NCBI GenBank assembly: GCA_051294375.1
Contig: CM119269.1
Span: 22,965,812-23,029,811, forward strand
Origin: Paraspadella gotoi
Taxonomy: Eukaryota; Animalia; Chaetognatha
DNA: 64,000 nucleotides
Direction of reading: 5' to 3'
Shown here one piece after another: positions 1 through 64,000 of this stretch; the stretch's first letter is position 1, and every line of letters begins with the position of its first letter. A program made the position numbers and the translations under genes. The notes below the pieces were generated by a model, which was not told the DNA's origin, did no database searches, and saw only the letters and a program-made list of their open reading frames with translations.

Positions 1-912
1 AAAATTATAATTAGCTCGGGTTTTTTTTATTCATATTTTTTGCAAATTCTCTCTCGTAAAATTTTTAGTCATAAAGAATGAGTTTTTAGCTGCTGGAGAC
101 GAAGATGACGACGACGACGATGACGACGACGACAAAGACGACGACGATGACTGACAACAACAAAAATCACAACGACGACAACAACAACGAGCAAATGAGA
201 GCGAAATGATTTCCGGCGCAAAAAAACGACCACGGAAATAATCCTCTCTTCCTCCTCCTCTTCCTCCTTCTCTTCCTCCTCCTCCTTCTCTTCCTCTTCC
301 TCCTCCTAATCATAAATTACTACGTAATTTGAGTCAAAAAAAACTAAAACCTCAAATAAAGAGAAAGAAGATAACGACGACGACGAAAAGAGAAGAACAA
401 AAAGAATTAAATTTTCACATTTTGAGCATAATAAATCCAATCAATCAATCAATCCCTCTTCCTCCCTCTCTTTCTCTTCCTCCTTCTCTTCCTCCCTCTC
501 TTCCTCCCTCTCTCCCTCTTCCTCCCTCTCTTCTTCCCTCACTTACTCTTTCTCTCCTCCTCTTCTCTCTTTCCTCTTTCTCTCCCTCTTATCTCTTACC
601 TCATATTCTTCTTCTTCCTTTCTTCCCCTATCCTTCCTCTAATCTCCACTCACTCCCTCCCTAATCTTCCCCTTCCCCTCCCTCTAATCTCCCTCTCTTC
701 CTCCCTAATCTCTTTCCTTTTCTCCTTAATCTTCTTCTTCCATTCTTCCCCCCTCCCCTCCCTCTAGTCTCCTCTCACTTCCTCCCTAATCTTCCCCCTC
801 TAATCCTCTTCTTAAACTCAAATCAACTTTCGATTTGACTGAAACGAAGTCAAACAAAATTGACGCAAAGATCGAATCGCATCTGCGCCTCTGGGGAGAA
901 ACATTGGGTTGA

Positions 913-949
<37 letters not shown>

Positions 950-1010
950 TCAGTAAACTCTTGCTTCCCGCGTTTGACAAGAAGGGCATCTGGCGGTAAC
1001 CATAAAAATC

Positions 1011-1032
1011 CTCGTCGTCGTTATCGTCATCG

Positions 1033-1084
<52 letters not shown>

Positions 1085-1320
1085 CATCATCAAATACATC
1101 ATCTTCATCCTCGTCGTCATCATCATCATCTTCATTATCGTCATCATCATCATCTTTATCTTCCTAGTCGTCATCGTCGTCATCATCATTATCATCATCA
1201 CCATCATCATATTAATCGTCATCTTCATCATCGTCTTCATCATCGTCGTCATCATCATCATCTTTATCATCTTCATCAACATCATCTTCATCATCATCTT
1301 CATCATTGTCACCTTTATCA
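1011..1320. repeat. (CAT)n/(CGT)n trinucleotide microsatellite complex
   Basis: Direct reading. It produces the poly-His and poly-Met ORFs; the Asp-rich minus frame is broken by TAA and TAG stops. Confidence 0.9.
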
Positions 1321-1514
1321 TTGAGGCTGACGCCAACACCAAGGCTACCTTCCAAGCAAGGCTTTCCACATTGGCGGTCGTCGTCGTCGTCTTCGTCGTC
1401 GTCGTCGTCTTCGTCGTCGTCTTCGTCGTCGTCGTCGTCGTCGCAAGGCCTTCCTGACTTTCGACGCTAATGAGAGACTTTGCATTGAATATGAATCGGA
1501 ACCCAGTTTCTCTT

Positions 1515-1825
1515 TTTCCCTTTTACTTTATTTTTCTCATTTTTACTTTATTTTTTCCTTTTTACTTTATTTTTCTCCTTTTACTTTATTTTTTCCTTTT
1601 TACTTTATTTTTTCCTTTTTACTTTATTTTTTCCTTTTTACTTTATTTTTTCCTTTTTACTTTATTTTTCTCCTTTACTTTATTTTTTTTCTTTTTACTT
1701 TATTTTTCTCCTTTTACTTTATTTTTTTCTTTTTACTTTATTTTTATCCTTTTACTTATTTTTTTTTCCTGTTACTTTATTTCTCTCCTTTCCTATCTTT
1801 TTTTTTTTACTTTATTTTTTCCTTT
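1515..1825. repeat. ~20-bp T-rich minisatellite (TTTTACTTTATTTTTTCC)n
   Basis: Repeated TTTTACTTTATTTTT units are visible throughout. Confidence 0.85.
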
Positions 1826-1827
1826 TT

Positions 1828-2177
1828 AGTTGCGCCACGAACTTTATAAGGCACTTTTCAGTCGGTCTGTCGGTCGGTATGTCTGTCCGTTGGTCTGTCT
1901 CACTTAAATTAAAAATGCTTATAATTAGCCTATAATTGGTTGCTCATTTGTTAAGACAGAATAAAACCTCAAATCTAAGTGACAGCTAGCGCCGCCTTCA
2001 GGAAATCCTAAAACTATAAAGAATAAAAGATTGAATTCCCATGCAGTGCAGGTCATTAAAACAAATACAATATATATATTATATATAAACTTCCTTGTCA
2101 TGTTGTCATGTGATCACAGGGAAATAAACGTGAAAAGAAAGTCACTGCGGCGCAACACATTGGATGGACCCATCTTG
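1828..2177 (+). mobile_element. Helentron-associated non-autonomous element (DINE-1/HINE-like)
   Basis: Sub-terminal inverted repeat GTTGCGCC (1829-1836) / GGCGCAAC (2149-2156). GTCG/GTCT microsatellite near the 5' end (1861-1900). 3' short hairpin GATGG-AC-CCATC (2163-2174) followed by TTG. Both ends lie in T runs. This is the established architecture of Helentron-associated elements. Confidence 0.65.
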
Positions 2178-3100
2178 TTTTTATTTTTTTTCTTTTTCTT
2201 TCTTCTCATCTTTTTCTATTTTTACTTTAGAGATTTTTAATCAATTTTCTGCCCAGTAACAACTTAAAATTGTTTTCTCCATAAATAGGTGGATAATATG
2301 ATGAATGTTATATAATAGATATTCAAACAATGAAATTAAAAAGAGTAAGTGTTGGAAAAAACTCTTGATGGAAATCGTAGTGAAGCCAGTTAATGATGAA
2401 ATTCTCTCTGTCTCCCTCTCTCTCTCTCTNNNNNNNNNNCTCTATCTCTCTCTCTTTCTCTCTCTCACTCTCTCTTTAATCGTTTCGTGTTTTGTTTTTC
2501 TGAAATTTTCTTTCAAACAAAAGAAAAAAATCGATGCTGAACTGAAAGAAGAAAACAATTTGAAACTAATGATGACAGAGATGATGACAGAGATGATGAT
2601 ATAGATGATAACGTAGTTGATGATAAAGAGGTTGGAACAGATGATGACAGAGATGATGACAGGGATGATGTCATGGTTAATCTCAGAGATGATTTGGACT
2701 CTTAATGTCAGAAATTATGACATATTTCTGATGAAAATAATAATAAGTTAATTGATAAACATCGTATTTACTTTTAAATTAATGGTCTCGTGACTCTCCC
2801 CCACTCTCACAGTCTCACAGTCTCACATTCTCTCGCAGTCTCACATACTCTCACATTCTCACAGTCTCACACTTTCTCACAGTCTCCGAGCGTAAGGAAA
2901 ATAAATCCTTCCTGTCTTTCAAGGAAAGATAAATATTTCCTCTCTATTAAGAAAAGAGAAGTCGTTCTTCTCTATTGAAAGAAAAGAAAAGTCCTTTTAC
3001 TCTCTTTTCAGAGGAGAAAGAAAAATATGGACGTCATTTGAATTTCTGCCTCCTTGAGATTTTTCTTGGCTTTGGTTAAGGATGAAGGAGAGAGAGAGAG

Positions 3101-3156
<56 letters not shown>

Positions 3157-3236
3157 CTTCTTCTTAGTACTTTTTCGCATTAATAAATCAATCAATCAAT
3201 CTCTCTTTCTCTCTCTCTTTTTCTATCTCTCTTTCT

Positions 3237-3316
<80 letters not shown>

Positions 3317-3347
3317 CTCTCTTCACTTTAATCTTCAGTTTTTCTCT

Positions 3348-3420
3348 TCATTCTTCCGGATCTAATAAATTCTTGCTGATGAAGCGCGATTGACGGACGA
3401 TGAAGGGGTACGAGATTCTG

Positions 3421-3485
<65 letters not shown>

Positions 3486-3871
3486 ATGATTGATTGGTAA
3501 TTAATTGATCTTTTGATTGATTGATTCATTGATTAACTATTATTTATTGAATCGATTAACTGAAAAGTTTATTGATTGATTGATTTATTTATTTATTTAT
3601 TGATCGAATCGATTGTTGTGTATACTAATCATGTATATAATCACATTTTAAATTCTTAAAAAACTTTTTTTTCTAATCATTTTTCTCTTTAAATTTCTTT
3701 TTTTATTCATAATCTATTCATTTTTTTAATTTTTCTGTTCATTTTTCTATTTATTTTTCTTATAAATATTTTATTCATTTTTCTCTTCATTTTTCATTGG
3801 ATCGAAAAATTCCTCGGCAAACCCATTAGCCCCTGAGTCGAAAATGGAACGAAAGGCCGAAACTCGACGAC
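3348..3871 (-). CDS. Two candidate 3' coding exons of an unidentified gene (3871-3823 and 3417-3348)
   Basis: Strong acceptor TTTTTTTTCAG before 3871, weak GTTTGC donor after 3823, and acceptor AAACAG before 3417. The phases join to give RRVSAFRSIFDSGANGISYPFIVRQSRFISKNLLDPEE-stop. No homology recognised. Confidence 0.3.
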
Positions 3872-4543
3872 CTGAAAAAAAAGGGAGAAATTTTTTAAAT
3901 ATGAAATGGAAAGAGTTGTCCTTTTAAAAAGTGTATGTTTGTATGTCTAGATATAGAATTGCGTATTGAGGATTTTTAATAGAATGAATTTATTAATTAT
4001 TGATTTATGATTATAAACCTGTGAAAATGGAAAATGGAATTAAAAAAGACAACACCCAATTAATCTTTTTTTTTCCTTTTATTTTTCTTTCTATAACTTC
4101 ACTTTTAAGTTCTTCCCTTTCTTTCTCTCTTCCTCTTTCTTTTCCTCTCTTCCTCCCTTTCTCTTCCTCCCTTTCTCTTTTCTTTCTCTTCCTCCCTTTC
4201 TCTTTCTCTTTCTCTTTCTCTTCCTCCCTTTCTCTTTCTCTTTCTCTTCCTCCCTTTCTCTTTCTCTTTCTCTTCCTCCCTTTCTCTTTCTCAAAACGGA
4301 AAAGGTTCCACCTCTATATAGAATTTTTCTTTTTTAATTTACCAATTCCTCGTTTATGTATTCAATGAATTTTTAATTGTAATTTTATATTTTTTACATA
4401 CTTGTATGTACATAATATTCATGTACGGCTCTCTTAAGATCCTGTGATTGTAAATGTGTTTTATTGACATTATGAGCAGAATAAATCAATCAATCAATCA
4501 ATCAATCAAACAATCAATCAATCAAACAATCAATCAATCAATC

Positions 4544-4636
<93 letters not shown>

Positions 4637-5735
4637 ACAAATCAATCAATCAATCAATAAATCAATCCCTCCCTCACTTTCCTCTTCTCATCTTTCCTCA
4701 TTTCCTCTCCCTCTTCCTTTCTCTCTCTTTCTCCTTCTCTTCTTACCTCTTTTCCTACCTCACTTCCTCGACTTCCTTTTTCTCTTCCTCCCTCTTTTCC
4801 TCCCTCTATTCCTACTCCTCTTCTTCCTCTCTTTCTTCCTCTCCGTCTCCCTCTTTTCCTTCCTGTCTTCCTCCCTCTTTTCTTCTCTCTTCCTCCTTCT
4901 CTTCATCTCTCTTTCTCCCTCTCTTCCTCCTTCTCTTCCTCTCTCTTTCTCCCTCTCTTCCTCCATCTCTTCCTCTCTCTTTCTCCCTCTCTTCTTCCCT
5001 TTCTTCCTCCCTCTCTTCCTCTCTTTTCCTCCCTCTCTTCTTACCTCTCTTTCTCCCTCTTTTCCTCTGCGCAGTTGAATGAAGATAAACGAAGGAAAAA
5101 CCAAAATAAAAAGGAAATTCGTGATCGAAGGGAGGAGGAGGAAGAGGAAGGGCAGAAGGAGAAGACGAGGAAGAAGAGAAGATGACGGAGGCAGAGAAGA
5201 GGAAAAGAAGGAGGAAGAGAGGGAGGAAGGGAGGGGGAGAGAATGAGGAAGAGAGGGAGGAATAGAGTGAGAAAGAGAGAAGAAAAGAGGCAGGAAGGGA
5301 TGGAGGAATAGAAGAGAAAGAGAGGGAGGAAGAGAGGAGGAGAGAATGAGGTAAAGAGGGAGAAAGAGAGGGAGGAAGAGAGAAGAAAAGAGGGAGGAAG
5401 AGAGGGAGGAAGAAGGAGATGAAAAGATGGAAGTAAAGGAGGAAAAATGAGTCAAGAATGACAAACTTAAGGAGAAACAAAACAAAGAGAAAATTCGTGA
5501 CTTTTCCACCGAATCGTCGTCGTTGTTATCGTCGTCGTCGTCGTTATCGTTATCGTGGTCGTCGTCATCGTCGTCATAAGTTACTTCGAAATTCGTGGAT
5601 TTTAACATCCATTTTAGATTGATTTACTTTGCTTGATTAATTAATTTACTCTTCCTCCTCCTCGTCCTCTTCTTCCTCCTCCTCTTCTCTTTCTTTCTCC
5701 TCGTCCATTGACCTCACCTCAGCTGGAATTTTATT

Positions 5736-5794
<59 letters not shown>

Positions 5795-6415
5795 ACATTC
5801 TCCGTGTTCCGCAGATAAATTATCAACATGGGAAGGAGAGCGAGAGGCGAAGAGTGAGATAGAGTCAGATTATAAAAAGCATAGGATTAAGATAATTAAT
5901 ATATTTATATTTTTAATATTAAGAGAGAGAGAGAGAGAAGAGAGAGAGAGGAGAGAGAGAGAGAGATGACCTCATTGGCGTCCGTTGCAGTTTCAATTGA
6001 TTCCCTCGTTTTGCAAATAAATTATCTACTTAAAGTGAGAGAGACTAAAGAGAGAGAGAGAGAAGAGAAGAGAGAGAGAGAGAGAAGAGAGGAGAGAGAG
6101 AGAAGAGAGAGACTGAGAGAGAGAGACTGAGAGAGAGAGAGCAGCCATGAATCGACGCTCATCAATATTTACGAGAATTAAAAAACCCAGATTGAGATTT
6201 GTTTCACTCAAACTGAATGACACTGACAGTGTCAGTGACACTGTCAGTGTTGTTTTCCTTTCTCTTATTGATCTTTTTACCTCATAACATTCTTTCTAAA
6301 CTAATTATTATTAATCTTACTTAATTCTTTTCTTTTCTTCTTTTTTTTCTTTTCTTTTCTTCCTCGACTTTCGGACAATTCCATTCCAAGATTTAAACTG
6401 TCTCTCGTTAAATCT

Positions 6416-6449
<34 letters not shown>

Positions 6450-6571
6450 ACTTATCGGATTTTTGTCTTTCTCTCTCTTTTTCCTTTCAAAATGTGGTGG
6501 CGGTTTGAGAAAGAAAGGGGAAGTAGAGAGCGAGAGAGAGCGAGAGAGCGATAGAGAGAGAGAGAGAGAGC

Positions 6572-6627
<56 letters not shown>

Positions 6628-8147
6628 AGTGAGAGAGAGAGAGAGAGAAACTTCTACTGCTACAGAGACAAAAACAAAGTAATTTCGGTTCCACTTTTTT
6701 CATATTCAATTCTGTTCCCTCCTTCACTTCCTCTCTCTCTCTCTCTCTCCCTCTCTCTCTCTCTCCCTCTCTCTCTCCCTCTTTCTCTCACGCTCTTACT
6801 TTAAATCTACCTCTATCCCGTTCTCTCTCTTCCTCCTTCAAACTTCCTCTCTCTCCCTACTTCCCTCTCTATCTCTTCCTCTCTCTCTCTCTCACTCCCA
6901 CCCTCTTCCTTTCAATCCATCTCTATCCCCTTTTCTCTCTTCCTCCCTCTCTTCCTCTCCCTCTCTCTCTCTTCCTCTCCCTCTCTCTCTCCCTCTCTCT
7001 CCTAAAATTCTGATTTCTCCCTTCGTCTAAGAAAGAACAGTAATCTTATTAAAAGAGACGAAAGGGAAAAAAATGAGATACAAGGAAATAGAAAAAAAAA
7101 GAAAAAAAAGAAAAAAGATATACGAGGAAAATTACAAAATAAAGAAGACATAAGTACGGACAAAAAGTGAGAGGGAGGATTGCAGAAAATGTTTGACTAT
7201 TTTCTATGCTTCTTGGGTCGCGCGTTCGAGGCGTCGCCCGTCCGAAAGGTACGACGAGAGTTTTGGATAATTATTATTATATTTTCGTTTATCAAAACCC
7301 GTAGAAACTTTATTTCACACGGGCAGACGCATGATTCGATATTTGGATATTGAATGACACATTTTGGTAAAGGAGACTAAAAATTAACTTGACCTTAAAA
7401 GAGGCGGCTAATATCGAAAATACAAAGTGGTCAAATATGATTGACCTGACAGAGAGAGAGAGGCGAGGCTCAACATTTTCGTCAAGGACAGACGGAGGGA
7501 CAAGATACAGAAAGACCAAAAAAAAGGAAAAAAATAACAAAGAAAGATCATTGTTGAAGATCAGATTGACAGACCGACCGACAGACTGACAGACAGTCAG
7601 AATGACCGACAGAGAGACAGTAAGATTCAAAGACCGAAAGAGATACAGACGGAGATACTGATGAAGAGACAGAAAGATCGATAAAGATAGAGACGGACAG
7701 AAATACCGATAAACCGACAGACAGACCACATGATTGAGTGTCGGACAAACGGATCGGACCGACCGACCAAATGTAAACTATCAAAATCTAAATCCACAAA
7801 TATTTCTAAGAAATAAAAAAAGAAAAAAAAGTTTTTCTTTTTCCAATTTTTTTTCTAATTTCGTTTCAAGGATTTTATGAGCCAAGGAGAAATTTCTTTT
7901 CACTGCGCGTTTAGGCTCTTTAAGTTCTGCATTCTGTATCCCTAATGCCGTAATGCCGTAGTTTTTTAGCATCGCTGGCATCATTTTAATCTCATTGGTT
8001 GTACAATGTACATCTGCGCACGATCTTATGCTCCAAAATCCTGTACATATTTTGTAGTTCTTACTATTAAGCCTTATTGATTGCATTGACTAAGACAGCA
8101 TGTTCTACACCGCCTGCATCTTCGCTGCACTAAATATTCCTGCACCG

Positions 8148-8451
8148 CCTGCATCTTATTCATCTTCCTGCAGCGCCTGCATCTTCTTCATCTTCCTGCA
8201 GCGCCTGCATCTTATTTATCTTCCTGCAGCGCCTGCATCTTATTCATCTTCCTGCAGCGCCTGCATCTTCTTCATCTTCCTGCAGCGCCTGCATCTTATT
8301 CATCTTCCTGCAGCGCCTGCATCTTACTCATCTTCCTGCACCGCCTGCATCTTATTCATCTTCCTGCAGCGCCTGCATCTTATTCATCTTCCTGCAGCGC
8401 CTGCATCTTCTTCATCTTCCTGCACCGCCTGCATCTTCTTCATCTTCCTGC
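8148..8451. repeat. 28-bp minisatellite (CCTGCATCTTATTCATCTTCCTGCAGCG), ~11 copies
   Basis: Period measured from 8148 to 8176. The unit is not a multiple of 3. Confidence 0.92.
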
Positions 8452-8740
8452 ATTTCACCTCCGTAGTCTGTTAGCATTAAAAATCGATTATTTAAAAAAA
8501 AAACCATTAATATCGATAAAATGTTGAATTAAAAGTCATTTACAATTGAATGACTCTGAAGTGGAGCGGATGAGAGGAGCAAACGTATGGCGCATGAGTT
8601 GGAGGAAGAGGAGCCAATGACAGGAGCGGTCGAAGGGGATCAGGGGTCGAGGAATCGGCCTTATTTTCCCAGAGCGCCTTATTTCTGGTTAAATTTGGAA
8701 TCGAGGTTTAAAGATTAGGTTAGAGTTTAAGAATAAAGGT

Positions 8741-9360
8741 TAGGGGTAGCCGCACTCAATGGGGTGAGTCAAAAATTTTAAGAGTGAGTACATGCTCAAA
8801 CGAATATTTAGACATTTTTAAGAATACTTTCAATGGACAAAAAATTTCTAATATGGCTCTATACCCTAGTAATTAATTTTTTTAATATTTATTTTTAGAT
8901 AGGAAAGGCCAAAAATTTTTTTTAGATTTTTAAATTTTAAGACCAGATTCAGATAGCTCATAAAAAGTTGTCTACACAAAGTATGATTCTTTTTTAAATA
9001 TTTTTACGAATAAGTGTGTCAAAAATAAGAAAAAACCATAAAAAAAAATCATCATCATCATCATCTTTTGATGATTTTATCAGTATTTTTATATTTTCAC
9101 TTAGAAAATGTAAGAATTTTTATAAGCTGTAATTATATTTCTTGTTTAACTTTTTATGCTCTATCAGAATCCATCAAAAAATTTTAAGATTTAAAAAAAA
9201 TATTTTTTGCTCTATATAGTAATATAATATTTTTAATTAGGCTAGTACCCTCAGAAGAAAGCATTTTTGACAAAAAATCTTTTAATACCATAATCTATGG
9301 TCATGATAGATTATTTTAATGCCGTATACATTAGCATTTAAATTTCATCGGCTATGGCTA
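8741..9360 (+). mobile_element. ~600-bp foldback MITE, copy 1
   Basis: Termini TAGGGGTAGCCG...CGGCTATGGCTA. Internal inverted arms (GATTCAGATAGCTCATAAAAAGTT / AACTTTTTATGCTCTATCAGAATC) surround a central (ATC)n. A full-length reverse copy lies at 35128-35689. Confidence 0.8.
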
Positions 9361-9595
9361 ATTGGGTTAGGGATTGGGTTAGGGATAGGGTTAGAAATAA
9401 AGGTTAGTGATTGGGTTAGTGATTGGGTTAGGGATTGGGTTACGAAATAAAGGTTATAGTTGGTTGGCGACTTCGCCCATGGCGATATCGCCAGGGCTTT
9501 GCGATGTCGCCAGTCCACGCCACTTGGCGACCTCGCCAGTGATAAAAGTAGGAATATATGAAAGCGCAGCTAACACGGGGATGGAACATCAACCT

Positions 9596-10310
9596 ACAGG
9601 CTCCTCTCCCCAACCCTAACCCTAAACCCAAGCCTCCCCGTTCAACTTCCTTGCTTCCGCTAACCCTAACCCGGGCCTGGCCTCCCGTACATCTCCATGC
9701 CCTCCAACCTAACCGCTAACGCCTTCGAATGCATCAACACAGGGCCCCTCCCCCAACCCTAACCCTAAACCAAGCTTCCGTTCAACTCCATGCCCTCTGC
9801 CCCTAACCCAACCGAGCCCGGCCTCCGTACATTCTCCTTGCCTCAACCCTAAACTAACCGCCTTCGATGCATCAACCATGGGGTCCCTCCCCCAACCCTA
9901 ACCCTAAACCAAGCCTCACGTTAAGCTTCCTTGCCTCTTCCCCTAACCCTAACCCATGGCCCGGCCTCCCGTAATTCCTCCGTACCTCAACCCTAACCTA
10001 ACGCGCCTTCGATGCATCAACCATGGGTCCCGCTCCCAACCTAACCTAACCAAAGTCCTCCTGTTCAATCTCAATGCCTCTCCCAACCTAACCCTAACCC
10101 AGGCCGCGGCTCCGTACATTCTCCGTACCTCAACCTAACCCCTAATCGCCTCGATATACTAACCCACAGGGCCTCTCTCTTCCCAACCCTAAACCCTAAA
10201 CCGGCCCCAGGCCTCCCGTACCATCTCCGGCTTCAACCCTAATGTCCCTCGCCGTACCTTCCCTAAGCCTAACCCTAACACGGCCTCTGGTCAACACAAC
10301 ACGCCCTCCT
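9596..10310. repeat. ~143-bp tandem repeat containing CCCTAA blocks, ~4.5 copies
   Basis: Unit starts at about 9597, 9740, 9878, 10023 and 10167. Each unit contains CCCAACCCTAACCCTAAACC...GGCCTCCGTAC...CGCCTTCGATGCATCAAC. Confidence 0.85.
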
Positions 10311-10359
10311 ACCCCTATCCCTAAAATGACATTAAAATATAAGCTAAAATAACTTAACT

Positions 10360-11445
10360 TAACTCAACCCTAACCCTAAACTACTCCAAACCCTAACCTA
10401 AACTTACTCAACCCTAAACCCTAAACTACTACCAACTCAACCTAACCCCTAAACTACTACCCCTAACCTAACTACTACCAACTCACCCCTAACCCCTAAA
10501 CCAACTCAACCCTAACCTAACCCTAATCTGAGTTTAGTTTAGCGAAATCGCAATAACTAGAACGCTAGATGTAGTTCAGTGCGAAATCGCCATTTTGCTT
10601 TACCCTACCCTAACCTCACTAATCAACCCTAAACCCTAACCCTAACTCAAAAAATCCAAACATATCTACTAAAACTACTCAACCTAACCGTAAAAACACA
10701 ATTGTAAACTCTCTTACCCTAACCCATGCTTTGAAAGGGGCGATATTCACCCCTCTAACCCCTAACCCTAACTCGAGAATCTCATACGTCAAGCTAAAAT
10801 GCATTTGTAAACTCTCAAACCCTAACCCTTAACTCAAAAACTCAAATACGTCCTTATTTTTTATGTTTTGTAAATCCTTCAACCCTAACGCCTAAGCTAA
10901 AAAAGCGCGTTTGTAAACTCCCTAACCCTCAACCCTAACTTCGAAAAACTTAATACGTTCCTTATTTTTATATTTTGTAAACTCTTCAACCCTAAACCCT
11001 AGCTAAAAAACGCGTTTTAACTCCTAACCCTAACACCCTAACTTTGAAAAACTTAATACGTGCTGTCCTTAGTTTTTTATATTTTGTAAAGCTCTTCCAC
11101 CTAAACCCTAGCTAAAAACGCGTTTGTAAACTTCCAAACCTAACCCTACACTAAAATTTCAATTGTCCATATTTTTATATTTTGTAAACTCTTCAACCCA
11201 ACCTAGCTAAAAAACGCGTTGTAAACTCCCTAACCCTACACCCTAACGTCGAAAAACTCAATACGTCTTATTTTTATATTTTGTAAACTCTTCAACGCCT
11301 AACCCTAAGCGCAGAATCTCATACATTGTATTTTATTTTCATTAAATATCAACGTAAACTGCTTAACCCTAACCCCCCGTAGTTCAATATTAGTATTTTT
11401 TTACCGTGTTGTAAACTGCTCCAAACCCTAACCCGTAGTAACAGA
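10360..11445. repeat. CCCTAA/ACTACT repeats followed by ~105-bp tandem units with CCCTAA
   Basis: Recurring TTTGTAAACTC..CCCTAACCC..AATACGTCCTTATTTTTATAT..GCTAAAAAACGCG units with many indels. Confidence 0.8.
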
Positions 11446-12059
11446 TATTAATATTTTTGATTTCGTAGTACTTTCTTTGTTGCCCTGCCCGTGTGACGCC
11501 TAAAAATCGACTGTAACGAGGTTCCAACGCAATAGGATCCCATGTTAAACCGCCTTTCATGTGTTTGGCTCCCGGGACAAAATTTTTTCTCCCTAAACAG
11601 AGATTCTATATATTTGGGATGGTCTGACTTTTTCTGGAAATTTGAGTGTCTCTCCTACCGCTTATAAGAGAGCCTCTTTAACGTTATTCCTATAGGTTTT
11701 TTGGAACCGTCGTATTGAATCGAATTTCCTAGTGTAGAGGCAGGCACGGGCCATCGGCGCCCGAGCCGTGGCTGGGACTGAGAGCCATCGTTGTCTGCGT
11801 CGACTTTGATCGCCCCGGGAGACGGCATTGGTTCCTTGACCGTCACGGCCTCTCCGCCGGATATCCGGGTGGAGGGGGCAACGAACGGGCACGGTCTTTC
11901 GATAGACACTATGATGGTTCTTTGGCGGTCAGCGGCGTCGTCGACCGGCTGATGGCGAGGCAGCGCTGGCCGGGCACGGTCACGATACGATTAGACGGAT
12001 TTTTCGGCGATCCCCGGCGATCGTCGGACCGCAAGAATTTGAGTTCCCGCGTTGATCGA

Positions 12060-13170
12060 GGCAAGCGAGAGGAAGACCGGTGGTTAAAAAAATAATAAAA
12101 AATGTGGTGCAATGCGTGGGATTCGATCCGTTGATACGCCGTGACTACCGTCAGGGCGATCGCGGGGGAGATTTTCATGAAACGGTGAAACGCGGACCGG
12201 GTTCGTTCGCTTTGGAGATTCCCTGCGGTTGATCGACGGCAAGCGAGACGGCGACCGGTGTTTAAAAAATATAAAAAAAGGTGTGTGCAATGCGTGGATC
12301 GATCCCGTGGATTTCCGCCCGTGACTCGTCAGGGGCGATCGCGGGGGGAGAATTTCATGAAACGGTGGGAAACGTCGACCCGGGTTCAATTCGCTTCGTT
12401 CAATTTACGGGTAACGGGGATGTCGTAGGTAGAGAGAAAAGTCTGCGGGCCTCACGCCTTTTCTCTTCCCGCGCCGTCGCCAAATTATTCTATATAAATA
12501 AGCGCAGAATAATGTCCGGAGAATCGCCGTGACTTCCGTCAGGGCGATCCCGGGGGTAAAAAAAAATAATATAATTTTAAAAAAAAAATTGGTGATGAGC
12601 GGGTATCGAACCCGTGACTCGCCGTGACTCCGCAGGCGGCCGCTTTTCCGAAGGAAAAATCTTGGCGATCGGCGAAACTGGTTCCTTCGCTCCCTCGCCA
12701 AGGCTTTTCTCAATGTCCCGCGCCGTCGCCAATTTTTTGTAAATATAAATAAGCCGCAGATAATGTCCCGGAGAAAATCGCCGTGACTTCCGTCAGGGCG
12801 ATCCCGGGGTAAAAAAAAAAATATATAATATTTAAAAAAAAAATTGGTGCATGAGCGGGTATCGAACCCGTGACTGCCGTGACTCTGTCAGGGCGGCCCG
12901 CTTCTCTAAGGGGAAAAATCTAGGCGATCGGCTAGCTGGGTTCCTTCGCTCCTCGCTAAGAAGCTTTTTTTCTCAATGTCCCGCGCCGTCGCCAATTTTT
13001 CGTAATATAAATAAGTCGCAGATAATGTCAGAATCGCGTGACTCCGTCAGGGTGATCCGGGGGTAAAAAAAAAAATAAATATTAAAAAAAAAGTCATGCA
13101 ATGCACGGGTATCGAAACCCGTGAACTTCCCCGTGACTCCGTCAGGGCGAATCGCGGGGGAAAATCTCAG
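12060..13170. repeat. Complex 180-260-bp tandem array built on CCGTGACTCCGTCAGGGCGATC
   Basis: Core motif at about 12140, 12320, 12527, 12623, 12782, 12878, 13037 and 13131, alternating with A-tracts. Confidence 0.85.
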
Positions 13171-13529
13171 GCCCGACGAAATATGACAACAAATACCGCG
13201 AACGATGAAAAGCCGTAGCGTGAAATAAGAACGAAAGTCAAATGGCCCCCGGTGGTCGGTCTCCGATCGTCGGGGAAGGGAAAAAACGGACGGTAAAGTC
13301 CAGCCTAAGGTTTCACGCGGGTGACCGTTAATAAAAATTTCGTTTCTCTACCGTGACCTGAGAACGAATGAGCCAGGCAAGTAATTGACCATAGTTCACG
13401 TAGGCTATGAGCGATCTCGCAAGCAAGGGGATTCGATCATTTTTGTGTTTTTTGCTAACTCATGATCATTTTACTTGCCTCGAATGTAACAAAAATTAAC
13501 CGACACGAGAAACCCGCGGAGGGGAATAA

Positions 13530-15229
13530 CATGGCAAAATCTGCGAACGGAAATGGGTAAAAATTCGCTGTGGGAAAGAGACTGCTTACCCGTGTCCCCG
13601 AAATGAAATGCAATGGTTGCAAGTGGGGGGGGGGGGCGCAACCTATGCACGACTTCGTGAACACTTTTGGACACGCACGGGTTCCGAATGAACGACGCTT
13701 TCCAACTACGGAGGGAGAAGGACCTTTCGCAGGCGCGCAAGACAAAAACTGTGCGCTATTCCCTTGGGATGGAAAAAACTGGCCCGATGCCCCTGCATCG
13801 CCCGCGATAATGAGATCCACGAGCCCCAGGAAAATAACGACAACGGCCCTTGGAGCAGATGGAGGGTCGGTAAAGAGCGTGAACCGGCTATTGAGACTTC
13901 TTATGATCTCTCTACCCTCCAACAGCCATCTTCTTCCAACAACTCGTCCCGGTCTCCCTGTGGTTCGTACTTCCTTCTTCCTAAGGTAATTCGTAAGGGA
14001 GGGGAGGGTAACAAGTAGGTACAATGCGCTTGATAAATTTCGGGAAGCGGCCTGTTCAGGGTAATAACCTTTTTCACTGCTTACGAGATTCCCCAAGCTA
14101 AACTCCCGGAATGATCATAACGTAGTTGGATGGACGATCGCTACTCTCGCGCTACGGTGTCTGGCCCGTAATTCTGTTTCACATTGGGCCGGTTCATCGG
14201 CTTTCTGGCATCCTTTCAGCGCAGAATAACGCCTTTTGAAGCAAAAAAACTGAAAAAAGTTTTTGTCCTATCGAACGGTCCCTACTAACGCGCAGTGTAG
14301 CGGTCTCCAGCCTCGGAAGTCTACGTATGTACCATCGTCGCCCGCCGGGAAATATGAAGCCGTCAGAGATAGATAGGTGATCTGGAATGACAATCCGGAC
14401 GCGTGACACAAAGGCAAAAAACGCGTCAGACAGACCAAAGGTTACCCTGACCAAAAACCGGTAGACAAGATTTTAAATGTCAACTACGTCCCCTCTTCGG
14501 AACCCACGAACGAACATCGCTTCTTGAATATCCTCTCGTCCGGCAAAGAAGCGAGCTATAACACGGACTGAATAAACAATTATCGTTTCGGCATATGTAT
14601 CCCGCTTGAAGGTGTTCTCCAAACGAATGCAAAACGGCTGGGAAATCTTGCCCGCCTTACCCTTTCATCAATCTAACAAAGCGCGGGGGGTGAAGCGGAA
14701 ATCCGGGCCTTGGGTAGTGCAGGTCCGAATGGCGGACAAAAAATTAAAGCTCCGGATGCCATATGTCGTAAATGATCCCCTGTCAAAAGGGGCTTTCTGC
14801 TACGTTTTATTGCAACATACGTCCTTCTCTTCAAAACAGTCCCGCAGCCGTCACGGTATCTATTTTCCGCAGTATGATGGCCAGGCTCGGGGAACCTCGG
14901 CCTTTGCCGCTATCCTTGACCTTCGCTAGTCCCGGGATTGATGGTTTTAACATAACAACTCTACGGCGTGCTGTGCCCTCGCGGGCGCTGAGGACAGCCG
15001 GAACGGACAAGGGCGCGCTTGCCCAGGCGCTGGGTTCACCGCAGTGATTCACGTCCAGTTTTCTTTCGCGGATCGAATGCACAAAAAGTCCGCGAATCAT
15101 CGGAAAGTTGAACGACTAGTTACCCGCGAATTCGGGTCCGGAAGAAGTCATGGAAAAAACGTTTACGGCCAGCGTAAACTTGACTCACAACTGGGTCGGG
15201 GGGGGTCGGAAGAGGGTACGGGGATGTAG
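13530..15229 (+). pseudogene. Frameshifted C2H2 zinc finger + tyrosine recombinase gene (may be intact if the indels are read errors)
   Basis: Stitching + frames gives: YPCP(E)MKCNGCKWGG..ATYARLREHFWT.H (~13587-13680); LQTNAKRLGNLARLTLSSI (Arg codon 14635); GPWVVQV..K; YCNIRPSL; YFPQYDGQARGTS; GFNITTLRRAV; GALAQALG(H)TAVIHVQF(S). The motif order matches the YR catalytic fold (R...K...xxLR...GH...Y). The Tyr position reads TCT instead of TAT. AATAAA at 15285 follows the stop at 15229. Confidence 0.68.
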
Positions 15230-15394
15230 CTTTGAACTGTCCCTTTTGACTGCCTAAAAGATTCATGCCCAATTAATGTGTAGTAATAAACCATGTATTT
15301 TAATTTCAATGGTTGAGAACTCCATGGTGAAGAAGTAACAAAAAGTAGGGTGAAGTCCCGTCCCCGTGTAGCCTAGTTTTAACACGCGGGACAA

Positions 15395-16019
15395 GCATAA
15401 AAAGCAAACCGCCACGGGGTGGTCTCCGAATGAAAGATGGTAATGAAATAGCTGAGTGGTTCCCTGGTGGACTGCGGCTTATCCCTAGGCATAGTTTATA
15501 GCAAAACACAAGTTTCACGCCTAAGCAGGAAAAACAGGCGGAACGGGTATATGGCCAGCCGTGGGGTTGGTCTAAAATGAAAGATGGTATTGAAAAGACC
15601 GAGCGGTGTCCCCACAGTGGACTGCGGCTTCCTAGGCATGGGTATTTGGACCGAAAGCCAAGCGGATGTCCCACCCGGCGGCTTCCCAATCGTCGTAACA
15701 CATGCGTCCCGAACCATTGGGTACGTTTGGGTCCCCTGAGTAACTCAACTACCTCTACGGGCAACGTCTGGTAAGGGGAAGTTTCTTTCTCTGAGCCTAA
15801 GTACGCTCTTGGTTTTCCCGCGTGTGAAAAACATTTCTCAATAAGGGTCGCGGACCCTCGTGATCGCCAGGCCATGGTCTGGGTCGATTACACAAGAAGA
15901 GGTCCAAGCGGTGTCCCAACACGCCGGGAACTGCGGCTTCTAATCGTCCCGTAAACACATGCGTCGAACATTGGGTAAGTTCGGGTCCCCTGGAGTCAAC
16001 TCTACTCTCTACGTGGCAG
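15395..16019. repeat. Tandem repeats with GGTGTCCC..GGACTGCGGCTT core downstream of the YR gene
   Basis: Core at about 15460, 15605, 15665 and 15910. The block 15660-15770 recurs at 15905-16019. Confidence 0.7.
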
Positions 16020-16423
16020 NNNNNNNNNNNNNNNNNNNNNNNNNTTAGAAATAAAGGTTAGTGATTGGGTTAGGGATTGGGTTAAGGATTGGTTTAGGGA
16101 TTGGGTTAGGGATTGGGTTAGGGGTTTGGGTTAGGGATTTGGTAAGGGATTAACGTTCGGGTTTAGAGTTAGGGGATAAATATATTAAAAGATTATGGTG
16201 AAGGATTATGGATTTTGGATTAAGTTATTCATTTAGTAATAAATTTAAATTGAATATTATGATTAAAATTAAGTTTCGGGATTAAAGAACTAAAAAGGGA
16301 CGTTTTTGGAAAATATAGCCGTGAAATCTATAAGGGTGAGAGCAAAATTTGAAGAAGGGCTAAAATGGCTAAGATAAGTAAAAGTCACTGGTTGTAATTA
16401 AACCCCCGAGGTCTTTTGCCGTT

Positions 16424-16744
16424 GGCTTCATCCAATGAGTCACAGGGTCTTGTCCGAAGGCTTCATCCAATGAGTCACAGGGTCTTGTCCGAAGGCTTCA
16501 TCCAATGAGTCACAGGGTCTTGTCCAAAGGCTTCATCCAATGAGTCACAGGGTCTTGTCCAAAGGCTTCATCCAATGAGTCACAGGGTCTTGTCCAAAGG
16601 CTTCATCCAATGAGTCACAGGGTCTTGTCCAAAGGCTTCATCCAATGAGTCACAGGGTCTTGTCCAAAGGCTTCATCCAATGAGTCACAGGGTCTTGTCC
16701 AAAGGCTTCATCCAATGAGTCACAGGGTCTTGTCCAAAGGCTTC
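16424..16744. repeat. 35-bp minisatellite (GGCTTCATCCAATGAGTCACAGGGTCTTGTCCAAA), 9 copies
   Basis: Exact 35-bp period, near-identical units, no spacers. Confidence 0.95.
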
Positions 16745-16819
16745 TCGTTCGAGTCGCATTCTCTTTCTTCTATTCAATTTTAATGAGGAAGACTAATCGT
16801 AAAATGGAGTCGTCCTTTT

Positions 16820-17010
16820 ATACAATTGAAACATTCTTTAAAGTATTATATCACTTCATTGGAAAGCCGGGTACTCTGGGAGTGAATTCACGAGGCTGTG
16901 AGAGAGTCTTGATTGAAAGCTTGCCATTGTCATTATTTTGTAAGAGTCTGGGACGAATATCTTATTTATTAAATTAATAGATAATTTTATATTGCTTGTA
17001 TCAATTATAT
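16820..17010. repeat. Dispersed ~200-bp repeat (SINE-like or other), copy 1
   Basis: Shares TACAATTGAAAC..CTGTGAGAGAGTCTT.ATTGAAAGCTTGC..GCTTATTTATTAAAT with 17808-17945, 25922-26155 and (reverse) 26290-26423. Confidence 0.7.
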
Positions 17011-17281
17011 AATATCACAAACAATTGAAAAATAATTGATTAATATTCCCGTCAGACTTAACTGCTTGGGAGACCATGTGGCTAAAACCACGAACCTTTA
17101 GGTTAGTAGACGATTGGTTTTTCCTACGGCTGAAATGACAGTTCTCAACGCTTGGAGAATTTTTAATCTACCATAATATAAATCTTTATTTTCCCATTTT
17201 TATCTTTAACTTATTCTTTATTCAAAACTTAATTCCCTTTATTCCATAAGGGAGAGACGACATCTTGAAAATTTGAAGTCT

Positions 17282-17346
<65 letters not shown>

Positions 17347-17412
17347 TCTCTCTTTCTCGATTCAAGTTTATTGCAAATTCGCAAGTCCCTCTGGGGGCAG
17401 AATTCGGCCTAA

Positions 17413-17686
17413 GGAAAAGCTGATTACTGAAATGGGGTAAAAGCATCCCGCTCAACTCCAGCACAGCGTTTCTGCTGGGGAAAAGCTGATTACTGAAATG
17501 GGGTAAAAGCATCCCGCTCAACTCCAGCACAGCGTTTCTGCTGGGGAAAAGCTGATTACTGAAATGGGGTAAAAGCATCCCGCTCAACTCCAGCACAGCG
17601 TTTCTGCTGGGGAAAAGCTGATTACTGAAATGGGGTAAAAGCATCCCGCTCAACTCCAGCACTGCGTTTCTGCTGGGGAAAAGCTC
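17413..17686. repeat. 66-bp minisatellite, 4 near-identical copies
   Basis: Period measured from 17413 to 17479. Each unit holds a CCAGCA...TGCTGG inverted pair. Confidence 0.95.
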
Positions 17687-17807
17687 TCTGATTGTAGGGA
17701 GCAAAGCTGGGGTGGGTGTTTCTGAGCTGTTGTAAGAGCTGAAAAAGAGCTGGGTAAAATAACGGTGTGTGGCGGTTTTATGTAATAAACTATTTAGGCA
17801 GTGAAAG

Positions 17808-17945
17808 AATCTTTATTGAAAGCTTGCTGATTATTTTATAAAAGATACCGTATTTGACTTGACACGCCATTGTCTGTCCAAAGTCAGGGGAAAGATAGCT
17901 TATTTATTAAATGAATGGATAATTTTTATATTGGTTGTACCAATT
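17808..17945. repeat. Dispersed ~200-bp repeat, partial copy 2
   Basis: TGTCCAAAGTCAGGGG.AAGATAGCTTATTTATTAAATGAA is shared with 26085-26125. Confidence 0.7.
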
Positions 17946-17956
17946 CCATATAAAGA

Positions 17957-17993
<37 letters not shown>

Positions 17994-18295
17994 AAAATCG
18001 AAGACGTCAGCTTTACATCCAGACAGATGGATGAGTTCTGAGGAGCAGGAAAGAATTCCGAGAGTAAGATTTTAAGATTTGAGATTTGAGATTTGGGATT
18101 TGGGAGTTGGGATTTGGGATTTAAATCTTCTTTAAATATTTAACAATATTTTTAATTAGAGTGAGAATTTAAATTATGTATATATTATATATATTATAAT
18201 TATATTTTATTAAAGTGCTATTTTTAAGAGGAAAAGCTTTTGAATCGATTTTTAAAATACAAGTTGAGAAAGGAGAAATGAAGAGAATTTGAAAA

Positions 18296-18329
<34 letters not shown>

Positions 18330-18517
18330 NNNNNNNNNNNNNNNNNNNNNNNNNNNNNNNNNNNNNNNNNNNNNNNNNNNNNNNNNNNNNNNNNNNNNNN
18401 NNNNNNNNNNNNNNNNNNNNNNNNNNNNNNNNNNNNNNNNNNNNNNNNNNNNNNNNNNNNNNNNNNNNNNNNNNNNNNNNNNNNNNNNNNNNNNNNNNNN
18501 NNNNNNNNNNNNNNNNN

Positions 18518-18552
<35 letters not shown>

Positions 18553-19232
18553 TTGGTCATGAAAGTGAATGACTTTGGCCAAAAAAATGGAGAACTAAGA
18601 GCAACAATCGACCGCAAAAAGTGAAAAGAAAAAATTCAATCCTTTTTTCACAATAAAATTATTATTTTAAAGTTTCTCAATATTGTTCATCTATTTTAAA
18701 TGTAATATAATTATTTTTGATACTACTTTTCTCATTCTTTAAAGCTTTACTATTGAATTTGGGTAGGGATAACAAATAGGTTGTGAAGAATAAAGTTTGC
18801 GATGCTACTTTGTTTCTCGAATCGGGAAGTCCTGCCATCTGATGAGCAAAGAGGAAAAGCTCAGAACTTCGATTGTCTTTTGTTTAACTTATGAAACGTC
18901 AATTCTGATAAGTATAGAATTATCGTTCTTAAAAAATATGAGAATAAAAAAATAATCAAAAATAAAGATATATAGAGAAATTTCATTTTTGTTGTCACAA
19001 GTAACTAAATATTTCCCAGGTAGTCCTTAAAAACTCTACTACTAAGGTTAACATTAAAAATATTTGAACAACTACTACAACAAAAACAAAAACAACAACA
19101 ACAACAACTACAACAGCTCATCTTTTCTTCAACTCAGAAATCCTTTCAGGCAAAAACCATAAATCAAATATTTTTTCTTTTCTTTTGCTCGAATCTCTGA
19201 TGTAACATTAATTTTCGTTTCCTTTTCACTCT

Positions 19233-19265
<33 letters not shown>

Positions 19266-19523
19266 NNNNNNNNNNNNNNNNNNNNNNNNNNNNNNNNNNN
19301 NNNNNNNNNNNNNNNNNNNNNNNNNNNNNNNNNNNNNNNNNNNNNNNNNNNNNNNNNNNNNNNNNNNNNNNNNNNNNNNNNNNNNNNNNNNNNNNNNNNN
19401 NNNNNNNNNNNTCTTTCTCTCTCGCTCTCTGTCTCTTACTCTCTCTCTCTCGCTTTTAGCCGTTTTTATGATGTTGACTCGACGGAACTGATGTGACTTT
19501 TGTAGGAAATGTGAAGTCAATGA

Positions 19524-19561
<38 letters not shown>

Positions 19562-19859
19562 CACTTTTTAAAATCTTTTCCTTTTCATTATTTTTGACAA
19601 AATCCTTGTATTATAAGTACCCCACTGCCACTTATTTAATATCTCATATCATTACTATTAAGTTTACCATTTTATTTATAATTATATGATATTTTTGTTG
19701 ATCAACTGCAAAAGAAAAATTAAAAACCAGAAAAAAACTTGTAAGAACTTCTTGACAGACACCGAGAAAGATAAAAAAAAGAGAGAGAGAGAACTAAAGA
19801 AGCAATATAAAACTAACAAAACTTTAAAACCATCGAACTTTAAACTTTGTATTGAGAAA

Positions 19860-22450
19860 GAGCGAAATGAACGAAAGTCAAAGTGATTGTACTAGCGCGT
19901 GTTGGGATAAGAATGACGCGTTGCAGGGTCCATAAGAGTAAAAACGCATCAATGAAGGTTGTGTGGTTGCTGAAAGGATTGGGACGTGGCGCTGTCCGTT
20001 CAAATCCACAGGGTCCGCGAGCGGTCGCCTGTTCCTGACGAGTCGTCAGGAAGGTATAGGACTCAGTTGTTTTTAATTTTCTTTACATTAAATAATTTAG
20101 ATATTCTATATTTAAATATCGTAGTTTCTTTTTGAGCCAAGATCTAAAAAGGTGGGCCGCATTCGCTGGGCAAAACAAGAATATTGATTTCTATACAGAT
20201 CGGCCTATCCCAGAAGAAAGAGAACAATTTGTTCGCCAGGATATTCCGCGGGCAAATCCCCCCAATCGACATCCTGTCTGTCCAAGTCGGCGCAAATCTC
20301 GGCAATCGGCCAGTTGAGTCCCTTGTCTGCCAAAGATGCGCCGCGAAAATAAAAAAAATATGGGCGTGGGACACAGTCGCCATTGTAGATGCCAGCCTTG
20401 AGCATCGGTGAGTGGCAATTCGGCGGAAGGCGAGATACTCTTATATCATGTTAGTTTTAATTATTTTAAAAGCTTATTAACAAATACTTTATTGCAGCAC
20501 TCGTTCCAAGCGCATGTGCGTTCCTCGAATTTATCTTTCCTGGTGATATTATTATCAGAGAGCAAAGAAGGACAGAGGTTTCTTCATAGACGAGACACCC
20601 TGCAACCGTTCGCAAAGGACAACTTACATAGTCACTTGGCGGGCGGGCATTTATTTACAACCATCTTCAGTGATGCGCCACCCTCATGCTTCGCGGACGG
20701 GTCAAGTTCCACGAAAGCCTGTATCGAAAATTTCTACTGGTTGACGTTCGGGCTGAGCACATTACGAGTGGCTAAAGGAGAATGGCGATTCTCCACTAAA
20801 AGACTTCGTTGCTCTTGCCGGTTCATGTAGATGGGCTGCCTGGTCCATTATAGACAACCTTCATATTACTATTTCGGTTCGTATTTAAGAGATCCATTAC
20901 CAGGGGATATCGTATATTTAGATTTACACAAATACAAATTTCTAACTTTAACTTCGATGTATTCTTGTGTTCTTTTGATGTTCGTTATTTTATTTTGACT
21001 TTTTTATTTTTGTGGGTTTTCGAATTTTAAATAAAAAATTTTAAAAAAAAATTAAACTTTAAAATTGAGTTAATGATTTTCAGAAATACTACGGCAGTTA
21101 TGATTATAAAATTACGCTCGAATGACTCCGAGTTCAGGTACAGGGGCGATATTCACAGATGGTGACCACGAATAGTTCCCCGTTCCAGCGATCGACTGTT
21201 TACGTGGTGCAAAGTCGAATTCTTGGACGACGAGCGAATCTTCAAATGTTGTTATTTTCGTGAATATTAAGTCGCTTTTTTTATTTTTACAATTTTAATG
21301 TTTAAGTCATTGATTGGAAATTTTTCATCGAGGTTCGGGTCCGATATTACGCGGTGTTAAGTGGACATGTTTCCCGAGAATTCTCACTTTATTCAGGCTC
21401 GTCTTCCGGAAAGACACGGACTCAAGATCGTTCTTAAGTCTGTGACCGATTCCGAGATTTTGAGCTCCCAGTCGAAGAAACCGCAGACGCACCGTTTTTA
21501 TGGGAGACGCTTTTCGTAATACAAAGAACCCACCGCGCGAAAAAGGCGCGCTTTAGTAGACGACAGGCTTTGTACGACGGTAAGGTCCAACGGCTAAGGT
21601 ATATTTATTAAAACTTTTCTGAATTTATTTCCGTGGGTAAATTTGTAATATGCATTAGGTTTCCGAATATAACCGCCATTAGGTACTGCTCCATACACGA
21701 CGCCGTTTCTCGGAATTTCGAACCCATTAGTACTATCATGGCCGCGACATCAGAAGGTTCGGGGCCGCTCACACTTTCTACTCGCTCAACCTGCGGCGTT
21801 TCTGTGTGCTCGCTAAGACAATTTTATCTAGGACAGCCGGTGACAATCGCGTACGTCAACTAATACCGTTTTTCTTTGTCGAGCGTTGAATTGGGCCGGC
21901 GTTTCGTCACAATTCGACGAAGCTTAAAGGCAATTTTCTTGCCTGGCACTAAACAAACAGCGAAAATATCTTAACAAATAGGGTCCGATTTTTTAAACAG
22001 CCAAATATCGCAAGTTATTTGATTGGGAGTATTATTCGGTCAAAAATGTTGTTTATTAGCCGCATTAATTATGCTTAATCTTACATTTGTTTTGTTTAAA
22101 AACCTCGACAGTCAAATAAACGGGACGCTTAAAAGATTATGCCGACTTACTCGACTAAAAATGATATAAAATATATTTGCCTTCTTTTTGTAAATTTTAA
22201 TTGTAATGTCAGACCTCAACCTCGAAGCATGTACTATGTACCACGCGTTTCGATCCTTCGTATCGTCGCAGTAGCCAAACCGTGATCTCACCCCGTGAGA
22301 ATTGGGATAAAAAATCTTACCGGAGGTGTACAACGAATCGAACTCACGGTTGGTGCCATTTTATAAAACGAACCAATGGGGAGCGAGAAATGAAGAAGGC
22401 TCCAGTGTTGTTGAACGATATTGAGATGGCCCTCCCGATTCCAGAACTTC
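19860..22450 (+). pseudogene. Noisy intron-containing gene remnant, possibly SGNH/GDSL hydrolase-like
   Basis: GC-richer coding-like blocks separated by short AT-rich GT..AG intervals (e.g. 20054-20124, 21599-21658). The peptide PPIDILSVQVGANLGNRPVESLV resembles SGNH block III (DxVxLQxGxNDL). Frames are broken by indels. Confidence 0.3.
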
Positions 22451-22584
22451 AGTTTTATAAATACGAACTTTTTAATGATAATACTATTATTTAATTAGTT
22501 TAGATTTTTGCTGGGTGTATTATACCCAAAGTTAATAATAGAAGAAACTTTTAAATAATTAAATTATTAGTAGTTATATTGTTC

Positions 22585-23000
22585 AAACGGTCGTTTGTCA
22601 AACTCGCCTTCTGATTGGTTGAGATTCAACCGACCAAAAACTTCGCTTTCTTGTGTTTCAGTTTTTTATAAAGCCCCCCCACCGATCAGGTTCGATCGGT
22701 TGGTACGGACTCGGTAAATTTTTTCTGAGGATCGCCCGTTACAAACGTTAATTGTAGTAAGATTTGTCTGATATACATATTTTTATAATAGAAACTTAAA
22801 TAATAATAAAAATTATTGGTATTTATTGTTTCAGAACGGCCGTTATTTGTCCCAAACTCGGCTTCTGATTGGTTTTAGAAAGTCAAGCCGAGACAAATAC
22901 CTGTCGCGTTTCATTGGGTCCATTTTAGGCCAGTCCACCGATCAGGAGTCGATCGCTTGACTACGACCTCGGTAGATCTTTTTCTGAGATCGCCCGTTAG
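22585..23000. repeat. Two ~255-bp tandem units
   Basis: CAAACTCG.CTTCTGATTGGTT...CACCGATCAGG..TCGATCG...TTTTCTGAG.ATCGCCCGTTA occurs at about 22599 and 22853. Confidence 0.75.
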
Positions 23001-23339
23001 AAGCTGAATTCTGCGAATGAACACAAAAGTGCAAGTGTAATTCGACAAGCGAACCTGTAGACGAATAGAGAAGGGATATCTGGCTTAATGGAAAAAATAT
23101 ATGGCCCAAAAAAATTAAATTTTCTCAGGAACGATTTCAAATTCTATACGAAGCAAAAAAAATATATTTATAAATTAGAAGGAGATCTGTGGTCTAGAAG
23201 AAACAATAAGTCTCAAGTTTTTCAAAATTTTCCCAGGCGGAAAACTTATGTTACTTTTCTTTGTGTATTTTGGCTTCCGGCCAAAAGAGAGAGAGAGAGA
23301 TGGAGAGAGAGGAGTGAAGTGAAAAGAATCTCTTTTTTC

Positions 23340-23910
23340 TACTAATTTTTTTCTGGAACCGGAAGTGAAAAGAGCGAAGTTTAGACGGCGAAAATGTTGT
23401 ACAACTCAGGTCTGGAGAATTTCAAATTTCACAGTCAGACCACTACAGGAACTAAAGGAATAACATTATAACTAACTACTTCCTACAAATTCTTTCTCTG
23501 GGAAACCGAGAGGACGAAAGAGTCGACAAGGTTTTAGCCGGACTAATTTGACAAACTCGAGCAAGGAGAATGTTCGAAATCTTCTCACATCACACATCAT
23601 AAAGAATCTTCGAAGGAAGAATAACATTATAACTAACCTAACTACTCTCCGATCTAAATTTTTTTCTGGAACCGGACTGAGTGAAGGGGGCGAAGGTAGA
23701 ACCGGAAAATTTCCGAACCAATAAGGTCAAGGTAGAATTCGACACATTCTCACAGAGTCAGACCACATAAAGGAATTAAAGGATTAACAGTCATGAACTA
23801 CACTACTTCCACAACAATTTTTTCCTGTGAACCCGGAGTCGCGGCTACTGGCAACTTCTGCCGGAAACATTTTCAACATCTGGTCAAGAAAGGAGAATTT
23901 CGAAACCATC
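23340..23910. repeat. ~155-bp degenerate tandem repeat, ~4 copies
   Basis: Recurring TTTTCTGGAACCGGA...GGAGAATTTC...GAATAACATTATAACTAAC. Confidence 0.7.
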
Positions 23911-25078
23911 TCCACGGCACCACCCCACTTAACCCCTTAACCCAGCCTTCACGCGGACACCCACCATGGTCTACTATTACCAACGCTCCAGCCGCACTAA
24001 TACACTACTACATATTTCACTGGTCAGATTTCTGCAGTCTAAAAAAGTTATGTTGATTAGTCCTGCCCTTATATCGACTACTGAGCCGGCCGCGAAAAAC
24101 CGGGGCTTTCCGCCGAAACCAAGATGTACGGTTCCCATAGGCGTCTAGACACGGAACGGTGCGGCAGGCGTCTGCAGCAGCGGCGAGGATCACGAATTTT
24201 GACTGTTGCATGAAACGGCAGCAGCAGAGTCAGCGGGCTTTTTCTTCGCTCCCTCTCTTCACGTTGCTAAAGGGGATAGCTTGTATTAGCGTTTTATGAT
24301 GTTGACTCGACGACACTATGTGACTACTTTGTAGGAAATGTGAAGTCAATGAGACGACCGACGAACGACGACGACGGACGACGACGACGACGACGGACGA
24401 ACGGACTGCACGACGCCGAGACCTTATTTTAGAATCTTTGTCCTTGGTTCCGATCTATTTTTTTGACCAAATCTTTTGTATTATAATACTTTACTGCCAC
24501 TTATATTTCACATAATATCATCATCCTATCTACTTTAAGACAGTATATTTACCCATTTTATTTTAGAACTGTATGATATACCTATTTTTGCTTGAAATCA
24601 ACTGCAATAAAGAAAAAATTCAAAAAGACCAGAAAATAAAACTTGTAAGATAACTTGCTTGACACACCCGAGAAAGATTAAAAACAAAGCACAGAGACGA
24701 TGAGGCAGAAATAAAGATGACTGGAGAGAGACGAGAGAGACACGAGAGATGAGACGAGGAGCGAGGCAGTGAGAGAGAGAGAGAGAGAGAAGTCAGTAAA
24801 ATTACAATCTATTTTTACATTCACAGATGCATTGACGTGGGATAAATATTTTGATAAGACTCAAATACTCTCTCTCTCTCTCTCATCATCTCTCCTCTCT
24901 CTCTCTCTCTCTACTTCTCTGTCATTTTCTCGCCTTAATTCATGTGTTGTCCATTTCTGGTTCCTGCTTTCTCTCTCCTCATCCTTTGACCCTTGGCTTC
25001 CGCCCTCTCTCCACATCTCTCCTCTCTCTCTTCTCTCTCATCTCTCTCTCTCGNNNNNNNNNNNNNNNNNNNNNNNNN

Positions 25079-25113
<35 letters not shown>

Positions 25114-25921
25114 TCCCTTCACACATCTATCCACGATTTTTTTCCTATTTCCTTTCTCCTCATTTTCCTCCGGTTTCTCTTCTCTTCTCTTTTCTTTTCT
25201 CTTCTCTTTTCTTTTCTTTTATCTTTATTTTCTCTTTTCTTTTCTTTTATCTTTATTTTCTCTTTACTTTTCTTTTCTTTTATCTTTATTTTCTCTTTTC
25301 TTTTCTTTTATCTTTCTTTTTTTTCTCACTTGTCTATTCTTTTCTTTTTCTTTCTTCTCTTTCTCCTTCTCTCTCATTTTTTTTATCTTTTTTCCTTCTC
25401 TTTCTCATCAATTATTCTTTTCTTTTTTTTCTACCTCTTCTTTCCTCCTCTTTCCTCTTTCTTTTTTTTTCCTTTTCTCTCTTCTTTTCTTCTCTTTCCT
25501 CTCTTCTTTTCTTTTCTTTCCTCACTCCTCCCTGCGCCCTCTTTTTCCTCTGACCCTAAGTGAATTTCGTCTTCTTGTGGATACAATGAGACTGAAAACC
25601 AATTTCCGCCTCTTCTCTTCTTTTTCTTTTCTTTTCTTTTCTTTTCTTTTCTTTTCTTTTCTTTTCTTTTCTTTTCTTTTCTTTTCTTTTCTTTTCTTTT
25701 CTTTTCTTTTCTCCACTTTGCCTTCCTCTTTTTTCCCTCTATTTTCAACTCATTTCTTCATTTTATGCGATTTTAATTCCTTTTAATTCGACGCAAATGG
25801 ATTTTTTCCCTTTTTTTTCCTTTTTAGTTTCGCCCAATTATTTTTCCATTAAATTCTTTTCTCTCTTTCCGTCTCTTTAAAGTTAATGTATGCATACTTA
25901 TATTTTTATTTATTTAATATT

Positions 25922-26155
25922 TACAATTGAAACGTTTTCTGAAATATTTTATCACTTTATTGATAGGGAAGCCAGGTTCTCTGGGTGTGAATAACCGAGA
26001 CTGTGAGAGAGTCTTAATTGAAAGCTTGCAGGGACCTGCTATGTCATTATCTTGTAAGTGATGGAGGCCTTAAACCACCAATGCCTGTCCAAAGTCAGGG
26101 GCAAGATAGCTTATTTATTAAATGAAGAGATAATTTTACATTGTTGTACCAATTT
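25922..26155. repeat. Dispersed ~200-bp repeat, copy 3
   Basis: Homologous to 16820-17010. Confidence 0.7.
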
Positions 26156-26289
26156 TATTGATATTTTATACACGCATAAAGAAATTAAATCTTATGTTTC
26201 ATACAAACAATTTTCCAATTAAATAAGATATTTTATCAATGGACTTAAGAAATTATGCATTCATTCAATGTTTAAGCTTCTCGCAGTTT

Positions 26290-26423
26290 TGGGACTGGCT
26301 ATGATGGTTTGAGCCTTCCATCACTATTACAAGACAATGACATAGCAGGTCGCTGCAAGATTTATATCAAGACTCAACCACACTAGCTATTGGCTTCCCT
26401 ATCAATGAAGCGGTCAAATATTT
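26290..26423. repeat. Dispersed ~200-bp repeat, copy 4 (inverted relative to copy 3)
   Basis: Its reverse complement matches ATTGATAGGGAAGCCA...CTTGCAG.GACCTGCTATGTCATT.TCTTGTAA of copy 3. Confidence 0.7.
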
Positions 26424-26629
26424 ATAAGAACTGTATTAATATAATCATATTACACTCACTCCAAAGGTCAATTTTGTAAATTTGAGAAACGCTTCCGAGA
26501 ATTAAGTTCCTACAATGAGAATGACGACTACGACGACGACGACGATAACGACGACGACAAAAATTCAAAATCGATTTTTGAAAGAAAGGAAGTAGAGAGA
26601 ACGAGAACGAGGGAAAGAGTGAATGAGGT

Positions 26630-27010
26630 CTCGGTATCGGTACGTCGGTCGGTGCGTCGTCGGTCGGTCGGTCGTCGGATCGTCCGGATCGTGGCGATCG
26701 TCGGCGATCGGTCGGTCGGTTCGGCTCGTCGGTCGGTCGGTTCGGTCGGTCGCATCGTCGGCTCGGTCGGTAATTCTGATCGGTCGTGTGCGGTCGGTCC
26801 GGTCACGGTCGGGTCGTCGCGTCGGTCGGTCGGTCCACGGTCGGCTCTGGTCGTCGGTCGGTCGTCAGGTCGGTCGTCGGTCGTTCGGTCGGTCGGTCGG
26901 TCGTCGTCGGGTCGGGTCGCGTCGGTCGAGTCGTTGTCGGGTTCGGCTCGGATTCGTGTCTTTTGTCTCGTGTCGTCGGTGCGCGCGGCTCGGTCGTCGT
27001 CGGTCGGTCA
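26630..27010. repeat. (GTCG)n microsatellite, noisy
   Basis: Direct reading. Confidence 0.9.
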
Positions 27011-27400
27011 TTTCGGCGTCGGTCCCTCTCCATTGGCCGTGAGGGAAAGGGAGAGAGCGGGTAAGACAAATGGTCGGTCAGTCAGTCTAATCGAAAACAA
27101 GATGATTCGTTTTTGGACGCCGAGGTCGTTTAGGAAAATAAATCTTTTGTTCCCACGATTCCATCGTTTTGTTTTGAAATGAATTTTTGATGAAATCCAT
27201 TTATAAAATCTGAGAGGTGAGATCGCCGGGTATGAACTACGACGACGAGCGACGACGACGACGACGACGACGAGACGACGACGACGACGACGAAGCCACC
27301 GGCAGTTTCTTTCCTTTTTCTTAAAAATTGTACTAAATTTAAATTGTTGATTAATGAATCAACTAGAAAAGCAAAGTAGAAATTAGGTTTGGGTGGAAAG

Positions 27401-27436
<36 letters not shown>

Positions 27437-29602
27437 AGAGAGAAGAGAGAGATGGAGAGGAGAGAGAGAGAGAGAGAGAGAGAGTGAGATGCGTTTTCAA
27501 AAAATCACAACATTTCTAAATCACTAAAAGTCTCTCACGCGTTTGGAACAATTTTTCTTCGTAAGGTGAAAAAACGTCGAGGAAAGGAAAAAGTTAAATT
27601 ATCTATTGAAAAGAGACAGAGAGAGAGAGAGAGAGAGAGATAGAAAAATCATTAAGGTCTTCCACATTTGTCTTTCCCTTTAACTTTACCCACATTTCAA
27701 CCACAAAATTTCGCCCCGATGAATCACAATCAGTTCTACCCTTGCTGCTCGTGACCACATTCACTTTTACCCACACTTCTCCTCACAATTTTCCCCACAC
27801 TACTACCCACACTTATCCTCACACTTCTATCCATACTACTCCCCACACTTCTACCCCACACTGCTACCCACATTTCTCTCAACCACACTCCTCTTTAATT
27901 TTCCTAAGTCGATGAAACTGTCCCGGATTTGGTGAAGCAAAAAGATTTTCTTGGAAAGAGAAGCGAAAAGCAGGAATAAAGCGGATATGAGAGAGGCAGG
28001 CGACACAAGGGAGCAGAGGCGGAAGACCGACGAGGCGAGGCGAAGAAGGTGAGAGAGGGGACAGCAGAGAGGGGAGGAACACAGGGAGAGGAGGCGAAGA
28101 GCGAGAGGGAGGCAAAAGGGAGCAGAGGGGAAGCAGGAGCAGAGCGAGGACAAGTGCGAGAGAGGGACAGAGAGTAGTGAGCGAAAATGAGCATGCAGCA
28201 GCGCGAGAGCAGAGCAGAGTGAAAAGCCGAGAGAGCCAGGGGAAGAGCAGAGGCGAGTGACAAGAGGCAGAGAGGTGTAAGCAAGCAGTGGGGAGGAAAA
28301 GCGAGAGAGCGCCGGAAGGCAGAGAGGATGGAAAAGGGAGAGAGGGCGAAGATGCACGAGGAGGCAAATAGGCGCAGGCACAGTGGAAGCAGTCCCTGCG
28401 AGAGAGGGTCAAGCACGAGAGCGCGCAGGAACAGGGAGCCGCAGGGACAGAGAGAGAGAACAAGGCGAGAGGAGGCGGACAGAAGGAGGGAGGGAAAAGG
28501 GAAACGCAGGAAAGATTGATAGCATCGAGAAAACAGCGTGAGCAGAGGGGAAGAAGAGAGCAGCAGCGAAAGGGAGGAGCAGCGGGAAGCAGCGAGAGGA
28601 GGAGGCGTAACAAAAAGGGAGCATAGGGCGCACAACGACGTAGCAGGAGGACACAAGGGAGAGAGGCCGGAAGAGAGAGGAAGGCAAAAGGTAGAGAGAG
28701 GACGAGCGAGAGGAAAAGGTCGCAGAGAGGGAAGAGAGAGGCAGGAAGGAAGTGGGAGCGAGGGGCAAGAGCCAGAGGGCATGGAAAATGCGAGAGCAGG
28801 GCCGAAGACGCAGAGGCATGAACAAACAGCGGAGAGATAGGAACGAGAGACGGGAGGAGAAGCAAGCGGTGAGCAAGAGAGGGAGGAAGGAGGAAACTGT
28901 ATTATAAAGAAACCAACTTCGCTTTCTTTTTTTTTATGATCAACGAAAAAAGAAAAAAAATCTGGGAAACTTGGAATGAATTTCGTTGTTGTTGTTGTCA
29001 TTGATTTGACTTTGGTCACATTTTTTTTTTGGAGAAATGAAAGAAGAAAAGTTTGATACGAATATTAATTAAATTTTTAAGAATAAATGATTCGAATTTG
29101 AGACTAAATAACCGGAAACCGATTTGACTTTCGCAAGGAAATTAGAATAATCTGACTTTTACGTAGATGCATTGGCATTGACAATTTTACAAGCGCCGGT
29201 AAAAAAACGCTGTCATTTGCCAACCAGTGGTTATTTAATTTATTTTAAATATTAGTTGAGTAAAATATATTAAAATCATTTATGTGATCAAATTTCATAT
29301 TGATCAGTTAAGACATGCCTTGACAATGAGTGGAGAAAGTTGGCTTTTAAAATCGGGTTTCATTTTCCAACTCACTGTTTTTAAATTCTTTTTTTTTTCA
29401 ACTTTTAGAACTTTTTTAAACAAAGCATTTATTAAGATATTAACAATATTAATATCTCCAGAAATCCCTTAAAAATATGAAGAGAATGATATACTTACGA
29501 AAGCTCTAACATAAAAATTAAGCTGCCCAGCCTTGGTTCAATTAAGAGAGTCAAAAGTGAATTATTTAAAATAATAAATCTTTTTTTTAAATATATGACC
29601 CG

Positions 29603-30124
29603 TGTTACGCCGGTCATGACGAGACACGACGAGTTAATATCTGGCTGCTGCCTCGCCCGTTTCCCGCGAAGAAATTGATCGAATGTGAAGAAGATATCGT
29701 GATTATTTTTAACGTTTGAAACGTCGCGAGAGAATCAGTGCCTATCGAAAACCCGCGGACATTAAACGCTTTTAACTCACAGCGTTGGTAGTTTAATTTA
29801 AAGTCATTTTAATCTCGTTTTTTAAATTCATTTTTAATCTCACGTTTTTTAATCTATTTTTCGTCGAAATTAAACTCATTAATTTCAATCACCGTTTTTT
29901 TATAAATTCAAACTTTTATCTCCGTTTTTCGTCGCCAATTTGTTGATAAATAAACTTACCAACCAGTTCCAAATAATAAACTTACCAACCAGTTCCAAAT
30001 AATAAACTTACCAACCAGTTCCAAATAATAAACTTACCAACCAGTTCCAAATTCTTAGCGTCCTTTAATGAAACCAAATGTCAGTCAACGAAAAAAGTAC
30101 AGCAAATCGAGAGAGGCACGAACA
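29603..30124 (+). mobile_element. Solo LTR, copy 1
   Basis: Termini TGTTACGCC...GGCACGAACA with a perfect 5-bp TSD ACCCG (29598-29602 / 30125-30129). Internal AATAAA. Homologous to 36520-36922. Confidence 0.9.
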
Positions 30125-30638
30125 ACCCGTTTAAATTATTATAACATAAAATGTTATTATTTATTTAAGTATCATGAAAGAGCCTGATAAAAAAGATTTA
30201 AGATAGCCAATCACAATTTGATAAAAATCCTAAATTTACCCTCCAGCTATTGATTTTTGGAAAGATTTTTCGTTTTTGATGCGTTAGGTTTTTTTAAAAT
30301 TTATTGATGTTTATTTAATAGTATAAATGCTTTTCATTTACATGTTTTTGGTATATGTAGTTTAAAATTTCAAAAAATAAATTGCGGCTGAGAGGTCGCA
30401 CAGACGGACGGACAGACGGACGGACAGACGAACGCTTAAAGCGATAAATGTTGATTTAAAAGAGCTAACGAAAGAAATAATATTAAGAATCGCCAAACGA
30501 TAATTATTTTTAGTTAAACTCTGTGAATACAATATCAATTATAATTACAAATGTATTTTTAAAAAAGTGAAAAAATACTTATTAGAATAAAAAAAAAATT
30601 CATTTTCTCTTATTGTCTTACTTTCTTTTCTTTTTCAG

Positions 30639-30655
30639 CTTCAAATGGAAATATG
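30639..30655 (+). other. Candidate 17-nt microexon
   Basis: Long pyrimidine tract + CAG, then CTTCAAATGGAAATATG, then GTAAGT. Both splice sites are consensus. Confidence 0.45.
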
Positions 30656-30869
30656 GTAAGTTAAAATTTTTTTACATTTATCTCCAAATTGTATCGAGTC
30701 AATATATTAATTCATACTGTATTACTTGTATCTAGACATAAAAATAGTTATTGATAAAAATCCGGTGACAAAAAAATTGTAAGATATTTGACAGAAACGA
30801 TGATAACGATGACAGAAATGACATCGATTATGACAACGACGATAACTAGAAAATCCCCGGGGTCGTCTC

Positions 30870-30909
<40 letters not shown>

Positions 30910-30982
30910 TTCTTTCTCTCCTCTCTATCTTCTCTCGTCTCTCTCTCTGACTGGAATCGCCGACGTACGTGACCCCTCTTTC

Positions 30983-31031
<49 letters not shown>

Positions 31032-31218
31032 TCTCTTCTCCTTTGAATGACAAACGAACCTCGGCTAGTTTGTTGTTGTTGTTGTTGTTGTGTTATCCTT
31101 TTTTTTTCTTTTTAGTCAGCGGAGAAACTTTTGGTTATTTATTTACGTTTGAAGTTTTTGTTTCTGTTCGGGAGTTACAATCGATAGAAAGCGTCTCTCT
31201 CTTCTCTCTTCTCTCTCT

Positions 31219-31256
<38 letters not shown>

Positions 31257-31562
31257 TCTCTCTCTCTCTCTCTCTCTCTCTCACGGTGGCCAAAAACACA
31301 AAGAGTATGTTTTTTTCTTCACGTCTTTTTCATTCACAGATTTTGAATCACTCTTTTTGGTCGTCGTCGTCGTCGTCGTCGTCGTCGTCCGTCTTTTTCT
31401 CCTCGTAGTCCGTAATCATCGGTTTATTCACCTTCTGTTGTCGTTGTTTGTTCTCGTCCTCCTCTCTCTTTTCTCCTCCTTCCTTCCTCCTCTTCTTTCT
31501 CCTCCTTATTCTCTTCACATGGAATCACGTATCATCAGTTACTCGTCGATTTTCCAAATATA

Positions 31563-31617
<55 letters not shown>

Positions 31618-31618
31618 T

Positions 31619-31649
<31 letters not shown>

Positions 31650-31932
31650 CTTCTCTCGTCCTCTCTCTCCTCTTTCCCCTTCCTCTCTTCCTCAACCTCA
31701 AATAAAAATAAATCCCCTATCAACCTTTAATCTCATTGCATATCCGAGTCGCGTTCATCCTCGTTTGACCCCTTTATGCGATGTTGACGAAGACGTTGAT
31801 CCCGAAAAAAACCGGTCGACGCTCGATATTGACTAATACCATCGTTTATATTTAATCATTAAAATTTCCCGGCGGTCTCCTCACTCACTCTCTCCTCTCT
31901 CTTTCTTCTCTTTTCTCTCTTCTCTCTCTCTT

Positions 31933-31984
<52 letters not shown>

Positions 31985-32797
31985 CTCTCCTCCTCTCTCC
32001 TCTCGTCCTGTGTCACACAGCATAATCGTAAATTGTTGGACTCTGCACGGATTATGTCCGTCGGTCCGTCCGTCTGTCCGTCTGAAACTCCCAACTCGTA
32101 AAATCCAATCTTGTATATATTTCATCCCAACTGTTACGTTTGTCATTTGGTTGTCGTGGTCGTCGTCTCCATTAGAATAGTCAAAGTCAATAGTTTAGTA
32201 TGTTACTTCAAATCATAAACACTCTTTACCAAAGAAAAAAGCTTATCCATTATACACACTATTACTTTTTTAATAGGATCATTAATATTAAACCACACAA
32301 GTAAATGTTTATATCTATAAATAGCAAATACGAATTTGGAACAAATCAATCAATAAATAAGCTAAATTGCCCCTAAAGGCCTATCAGGGATGCCTCGCAC
32401 TGGACATTACGGCAAATCACTCTATCATATCATGAGTGATATGTCGCTCTATCACATCTCANNNNNNNNNNNNNNNNNNNNNNNNNCCGAAAAAAACCGG
32501 TCGACGCTCGATATTGACTAATACCATCGTTAATATATTAATCATTAAAATTTCCCCGGCGGTCTCACTCAATAGAAATAAACCCCTATCAACCTTTAAT
32601 CTCATTTGATATCCGAGTCGCGTCATATCCGTTTTTGACCCCTTTATGCGATGTTGACGAAAGACGTTGATCCCGAAAAAAAACGGTCGACGCTCGATAT
32701 TGACTAATACCATCGTTAATATATTAATCATTAAAATTTCCCCGGCGTCTCACTCACTCACTCTCTCTCTCTCTCTTTCTCTTCTCTCTCTTTCTCT

Positions 32798-32835
<38 letters not shown>

Positions 32836-33565
32836 CTCTCTTCTCTCTCTCCTCTCTCTCTCTCTGCNNNNNNNNNNNNNNNNNNNNNNNNNTCTGTGTC
32901 ACACAGCATAATCGTAAATTGTCTGGACTCTGCACGGATTATGTCCGTCCGTCCGTCCGTCTGTCCGTCTGAACTCCCAACTCGTAAAATCCAATCTTGT
33001 ATATATTTCATCCCAACTGTTACGTTGTCATTTGGTTGTCGTGGTCGTCGTCTCCATTAGAATAGCAAAAGTCAATAGTTTAGTATGTTAATTCAAATCA
33101 TAAAACACACTTTACCAAAGAAAAAAGCTTATCCATTATACACACTATTACTTTTTTAAATAGGATTCATTAATATTAAACCACACAAGTAAATGTTATA
33201 TCTATAAATAGCAAATACGAAATTGGAACAATCAATCAATAAATAAGCTAAATTGCCCCTAAAAAGGCTATCAGGGGATGCCTCGCACTGGACATTACGC
33301 AAATCACTCTATCATATCATGAGTGATATGTCGCTCTATCACATCTCTTTCTCATCTCACTGTCACCAGTGTCGAATGATGATGGTAAATCGTGAAAATT
33401 CTTCTTATTTATCATCAATTATTCTTTGAAGTCGTTCTTCTTCCTCCTCCTCTTCCTCCTCTTCCTCATCCTCCTCTTGCTACTCCTCCTCCTCTTCCTC
33501 TTCCTCCCGGACGAAAAACCCGTCGATTAAATCTTATGGTGATAAATATGGAAACCCATCCATCC

Positions 33566-33624
<59 letters not shown>

Positions 33625-34184
33625 CTACCGCATTTTTAACGCCTTTCATACCGAAATTTTTGCCACCCAATAAAGATGAGAGTGATAGAGAGAGAGAGAG
33701 AGACAGAGACATTAAACTTTCTCTACTTTGAGACGCAAGAGACCAGTTGGTCTGAGATAAGACGGTTCTGCAGCTGCCGCTGCTCTGCCGCTGCTCTACC
33801 GCGGATACTTGTTCTGATGCTTCTGCTTGATTTCTGAATTACTACGAGTTTGGAAGTAAAATCACGAATTATTTTTCAAAATTTAAAACAATCAAAAAAC
33901 CATCCAATTAATGCTTTTACATAATTAATGAAGTAACTATCTTGCCCAACGAATATAGATAGGAGCAGTGGGCCTATAATTTAATGATTAAAACTACACT
34001 ATCTCACAATATGATTTACGTATAAAGTATCAAATTGGGGCAACCAATATAAATTATCCCTTTATGTCAACAGCCGGGTTGCCTGTGATGCCCATAAAAT
34101 GTAAGAAATTTTGATGACTTGAAAGTCAGGAGACAAAAAGTGAGGAATAAATGTGAAAAAATAGCGCGACGAACCTTGAACTCT

Positions 34185-34229
<45 letters not shown>

Positions 34230-34899
34230 CGGACAAAATTCCTTTCAATTAAAGCGGGGGATAATTAGACAGACTATTAATAATAACCTTTCGATCGTAA
34301 ACAAATCATTTTCGAAAAACCGAGAAAATGTGTGAATTTTTGAAGTAAAAGCAAAATTTTTTTAGGTTTAGAGAAAAATGGGGATGGTACAGTGGGGACT
34401 GGTTTTAACAAAAGACGAATCGAGCTTTAGGTTCATCAGGCGGATGGAACCAATGATATTTTTATTGGTAGCTCAGTCATTGTTTATAGAATTCTTAAAA
34501 ATAAAACAAACTTAAAAAACTAACCTATTCCATTAACAGTAATTTATTAATTAATTGATAGAAATTATTATTTTTATAATATTAAATAATAGGAAAGAAT
34601 AGTAAAAATAAATATAATGTTAAATTTCTATAAAAAAATTTGAGCTTTTATTCTCTTTTATCACTTATAAAAAAATTCATGCAATAATCTTATATCAACA
34701 TTTGTAAAAAAAAGCTATATATAATTGTCAGAAATTGATGCTTTACTGTAAAAACTAAAAACCGCTCCTCTCTTCAAATAAAGATGTCAAACCGCGAGGT
34801 AGAGCCGCTATTAATCACTCTCTCCTTTTAACGAAGAAGTATTTATTTTTCACACTTTAGGATTTCATTCAATTAACAGTTTTGGAAGAGAAAAAAAAG

Positions 34900-35127
34900 A
34901 AAATAGGCCGGTCCCCTTAACAAAAAAAGGAAATAGGCCGGTACCCTTAACGAAAAAAAAGGAAATAGGCCGGTACCCTTAATAAAAAAAATAAATAGGC
35001 CAGTCCCCTTAACAAAAAAAAGAATATAGGCCAGTCCCCTTAATGAAAAAAATGAAATAGGCCGGTCCCCTTAACAAAAAAAAGGAAATAGGCTGGTCCC
35101 CTTAAGAAAAAAAAGTAAATAAGCTGG
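34900..35127. repeat. ~31-bp minisatellite (GAAATAGGCCGGTCCCCTTAACAAAAAAAG), ~7 copies
   Basis: Direct reading. The last unit is split by the MITE and resumes at 35690. Confidence 0.88.
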
Positions 35128-35689
35128 TAGCCATAGCCGATTAAATTTAAATGCTAATATATACAGTATTAAGATAATCTATCATAAGCATAGATTGTAG
35201 TATTAAAATATTTTTTGTTAAAAATTCTTTTTTCTGAGGGTACTAGCTTAATTAAAATTATTTTATTACTACATAAAAAAACATTTTTTTAAAATATAAT
35301 TATAGCTTTTAAAAATTCTTACGTTTTTTCAGTAAAAATCTAAAAAAACCTATAAAATCTTCAAAAGATGATGATGATGACAAGGTTTTTACGGTTTTTC
35401 CTTTTTTTGACCTACTTATGATAAAAATATTTAAAAAAGAATTATAATTTTGAAAGGAAATTGATGATGTCTAAGAAAGGAAATTCACGATACTTTGTTC
35501 AGATAACTTATAAAAAAATTTTTTGGTCTTTCCTATCTATATATAAATAGTAAAAAATTTATTATTATGGAAGAGCCATATAAAAATGTTTTTGTCCATT
35601 GAAAGTATACTTAAAAATGTAAAAAATTTAATTTCATCTTTTACTCAATCTAAATTTTTGACTCACCCCATTGAGTGTGGCTACCCCTA
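35128..35689 (-). mobile_element. ~600-bp foldback MITE, copy 2
   Basis: Reverse complement of 8741-9360, including both termini (TAGCCATAGCCG...GTGGCTACCCCTA). Confidence 0.8.
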
Positions 35690-35857
35690 ATGCCGGTCCC
35701 CTTAATGACCCTACTTATTCGCTGACGACCTTTGCCCTTAGACGTTTCAACCTTTGCCCTTAAATTTACTTTCTTTATCTTCAAATCAATTCTCAGTTAA
35801 TTAATTAATTCATTACTTCATTACTTAAGTAATTAATTACTTTTAAAAATTATTTTT

Positions 35858-36062
35858 GGCATTATTTTCCCAGAACTCCCTATTTTATCTTAAATTCTAA
35901 ATTAACTTAATTTTTTATGGTTGGGAATTAAGTTAGGGATTAAAGCTATTGATTAAAGTTAGGGACTTGTGTTAGTGTTTTGGGTTAGAGATTTGGGTTA
36001 GGGATTAATTTATAGATTTAAGAACATATTTAAAATAAATATTAAAGTTAAAATTAAATTCT
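35858..36062 (+). mobile_element. TTAGGG-core TIR element, partial copy
   Basis: Starts GGCATTATTTTCCCAGAAC and is followed by TTAGGG-like units. Confidence 0.5.
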
Positions 36063-36096
36063 TGAGCTCGTTGCCTATCGCTCGAAATATTGATGA

Positions 36097-36129
<33 letters not shown>

Positions 36130-36519
36130 TTCTTAACGAGACAGATAACGGAATCCCTTTATCCGACGCAGGTGAAAACCTAAAGATGAAAAAAAGACAT
36201 TTTAATCCCGCGAGTAGATTAATTTCGAGAGTTAATATAAACCGCGAGTCGACGGCAGGATTTAGAGAGTCAATTATAGAGAGTGATATTTTTGACAGTT
36301 GGCACTCGAGAAAAGGTGGCAGGGCGACAGGTCCCGAGTTCGAAACCCGATTTGGACCAAGTCAGTTCTGGAAGGCTAGAAGGGAATGATTCTTTTAATA
36401 CGAAACTTAATATGAACTAATATGAAACTAATTAATATGAATATGAAATAAATATGAATTGATATGAAATAATAATGAATTAATATGAAATTAATTAATA
36501 TTAATATTAAGATGAAATT

Positions 36520-36922
36520 TGTTACGCCGGTCATGACTTGACACGACCGCGGCCGTTGGACCCGACGACGGGAGGGATCCGAGTCGTGCCTCGCCCGTTT
36601 CCCGCGAAGAAATTGATCGAATGTGCAGAAGATATCGTTGTTATTTTTAACGTTTGAAACGTCGCGAGAGAGAAATTGTGCCTCTCGAAAACTCGGACGT
36701 TAAACGCTTTTAACTCAGCGTTGGTGGTTGAAATTTTAAGTGTTTTTAATCTCACGTTTTTAACCTTTTACCGTCGAAATTAAACTCATTAATTTCACCA
36801 TCGTTTTTATAAACTCATTCTCGTCGTCATTTTATATTATTGATAAATAAACTTAACCAACCGTTCCAAAATCCTAAAGTCAGCCAATGAAATTGTACAA
36901 CGAATCGAGAGAGGCACGAACA
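36520..36922 (+). mobile_element. Solo LTR, copy 2
   Basis: Same TGTTACGCC...GGCACGAACA termini with a perfect 5-bp TSD AAATT. Inserted in an (AATATGAAATT)n array. Confidence 0.9.
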
Positions 36923-37307
36923 AAATTAATATGAATAAATATGAAATTAATTAATATGAAGATGAAATTAATGTGAAACTAATTAATATCAATATGAATA
37001 TCAAATTAATATGAATTAATGTGAAACTAATTAAACGCAAACCACATAAAATATATTGAATGAAATTTAACAAATGAAATTGTGCAGAATTAAAGAAGTC
37101 ATTAAAAGTAAGTAAATAATGAAAGTAAATTAGTAAGTCGCATTGATTGTATGTAAATAAACTTGATACGACGACGACGACGACGAAGACAAAATTATGT
37201 TCGTTGTTTCTCTCACACCTCAGAAGTGACAAAATGGCAATAACGAGAGGGAGACGACGAGACGTTGCCATTCGGAGAAAGTGGCATTGCCATTAATGTC
37301 TCGAGAG

Positions 37308-37371
<64 letters not shown>

Positions 37372-37724
37372 TACCAGACTTGGTGAAGGAGGATGAGGAG
37401 GAGGAGGAGGAGGAAGAAGAAGAAGTTTATTTCGGTCAAATAAACTCGAATTAAAGACAAAAAGTTTTTTTAAGATCGAAAAAAAATGTGACGGGGGAAG
37501 AGAAAATAAATTGTGGCCGATGGAAGTTTGTGTCAGAGCACGAGAAAATATTTTGTAAAGAAAGGATAAACATTTTTATACAAACTACAAAGTTAGAAGA
37601 AATGATAAGAGAAAATATTTCGTTGTAGGAGTCAGTTGTGAAATGTGTCATGTGCTTGGAAATTTATGAATTACAAAGAAAGTTTTGATTGCAAAGTTAA
37701 AATGTAATCTTGTTCTATTTGATT

Positions 37725-37767
<43 letters not shown>

Positions 37768-39257
37768 TTTCGTTGTCGTCTTCTTTGGCAAAAAAATAAA
37801 AAAAACTTTTTCCTCTCATTTAAAAAGCCTTACTTGAATCGTTTTTATCTCTCTCTCNNNNNNNNNNNNNNNNNNNNNNNNNNNNNNNNNNNNNNNNNNN
37901 NNNNNNNNNNNNNNNNNNNNNNNNNNNNNNNNNNNNNNNNNNNNNNNNNNNNNNNNNNNNNNNNNNNNNNNNNNNNNNNNNNNNNNNNNNNNNNNNNNNN
38001 NNNNNNNNNNNNNNNNNNNNNNNNNNNNNNNNNNNNNNNNNNNNNNNNNNNNNNNNNNNNNNNNNNNNNNNNNNNNNNNNNNNNNNNNNNNNNNNNNNNN
38101 NNNNNNNNNNNNNNNNNNNNNNNNNNNNNNNNNNNNNNNNNNNNNNNNNNNNNNNNNNNNNNNNNNNNNNNNNNNNNNNNNNNNNNNNNNNNNNNNNNNN
38201 NNNNNNNNNNNNNNNNNNNNNNNNNNNNNNNNNNNNNNNNNNNNNNNNNNNNNNNNNNNNNNNNNNNNNNNNNNNNNNNNNNNNNNNNNNNNNNNNNNNN
38301 NNNNNNNNNNNNNNNNNNNNNNNNNNNNNNNNNNNNNNNNNNNNNNNNNNNNNNNNNNNNNNNNNNNNNNNNNNNNNNNNNNNNNNNNNNNNNNNNNNNN
38401 NNNNNNNNNNNNNNNNNNNNNNNNNNNNNNNNNNNNNNNNNNNNNNNNNNNNNNNNNNNNNNNNNNNNNNNNNNNNNNNNNNNNNNNNNNNNNNNNNNNN
38501 NNNNNNNNNNNNNNNNNNNNNNNNNNNNNNNNNNNNNNNNNNNNNNNNNNNNNNTCTCTCTCTCCCTCTCTCTCTCCCTCACTCATGACTTACCTTTTTT
38601 CCTCTGACCCTCAGCGAATCAAGAACCAAACAATAACATCATTAACTTTCCTCCAGAGATTAACTCACCTTGGGAGAATTATCCTCTTCATTCTCTCCAA
38701 GGACGAAGGAAGAGAGATGTTTCTGCTGTTGTTTTAGTTGTTGTTTCTGTTGTTGTTGTTGTTGTCTTTTCTGTCCTTACTGTTATAGTCAATGTCATAG
38801 TCGGGAATTGCAATAAATTCATCGGTGGCTCATTGAGTTGCAGACAGCACTCAAGCATAACATTCGAGCAGTTGCGCTTCCTGCTGTTGCTGTTGTTACT
38901 GTTCTTGCTGTTGTTGTTGCTACAGTCTCTATCTTGTTGTTACTGGTTGTTGTTATTACTCTTGCTTAGGTTATAATTTGTGTTCTTTGTTCTTTGGTTT
39001 TTTTTTTAAATGTATTTGTTATCATTGTTATTATTTTTATTGTTACTGTGTCTTTTTGGGTCTTCCCATTTTACATTGTGACATTAGCTTCGTCGTCGTC
39101 GTCGTCGTCATCGTTGTCGTCGTCATCGTCGTCGTTGTCATCTTCTTCTAATTCATAATGCGATCTTTGAAATCGGAGTCAACAATTTTCTTTGAAGATG
39201 AAATGATCATCGGTTTACTAAAGTGGGAGCGGCCACTTAAATAAAAAGTTTTTCTTA

Positions 39258-39458
39258 GAGGCAGTTTGAGTTTAGTTTTGACAACGATTTTGTTTTATTA
39301 TAAAACAGAAATGTTTCGGCTTCATTTCATCAACGCTAATGAAGGCCTAAAATAAAGTCGAAACATGTCTGTTTTACAATAAAACAAAATCGTTGTCAAA
39401 ACTAAACTCAAACTGTCTCTAATTCACTCAAACAACGAAAAGAAATTATTTATATCAC
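39258..39458 (+). mobile_element. Penelope-like element remnant: inverted pseudo-LTR with hammerhead-ribozyme motif
   Basis: ~68-bp inverted arms (39255-39322 / 39355-39422). CTAATGA-AGGC..GTC-GAAA-CATG-TC motif at 39336-39369 followed by AATAAA. Flanked by a 13-bp direct repeat AAAGTTTTTCTTA (39245-39257 / 39459-39471). Confidence 0.75.
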
Positions 39459-39657
39459 AAAGTTTTTCTTATAATCATAAATGTATTTCAGTTACAGAGT
39501 TTGCCGTCTCAGAAATTCTTGACAAATTTTACTGCACTATATTAACCTTATGTTGTATCGATGCTTACTCTATTTCTTGAAAACAAAAATACTAAAAAAA
39601 ACTGAAAACTGAAAACTCCCGCTTTTGAGAGCTTTCTTGGGCTTTGTCCCTTTCTTC

Positions 39658-39693
<36 letters not shown>

Positions 39694-39946
39694 NNNNNNN
39701 NNNNNNNNNNNNNNNNNNNNNNNNNNNNNNNNNNNNNNNNNNNNNNNNNNNNNNNNNNNNNNNNNNNNNNNNNNNNNNNNNNNNNNNNNNNNNNNNNNNN
39801 NNNNNNNNNNNNNNNNNNNNNNNNNNNNNNNNNNNNNNNNNNNNNNNNNNNNNNNNNNNNNCAAAGGCCCCATGGGGTTTTTCGATGCCATTGTCCACTT
39901 TGGTCGACGACGCGTGACTCTGGTTCCATGGAAATTCCATCGCCGA

Positions 39947-39999
<53 letters not shown>

Positions 40000-40582
40000 G
40001 CTACGAGAGGCGATAATTGCCTTTTCTGAGAAAATGTCTTGGAAGCAAATGAAAGAGAATTCTTAGAAATTGTAAGTTATAATTATCTATATTGATAATT
40101 TACTAATATAAGTTTGATAGAATGTCTGATTAATTAACTATTTTTGGGTCTGTTGATTGATTGAATGATTGATTGGCATAATTTAAAAAAAAAGATTATT
40201 TATTGATTTAGCTAATTAATTTTATTGCTTTATCGTTGTCGTCTGAAATGAATAATGGTTTAAAATAACATATGGATTGATTTAAAGATTGATTGACTGA
40301 TTGACAATCGTGAAATATTCTCTACGGTCAAACCTTTTGCTCGAAAATCTCTCAATCTTACGATCAGTCACTATTCACTCCCCATAGTTACAACCTTTTT
40401 TTTTACAACAACGACCCTAACCATTACCGACCATTACCGACCATTACCAACCATTACCGACCATTAGACGCGCCCTTAAAATTGATTAGAGAGAAAACGA
40501 AATCGTTAACTTGAAATATTTTTTTTGGTCTTTAATTGAATTGAAGTTGATTGACAAGCGACTTCACGCCTTTTCCACTCGC

Positions 40583-40647
<65 letters not shown>

Positions 40648-41711
40648 ATAAATGATATTTACAATTGAGAAATGAATGTTGATTAAAATCATTCAATTTA
40701 AAATCTAATACTACAGTTTCTTTAATCTGAAGTGATACAAAAAGACTTGATTAAACTCGTAATTCTTTCAGTGTATAATATTTTTATAACATTTATTAGT
40801 TAGAAAACTAGTTGACGTTTATGTTGATCTAAAATAATGTTAAAATTTGCTAATAATATAATCACAATGGGTATCAAGCGTGGAGTCACTTTTCTTCATT
40901 TTTTTCTTCCAAATTTTAACATTTAATTTTTAACGCTGATTGTGAAGTAAGTAAGTAGTCAAACAACTCAACAATGATAAACTGACCGACCAACATATAA
41001 ATGTCATTTTCTCACAGAGACTTTCACAAAAGGTCAAATTTCCCTGGACTCACCCACGTTACGCCTTCTTACTCTTTACTTTCTCATATCGAATTCACAG
41101 TGAACCTCCGCTTTTATTCACAATTTATAATTTTTTGCTTTTAATGAAATTCCATCACTTTCTATTCAGTACTTTGAAGAGAGGAAGAGAGAGCGAGAGA
41201 GAGAGAGCGAGAGAGAGAGAGAAACGGAGAGAGAGAGNNNNNNNNNNNNNNNNNNNNNNNNNNNNNNNNNNNNNNNNNNNNNNNNNNNNNNNNNNNNNNN
41301 NNNNNNNNNNNNNNNNNNNNNNNNNNNNNNNNNNNNNNNNNNNNNNNNNNNNNNNNNNNNNNNNNNNNNNNNNNNNNNNNNNNNNNNNNNNNNNNNNNNN
41401 NNNNNNNNNNNNNNNNNNNNNNNNNNNNNNNNNNNNNNNNNNNNNNNNNNNNNNNNNNNNNNNNNNNNNNNNNNNNNNNNNNNNNNNNNNNNNNNNNNNN
41501 NNNNNNNNNNNNNNNNNNNNNNNNNNNNNNNNNNNNNNNNNNNNNNNNNNNNNNNNNNNNNNNNNNNNNNNNNNNNNNNNNNNNNNNNNNNNNNNNNNNN
41601 NNNNNNNNNNNNNNNNNNNNNNNNNNNNNNNNTTCTCTCCAAAAATTCGATTTGAATTTTTCGGATAAAAAATCCCGACCAATCATTTTTTCCGTGATTT
41701 GTGAAATTGTT

Positions 41712-41743
<32 letters not shown>

Positions 41744-41857
41744 CGTCATTGTTAATATCCGTCAAATTTCGCTTTATACACAATATATTTCTAAATACGA
41801 TGTGTTTGTTATTTTTTTTCATTTCGTTGGTGTAATATTAAAAAGAGAAAATATTGA

Positions 41858-41922
<65 letters not shown>

Positions 41923-43570
41923 CAGAGAGTAACAGAGAGAGGCAATAAGATAATATTTTTAAATACGATGTATACTAAATAAAACAAAAATGGAATTATG
42001 TTACTTATTTTGGCTTTAATTTCTAAGAACGACCCATGTCATCTTAAATATGAAATTAAATTCTAGGGATTCTCTGGGAAGAGAGGGTTAACCTTTATTT
42101 TGCTAACTAAATTATGAAATTTTGTAAATTCAAATGTTAATGAAAATTGAAAAAAATTACTTGTACCAATATATATATATTTATGAATAAAAAGTATTGT
42201 AAAATAAAGTTGTGCTAGGGAGTAGTCTATTAAACACTATTCACTCTTTAGTATTTACTATTAAATAATTACTATTTACTATTTGCTATTTACTATCTGC
42301 TATTTTCTATTTTCTATTTTCTATTTTCTATTTTCTATTCTCTATTTTCTATTTTCTATTTACTATTTATTATTTTCTATTTACTATTCACTATTCACTA
42401 TTTACTATTTACTATTACTATTTGCTTTTTACTATTTCCTATTATTTTTTTCTATTTTCTATTTACTATTTACGACTCAATGTTTATGAGAATTTCTTAC
42501 TTCTCTTTTTCCTTTTTTATTGTCCATTTTTGCCTTCTAAGTTTGAATATCTGAATAAATTTCATTCATAAATTTTTTCTTAAAACCACCTCGTTAATGT
42601 TTGACACACATTTAACAACTGTTCAAAAAAATTAACATTTTAAAAAGAAAGGGAGTAAAATTTGGAGAGAGAGAGAGAGAGAGAGAGAGAGANNNNNNNN
42701 NNNNNNNNNNNNNNNNNNNNNNNNNNNNNNNNNNNNNNNNNNNNNNNNNNNNNNNNNNNNNNNNNNNNNNNNNNNNNNNNNNNNNNNNNNNNNNNNNNNN
42801 NNNNNNNNNNNNNNAAGAAAGAAAGAAAGAAAGACAGAAAGACAGAAAGAAAGAGATAAAGAGACAAAATGAAACGAGAGAGGCTTAGAAAGAAATAAAG
42901 AACAAAAAAAGAGAAAGAGAGAGAGAGACAGAGAAAGAGAGAGATAGAGAGTTAGAAAGGCGAGTCTCAACTTCCAACTTATATCCAATTGATTTTTTCT
43001 TATTTGTCTTCACAATTTATTTCTCCTTTTTCTCAAAAAATTTCAAAGATTTCGGTTTTTTAAAATTTTGAATAAAAACAAAGAAAATAAAACTAAGAAG
43101 GAACCACCCTTTATTAAAACCACCCTTTATTAAAACCACCCATCCTGCTAACCTGAGTGGAAAATAACCACCCCGCATCCTTCTGCAGAAAAACCACCCG
43201 TTCGTTAAACCGTCCACTGATTTTTAACCACCCACTTCAAAAAAATAAAAAAATCCGTAAAGAACTTTAAAACTGAATTTAAAGTCAGCCATCCATATCG
43301 CCTCTCTCTCTCTCTCNNNNNNNNNNNNNNNNNNNNNNNNNNNNNNNNNNNNNNNNNNNNNNNNNNNNNNNNNNNNNNNNNNNNNNNNNNNNNNNNNNNN
43401 NNNNNNNNNNNNNNNNNNNNNNNNNNNNNNNNTCTCTCTCTCAACGTTGATTATGAGAAATCCTATTTTCCTCTCACCTCCTCTTTGCGTAATGAAGGGG
43501 AAAACCTTTCCGTTCTGTTGCTTCGCTTAATCCCTCTCTTCCTCCCTCTCTCCCTCCATTCCTCCCTCTG

Positions 43571-44353
43571 CATACGAATCTTCCTCACCCATTGCGCCCG
43601 ATGCCACCTTCACTTTTCGTTTCGTCGTCGTCCCCGCGTCGCCGCGCCTCTCGCACCTGCGACGGCATCTGTCCCGAGTGCGCCCACGCTCAGTTCAAGT
43701 CGAAGGACGTGAGTCTAACTGACGAAGAGAAGGCGGAGGCGAGCGAGGCAAGGCGACGGTCGAGCACGAGCCGAGGAGTCGTCTCCAGATTCATCGAGGA
43801 CAATTCGTTCTTGGAGAAGTTGGCAGCGGACACTGACGCAGTTGATAACTTAAAAAAAAAAACAAAAAAAAAACATTTTCGCTTGGTTCTCGTTTCTCGC
43901 TTTATTTTTTTTGGTTCGTTTATTTATAATGATAATTACTAATATATTTATTGGTACTGTTGATCTGATTGAATATAATGATTGGCATAATTTACAAAAA
44001 AAGATTATTATTGATTTAGCTAATTAAGATGCGCGTGCGTCTGAAACTGGAATAATGGTTTAAAAATAACATATGATTTTAAAGATGATTGACTGATTGA
44101 CAATCGTGAAATATTCTCTACGGTCAAACCTTTTTGCTCGAAATCTCTCAATCTTTACGATCAGTCACTATTCCACTCCCATAGTTACAACCTTTTTTTT
44201 TACAAAAACGACCTAACCATTACCACTCTCCGTCTAGACGCCGCCCTTAAAATTGATTAGAGAGAAACGAAATCGTTACTGAAATATTTTTTTTGTCTTT
44301 AATTGATTGAAGTTGATGACAAGCGACTTCACGCCTTTTCCACTCGCTCTCTA

Positions 44354-44404
<51 letters not shown>

Positions 44405-45048
44405 ATCTCCTCTCTCTCTCTCTCTTTCTCTCTCTCAAAATAAATGATATTTACAATTGAAAATGATGTTGATTAAACATCATTCAATTTAATAATACTA
44501 CAGTTTCTTTAATCTGAAGTGATACAAAAGACTTGATTAAACTCGTAATTCTTCAGTGTATAATATTTTTATAACATTTATTAGTTAGAAAACTAGTTGA
44601 CGTTTAGTTGATCTAAAATAATGTTAAAATTTGCTAATAATAAATAATCACAATGGGTATCAAGCGTGGAGTCCTTTCTTCATTTCTTTTCTTCCAAATT
44701 TTAACATTTAATTTTTAACGCTGATTGTGAGTAAGTAAAGTAGTCAAACAACCTCACATGATAAACTGACCGACCAACATATAAATTGTCATTTCTCACA
44801 AGACTCACAACGGTCAAATTTCCCTGGACTCACCACGTACGCCTTCTTACTCTTTACTTTCTCATATCGAATCACAGTGAACCTCCGCTTTTATTCACAT
44901 ATGTGTTTATAAATTCTTTCTATTCAGACTTTGAAGAGAGGAAGGAGAGAGCGAGATGAGAGAGAGCGGAGAGAGAGAGAGAAACGGAGAGAGAGAGACG
45001 ACAGCGCCCCCGTGAGACTGAGAGAGACAGACATTAACGAGAGGAGAA

Positions 45049-45140
<92 letters not shown>

Positions 45141-45192
45141 GAGAGAGAGAGAGCATGTACACTGTCAATCAAAACCTTCCTCAAAGACTTTA

Positions 45193-45236
<44 letters not shown>

Positions 45237-45249
45237 GTTCTCTCTCTTC

Positions 45250-45280
<31 letters not shown>

Positions 45281-46408
45281 TTCTCGCTTCTCTCTAATCG
45301 TCGTTCTCAAAAAATTTTCGGAAAAATAATCTTTTTTTTCTCTCCAAAAATTCGATTTGAATTTTTTCGGATAAAAAAATCCCGACCAATCATTTTTTCA
45401 TCGTGATTTCGTGAAATTGTTGTCGTCTCGTCGTCGTCGTCCGTCGTCGTCGTCGACGATCATTGTTAATATCCGTCAAATTCGGCTTATACACAATATA
45501 TTTTAAATACGATGTCGCTGTTTGTATTATTTTTTTCATTTCTTGGTGTAATATTAAAAAGAGAAAATTATTGAAACTAGAGAGAGAGAGAGAGAGGAGA
45601 GAGAGGAGAGAGAGAGAGAGAGAGAGTGAGAGTGTTGACAGAGGACAAGTTACAGAGAAAAAAAAAAACGATATAATATTTTTTAATACATGTATACTAA
45701 ATAAAACAAAAATGGAATTTGTTACTTATTTGGCTTTAATTTCTAAGCACGAAACCCATGTCATCTTAAATATGAAATTAAATTCGTAGGGATTCTCTGG
45801 GAAGAGAGGGTTAACCTTTTTTGCTAACTAAATTATGAAATTTTGTAAATTCAAATGTTATGAAAATTGAAAAAAATTTACTTGTACCAATATATATATA
45901 TTTATGAATAAAAAGTATTGTTAAAATAAAAGTTGTGCTAGGGAGTAGTCTATTAAACACTATTCACTCTTTAGTATTTACTATTAAATAATTACTATTT
46001 ACTATTTGCTATTTACTGATCTCTATTTTCTATTTTCTATTTTCTATTTTCTATTTTCTATTCTCTATTTTCTATTTCTATTTACTATTTATTATTTTCA
46101 TATTTACTATTCACTATTCACTATTTACTATTTACTATTACTATTTGCTTTTTACTATTCCTATTTTTTTTTCTATTTTCTATTACTATTTCCGATCAGA
46201 TGTTTATGAGAATTTCTTACTTCTCTTTTTCCTTTTTTATTGTCCATCTCTAAGTTTGAATATCTGAATAAATTTCATTCATAAATTTTTTCTTAAAACA
46301 CCTCGTTAATGTTTGACACTCTTCAACTGTAAAAAAAATTAACATTTTAAAAGATAAAGGGAGTAAAATTTGGGAGAGAGAGAGAGAGAGAGAAGTGAGA
46401 GAGAGAGA

Positions 46409-46439
<31 letters not shown>

Positions 46440-46914
46440 AAAGAAAGAAAGAAGACAGAAAGACAGAAATAAAGAGATAAAGAGACAAAATGACGGAGAG
46501 ATTAGAAAGAAATAAAGAACAAAAAAAGAGAAAGAGAGAGAGAGACAGAGAAGACAGATATGAGATGTTAGAAAGGCGAGTCTCAACTTCACTTATATCC
46601 AATTGATTTTTTCTTATTTGTCTTCACAATTTATTTCTCCTTTTTCTCAAAAAATTTCATAAGATTTCGGTTTTTTAAAATTTTGAATAAAAACAAAGAA
46701 AATAAAACTAAGAAGGACCACCCTTATTAAAAACCACCCTTTATAAAACCACCCATCCTGCTAACCTAGTGGAAAATACCCACCCCGCATCCTCTGCAGA
46801 AAAAACCACCCCGTTCGTTAAACCGTCCACTGATTTTTAACCACCCACTTCAAAAAAAATAAAAAATCCGTAAAGAACTTTAAAACTGAATTTAAAGTCA
46901 GCCATCCATATCGC

Positions 46915-46982
<68 letters not shown>

Positions 46983-47287
46983 TCTCTCTCTCTCTCAACG
47001 TTGAATGAGAAATCCTATTTTCCCTCTCCTCCTCTTTGCGTATGAGGGGAAAACCTTTCCGTTCTGTTGTTCGCTCTAATCCTCTCGGTCCATCCCTCTC
47101 TCCCTCCATCCTCCTCTTACCTCCCTCTTTCCTCCTCTTCTGCTCCAATCCCTCTCTTCTCCCTCTCTCCTCCCTCCTCCTCTTATCCTCCCTCTTTTCT
47201 CCTCTCCTCCCTCTCTCCCTCTCTCTTTCCTCTATCTTCTTCTCCCTCCTCCCTCTGGCTCTCCCTCTTTCACTAACCTCTCTTTTC
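43571..47287. other. Probable false duplication (long-read gap fill) of 40090-43570
   Basis: Indel-rich copy of the preceding block, near letter-for-letter identical to 49898-53340 at a constant offset of 6327. Ends at a 25-N gap. Confidence 0.8.
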
Positions 47288-47396
47288 NNNNNNNNNNNNN
47301 NNNNNNNNNNNNTCTCTTCCTTCTTCACCGGAATCAAGGCGCCTCTCGCGTTGGATCCATTAATCACAGTCGAGACGAGTCACCGCCTTTCACATC

Positions 47397-47655
47397 TTCA
47401 CAGCTTCTCTTTCACCTTTCTTTTCTTCTCTTCACAGCTTCTCTTTCACCTTTCTTTTCTTCTCTTCACAGCTTCTCTTTCACCTTTCTTTTCTTCTCTT
47501 CACAGCTTCTCTTTCACCTTTCTTTTCTTCTCTTCACAGCTTCTCTTTCACCTTTCTTTTCTTCTCTTCACAGCTTCTCTTTCACCTTTCTTTTCTTCTC
47601 TTCACAGCTTCTCTTTCACCTTTCTTTTCTTCTCTTCACAGCTTCTCTTTCACCT
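47397..47655. repeat. 34-bp minisatellite (TTCACAGCTTCTCTTTCACCTTTCTTTTCTTCTC), ~7.5 copies
   Basis: Period measured from 47397 to 47431. Confidence 0.92.
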
Positions 47656-48443
47656 CACTCCTCTTTTCTTATTTATTTAACATTTCGTTTCTTGACTCCA
47701 AATTTTAATATACAATTTTCTCAAACGTCAAACAAACCTTTTTACATTAAACATGCAGTTTTAATAAAATGTATTATAGATATTTATAGTATAGATATTT
47801 ATAATACGTTTTCTTATTACGTATCTTATTAACTTTTCTTTAAAGTTTTCTAATTTTTATTCATTTATTGGTTATTTTTAAAAATTCTTTTTAAATATAA
47901 TGACAGATATTAAATTTTAATAAAATAAACAACCAAAAAATTTGATAGACTGGGGGAAATTATTATAAGTGAATTAAAGAGAGAGAGAGACAGAGAGAGA
48001 GAGAAAGAGACAAAGAGAGAGAGAGAGCGAGTTATTTGTACCCTTCACCAAATGCTTCTCAGCCCACGAAGAGTTTCCCATCAAGAAAACTCATGTTTTG
48101 CTCATCGGAGGCCAAAGTCGATACATTTATGATGAATAGAGAGAGAGAGNNNNNNNNNNAGAGAGAGAGACTTTGGTAGCAAGGTCTTTGAGATGGGCAT
48201 CAATTAGGTGGTCAATTAATCAACTTCCTTTCGTTGAAGAGAAAAGCAGAAAATTTTCCTCTTCTTCTTCTTCCTCCTCCTCCTCCTCCTCCTCTCTCTC
48301 TCTCCCTCCTTTCGCTCATACTTTTCTTCAGGTCTCTGTCTCTGTCTCTGTCTTGCTCGTTAACCAACTTTCGTTAACTCCTAAAGACATCCTCTCTCAC
48401 GCTTTGCTTCCTTTTTCCCTCTTAACCCTAGATTTTTCTCTCC

Positions 48444-48498
<55 letters not shown>

Positions 48499-48662
48499 CC
48501 TCCCCTCCCACTCCTTTCTTTCATCCTTTCTTCTCTCTCTCTTCCGCCTCTCTCTCTCTCTCTTCACCATGATTGGGAATCTCTCTCTCTCTCTCTTCTC
48601 TCTCTCACCAAATTAATCAGACAAGACGTCTTCTCGGTCCAACCAACCTTAAAATATTTTCT

Positions 48663-48697
<35 letters not shown>

Positions 48698-49190
48698 GTC
48701 TCTTTCTCTCTCTCTGACTTTTTCTTTCATTATTTCCTATTTTTTCCTTTCATTCATTCATAAATTTGTTTTTTAAGTTAAGAAAAAAACAAGACAAAAT
48801 TAACAACAAACATTTTGTACTTCTGATTGACTAGCGACCACACATTCTTTTCATACTGTTTACAAGTGTGCGCAAAACTTCCTCACACGAAGTCACACAG
48901 TATGCGCAGGTGGTCGAATTCCCAAGAAATCCATCCATTCTGTGACTTCGGTTTTGGGGGAGGGAGAGATTTTGAGTCAATCTGCAGGTGGCCAAGGGTT
49001 GTAAGGAGAGAGAGAGGGAGAGAGAGAGAGAGAGGGAGAGAGAGAGATAAAGAGAGAGAGAGAGAGAGACCGGAAACTAATCTTCCTCTTATTCTTCAAT
49101 CAAGTAACTGGTCAAAAATCTGCGATGTCTACGATAAACATCAACTTATAACAACAACAACAACAACAACAACAACGACGATCCATGATT

Positions 49191-49636
49191 GACTCTTTTT
49201 TCAAAAGCGCCCAATTTTTGGCTTTTTTTTCCAAAAGCGCCTTTTTTCTTTTGGTTAAATCTAAAACTTAATTTTAACATTAATGTTTAAAACTCTAATC
49301 TGATACCAAACTCATATGATGAGCGGGGTTTTCCGTCTTCAAAACCTAATCCTTAATCTTTAACCTTAATCAATAACCTAATCTTAATCTTTATCTTTAA
49401 TCCAAACCTAATCCTTAATCTTAAGACCAAATCCTTAATCTTTAACCTTAATCTATAACTTAATCCCTAACATTAACCTAATTCTTAAGCCTAATCTATA
49501 ACCCTAACCCCGAAGCCTAACCCTAACTTCCTAATCCCTCAACCCAGATCACTAACTAAATCTCTAACCTCTAACCTCTAATCTTTAACTCAATTCAGAA
49601 TTAAATATGAAATGGGGCATTCTTGGAAAAGAAGGC
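49191..49636 (-). mobile_element. TTAGGG-core TIR element, reverse copy
   Basis: Ends GACTCTTTTTTCAAAAGCGCC and GGGGCATTCTTGGAAAAGAAGGC surround a CCTAAT/CCCTAA array. Confidence 0.55.
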
Positions 49637-49860
49637 ACCATAATTTCTCCCGTCCTCGATGTCAACCAACTTCCCTCAGTCGAGGCTAAAGATTTGGGCT
49701 AAAACAACATTAAATAATCACAACAACAGCAACAACTGGTTAAATGACGACGACGACAACGACGACGACAACAACAACAACAACGAAATCGCTTCGTCTT
49801 CCTGTTGTTTGTTTATCCAAAAGAAAAATGAGGAAGAAATAAGTTTTCTCTCGATGGGCG

Positions 49861-49897
<37 letters not shown>

Positions 49898-50680
49898 CAT
49901 ACGAATCTTCCTCACCCATTGCGCCCGATGCCACCTTCACTTTTCGTTTCGTCGTCGTCCCCGCGTCGCCGCGCCTCTCGCACCTGCGACGGCATCTGTC
50001 CCGAGTGCGCCCACGCTCAGTTCAAGTCGAAGGACGTGAGTCTAACTGACGAAGAGAAGGCGGAGGCGAGCGAGGCAAGGCGACGGTCGAGCACGAGCCG
50101 AGGAGTCGTCTCCAGATTCATCGAGGACAATTCGTTCTTGGAGAAGTTGGCAGCGGACACTGACGCAGTTGATAACTTAAAAAAAAAAACAAAAAAAAAA
50201 CATTTTCGCTTGGTTCTCGTTTCTCGCTTTATTTTTTTTGGTTCGTTTATTTATAATGATAATTACTAATATATTTATTGGTACTGTTGATCTGATTGAA
50301 TATAATGATTGGCATAATTTACAAAAAAAGATTATTATTGATTTAGCTAATTAAGATGCGCGTGCGTCTGAAACTGGAATAATGGTTTAAAAATAACATA
50401 TGATTTTAAAGATGATTGACTGATTGACAATCGTGAAATATTCTCTACGGTCAAACCTTTTTGCTCGAAATCTCTCAATCTTTACGATCAGTCACTATTC
50501 CACTCCCATAGTTACAACCTTTTTTTTTACAAAAACGACCTAACCATTACCACTCTCCGTCTAGACGCCGCCCTTAAAATTGATTAGAGAGAAACGAAAT
50601 CGTTACTGAAATATTTTTTTTGTCTTTAATTGATTGAAGTTGATGACAAGCGACTTCACGCCTTTTCCACTCGCTCTCTA

Positions 50681-50731
<51 letters not shown>

Positions 50732-51381
50732 ATCTCCTCTCTCTCTCTCTCTTTCTCTCTCTCAAAATAAATGATATTTACAATTGAAAATGATGTTGAT
50801 TAAACATCATTCAATTTAATAATACTACAGTTTCTTTAATCTGAAGTGATACAAAAGACTTGATTAAACTCGTAATTCTTCAGTGTATAATATTTTTATA
50901 ACATTTATTAGTTAGAAAACTAGTTGACGTTTAGTTGATCTAAAATAATGTTAAAATTTGCTAATAATAAATAATCACAATGGGTATCAAGCGTGGAGTC
51001 CTTTCTTCATTTCTTTTCTTCCAAATTTTAACATTTAATTTTTAACGCTGATTGTGAGTAAGTAAAGTAGTCAAACAACCTCACATGATAAACTGACCGA
51101 CCAACATATAAATTGTCATTTCTCACAAGACTCACAACGGTCAAATTTCCCTGGACTCACCACGTACGCCTTCTTACTCTTTACTTTCTCATATCGAATC
51201 ACAGTGAACCTCCGCTTTTATTCACATATGTGTTTATAAATTCTTTCTATTCAGACTTTGAAGAGAGGAAGGAGAGAGCGAGATGAGAGAGAGCGGAGAG
51301 AGAGAGAGAAACGGAGAGAGAGAGACGACAGCGCCCCCGTGAGACTGAGAGAGACAGACATTAACGAGAGGAGAAAGAGAG

Positions 51382-51467
<86 letters not shown>

Positions 51468-51519
51468 GAGAGAGAGAGAGCATGTACACTGTCAATCAAA
51501 ACCTTCCTCAAAGACTTTA

Positions 51520-51563
<44 letters not shown>

Positions 51564-51576
51564 GTTCTCTCTCTTC

Positions 51577-51607
<31 letters not shown>

Positions 51608-52735
51608 TTCTCGCTTCTCTCTAATCGTCGTTCTCAAAAAATTTTCGGAAAAATAATCTTTTTTTTCTCTCCAAAAATTCGATTTGAATTTTTTCGGATA
51701 AAAAAATCCCGACCAATCATTTTTTCATCGTGATTTCGTGAAATTGTTGTCGTCTCGTCGTCGTCGTCCGTCGTCGTCGTCGACGATCATTGTTAATATC
51801 CGTCAAATTCGGCTTATACACAATATATTTTAAATACGATGTCGCTGTTTGTATTATTTTTTTCATTTCTTGGTGTAATATTAAAAAGAGAAAATTATTG
51901 AAACTAGAGAGAGAGAGAGAGAGGAGAGAGAGGAGAGAGAGAGAGAGAGAGAGTGAGAGTGTTGACAGAGGACAAGTTACAGAGAAAAAAAAAAACGATA
52001 TAATATTTTTTAATACATGTATACTAAATAAAACAAAAATGGAATTTGTTACTTATTTGGCTTTAATTTCTAAGCACGAAACCCATGTCATCTTAAATAT
52101 GAAATTAAATTCGTAGGGATTCTCTGGGAAGAGAGGGTTAACCTTTTTTGCTAACTAAATTATGAAATTTTGTAAATTCAAATGTTATGAAAATTGAAAA
52201 AAATTTACTTGTACCAATATATATATATTTATGAATAAAAAGTATTGTTAAAATAAAAGTTGTGCTAGGGAGTAGTCTATTAAACACTATTCACTCTTTA
52301 GTATTTACTATTAAATAATTACTATTTACTATTTGCTATTTACTGATCTCTATTTTCTATTTTCTATTTTCTATTTTCTATTTTCTATTCTCTATTTTCT
52401 ATTTCTATTTACTATTTATTATTTTCATATTTACTATTCACTATTCACTATTTACTATTTACTATTACTATTTGCTTTTTACTATTCCTATTTTTTTTTC
52501 TATTTTCTATTACTATTTCCGATCAGATGTTTATGAGAATTTCTTACTTCTCTTTTTCCTTTTTTATTGTCCATCTCTAAGTTTGAATATCTGAATAAAT
52601 TTCATTCATAAATTTTTTCTTAAAACACCTCGTTAATGTTTGACACTCTTCAACTGTAAAAAAAATTAACATTTTAAAAGATAAAGGGAGTAAAATTTGG
52701 GAGAGAGAGAGAGAGAGAGAAGTGAGAGAGAGAGA

Positions 52736-52766
<31 letters not shown>

Positions 52767-53241
52767 AAAGAAAGAAAGAAGACAGAAAGACAGAAATAAA
52801 GAGATAAAGAGACAAAATGACGGAGAGATTAGAAAGAAATAAAGAACAAAAAAAGAGAAAGAGAGAGAGAGACAGAGAAGACAGATATGAGATGTTAGAA
52901 AGGCGAGTCTCAACTTCACTTATATCCAATTGATTTTTTCTTATTTGTCTTCACAATTTATTTCTCCTTTTTCTCAAAAAATTTCATAAGATTTCGGTTT
53001 TTTAAAATTTTGAATAAAAACAAAGAAAATAAAACTAAGAAGGACCACCCTTATTAAAAACCACCCTTTATAAAACCACCCATCCTGCTAACCTAGTGGA
53101 AAATACCCACCCCGCATCCTCTGCAGAAAAAACCACCCCGTTCGTTAAACCGTCCACTGATTTTTAACCACCCACTTCAAAAAAAATAAAAAATCCGTAA
53201 AGAACTTTAAAACTGAATTTAAAGTCAGCCATCCATATCGC

Positions 53242-53309
<68 letters not shown>

Positions 53310-54370
53310 TCTCTCTCTCTCTCAACGTTGAATGAGAAATCCTATTTTCCTCTCACCTCCTCTTTGCGTATGGGGGGAAAACCTTTCCGTTCTGTTGTTC
53401 GCTTAATCCCTCGTCTTCATCCCTCTCTCCCTCCATTCCTCCTCTTACCTCCCTCCTTTCCTCCTTTTCTGCTCCAATCCCTCTCTCCCCCTCTCTCCCT
53501 CCCTCCCTCCCTCTTTTCTCCTCTCCTCCCTCTCTCTTCCTCTCTCTTTCTCTATCTTCTCTCCCTCCTCCCTCTCTCTCCCTCTTTCACTAACCTCTCT
53601 TTTCTCTCTTCCTTCTTCACCGAATCAGGCGCCTCTCGCGTTGGATCCATTAATCACAGTCTAGACGAGTCACCGCTTTCACATCTTCATAGCTTTCTTT
53701 CACCTTTCTTTTTCTTCTCTTCACAGCTTCTCTTTCACCTTGCTTTTTTCTCTTCACAGCTTCTCTTCACCTTCTTTCTTCTCTTCACAGCTTCTCTTTT
53801 CACCTTTTCTTTTCTTCTCTTCACAGCTTCTCTTTCACCTTCTTTTCTTCTCTTCACAGCTCTCTTTCACCTTTCTTTTCTCTCTCACAGCTTCTCTTTC
53901 ACCTCACTCTCTTTTTCTTATTTATTTAACATTTCGTTTCTTGACTCCAAAATTTTAATATACAATTTTCTCAAACGTCAAACAAACCTTTTTAATTAAA
54001 CATGCCAGTTTTAATTAAAATGTATTAAGATATTTATGTATAGATATTTATAATACGCTATACGTATCTTATTAACTTTTTCTTTAAAGTTTTCTAATTT
54101 TTATTCATTTATGTTATTTTTAAAAATTCTTTTAAATATAATGACAGATATTTAAATTTTAATAAAAATAACAACCAAAAATTTGATAGACTGGGGAATA
54201 TTTAGTATTAAAGAAGAGAGAGAGACAGAGAGAGAGAGAAAGAGACAAGAGAGAGAGAGAGCGAGTTATTTGTACCCTTCACCAATGCTTCTCAGCCCAC
54301 GAAGAGTTTCCATCAGAAAACTCATGTTTTGCTCATCGGAGGCCAAAGTCGAAACATTTTATGGATGAAT

Positions 54371-54447
<77 letters not shown>

Positions 54448-56193
54448 CTTTGGTAGCAAGGTCTTTGAGATGGCATCAATTAGGTGGTCATTAATCAACT
54501 TTCCTTTCGTTGAAGAGAAAAGAGAAAATTTTCCTCTTCTTCTTCTTCCTCCTCCTCCTCCTCCTCCTCTCCTCTCTCCCTCCCTTCGCTCATACTTTTC
54601 TCAGGTCTCTGTCTCTGTCTCTGTCTTGCTCGTTAACCAACTCGTTAACTCCTTAAAGACATCTCTCTCACGCTTTGCTTACCTTTTTCCTCTTACCCTA
54701 GAATTTTTCTCTCCTCTTCTCTCCTTTCTCTCTCTCTCTCTGCTCTCTCTCCTCTCTCTTTCTCTCTCTCTCTCTCTCTCCTCTCTCCCACTCCTTGTCT
54801 TCATCCTTTCTTCTCTCTCTCTCCGTACCTCTCTCACTCTCTCTCACCATGATTTGGAATCTCTCTCTCTCTCTCTTTCTCTCTCTCACCAAATTAATCA
54901 GAACAAGACGTCTTCTCGGTCCAACCAACTTTAATTTTTCATTCTCTCTCTCTCCTCTCTTCTCTTTCTCTCCCTCTCTCTCTGTCTCTTTCTCTCCTCT
55001 GACTTTTTATTTCATTATTTCCTATTTTTCCTTTCATTCATTCATAAATTTTGTATTTTTTAAGTTAAGAAAAAACACAGACAAAATTAACAACAAACAT
55101 TTTGTACTTCTCGATTGACTAGCGACCCACACATTCTTTTCATATGTTTACAAGTGTGCGCAAAACCTTCCTCACACGAAGTCACACAGTATGCGCAGGC
55201 TGTCGAATTCCCAAGAAATCCATCCATTCCTGTGACTTCGGTTTTGGGGGAGGAGAGATTTTGAGTCAATCTTCAGGTCTGGCCAAGGGTTGTAGAGGAG
55301 AGAGAGACGGGAGGAGAGAAGAGAGAGAGGAAAAGAGAGAGAGAGAGTAAGAGAGAGATACGAGAGAGAGAGACCGACGACAGAAACTAATCTTCCTCTT
55401 ATTCTTCAATCAAGTAACTGGTCAAAAATCTGCGATGTCTACGATCAACATCAATCTTAATCAACAACAACAACAACAACAACAACGACCGACGTCAATG
55501 ATTGACTCTTTTTTCAAAAAAAGCGCCCAATTTTTTGGCTTTTTTTTCCAAAAGCGCCTTTTTTCTTTTGTAAATCTAAAACTTAATTTACATTAAGATT
55601 AAAACTCTAATCTGATACCAACTATATGATGAGCGGGGTTTTCCGTCTTCAAAACCCTATCCTTAATCTTTAACCTTAATCAATAACCTAATCTTAATCT
55701 TTATCTTTATCCAAACCTAATCCTTAATCTTAAGACCAAATCCTTTAATCTTTAACCTTAATCTATAACTTAATCCCTACATTAACCTAATTCTTAAGCC
55801 TAATCTATAACCCTAACCCCGAAGCCTAACCCTAACTTCCTATCCCTCAACCCAGATCACTACTAAAATCTCTAACCTCTACCTCTAATCTTTTAACTCA
55901 ATTCAGAATTAAATATGAAATGGGGCATTCTTGGAAAAGAAGGCACCATAATTTCTCCCGTCCTCGATGTCACCAAACTTCCCTTCAGTCGAGGCTAAAG
56001 ATTTGGGCTAAAACAACATTAAATATCACGAACAACAGCAACAACTGGTTAAATGACGACGACGACAACGACGACGACAGCAACCGAATCGGCTTCGGGA
56101 TTTCCTGTTGTTATGATCTTATCCAGAATGAGGAAGAAATAAGTTTTCTCTCGAATGGGCGATCGAGAGAGACAAAGAAGAAAGAGAGGAGAG

Positions 56194-56231
<38 letters not shown>

Positions 56232-56236
56232 AGAGA
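49898..56236. other. Probable false duplication (long-read gap fill) of 40090-43570 plus 47313-49890
   Basis: Repeats both blocks in order with scattered indels. Ends at a 25-N gap. Confidence 0.8.
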
Positions 56237-56261
56237 NNNNNNNNNNNNNNNNNNNNNNNNN

Positions 56262-56298
<37 letters not shown>

Positions 56299-57011
56299 CC
56301 TCTCGATCGCGATCGATTATCCAAAGAAGTTAAGGAGCGAGAGAGAGCCAGAGGGAGAGAGACAGAATTTCCCCAACTTTCATTTTTATCTCTTTTTCCT
56401 TTGAGTGGACTGAAGATCAAAAATATGTATTTTCTGTGCCCCCTCAGCAGCAACAGAACAGGAACCTGGCTGGAACTAGTCCAAGTGGGGTTTCCAGGCC
56501 CCCATTGCGGTTTAAGACATGTTTTCCGGCGAGGTGAACTTGGCGTAATTTCTCCTTCTCTTTTTTTCTTCCTTTTACTCTCATTACCTTTCTATTTACC
56601 CCTCTCTCTCTTTTATTATTTTTTTCTTCTCTTTCGTACTTTTCCTCCTATCTTTTCTCTTTCCCTCCTCCTCCTCCTCTTCCTCTTCCTCCTCCTCCTC
56701 ATTCTTCTTCATCGTTAGTTTGATCCAATAATCGAATTTGAAAAAAATATTTCTTGTTCTTCACCGACATCGTCATCGTCGTCGTCATCGTCGTCGTCGT
56801 CATCGTCGTCTTCATCATCATCATCATTGTCGTCATGGTCGTCGTCCTCGTTGTCGCTTTCGTCGTCGTCATCGTCGTAGTTGTCATCTATTTTTATGTT
56901 TTCTTCTGCATCGTCTTAAAATATCACAATCATTGTTATCATCGTCGTTCTTATCACCTTCATCGTTGCTGTCATAATGTCACAGTCATCATCGTCATAA
57001 CTATGACTTAT

Positions 57012-57046
<35 letters not shown>

Positions 57047-57149
57047 CTTCTCGTTAAATCTTACTGGTCGCGACTCCGTTATTCCTATTTCACGTGTTTT
57101 CCCTGTAACGCTTGATGTACTAGTACGTGAGAGTAAACAACGCTTTTAT

Positions 57150-57670
57150 TCACAATTCTCCTTTTTCACACTGTATCGTTTTATTTTGTATTATCCCTTT
57201 TTACCCTCTAGCTTTTTGTTTTTCAATTCTCCCATCCTTTACTTTCCAATTTTCGCTTTTCACCCTGTATTGCTTAGTTCTCCCATTCTTTTTTTTTACC
57301 CTGTATCGCTTTTTTTTAACTTTTTCAACCTGTAGCGCTTTAAACTCTTATTCTCCCTTTTCACCATGTTAAGCTTTATTTTTAATTTTTTCCTTTTTAT
57401 CCTGTACCACTTTATTCTCCAATTCATCTTTTTAACCTGGTCTAGTTGATAATTTTTACCCTGTAGCCTTTTATTATCCAATTCTTATTTTACCCTGTAG
57501 CGCTCTATTCTCCAATTCTTCTTTTTTACCCTGTACCGCTTTATTCTCCAATTAATATTTATAACCATGTACCGCTTTAATCTTTAAATAACACTTTATA
57601 CTCTCCAATTCTTCTTCTTCACCCTGTAGCCCCTTATTCTTCATTTTCACCCTGTAACGTCTCATTCTCA
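57150..57670. repeat. Degenerate ~35-bp minisatellite (TTTACCCTGTAGCGCTTTATTCTCCAATTC)
   Basis: Recurring ACCCTGTA and ATTCTCCAATT words. Confidence 0.7.
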
Positions 57671-57749
57671 ATTCTCGCTCTGTTCCCCGATATTTATGCT
57701 TATCACATTCTGACCCAAACTTTCTTTGACTCAGAAAAATCGCTCGGAT

Positions 57750-57862
<113 letters not shown>

Positions 57863-58182
57863 CGTGTTTGCCATGTTCTGGCTTTATCCTTTATCCCATA
57901 CTTTTTAACCAGAATTCTATGATATATTACTTTTGATATTAACATTTCTGTATAATATTTTTCAAGCTTAAAGTTCCATGACTTAATTGTATAAAATGTT
58001 TATACATACGATTTCATAAGACATCTACTACGTATATCTTTCGCTTTTATATTATCAATATTAATATTATCTTTACAATTATTATTTATATTTACTAAAT
58101 TTTGTTTTTCTCTCATCTTCTCTCCTTCTCTTATTTATTCCTCCAATTTTTCTCTCATTTTCGTTCTTTTTCTCCTTTCATT

Positions 58183-58256
<74 letters not shown>

Positions 58257-58489
58257 CTTTCACTCCAACAATGTCTCTCTTCTTTCCCCTCACAATTTCC
58301 TTGACCTTTTTCTCCTTTTTTCTCCTTATTTTTCCTTTTTTTGACCCATTTTTTCTCCTTTCATTCTCCATCTTGACCCATATTTTCTCTCTCTCTCTCT
58401 CTTTTCCTCTCTCTTTCTCTGTCTTCCAACGGATCTCATTACTTCAACCATTTCCTGCGTTTCTCTCTCTCTCTCTCTCTCTCCTCTCT

Positions 58490-58541
<52 letters not shown>

Positions 58542-59049
58542 ATAATTCCGTTAAGTGATGTTCGAAACTCCCTGTAGGATCTCGCGGGTTTTCGAGTCAG
58601 TCTGCGTGTAAGGTCGTGTAGGATTAACTGCGATCGCTACATGTCTTGAAAGATGGTGTAAGATGTTGATATTAGGTACTCGTTCAAGTCTTAATTTGAA
58701 TTTTGTGATCATCCTTTGGTCGTTCAATGTTTTTGCAACCAAAGTCGTGAGCTTGTGATTATTTATACAAAAATATATCGAGGTTGAAATCAGAGATGAA
58801 AAAATCGAAACGCGGTGCTTTCAGAATATAGTTCTCATATTTTCTCCATTCCCCACATTTTTTACTCTAGTGACAAAAATCTTAAAAGATTCTTATTTCG
58901 AATTCTATTTCATTAATTTTTATTTCTTTTTCATTTTATTCCAATTTTTCACTTATTTTCTTTTCTCTCTTTTTTTGTGGTGAAATATGATCTTTTTCTG
59001 GTTCCAATTTTTACTTTTTTAATCAAAAGCGTCTCAGTTTCTCTGTCTG

Positions 59050-59128
<79 letters not shown>

Positions 59129-59231
59129 GTCCGGAATTGAAGAGAGAGAGAGAGAGAAAGATAACTTGAACGGAATCCATGACTGGGGATAAAAAATATT
59201 TCGAGCCTTGGATTTCGCCACATTGAAGAAA

Positions 59232-59271
<40 letters not shown>

Positions 59272-59364
59272 AAGTCGCGACTGATTTTGTATCAAATCGA
59301 AATTTCTTATCCAATTAATCGAATCCCCATCAATGTGTCCACCAATCTAATCCCGAGCCCTTTT

Positions 59365-60081
59365 GGGCCTTATTTTCCCAGAACATCCCATTTTATGTTA
59401 AATTCGGAATTTGGTTATTTTTTTTCTAGTTAAAGATTAGATTAAAGGTTAAATATAAGGGTTTATGTTAATGATTAATATTAGGGATATAGTTTGTGAT
59501 TAGGGTTAGGAATAGGTTATTGATTAATGTTTAGGGTTAAAGGAAAACGGGAAAACAGTTTGTAGTCGGGCATTGCCTAGGTTCACCCCGCCTAGAATCA
59601 TAACTCTTTCAGTTGTGACCCGGTGGCTCATTGAGAAAAGCTATCAGTTCATGACCATTAGGTACCGGGTTCAATCTTAACCCGGTACCTACCCTGCGGG
59701 AAGCGTGAGGACGGTTTTAAGCCGCTTTGGGGGTATGGCAAACCCTCAAGCTTGGTTCCAAGCCTTGGGACCCGTTCCATGGCTGTTAGAGGGGGTTATA
59801 AAAGTTACGGACAGTCATCTTCAGCCCACGTAGCGCTTTATCCACAAGTTTAGTGTTAAGGTTTAGGATTAGGATAGGATTAGCGATTATGGTTTTGGAT
59901 TTGGATTAGGGTTTAGGATTGGTTTATAAGTTTAAAAACATTTTAATGTTAAATATCAAAGTTAAATTTAAAACCTGGGCTAATGGGGCACTCTCAGAAA
60001 AGAGAGCTGTTAAATATTAAAGATTAAAATGAAATTCCGGAATAAAGGAAAAGAAAAGGAGCGTTTTTAGAAAAGAGAGTT
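59365..60081 (+). mobile_element. TTAGGG-core TIR element carrying a nested SINE
   Basis: Starts GGGCCTTATTTTCCCAGAAC and ends GGAGCGTTTTTAGAAAAGAGAGTT, with TTAGGG-like units on both sides of the SINE. Confidence 0.55.
59617..59847 (+). mobile_element. tRNA-derived SINE-like element
   Basis: A-box-like TGGCTCATTG (59624) and B-box-like GGTTCAATC (59668) at tRNA-like spacing, followed by a non-tRNA body. Confidence 0.55.
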
Positions 60082-60691
60082 CAATGAAGAATAAAAACAA
60101 CAACAACAACAACTTTCGCCATTTCTTTTCTTCTTCTTACGATTTTTATTTCATTTTTTTTTATGAATTAAAAAAAAATGGAAAATCGAAAATCGTTGGT
60201 CGTTAAAAAGAGGCGGCGGCGGCGTCGGCGGCGGCGGCGGNNNNNNNNNNGGCGGCGGCGGCGTGAAAGCCCGCCATTGCATTAACCCGAGAGGCGAGAT
60301 GGAAAAGCCTCTTCAGAATCGTTGTCGTCGTCGTCGTCGTCGTCGTCGTCTACTTGAGAGAAAATAGTTATAAACGAAGTTGAAGAGAGAAAAATCTTAG
60401 ATCGTGAAAAACGGACGAACGGACGGACGGGCGGGCGGACGGATGGACAGAGGGATAAAAGGAAGGAAGAAATTGTAGATTAATAATATTAATAAATATG
60501 TCCGTTAGAGAATGAAAATCGCACATCGTTTGAATAGATAAAAACAACAGATAATTAAACAAATAAAGTAATCAATAAATTAATGAATAGATAAATAAAT
60601 AAATAAATAAGCAAACATAGGATTTCTATAAGTCTTTGGAGAGTTTTCCTTTCTTTCCTTTCTTTCCAACTGCACTTGAGACGTCCAGAGC

Positions 60692-60743
<52 letters not shown>

Positions 60744-61099
60744 CCGCAGAGAAAAGTGTCGCGTTCCAATTCACATCACCTCGTTTGGAGAGGGTCGCTC
60801 TTCTTATTGTTGTTGTTGGTGTTGTTGTTATAGATGTTGTTGCTATAGTTAAATTATTTTTTCTTATTGTAGTATTTTTTTTTATTTACTGACAGTATGA
60901 CAGCAGTTTGTCGTTAAACTTCCATTGAGAACATTAGAAGCAAATAATATGACAATACTGTAATATGCAAATTGCATTGTGGATGCACGGCTTCACATAG
61001 GTTGCAAATATTCTCAGTTAAAGAAGGGACTCGCCTCTTTCTCTACAAACTAGATTTCATACTCAAATAGTTTGTGTGTGTCCTCTCTCTCTCTCTCTG

Positions 61100-61157
<58 letters not shown>

Positions 61158-61199
61158 CTCTCTCTCAACCGATTTCCGCCACCAAAGTTGTGTTTTTTC

Positions 61200-61461
61200 T
61201 TTGGTCGTCGTCGTCATGGAAACCGGAAACGCAGGCCACGCCCCTTCGCCGATTCCGAGACTCTCTCTCTCCTCTGCTCTTTTCTCTGCTCTCTCTGTCT
61301 GCCCTCTCTCTATTCTCTCTCTCTGTTCTATCCCTGCCCTCTCTCACTTCACTCTCTTTCTCTCTGCTCTCTCTCTGTCTGCCCTCTCACTCTTTCTCTT
61401 ACTCTCTTCTTTCCCTGCCCTCTTTCACTCCTTTTCTCTCTCTCTCTCTTTCTCTCTCTTC

Positions 61462-61512
<51 letters not shown>

Positions 61513-61545
61513 ACTCCAACTTCCGGCGTTTCTTCCAAGATGGCG
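61200..61545 (+). promoter_or_regulatory. Candidate Pol II promoter motif cluster
   Basis: X-box-like GTCGTCATGGAAAC, ETS CCGGAA, KLF/Sp CCACGCCCC, ETS ACTTCCGG and YY1 CAAGATGGCG, upstream of a candidate exon at about 61640-61712. Duplicated at 63170-63240. Confidence 0.4.
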
Positions 61546-62370
61546 TGATGATGGCTACTCAGACCGGCGCCGTTCTCTCTATCTCTCCGGCGTCCCCGAC
61601 CGCGCCTTCTGTCCAAAACCGGCGTCTTTTCTTTTCTAGAAATGTCTCCTTTGATTATCGGTGTCGAAATCTCAAGACGAGGAAAAGCTTTTTTCGAGAT
61701 CGACCGCCTTAGGTGTTTACTTTAGAGGTGGAAGTTTTTTTGTGTTTTTATTTTTTGTGGTCTTTTTGGTTATTAACACAAAATATTTGATAATTTTGTA
61801 ACTGGAATGAAAATGATAAAGATAAAAAAGTAGTTCAATCCACCTTAATAATGTTCCAGCAAAATGCTGTAATATGTAATATGATAATAGATTTTTCAAA
61901 TTTATACAAAATACATAAATATTTAAATATGGGAGGATTTTCTACTACTTATAAACACTGATTAATTTTACTAAACTTTTTTGTTTAGAAACTAAATTTA
62001 TAGTGTAACTTTTCACACCAAAAAATCGAAATTAAATGACTAAAATCAGAGAATTTTTTTTTTATTTTATAAAAATAGCCAATAGTTCTATATACTAGAT
62101 AATATTTAAAAACTATAAAAGTTATATTTTTTTATGCAATTAGTATGTTAAATAACACACTCGCTAAATTAAACATTAATTTATTAGAAATTTAATAACC
62201 TTAGTTATTTTTAATTTTTGCGCTCGATTTTCCCTTTTTGAATCCAAGGTCAAACACGCTTCGTCGTCGTCGTTCGTCGTCGTCGTCGTCGTCGTCGTCG
62301 TCCTCTCTCTTATCATCATGCCAGATCGTCTACGTCACCGAAATCTTCTCTCGATTTTTTCGCGTCGTTT

Positions 62371-62416
<46 letters not shown>

Positions 62417-62495
62417 CTCTCTCTCTCTCTCTCTCTGTCGTCGCGTTCCCTTTCATCGAATTTCATCTTTTCCCAACGAGATTCGGACGCGACCC

Positions 62496-62790
62496 GTCGG
62501 TCGGTCGGTCGGTCGGTCCGGTCGGTGGGTCGGTCGGTCGATCGGTCGGTCGTCGGTCGGTCGGTCGGTCGGTCGGGTCGGTCGGTCGGTCGGTCGGTCG
62601 GTCGGTCGTCGGTCGGTCGGTCGGTCGGTCCGGTCGTCCGGTCGGTCGGTCGTCGGTCGGTCGGTCGGTCGGTCGGTCGGTCGGTCGGTCGGTCGGTCCG
62701 GTTCGGTCGGTCGGTCGTCGGTCGGTCGGTCGTCGGTCGGTCGGTCGGTCGGTCGTCGTCGGTCGGTCGGTCGGTCGGTCGGTCGGTCGG
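62496..62790. repeat. (GTCG)n microsatellite
   Basis: Direct reading. Confidence 0.95.
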
Positions 62791-62804
62791 TTCCTTCGTA
62801 ATCA

Positions 62805-62839
<35 letters not shown>

Positions 62840-62905
62840 TTCTTTTCGTCCCGTCCTCACGTCAGTAACCGTAAATCTCTTTCTCTTCTTTATGTGTGTG
62901 AGCGC

Positions 62906-62976
<71 letters not shown>

Positions 62977-63137
62977 GTCTCAAACCGTCGGTGGAAATTC
63001 TTCTGCAAAAGATTTTTTTTTCCTTTTGGCTTTTTTTTTGTTTTTATTTTCTCAAAAAAAAAAAAGGCTTAAAAAAGCGGAAATAAAAAATAAAAAGGAC
63101 AAAAATTTGCGGNNNNNNNNNNNNNNNNNNNNNNNNN

Positions 63138-64000
63138 CGATTTCCGCCACCAAAGTTGTGTTTTCTCTTTGGTCGTCGTCGTCATGGAAACCGGAAACGC
63201 AGGCCACGCNNNNNNNNNNTTTCTTCCAAGATGGCGTGATGATGGCTACTCAGACCGGCGCCGTTCTCTCTATCTCTCCCGGCGTCCCCGACCGGCGCCT
63301 TCTGTCCAAAACCGGCGTCTTTCTCTTTTCCTAGAAATGTCTCCTTTGATTATCGGTGTCGAAATCTCAAGACGAGGAAAAGCTTTTCTTTCGAGATCGA
63401 CCGCCTTAGGTGTTTACTTTAGAGGTGGAAGTTTTTTGTGTTTTTATTTTTTGTGGTCTTTTTGGTTATTAACACAAAATATTTGATAATTTTGGTAACT
63501 GGAATGAAAATGATAAAAGATAAAAAAGTAGTTCAATCCACCTTAATAATGTTCCAGCAAAATGCTGTAATATGTAAATATGAATAATTAGATTTTTACA
63601 AATTTATACAAAATACATAAATATTTAAATATGGGAGGATTTTCTACTACTTATAAACACTGATTAATTTTTACTAAACTTTTTGTTTAGAAACTAAATT
63701 ATAGTGTAACTTTTCACACAAAAAATCGAATAAAATGAACTAAAATCAGAGAAATTTTTTTTTATTTTATAAAAATAGCCAATAGTTCTAATATACTAGA
63801 TAATATTTAAAAACTATAAAAGTTTATATTTTTTTATGCAATTAGTATGTATAAATAACACACTCGCTAAATTAAACAATTAAATTTATTAGAAATTTAG
63901 TAACCTTAGTTAGTTTTTTAATTTTGCGCTCGATTTTCCCTTTTTTGGAATCCAAGGGTCAAACACGCTTCGTAGTCGTCGTCGTCGTCGTCGTCGTCGT
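63138..64000. other. Second copy of 61168-62300 across a 25-N gap (probable assembly overlap)
   Basis: Colinear, differing mainly by 1-bp indels. Confidence 0.8.

Follow-up and report, generated by a model that had tools for sequence, protein, structure and literature searches.

A putative Crypton-type element with a tyrosine-recombinase gene in a telomere-like array of Paraspadella gotoi

Introduction

Does a stretch of chaetognath DNA in which fragments of a tyrosine recombinase (YR) are scattered over three reading frames encode a real recombinase, and what kind of element carries it? The question was raised by a first-pass annotation, which had proposed a hidden YR domain within an insert free of reverse transcriptase (RT) and RNase H. 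We studied the locus in a window of 64,000 nucleotides (the whole stretch of DNA analysed), which is rich in repeats, microsatellites and N gaps, with a GC content of about 37%.

Results

The recombinase gene and its broken frame

The gene and its recognisable parts are as follows:

13531..15230, + strand: recombinase gene of about 530–560 codons, frameshifted in the assembly, from the first ATG (context AACATGG); start and end approximate
13609..13680, + strand: candidate C2H2 zinc finger found by eye, with CxxC followed, on the other side of a G run, by LxxH
14626..14664, + strand: putative first-Arg box (NAKRLGNL), about 105–110 codons upstream of the second Arg; place and order fit, score not significant
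14922..15066, + strand: C-terminal catalytic box with TTLRR, LAQALG-His and, in contigs, Tyr at His+9; seen by profile, ESM Atlas and contigs

Some 340 codons of the gene lie upstream of the catalytic domain. The candidate zinc finger gave no Pfam match when its G run was bridged by X. All seven peptides from which the annotation had pieced its domain together were located on the + strand, in the frames it had given:

14626-14664, + strand, frame +1: NAKRLGNLARLTL
14711-14725, + strand, frame +2: WVVQV
14808-14831, + strand, frame +3: YCNIRPSL
14861-14884, + strand, frame +2: YFPQYDGQ
14949-14975, + strand, frame +3: NITTLRRAV
15015-15035, + strand, frame +3: ALAQALG
15038-15061, + strand, frame +2: TAVIHVQF

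The frame breaks were compared with short-read contigs from public runs of one organism. One contig of 2196 bases, from run X2, covers 13131-15372; the comparison with the window shows 55 other letters and 153 gap letters. Gaps thus outnumber substitutions, and on balance the window is longer by 67 bases. Past a gap of 25 N, at which the noise ends, the flank is identical to the contigs (0 differences over 307 and over 282 bases). More indels than substitutions, surplus bases and a stop at an N gap are the error pattern of unpolished long reads. Within 14937-15105 (169 bases), 8 single-base indels relative to the window are common to the contigs of X2, X5 and X7. With them the contigs give an open frame, which covers 169 of about 1700 coding bases. 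Since three runs share these indels and the contigs restore a frame, the frameshifts are most likely long-read errors, and we consider the gene likely to be intact in the genome and broken only in the assembly. The two sites found to vary between runs are both third codon positions and silent, which is a weak indication. Error-rich gap fills can conceal whole genes from Pfam and phmmer.

In the letters of the window neither the in-frame His nor the Tyr of the C-terminal box is present. The contigs supply both, in the open frame and at a spacing of nine, equal to that of viral YRs (residues read by hand from the contig tables). One motif of the annotation needs correcting: where it had placed a second His, the contigs have Gln, and the GHxxxxHxxxY variant is absent from the contigs of all three runs. 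Because these give a His, a Tyr nine residues on and no second His, the peptide TAVIHVQF is partly a product of error.

Evidence for a tyrosine recombinase

The unaltered frame-3 piece 14922-15035 matched clusters of PF00589 (Phage_integrase) in the ESM Atlas with a top score of 0.90 (recognition 2765), a score attained by 4–10 of 100 shuffled control proteins; the ten best family-bearing matches all belonged to one family or clan. The match shared 141 features, fewer than the 170 typical of same-family matches, which fits a distant relative.

A frameshift-aware search, which the annotation had recommended, was run as a scan with three profiles, built from 60 phage integrases, from 18 YRs of viral contigs and from a mix of 30 and 18. 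The viral set came from 27 loci, 22 of which had the motif in frame; 18 ORFs of these were kept, the other 4 being a fragment, a duplicate and 2 that lacked a YR context. With the mixed profile, 14922-15039 ranked first on both strands of the 64 kb (15.6 bits, runner-up 8.2), and none of 100 block shuffles reached its score. The phage-only profile missed it. The full viral-only profile gave 4.5 bits at the locus, under the background peaks, and ranked it second once cut to the C-terminal box. An X read-through along the breaks shown by the contigs (57 residues, no stop) reached E 6.6e-5 with the mixed profile, a result matched by 0 of 1000 shuffles, E 0.0013 with the viral profile and E 0.21 with the phage profile.

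In an alignment with 11 viral YRs, the C-terminal box matches their conserved Arg and Leu-Ala. Thr stands in place of the His of HxxR, a position held by Ser, Thr or Asn in most of the viral YRs aligned. For the first-Arg box, RLGNLARLTL was the best local placement with two of the three profiles, at only 1.7–3.1 bits, not significant alone; this piece had no usable match in the ESM Atlas (recognition 1324). The profile scan did not locate the strand of the catalytic Lys.

Sequence databases returned little. Pfam (17 single-frame pieces), PHROGs (8) and PDB (1) gave nothing relevant for these error-garbled pieces, and in Pfam this included DUF3504 of CryptonA, for which the garbling makes the test a weak one. 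Word-indexed protein searches with the frame-3 piece, the frame-1 piece and the viral-YR alignment, the last covering longer proteins, had 0 matches, as had phmmer with the frame-1 translation against 1.84 billion representatives. The NITTLRRAV pattern occurred at 17 metagenomic loci, with YR context in 0 of 17; two animal-YR motifs used as patterns met 3 unrelated loci and 0 loci; and no relative was found in viral contigs.

Taken together, the locus as read in the contigs carries the HxxR Arg, a His at the His/Trp position and a Tyr nine residues on, and we conclude that the recombinase is a real YR gene. The hidden domain of the annotation is upheld for its C-terminal box (Atlas 0.90, mixed profile 15.6 bits), while its first-Arg box and Lys strand are not significant alone.

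Anatomy of the element and its insertion site

The gene lies within an insert that splits a host repeat. The parts are:

8656..16321, no strand assigned: host repeat bounded by short terminal inverted repeats; a GGTTAG array lies inside it (9361-9456 and 16045-16151), and both the YR element and a nested repeat at about 8743-9360 interrupt the host repeat
9457..16019, + strand: visible YR element, with a GC content of about 50% (37% outside it); its left end falls within 9452-9458, and its right end disappears into a gap
Left junction, read from the sequence: ...AAAGGTTA then TAGTTGG
9465..9538, no strand assigned: four palindromic, hairpin-forming TGGCGAnnTCGCCA boxes at the left end; they are candidates for sites bound by the recombinase or for arm-type sites
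9587..11307, no strand assigned: left arm of 143-bp (3.8 copies) and 107-bp (5 copies) tandem units
11311..12037, no strand assigned: non-repeated spacer of 727 bp, no recognised product
12038..13170, no strand assigned: internal tandem units of about 175 and 254 bp
15381..16019, no strand assigned: right arm, built of two tandem pairs whose units are spaced by about 150 and 255 bp; reads much deeper than over the gene
16020..16044, no strand assigned: gap of nominally 25 N

The TGGCGAnnTCGCCA pattern, which was derived from the sequence itself, has 4 matches in the window, all within 9465-9538, where 0.03 would be expected, and the palindromes fold as DNA with a z of -3.6. There are 50 CCCTAA hexamers within 9457-11450, and contigs of three runs link 10386 to 11445. 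No terminal inverted repeat was found between the two visible arms, and Rfam had no match in 8000-17500. A bacterial promoter scan, which is not relevant here, stayed at chance level.

The left junction follows directly after GGTTA within the GGTTAG array, at one site. In two runs a contig links 9349 to 9452; this joint is ambiguous and might stem from a further insertion site whose core is similar, or from a different allele of the locus. On this one insertion site and one ambiguous joint, the element may prefer telomere-like repeats. Relatives of the host repeat without the YR insert are present at 49220-49636, 59366-60074 and 35858-36060. A 52-bp match between 9391-9442 and 16045-16096 looked like a possible target-site duplication but was discarded as such, because it equals one unit of the 49-bp array of the host.

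Copy number

The gene contigs were deeper than the flank contig in three runs (4072–4623 against 179 in X1, 399–764 against 20.6 in X7, and 734 against 7.9 in X5), that is, by about 20–90 times, bearing in mind that summed depth is not copy number. This points to an element present in roughly tens of copies. Depth at position 9476 was 20 (X1), 17 (X2), 13 (X5) and 35 (X7) times that of the gene, and in the right arm it exceeded the gene's 7–46 times, which would fit the vicinity of an end common to short derivatives. Among the 15 of 33 contig joints listed, none led from the left to the right arm. The gene formed unbranched contigs of 2196, 1516 and 969 bases in three runs. Such long unbranched contigs suggest near-identical, young copies, and the visible element is thus probably young.

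Discussion

Relation to known systems

In the visible insert a YR is the sole enzyme, with neither RT nor RNase H, as in Cryptons in the broad sense. For CryptonV the reference cited is Kapitonov and Jurka 2012, in Repbase Reports. According to the available text of Kojima 2022 (PMC8869645), which cites a Repbase report, CryptonV elements are YR-encoding DNA transposons in Repbase, some families of which insert specifically into microsatellites. The present element is likewise an animal DNA transposon with a YR by our reading; compared by description, it differs in its target, a telomere-like array inside another repeat.

Nimaviral YRs are described in the accessible part of Kawato 2023 (PMC10871703) as having C2H2 and SAM-like domains and targeting (TAACC/GGTTA)n; they are not near relatives of the Crypton groups compared there (A, F, I and S) and have decapod relatives outside viruses. 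Our element also lies beside GGTTA, its YR is unlike those of DIRS, and a C2H2 finger possibly precedes its catalytic domain. By the same account nimaviral YRs reside in virus genomes of hundreds of kb, whereas the element has one gene in about 6.5 kb and no viral gene was seen in it. The element is probably near the target-specific CryptonV or the nimavirus-type YRs, both being compared by description only.

Cryptons and their derivatives were defined by Kojima and Jurka 2011 (PMC3212892), in whose available sections non-autonomous copies outnumber autonomous ones. CryptonA and CryptonI of animals are YR-only, lack terminal repeats and have abundant non-autonomous derivatives; the element resembles them in the first respect and, judged by its visible arms and deep ends, may do so in the other two. 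The descriptions at hand in that source say nothing of tandem arms of such length, of CCCTAA arrays or of four palindromes at an end, all of which are seen here. Parts of PMC5753468, PMC9004415, PMC3706591 and PMC7805220 served as background only.

The YRs of the viral contigs (IMG/VR, loci L019-L045) have a similar C-terminal box, S/T-x-x-R-R/K-A-V followed by LA-x-x-M/L-G-H-x8-Y. Their first-Arg box is P-x-R-x-D, in contrast to N-x-x-R-x-G in the element, their proteins are about 320–400 aa long, and there is no full-domain match. These contigs are probably Polinton-like viruses or virophages. As a separate observation, they hold a YR family of 315–410 aa that Pfam mostly misses (3 of 11 scanned match PF00589).

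The element would, by analogy, work like a Crypton, and both YR-only DNA transposons with microsatellite targets (CryptonV) and nimavirus-type YRs have already been described, so the undescribed family suggested by the annotation stays a conjecture. In the open literature, a scope that leaves out Repbase Reports and most subscription journals, we found no description of this anatomy, nor the ends, target and mechanism of any eukaryotic YR-only transposon worked out. Animal YR-only transposons outside CryptonA are barely described there.

Competing explanations

The alternative that fares best sees the insert as the terminal 6.5 kb of a much larger integrated element, for instance an endogenous virus resembling nimaviruses or Polintons, with its integrase gene close to one end and its body hidden in the gap. 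The insert does stop at a gap of only nominal length, the nearest profile match is with YRs on viral contigs, and the junction after GGTTA recalls the integration of nimaviruses at (TAACC/GGTTA)n, as given in the text available from PMC10871703. However, the visible insert has no room for a second gene, its largest other non-repeated stretch being the 727-bp spacer, and the depth of the right arm is that of an end shared by short derivatives. We regard a larger virus as unlikely.

Next in order, and improbable as well, the YR gene might be carried as a passenger by a composite repeat built from unrelated high-copy families, and be spread by a rolling-circle mechanism or by a DDE enzyme in trans, with the deep arms being independent families. 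Depth shifts more than tenfold between the arms and the gene, and the region is a nest of repeats. Against this, the joint of 10386 to 11445, seen in three runs, has about the depth of the gene in two of them and twice that depth in one, the visible arms lack a terminal inverted repeat between them, and the two variable gene sites tested are silent.

A retrotransposon of DIRS, Ngaro or TATE type, its RT unreadable through errors or within the gap, is a further alternative: TATE encodes a YR and inserts at GGG/TTA in telomeric repeats (accessible text of PMC6681497), and the gap conceals sequence. By that source both TATE and DIRS/Ngaro encode RT and RNase H. We searched with an RT-RNase H profile from 12 DIRS-type loci and a YR profile from 6 of these. 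The former gave at most 4.6 bits in the visible insert, while held-out RT genes into which errors had been introduced at the observed rate scored 93–270 bits in 12 of 12 cases; the latter, of six sequences, did not match the C-terminal box. Both statements of the first-pass annotation, that the visible insert has no RT or RNase H and that its YR is unlike DIRS recombinases, are therefore in agreement with our results, and we hold a retrotransposon to be very improbable. Separately, RT-RNase H genes of DIRS/Ngaro type occur on twelve contigs filed under prokaryote assemblies (L169-L180), in several cases together with a YR; these contigs are probably eukaryotic contamination.

The least credible view, that the YR motifs are chance products of a three-frame reading of noisy non-coding DNA, could appeal to sequence-database searches that were all without a match and to the first-Arg and Lys signals, but two methods (mixed profile and ESM Atlas) independently assign one piece to the YR family, and the contigs, independent of the annotator's guess, supply His-x8-Tyr in an open frame.

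Preferred reading and proposed mechanism

We therefore favour, with a probability of roughly 70%, a DNA element that is present in multiple copies, measures at least 6.5 kb and has a single YR-like gene, likely intact; the element likely moves as a Crypton-type DNA transposon. Going by how YR elements work, the recombinase would bind the terminal palindromes and recombine the two ends of the element into a DNA circle via a phosphotyrosine intermediate. The junction of the circle might then recombine with a short GGTTA-like core in telomere-like arrays, a target suggested by one site. Gene-less derivatives that retain both ends could be moved in trans.

A more specific version is tentative and, in our view, rather doubtful. 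It would be a young, small, non-viral transposon with a nimavirus-type telomere-motif integrase, homing to GGTTA in telomere-like arrays dispersed within other repeats and using its own CCCTAA arrays as decoys or self-targets. It might come from the pool that supplied large animal DNA viruses with integrases, and its enzyme might be a eukaryotic recombinase that is compact and sequence-specific and acts on attachment ends of four boxes.

If the family is young, its short, defined left end and its candidate GGTTA target would open excision, the formation of circles and the choice of target to experiment. The element could also link Cryptons with the integrases of endogenous nimaviruses.

Other repeats in the window

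The 0.6-kb repeat at 8743-9360 recurs at 35128-35690 with 73% identity; its ends are asymmetric and it sits in a GGTTAG or a 31-bp array. Both copies adjoin TA, and they could be another gene-less YR-type or a TA-targeting element. A different stretch of 0.3 kb (59540-59850) interrupts the GGTTAG array in a further host-repeat copy, and such arrays may be general landing sites.

Highly homogeneous minisatellites with units of 28, 35 and 66 bp (8137-8452, 16424-16744 and 17413-17685; 95–99% matches) stand on both sides of the nest. Farther along, 43500-47000 and 49830-53320 are near-identical, about 6.3 kb apart and with identical ORF translations, being either a recent tandem duplication or an assembly duplicate.
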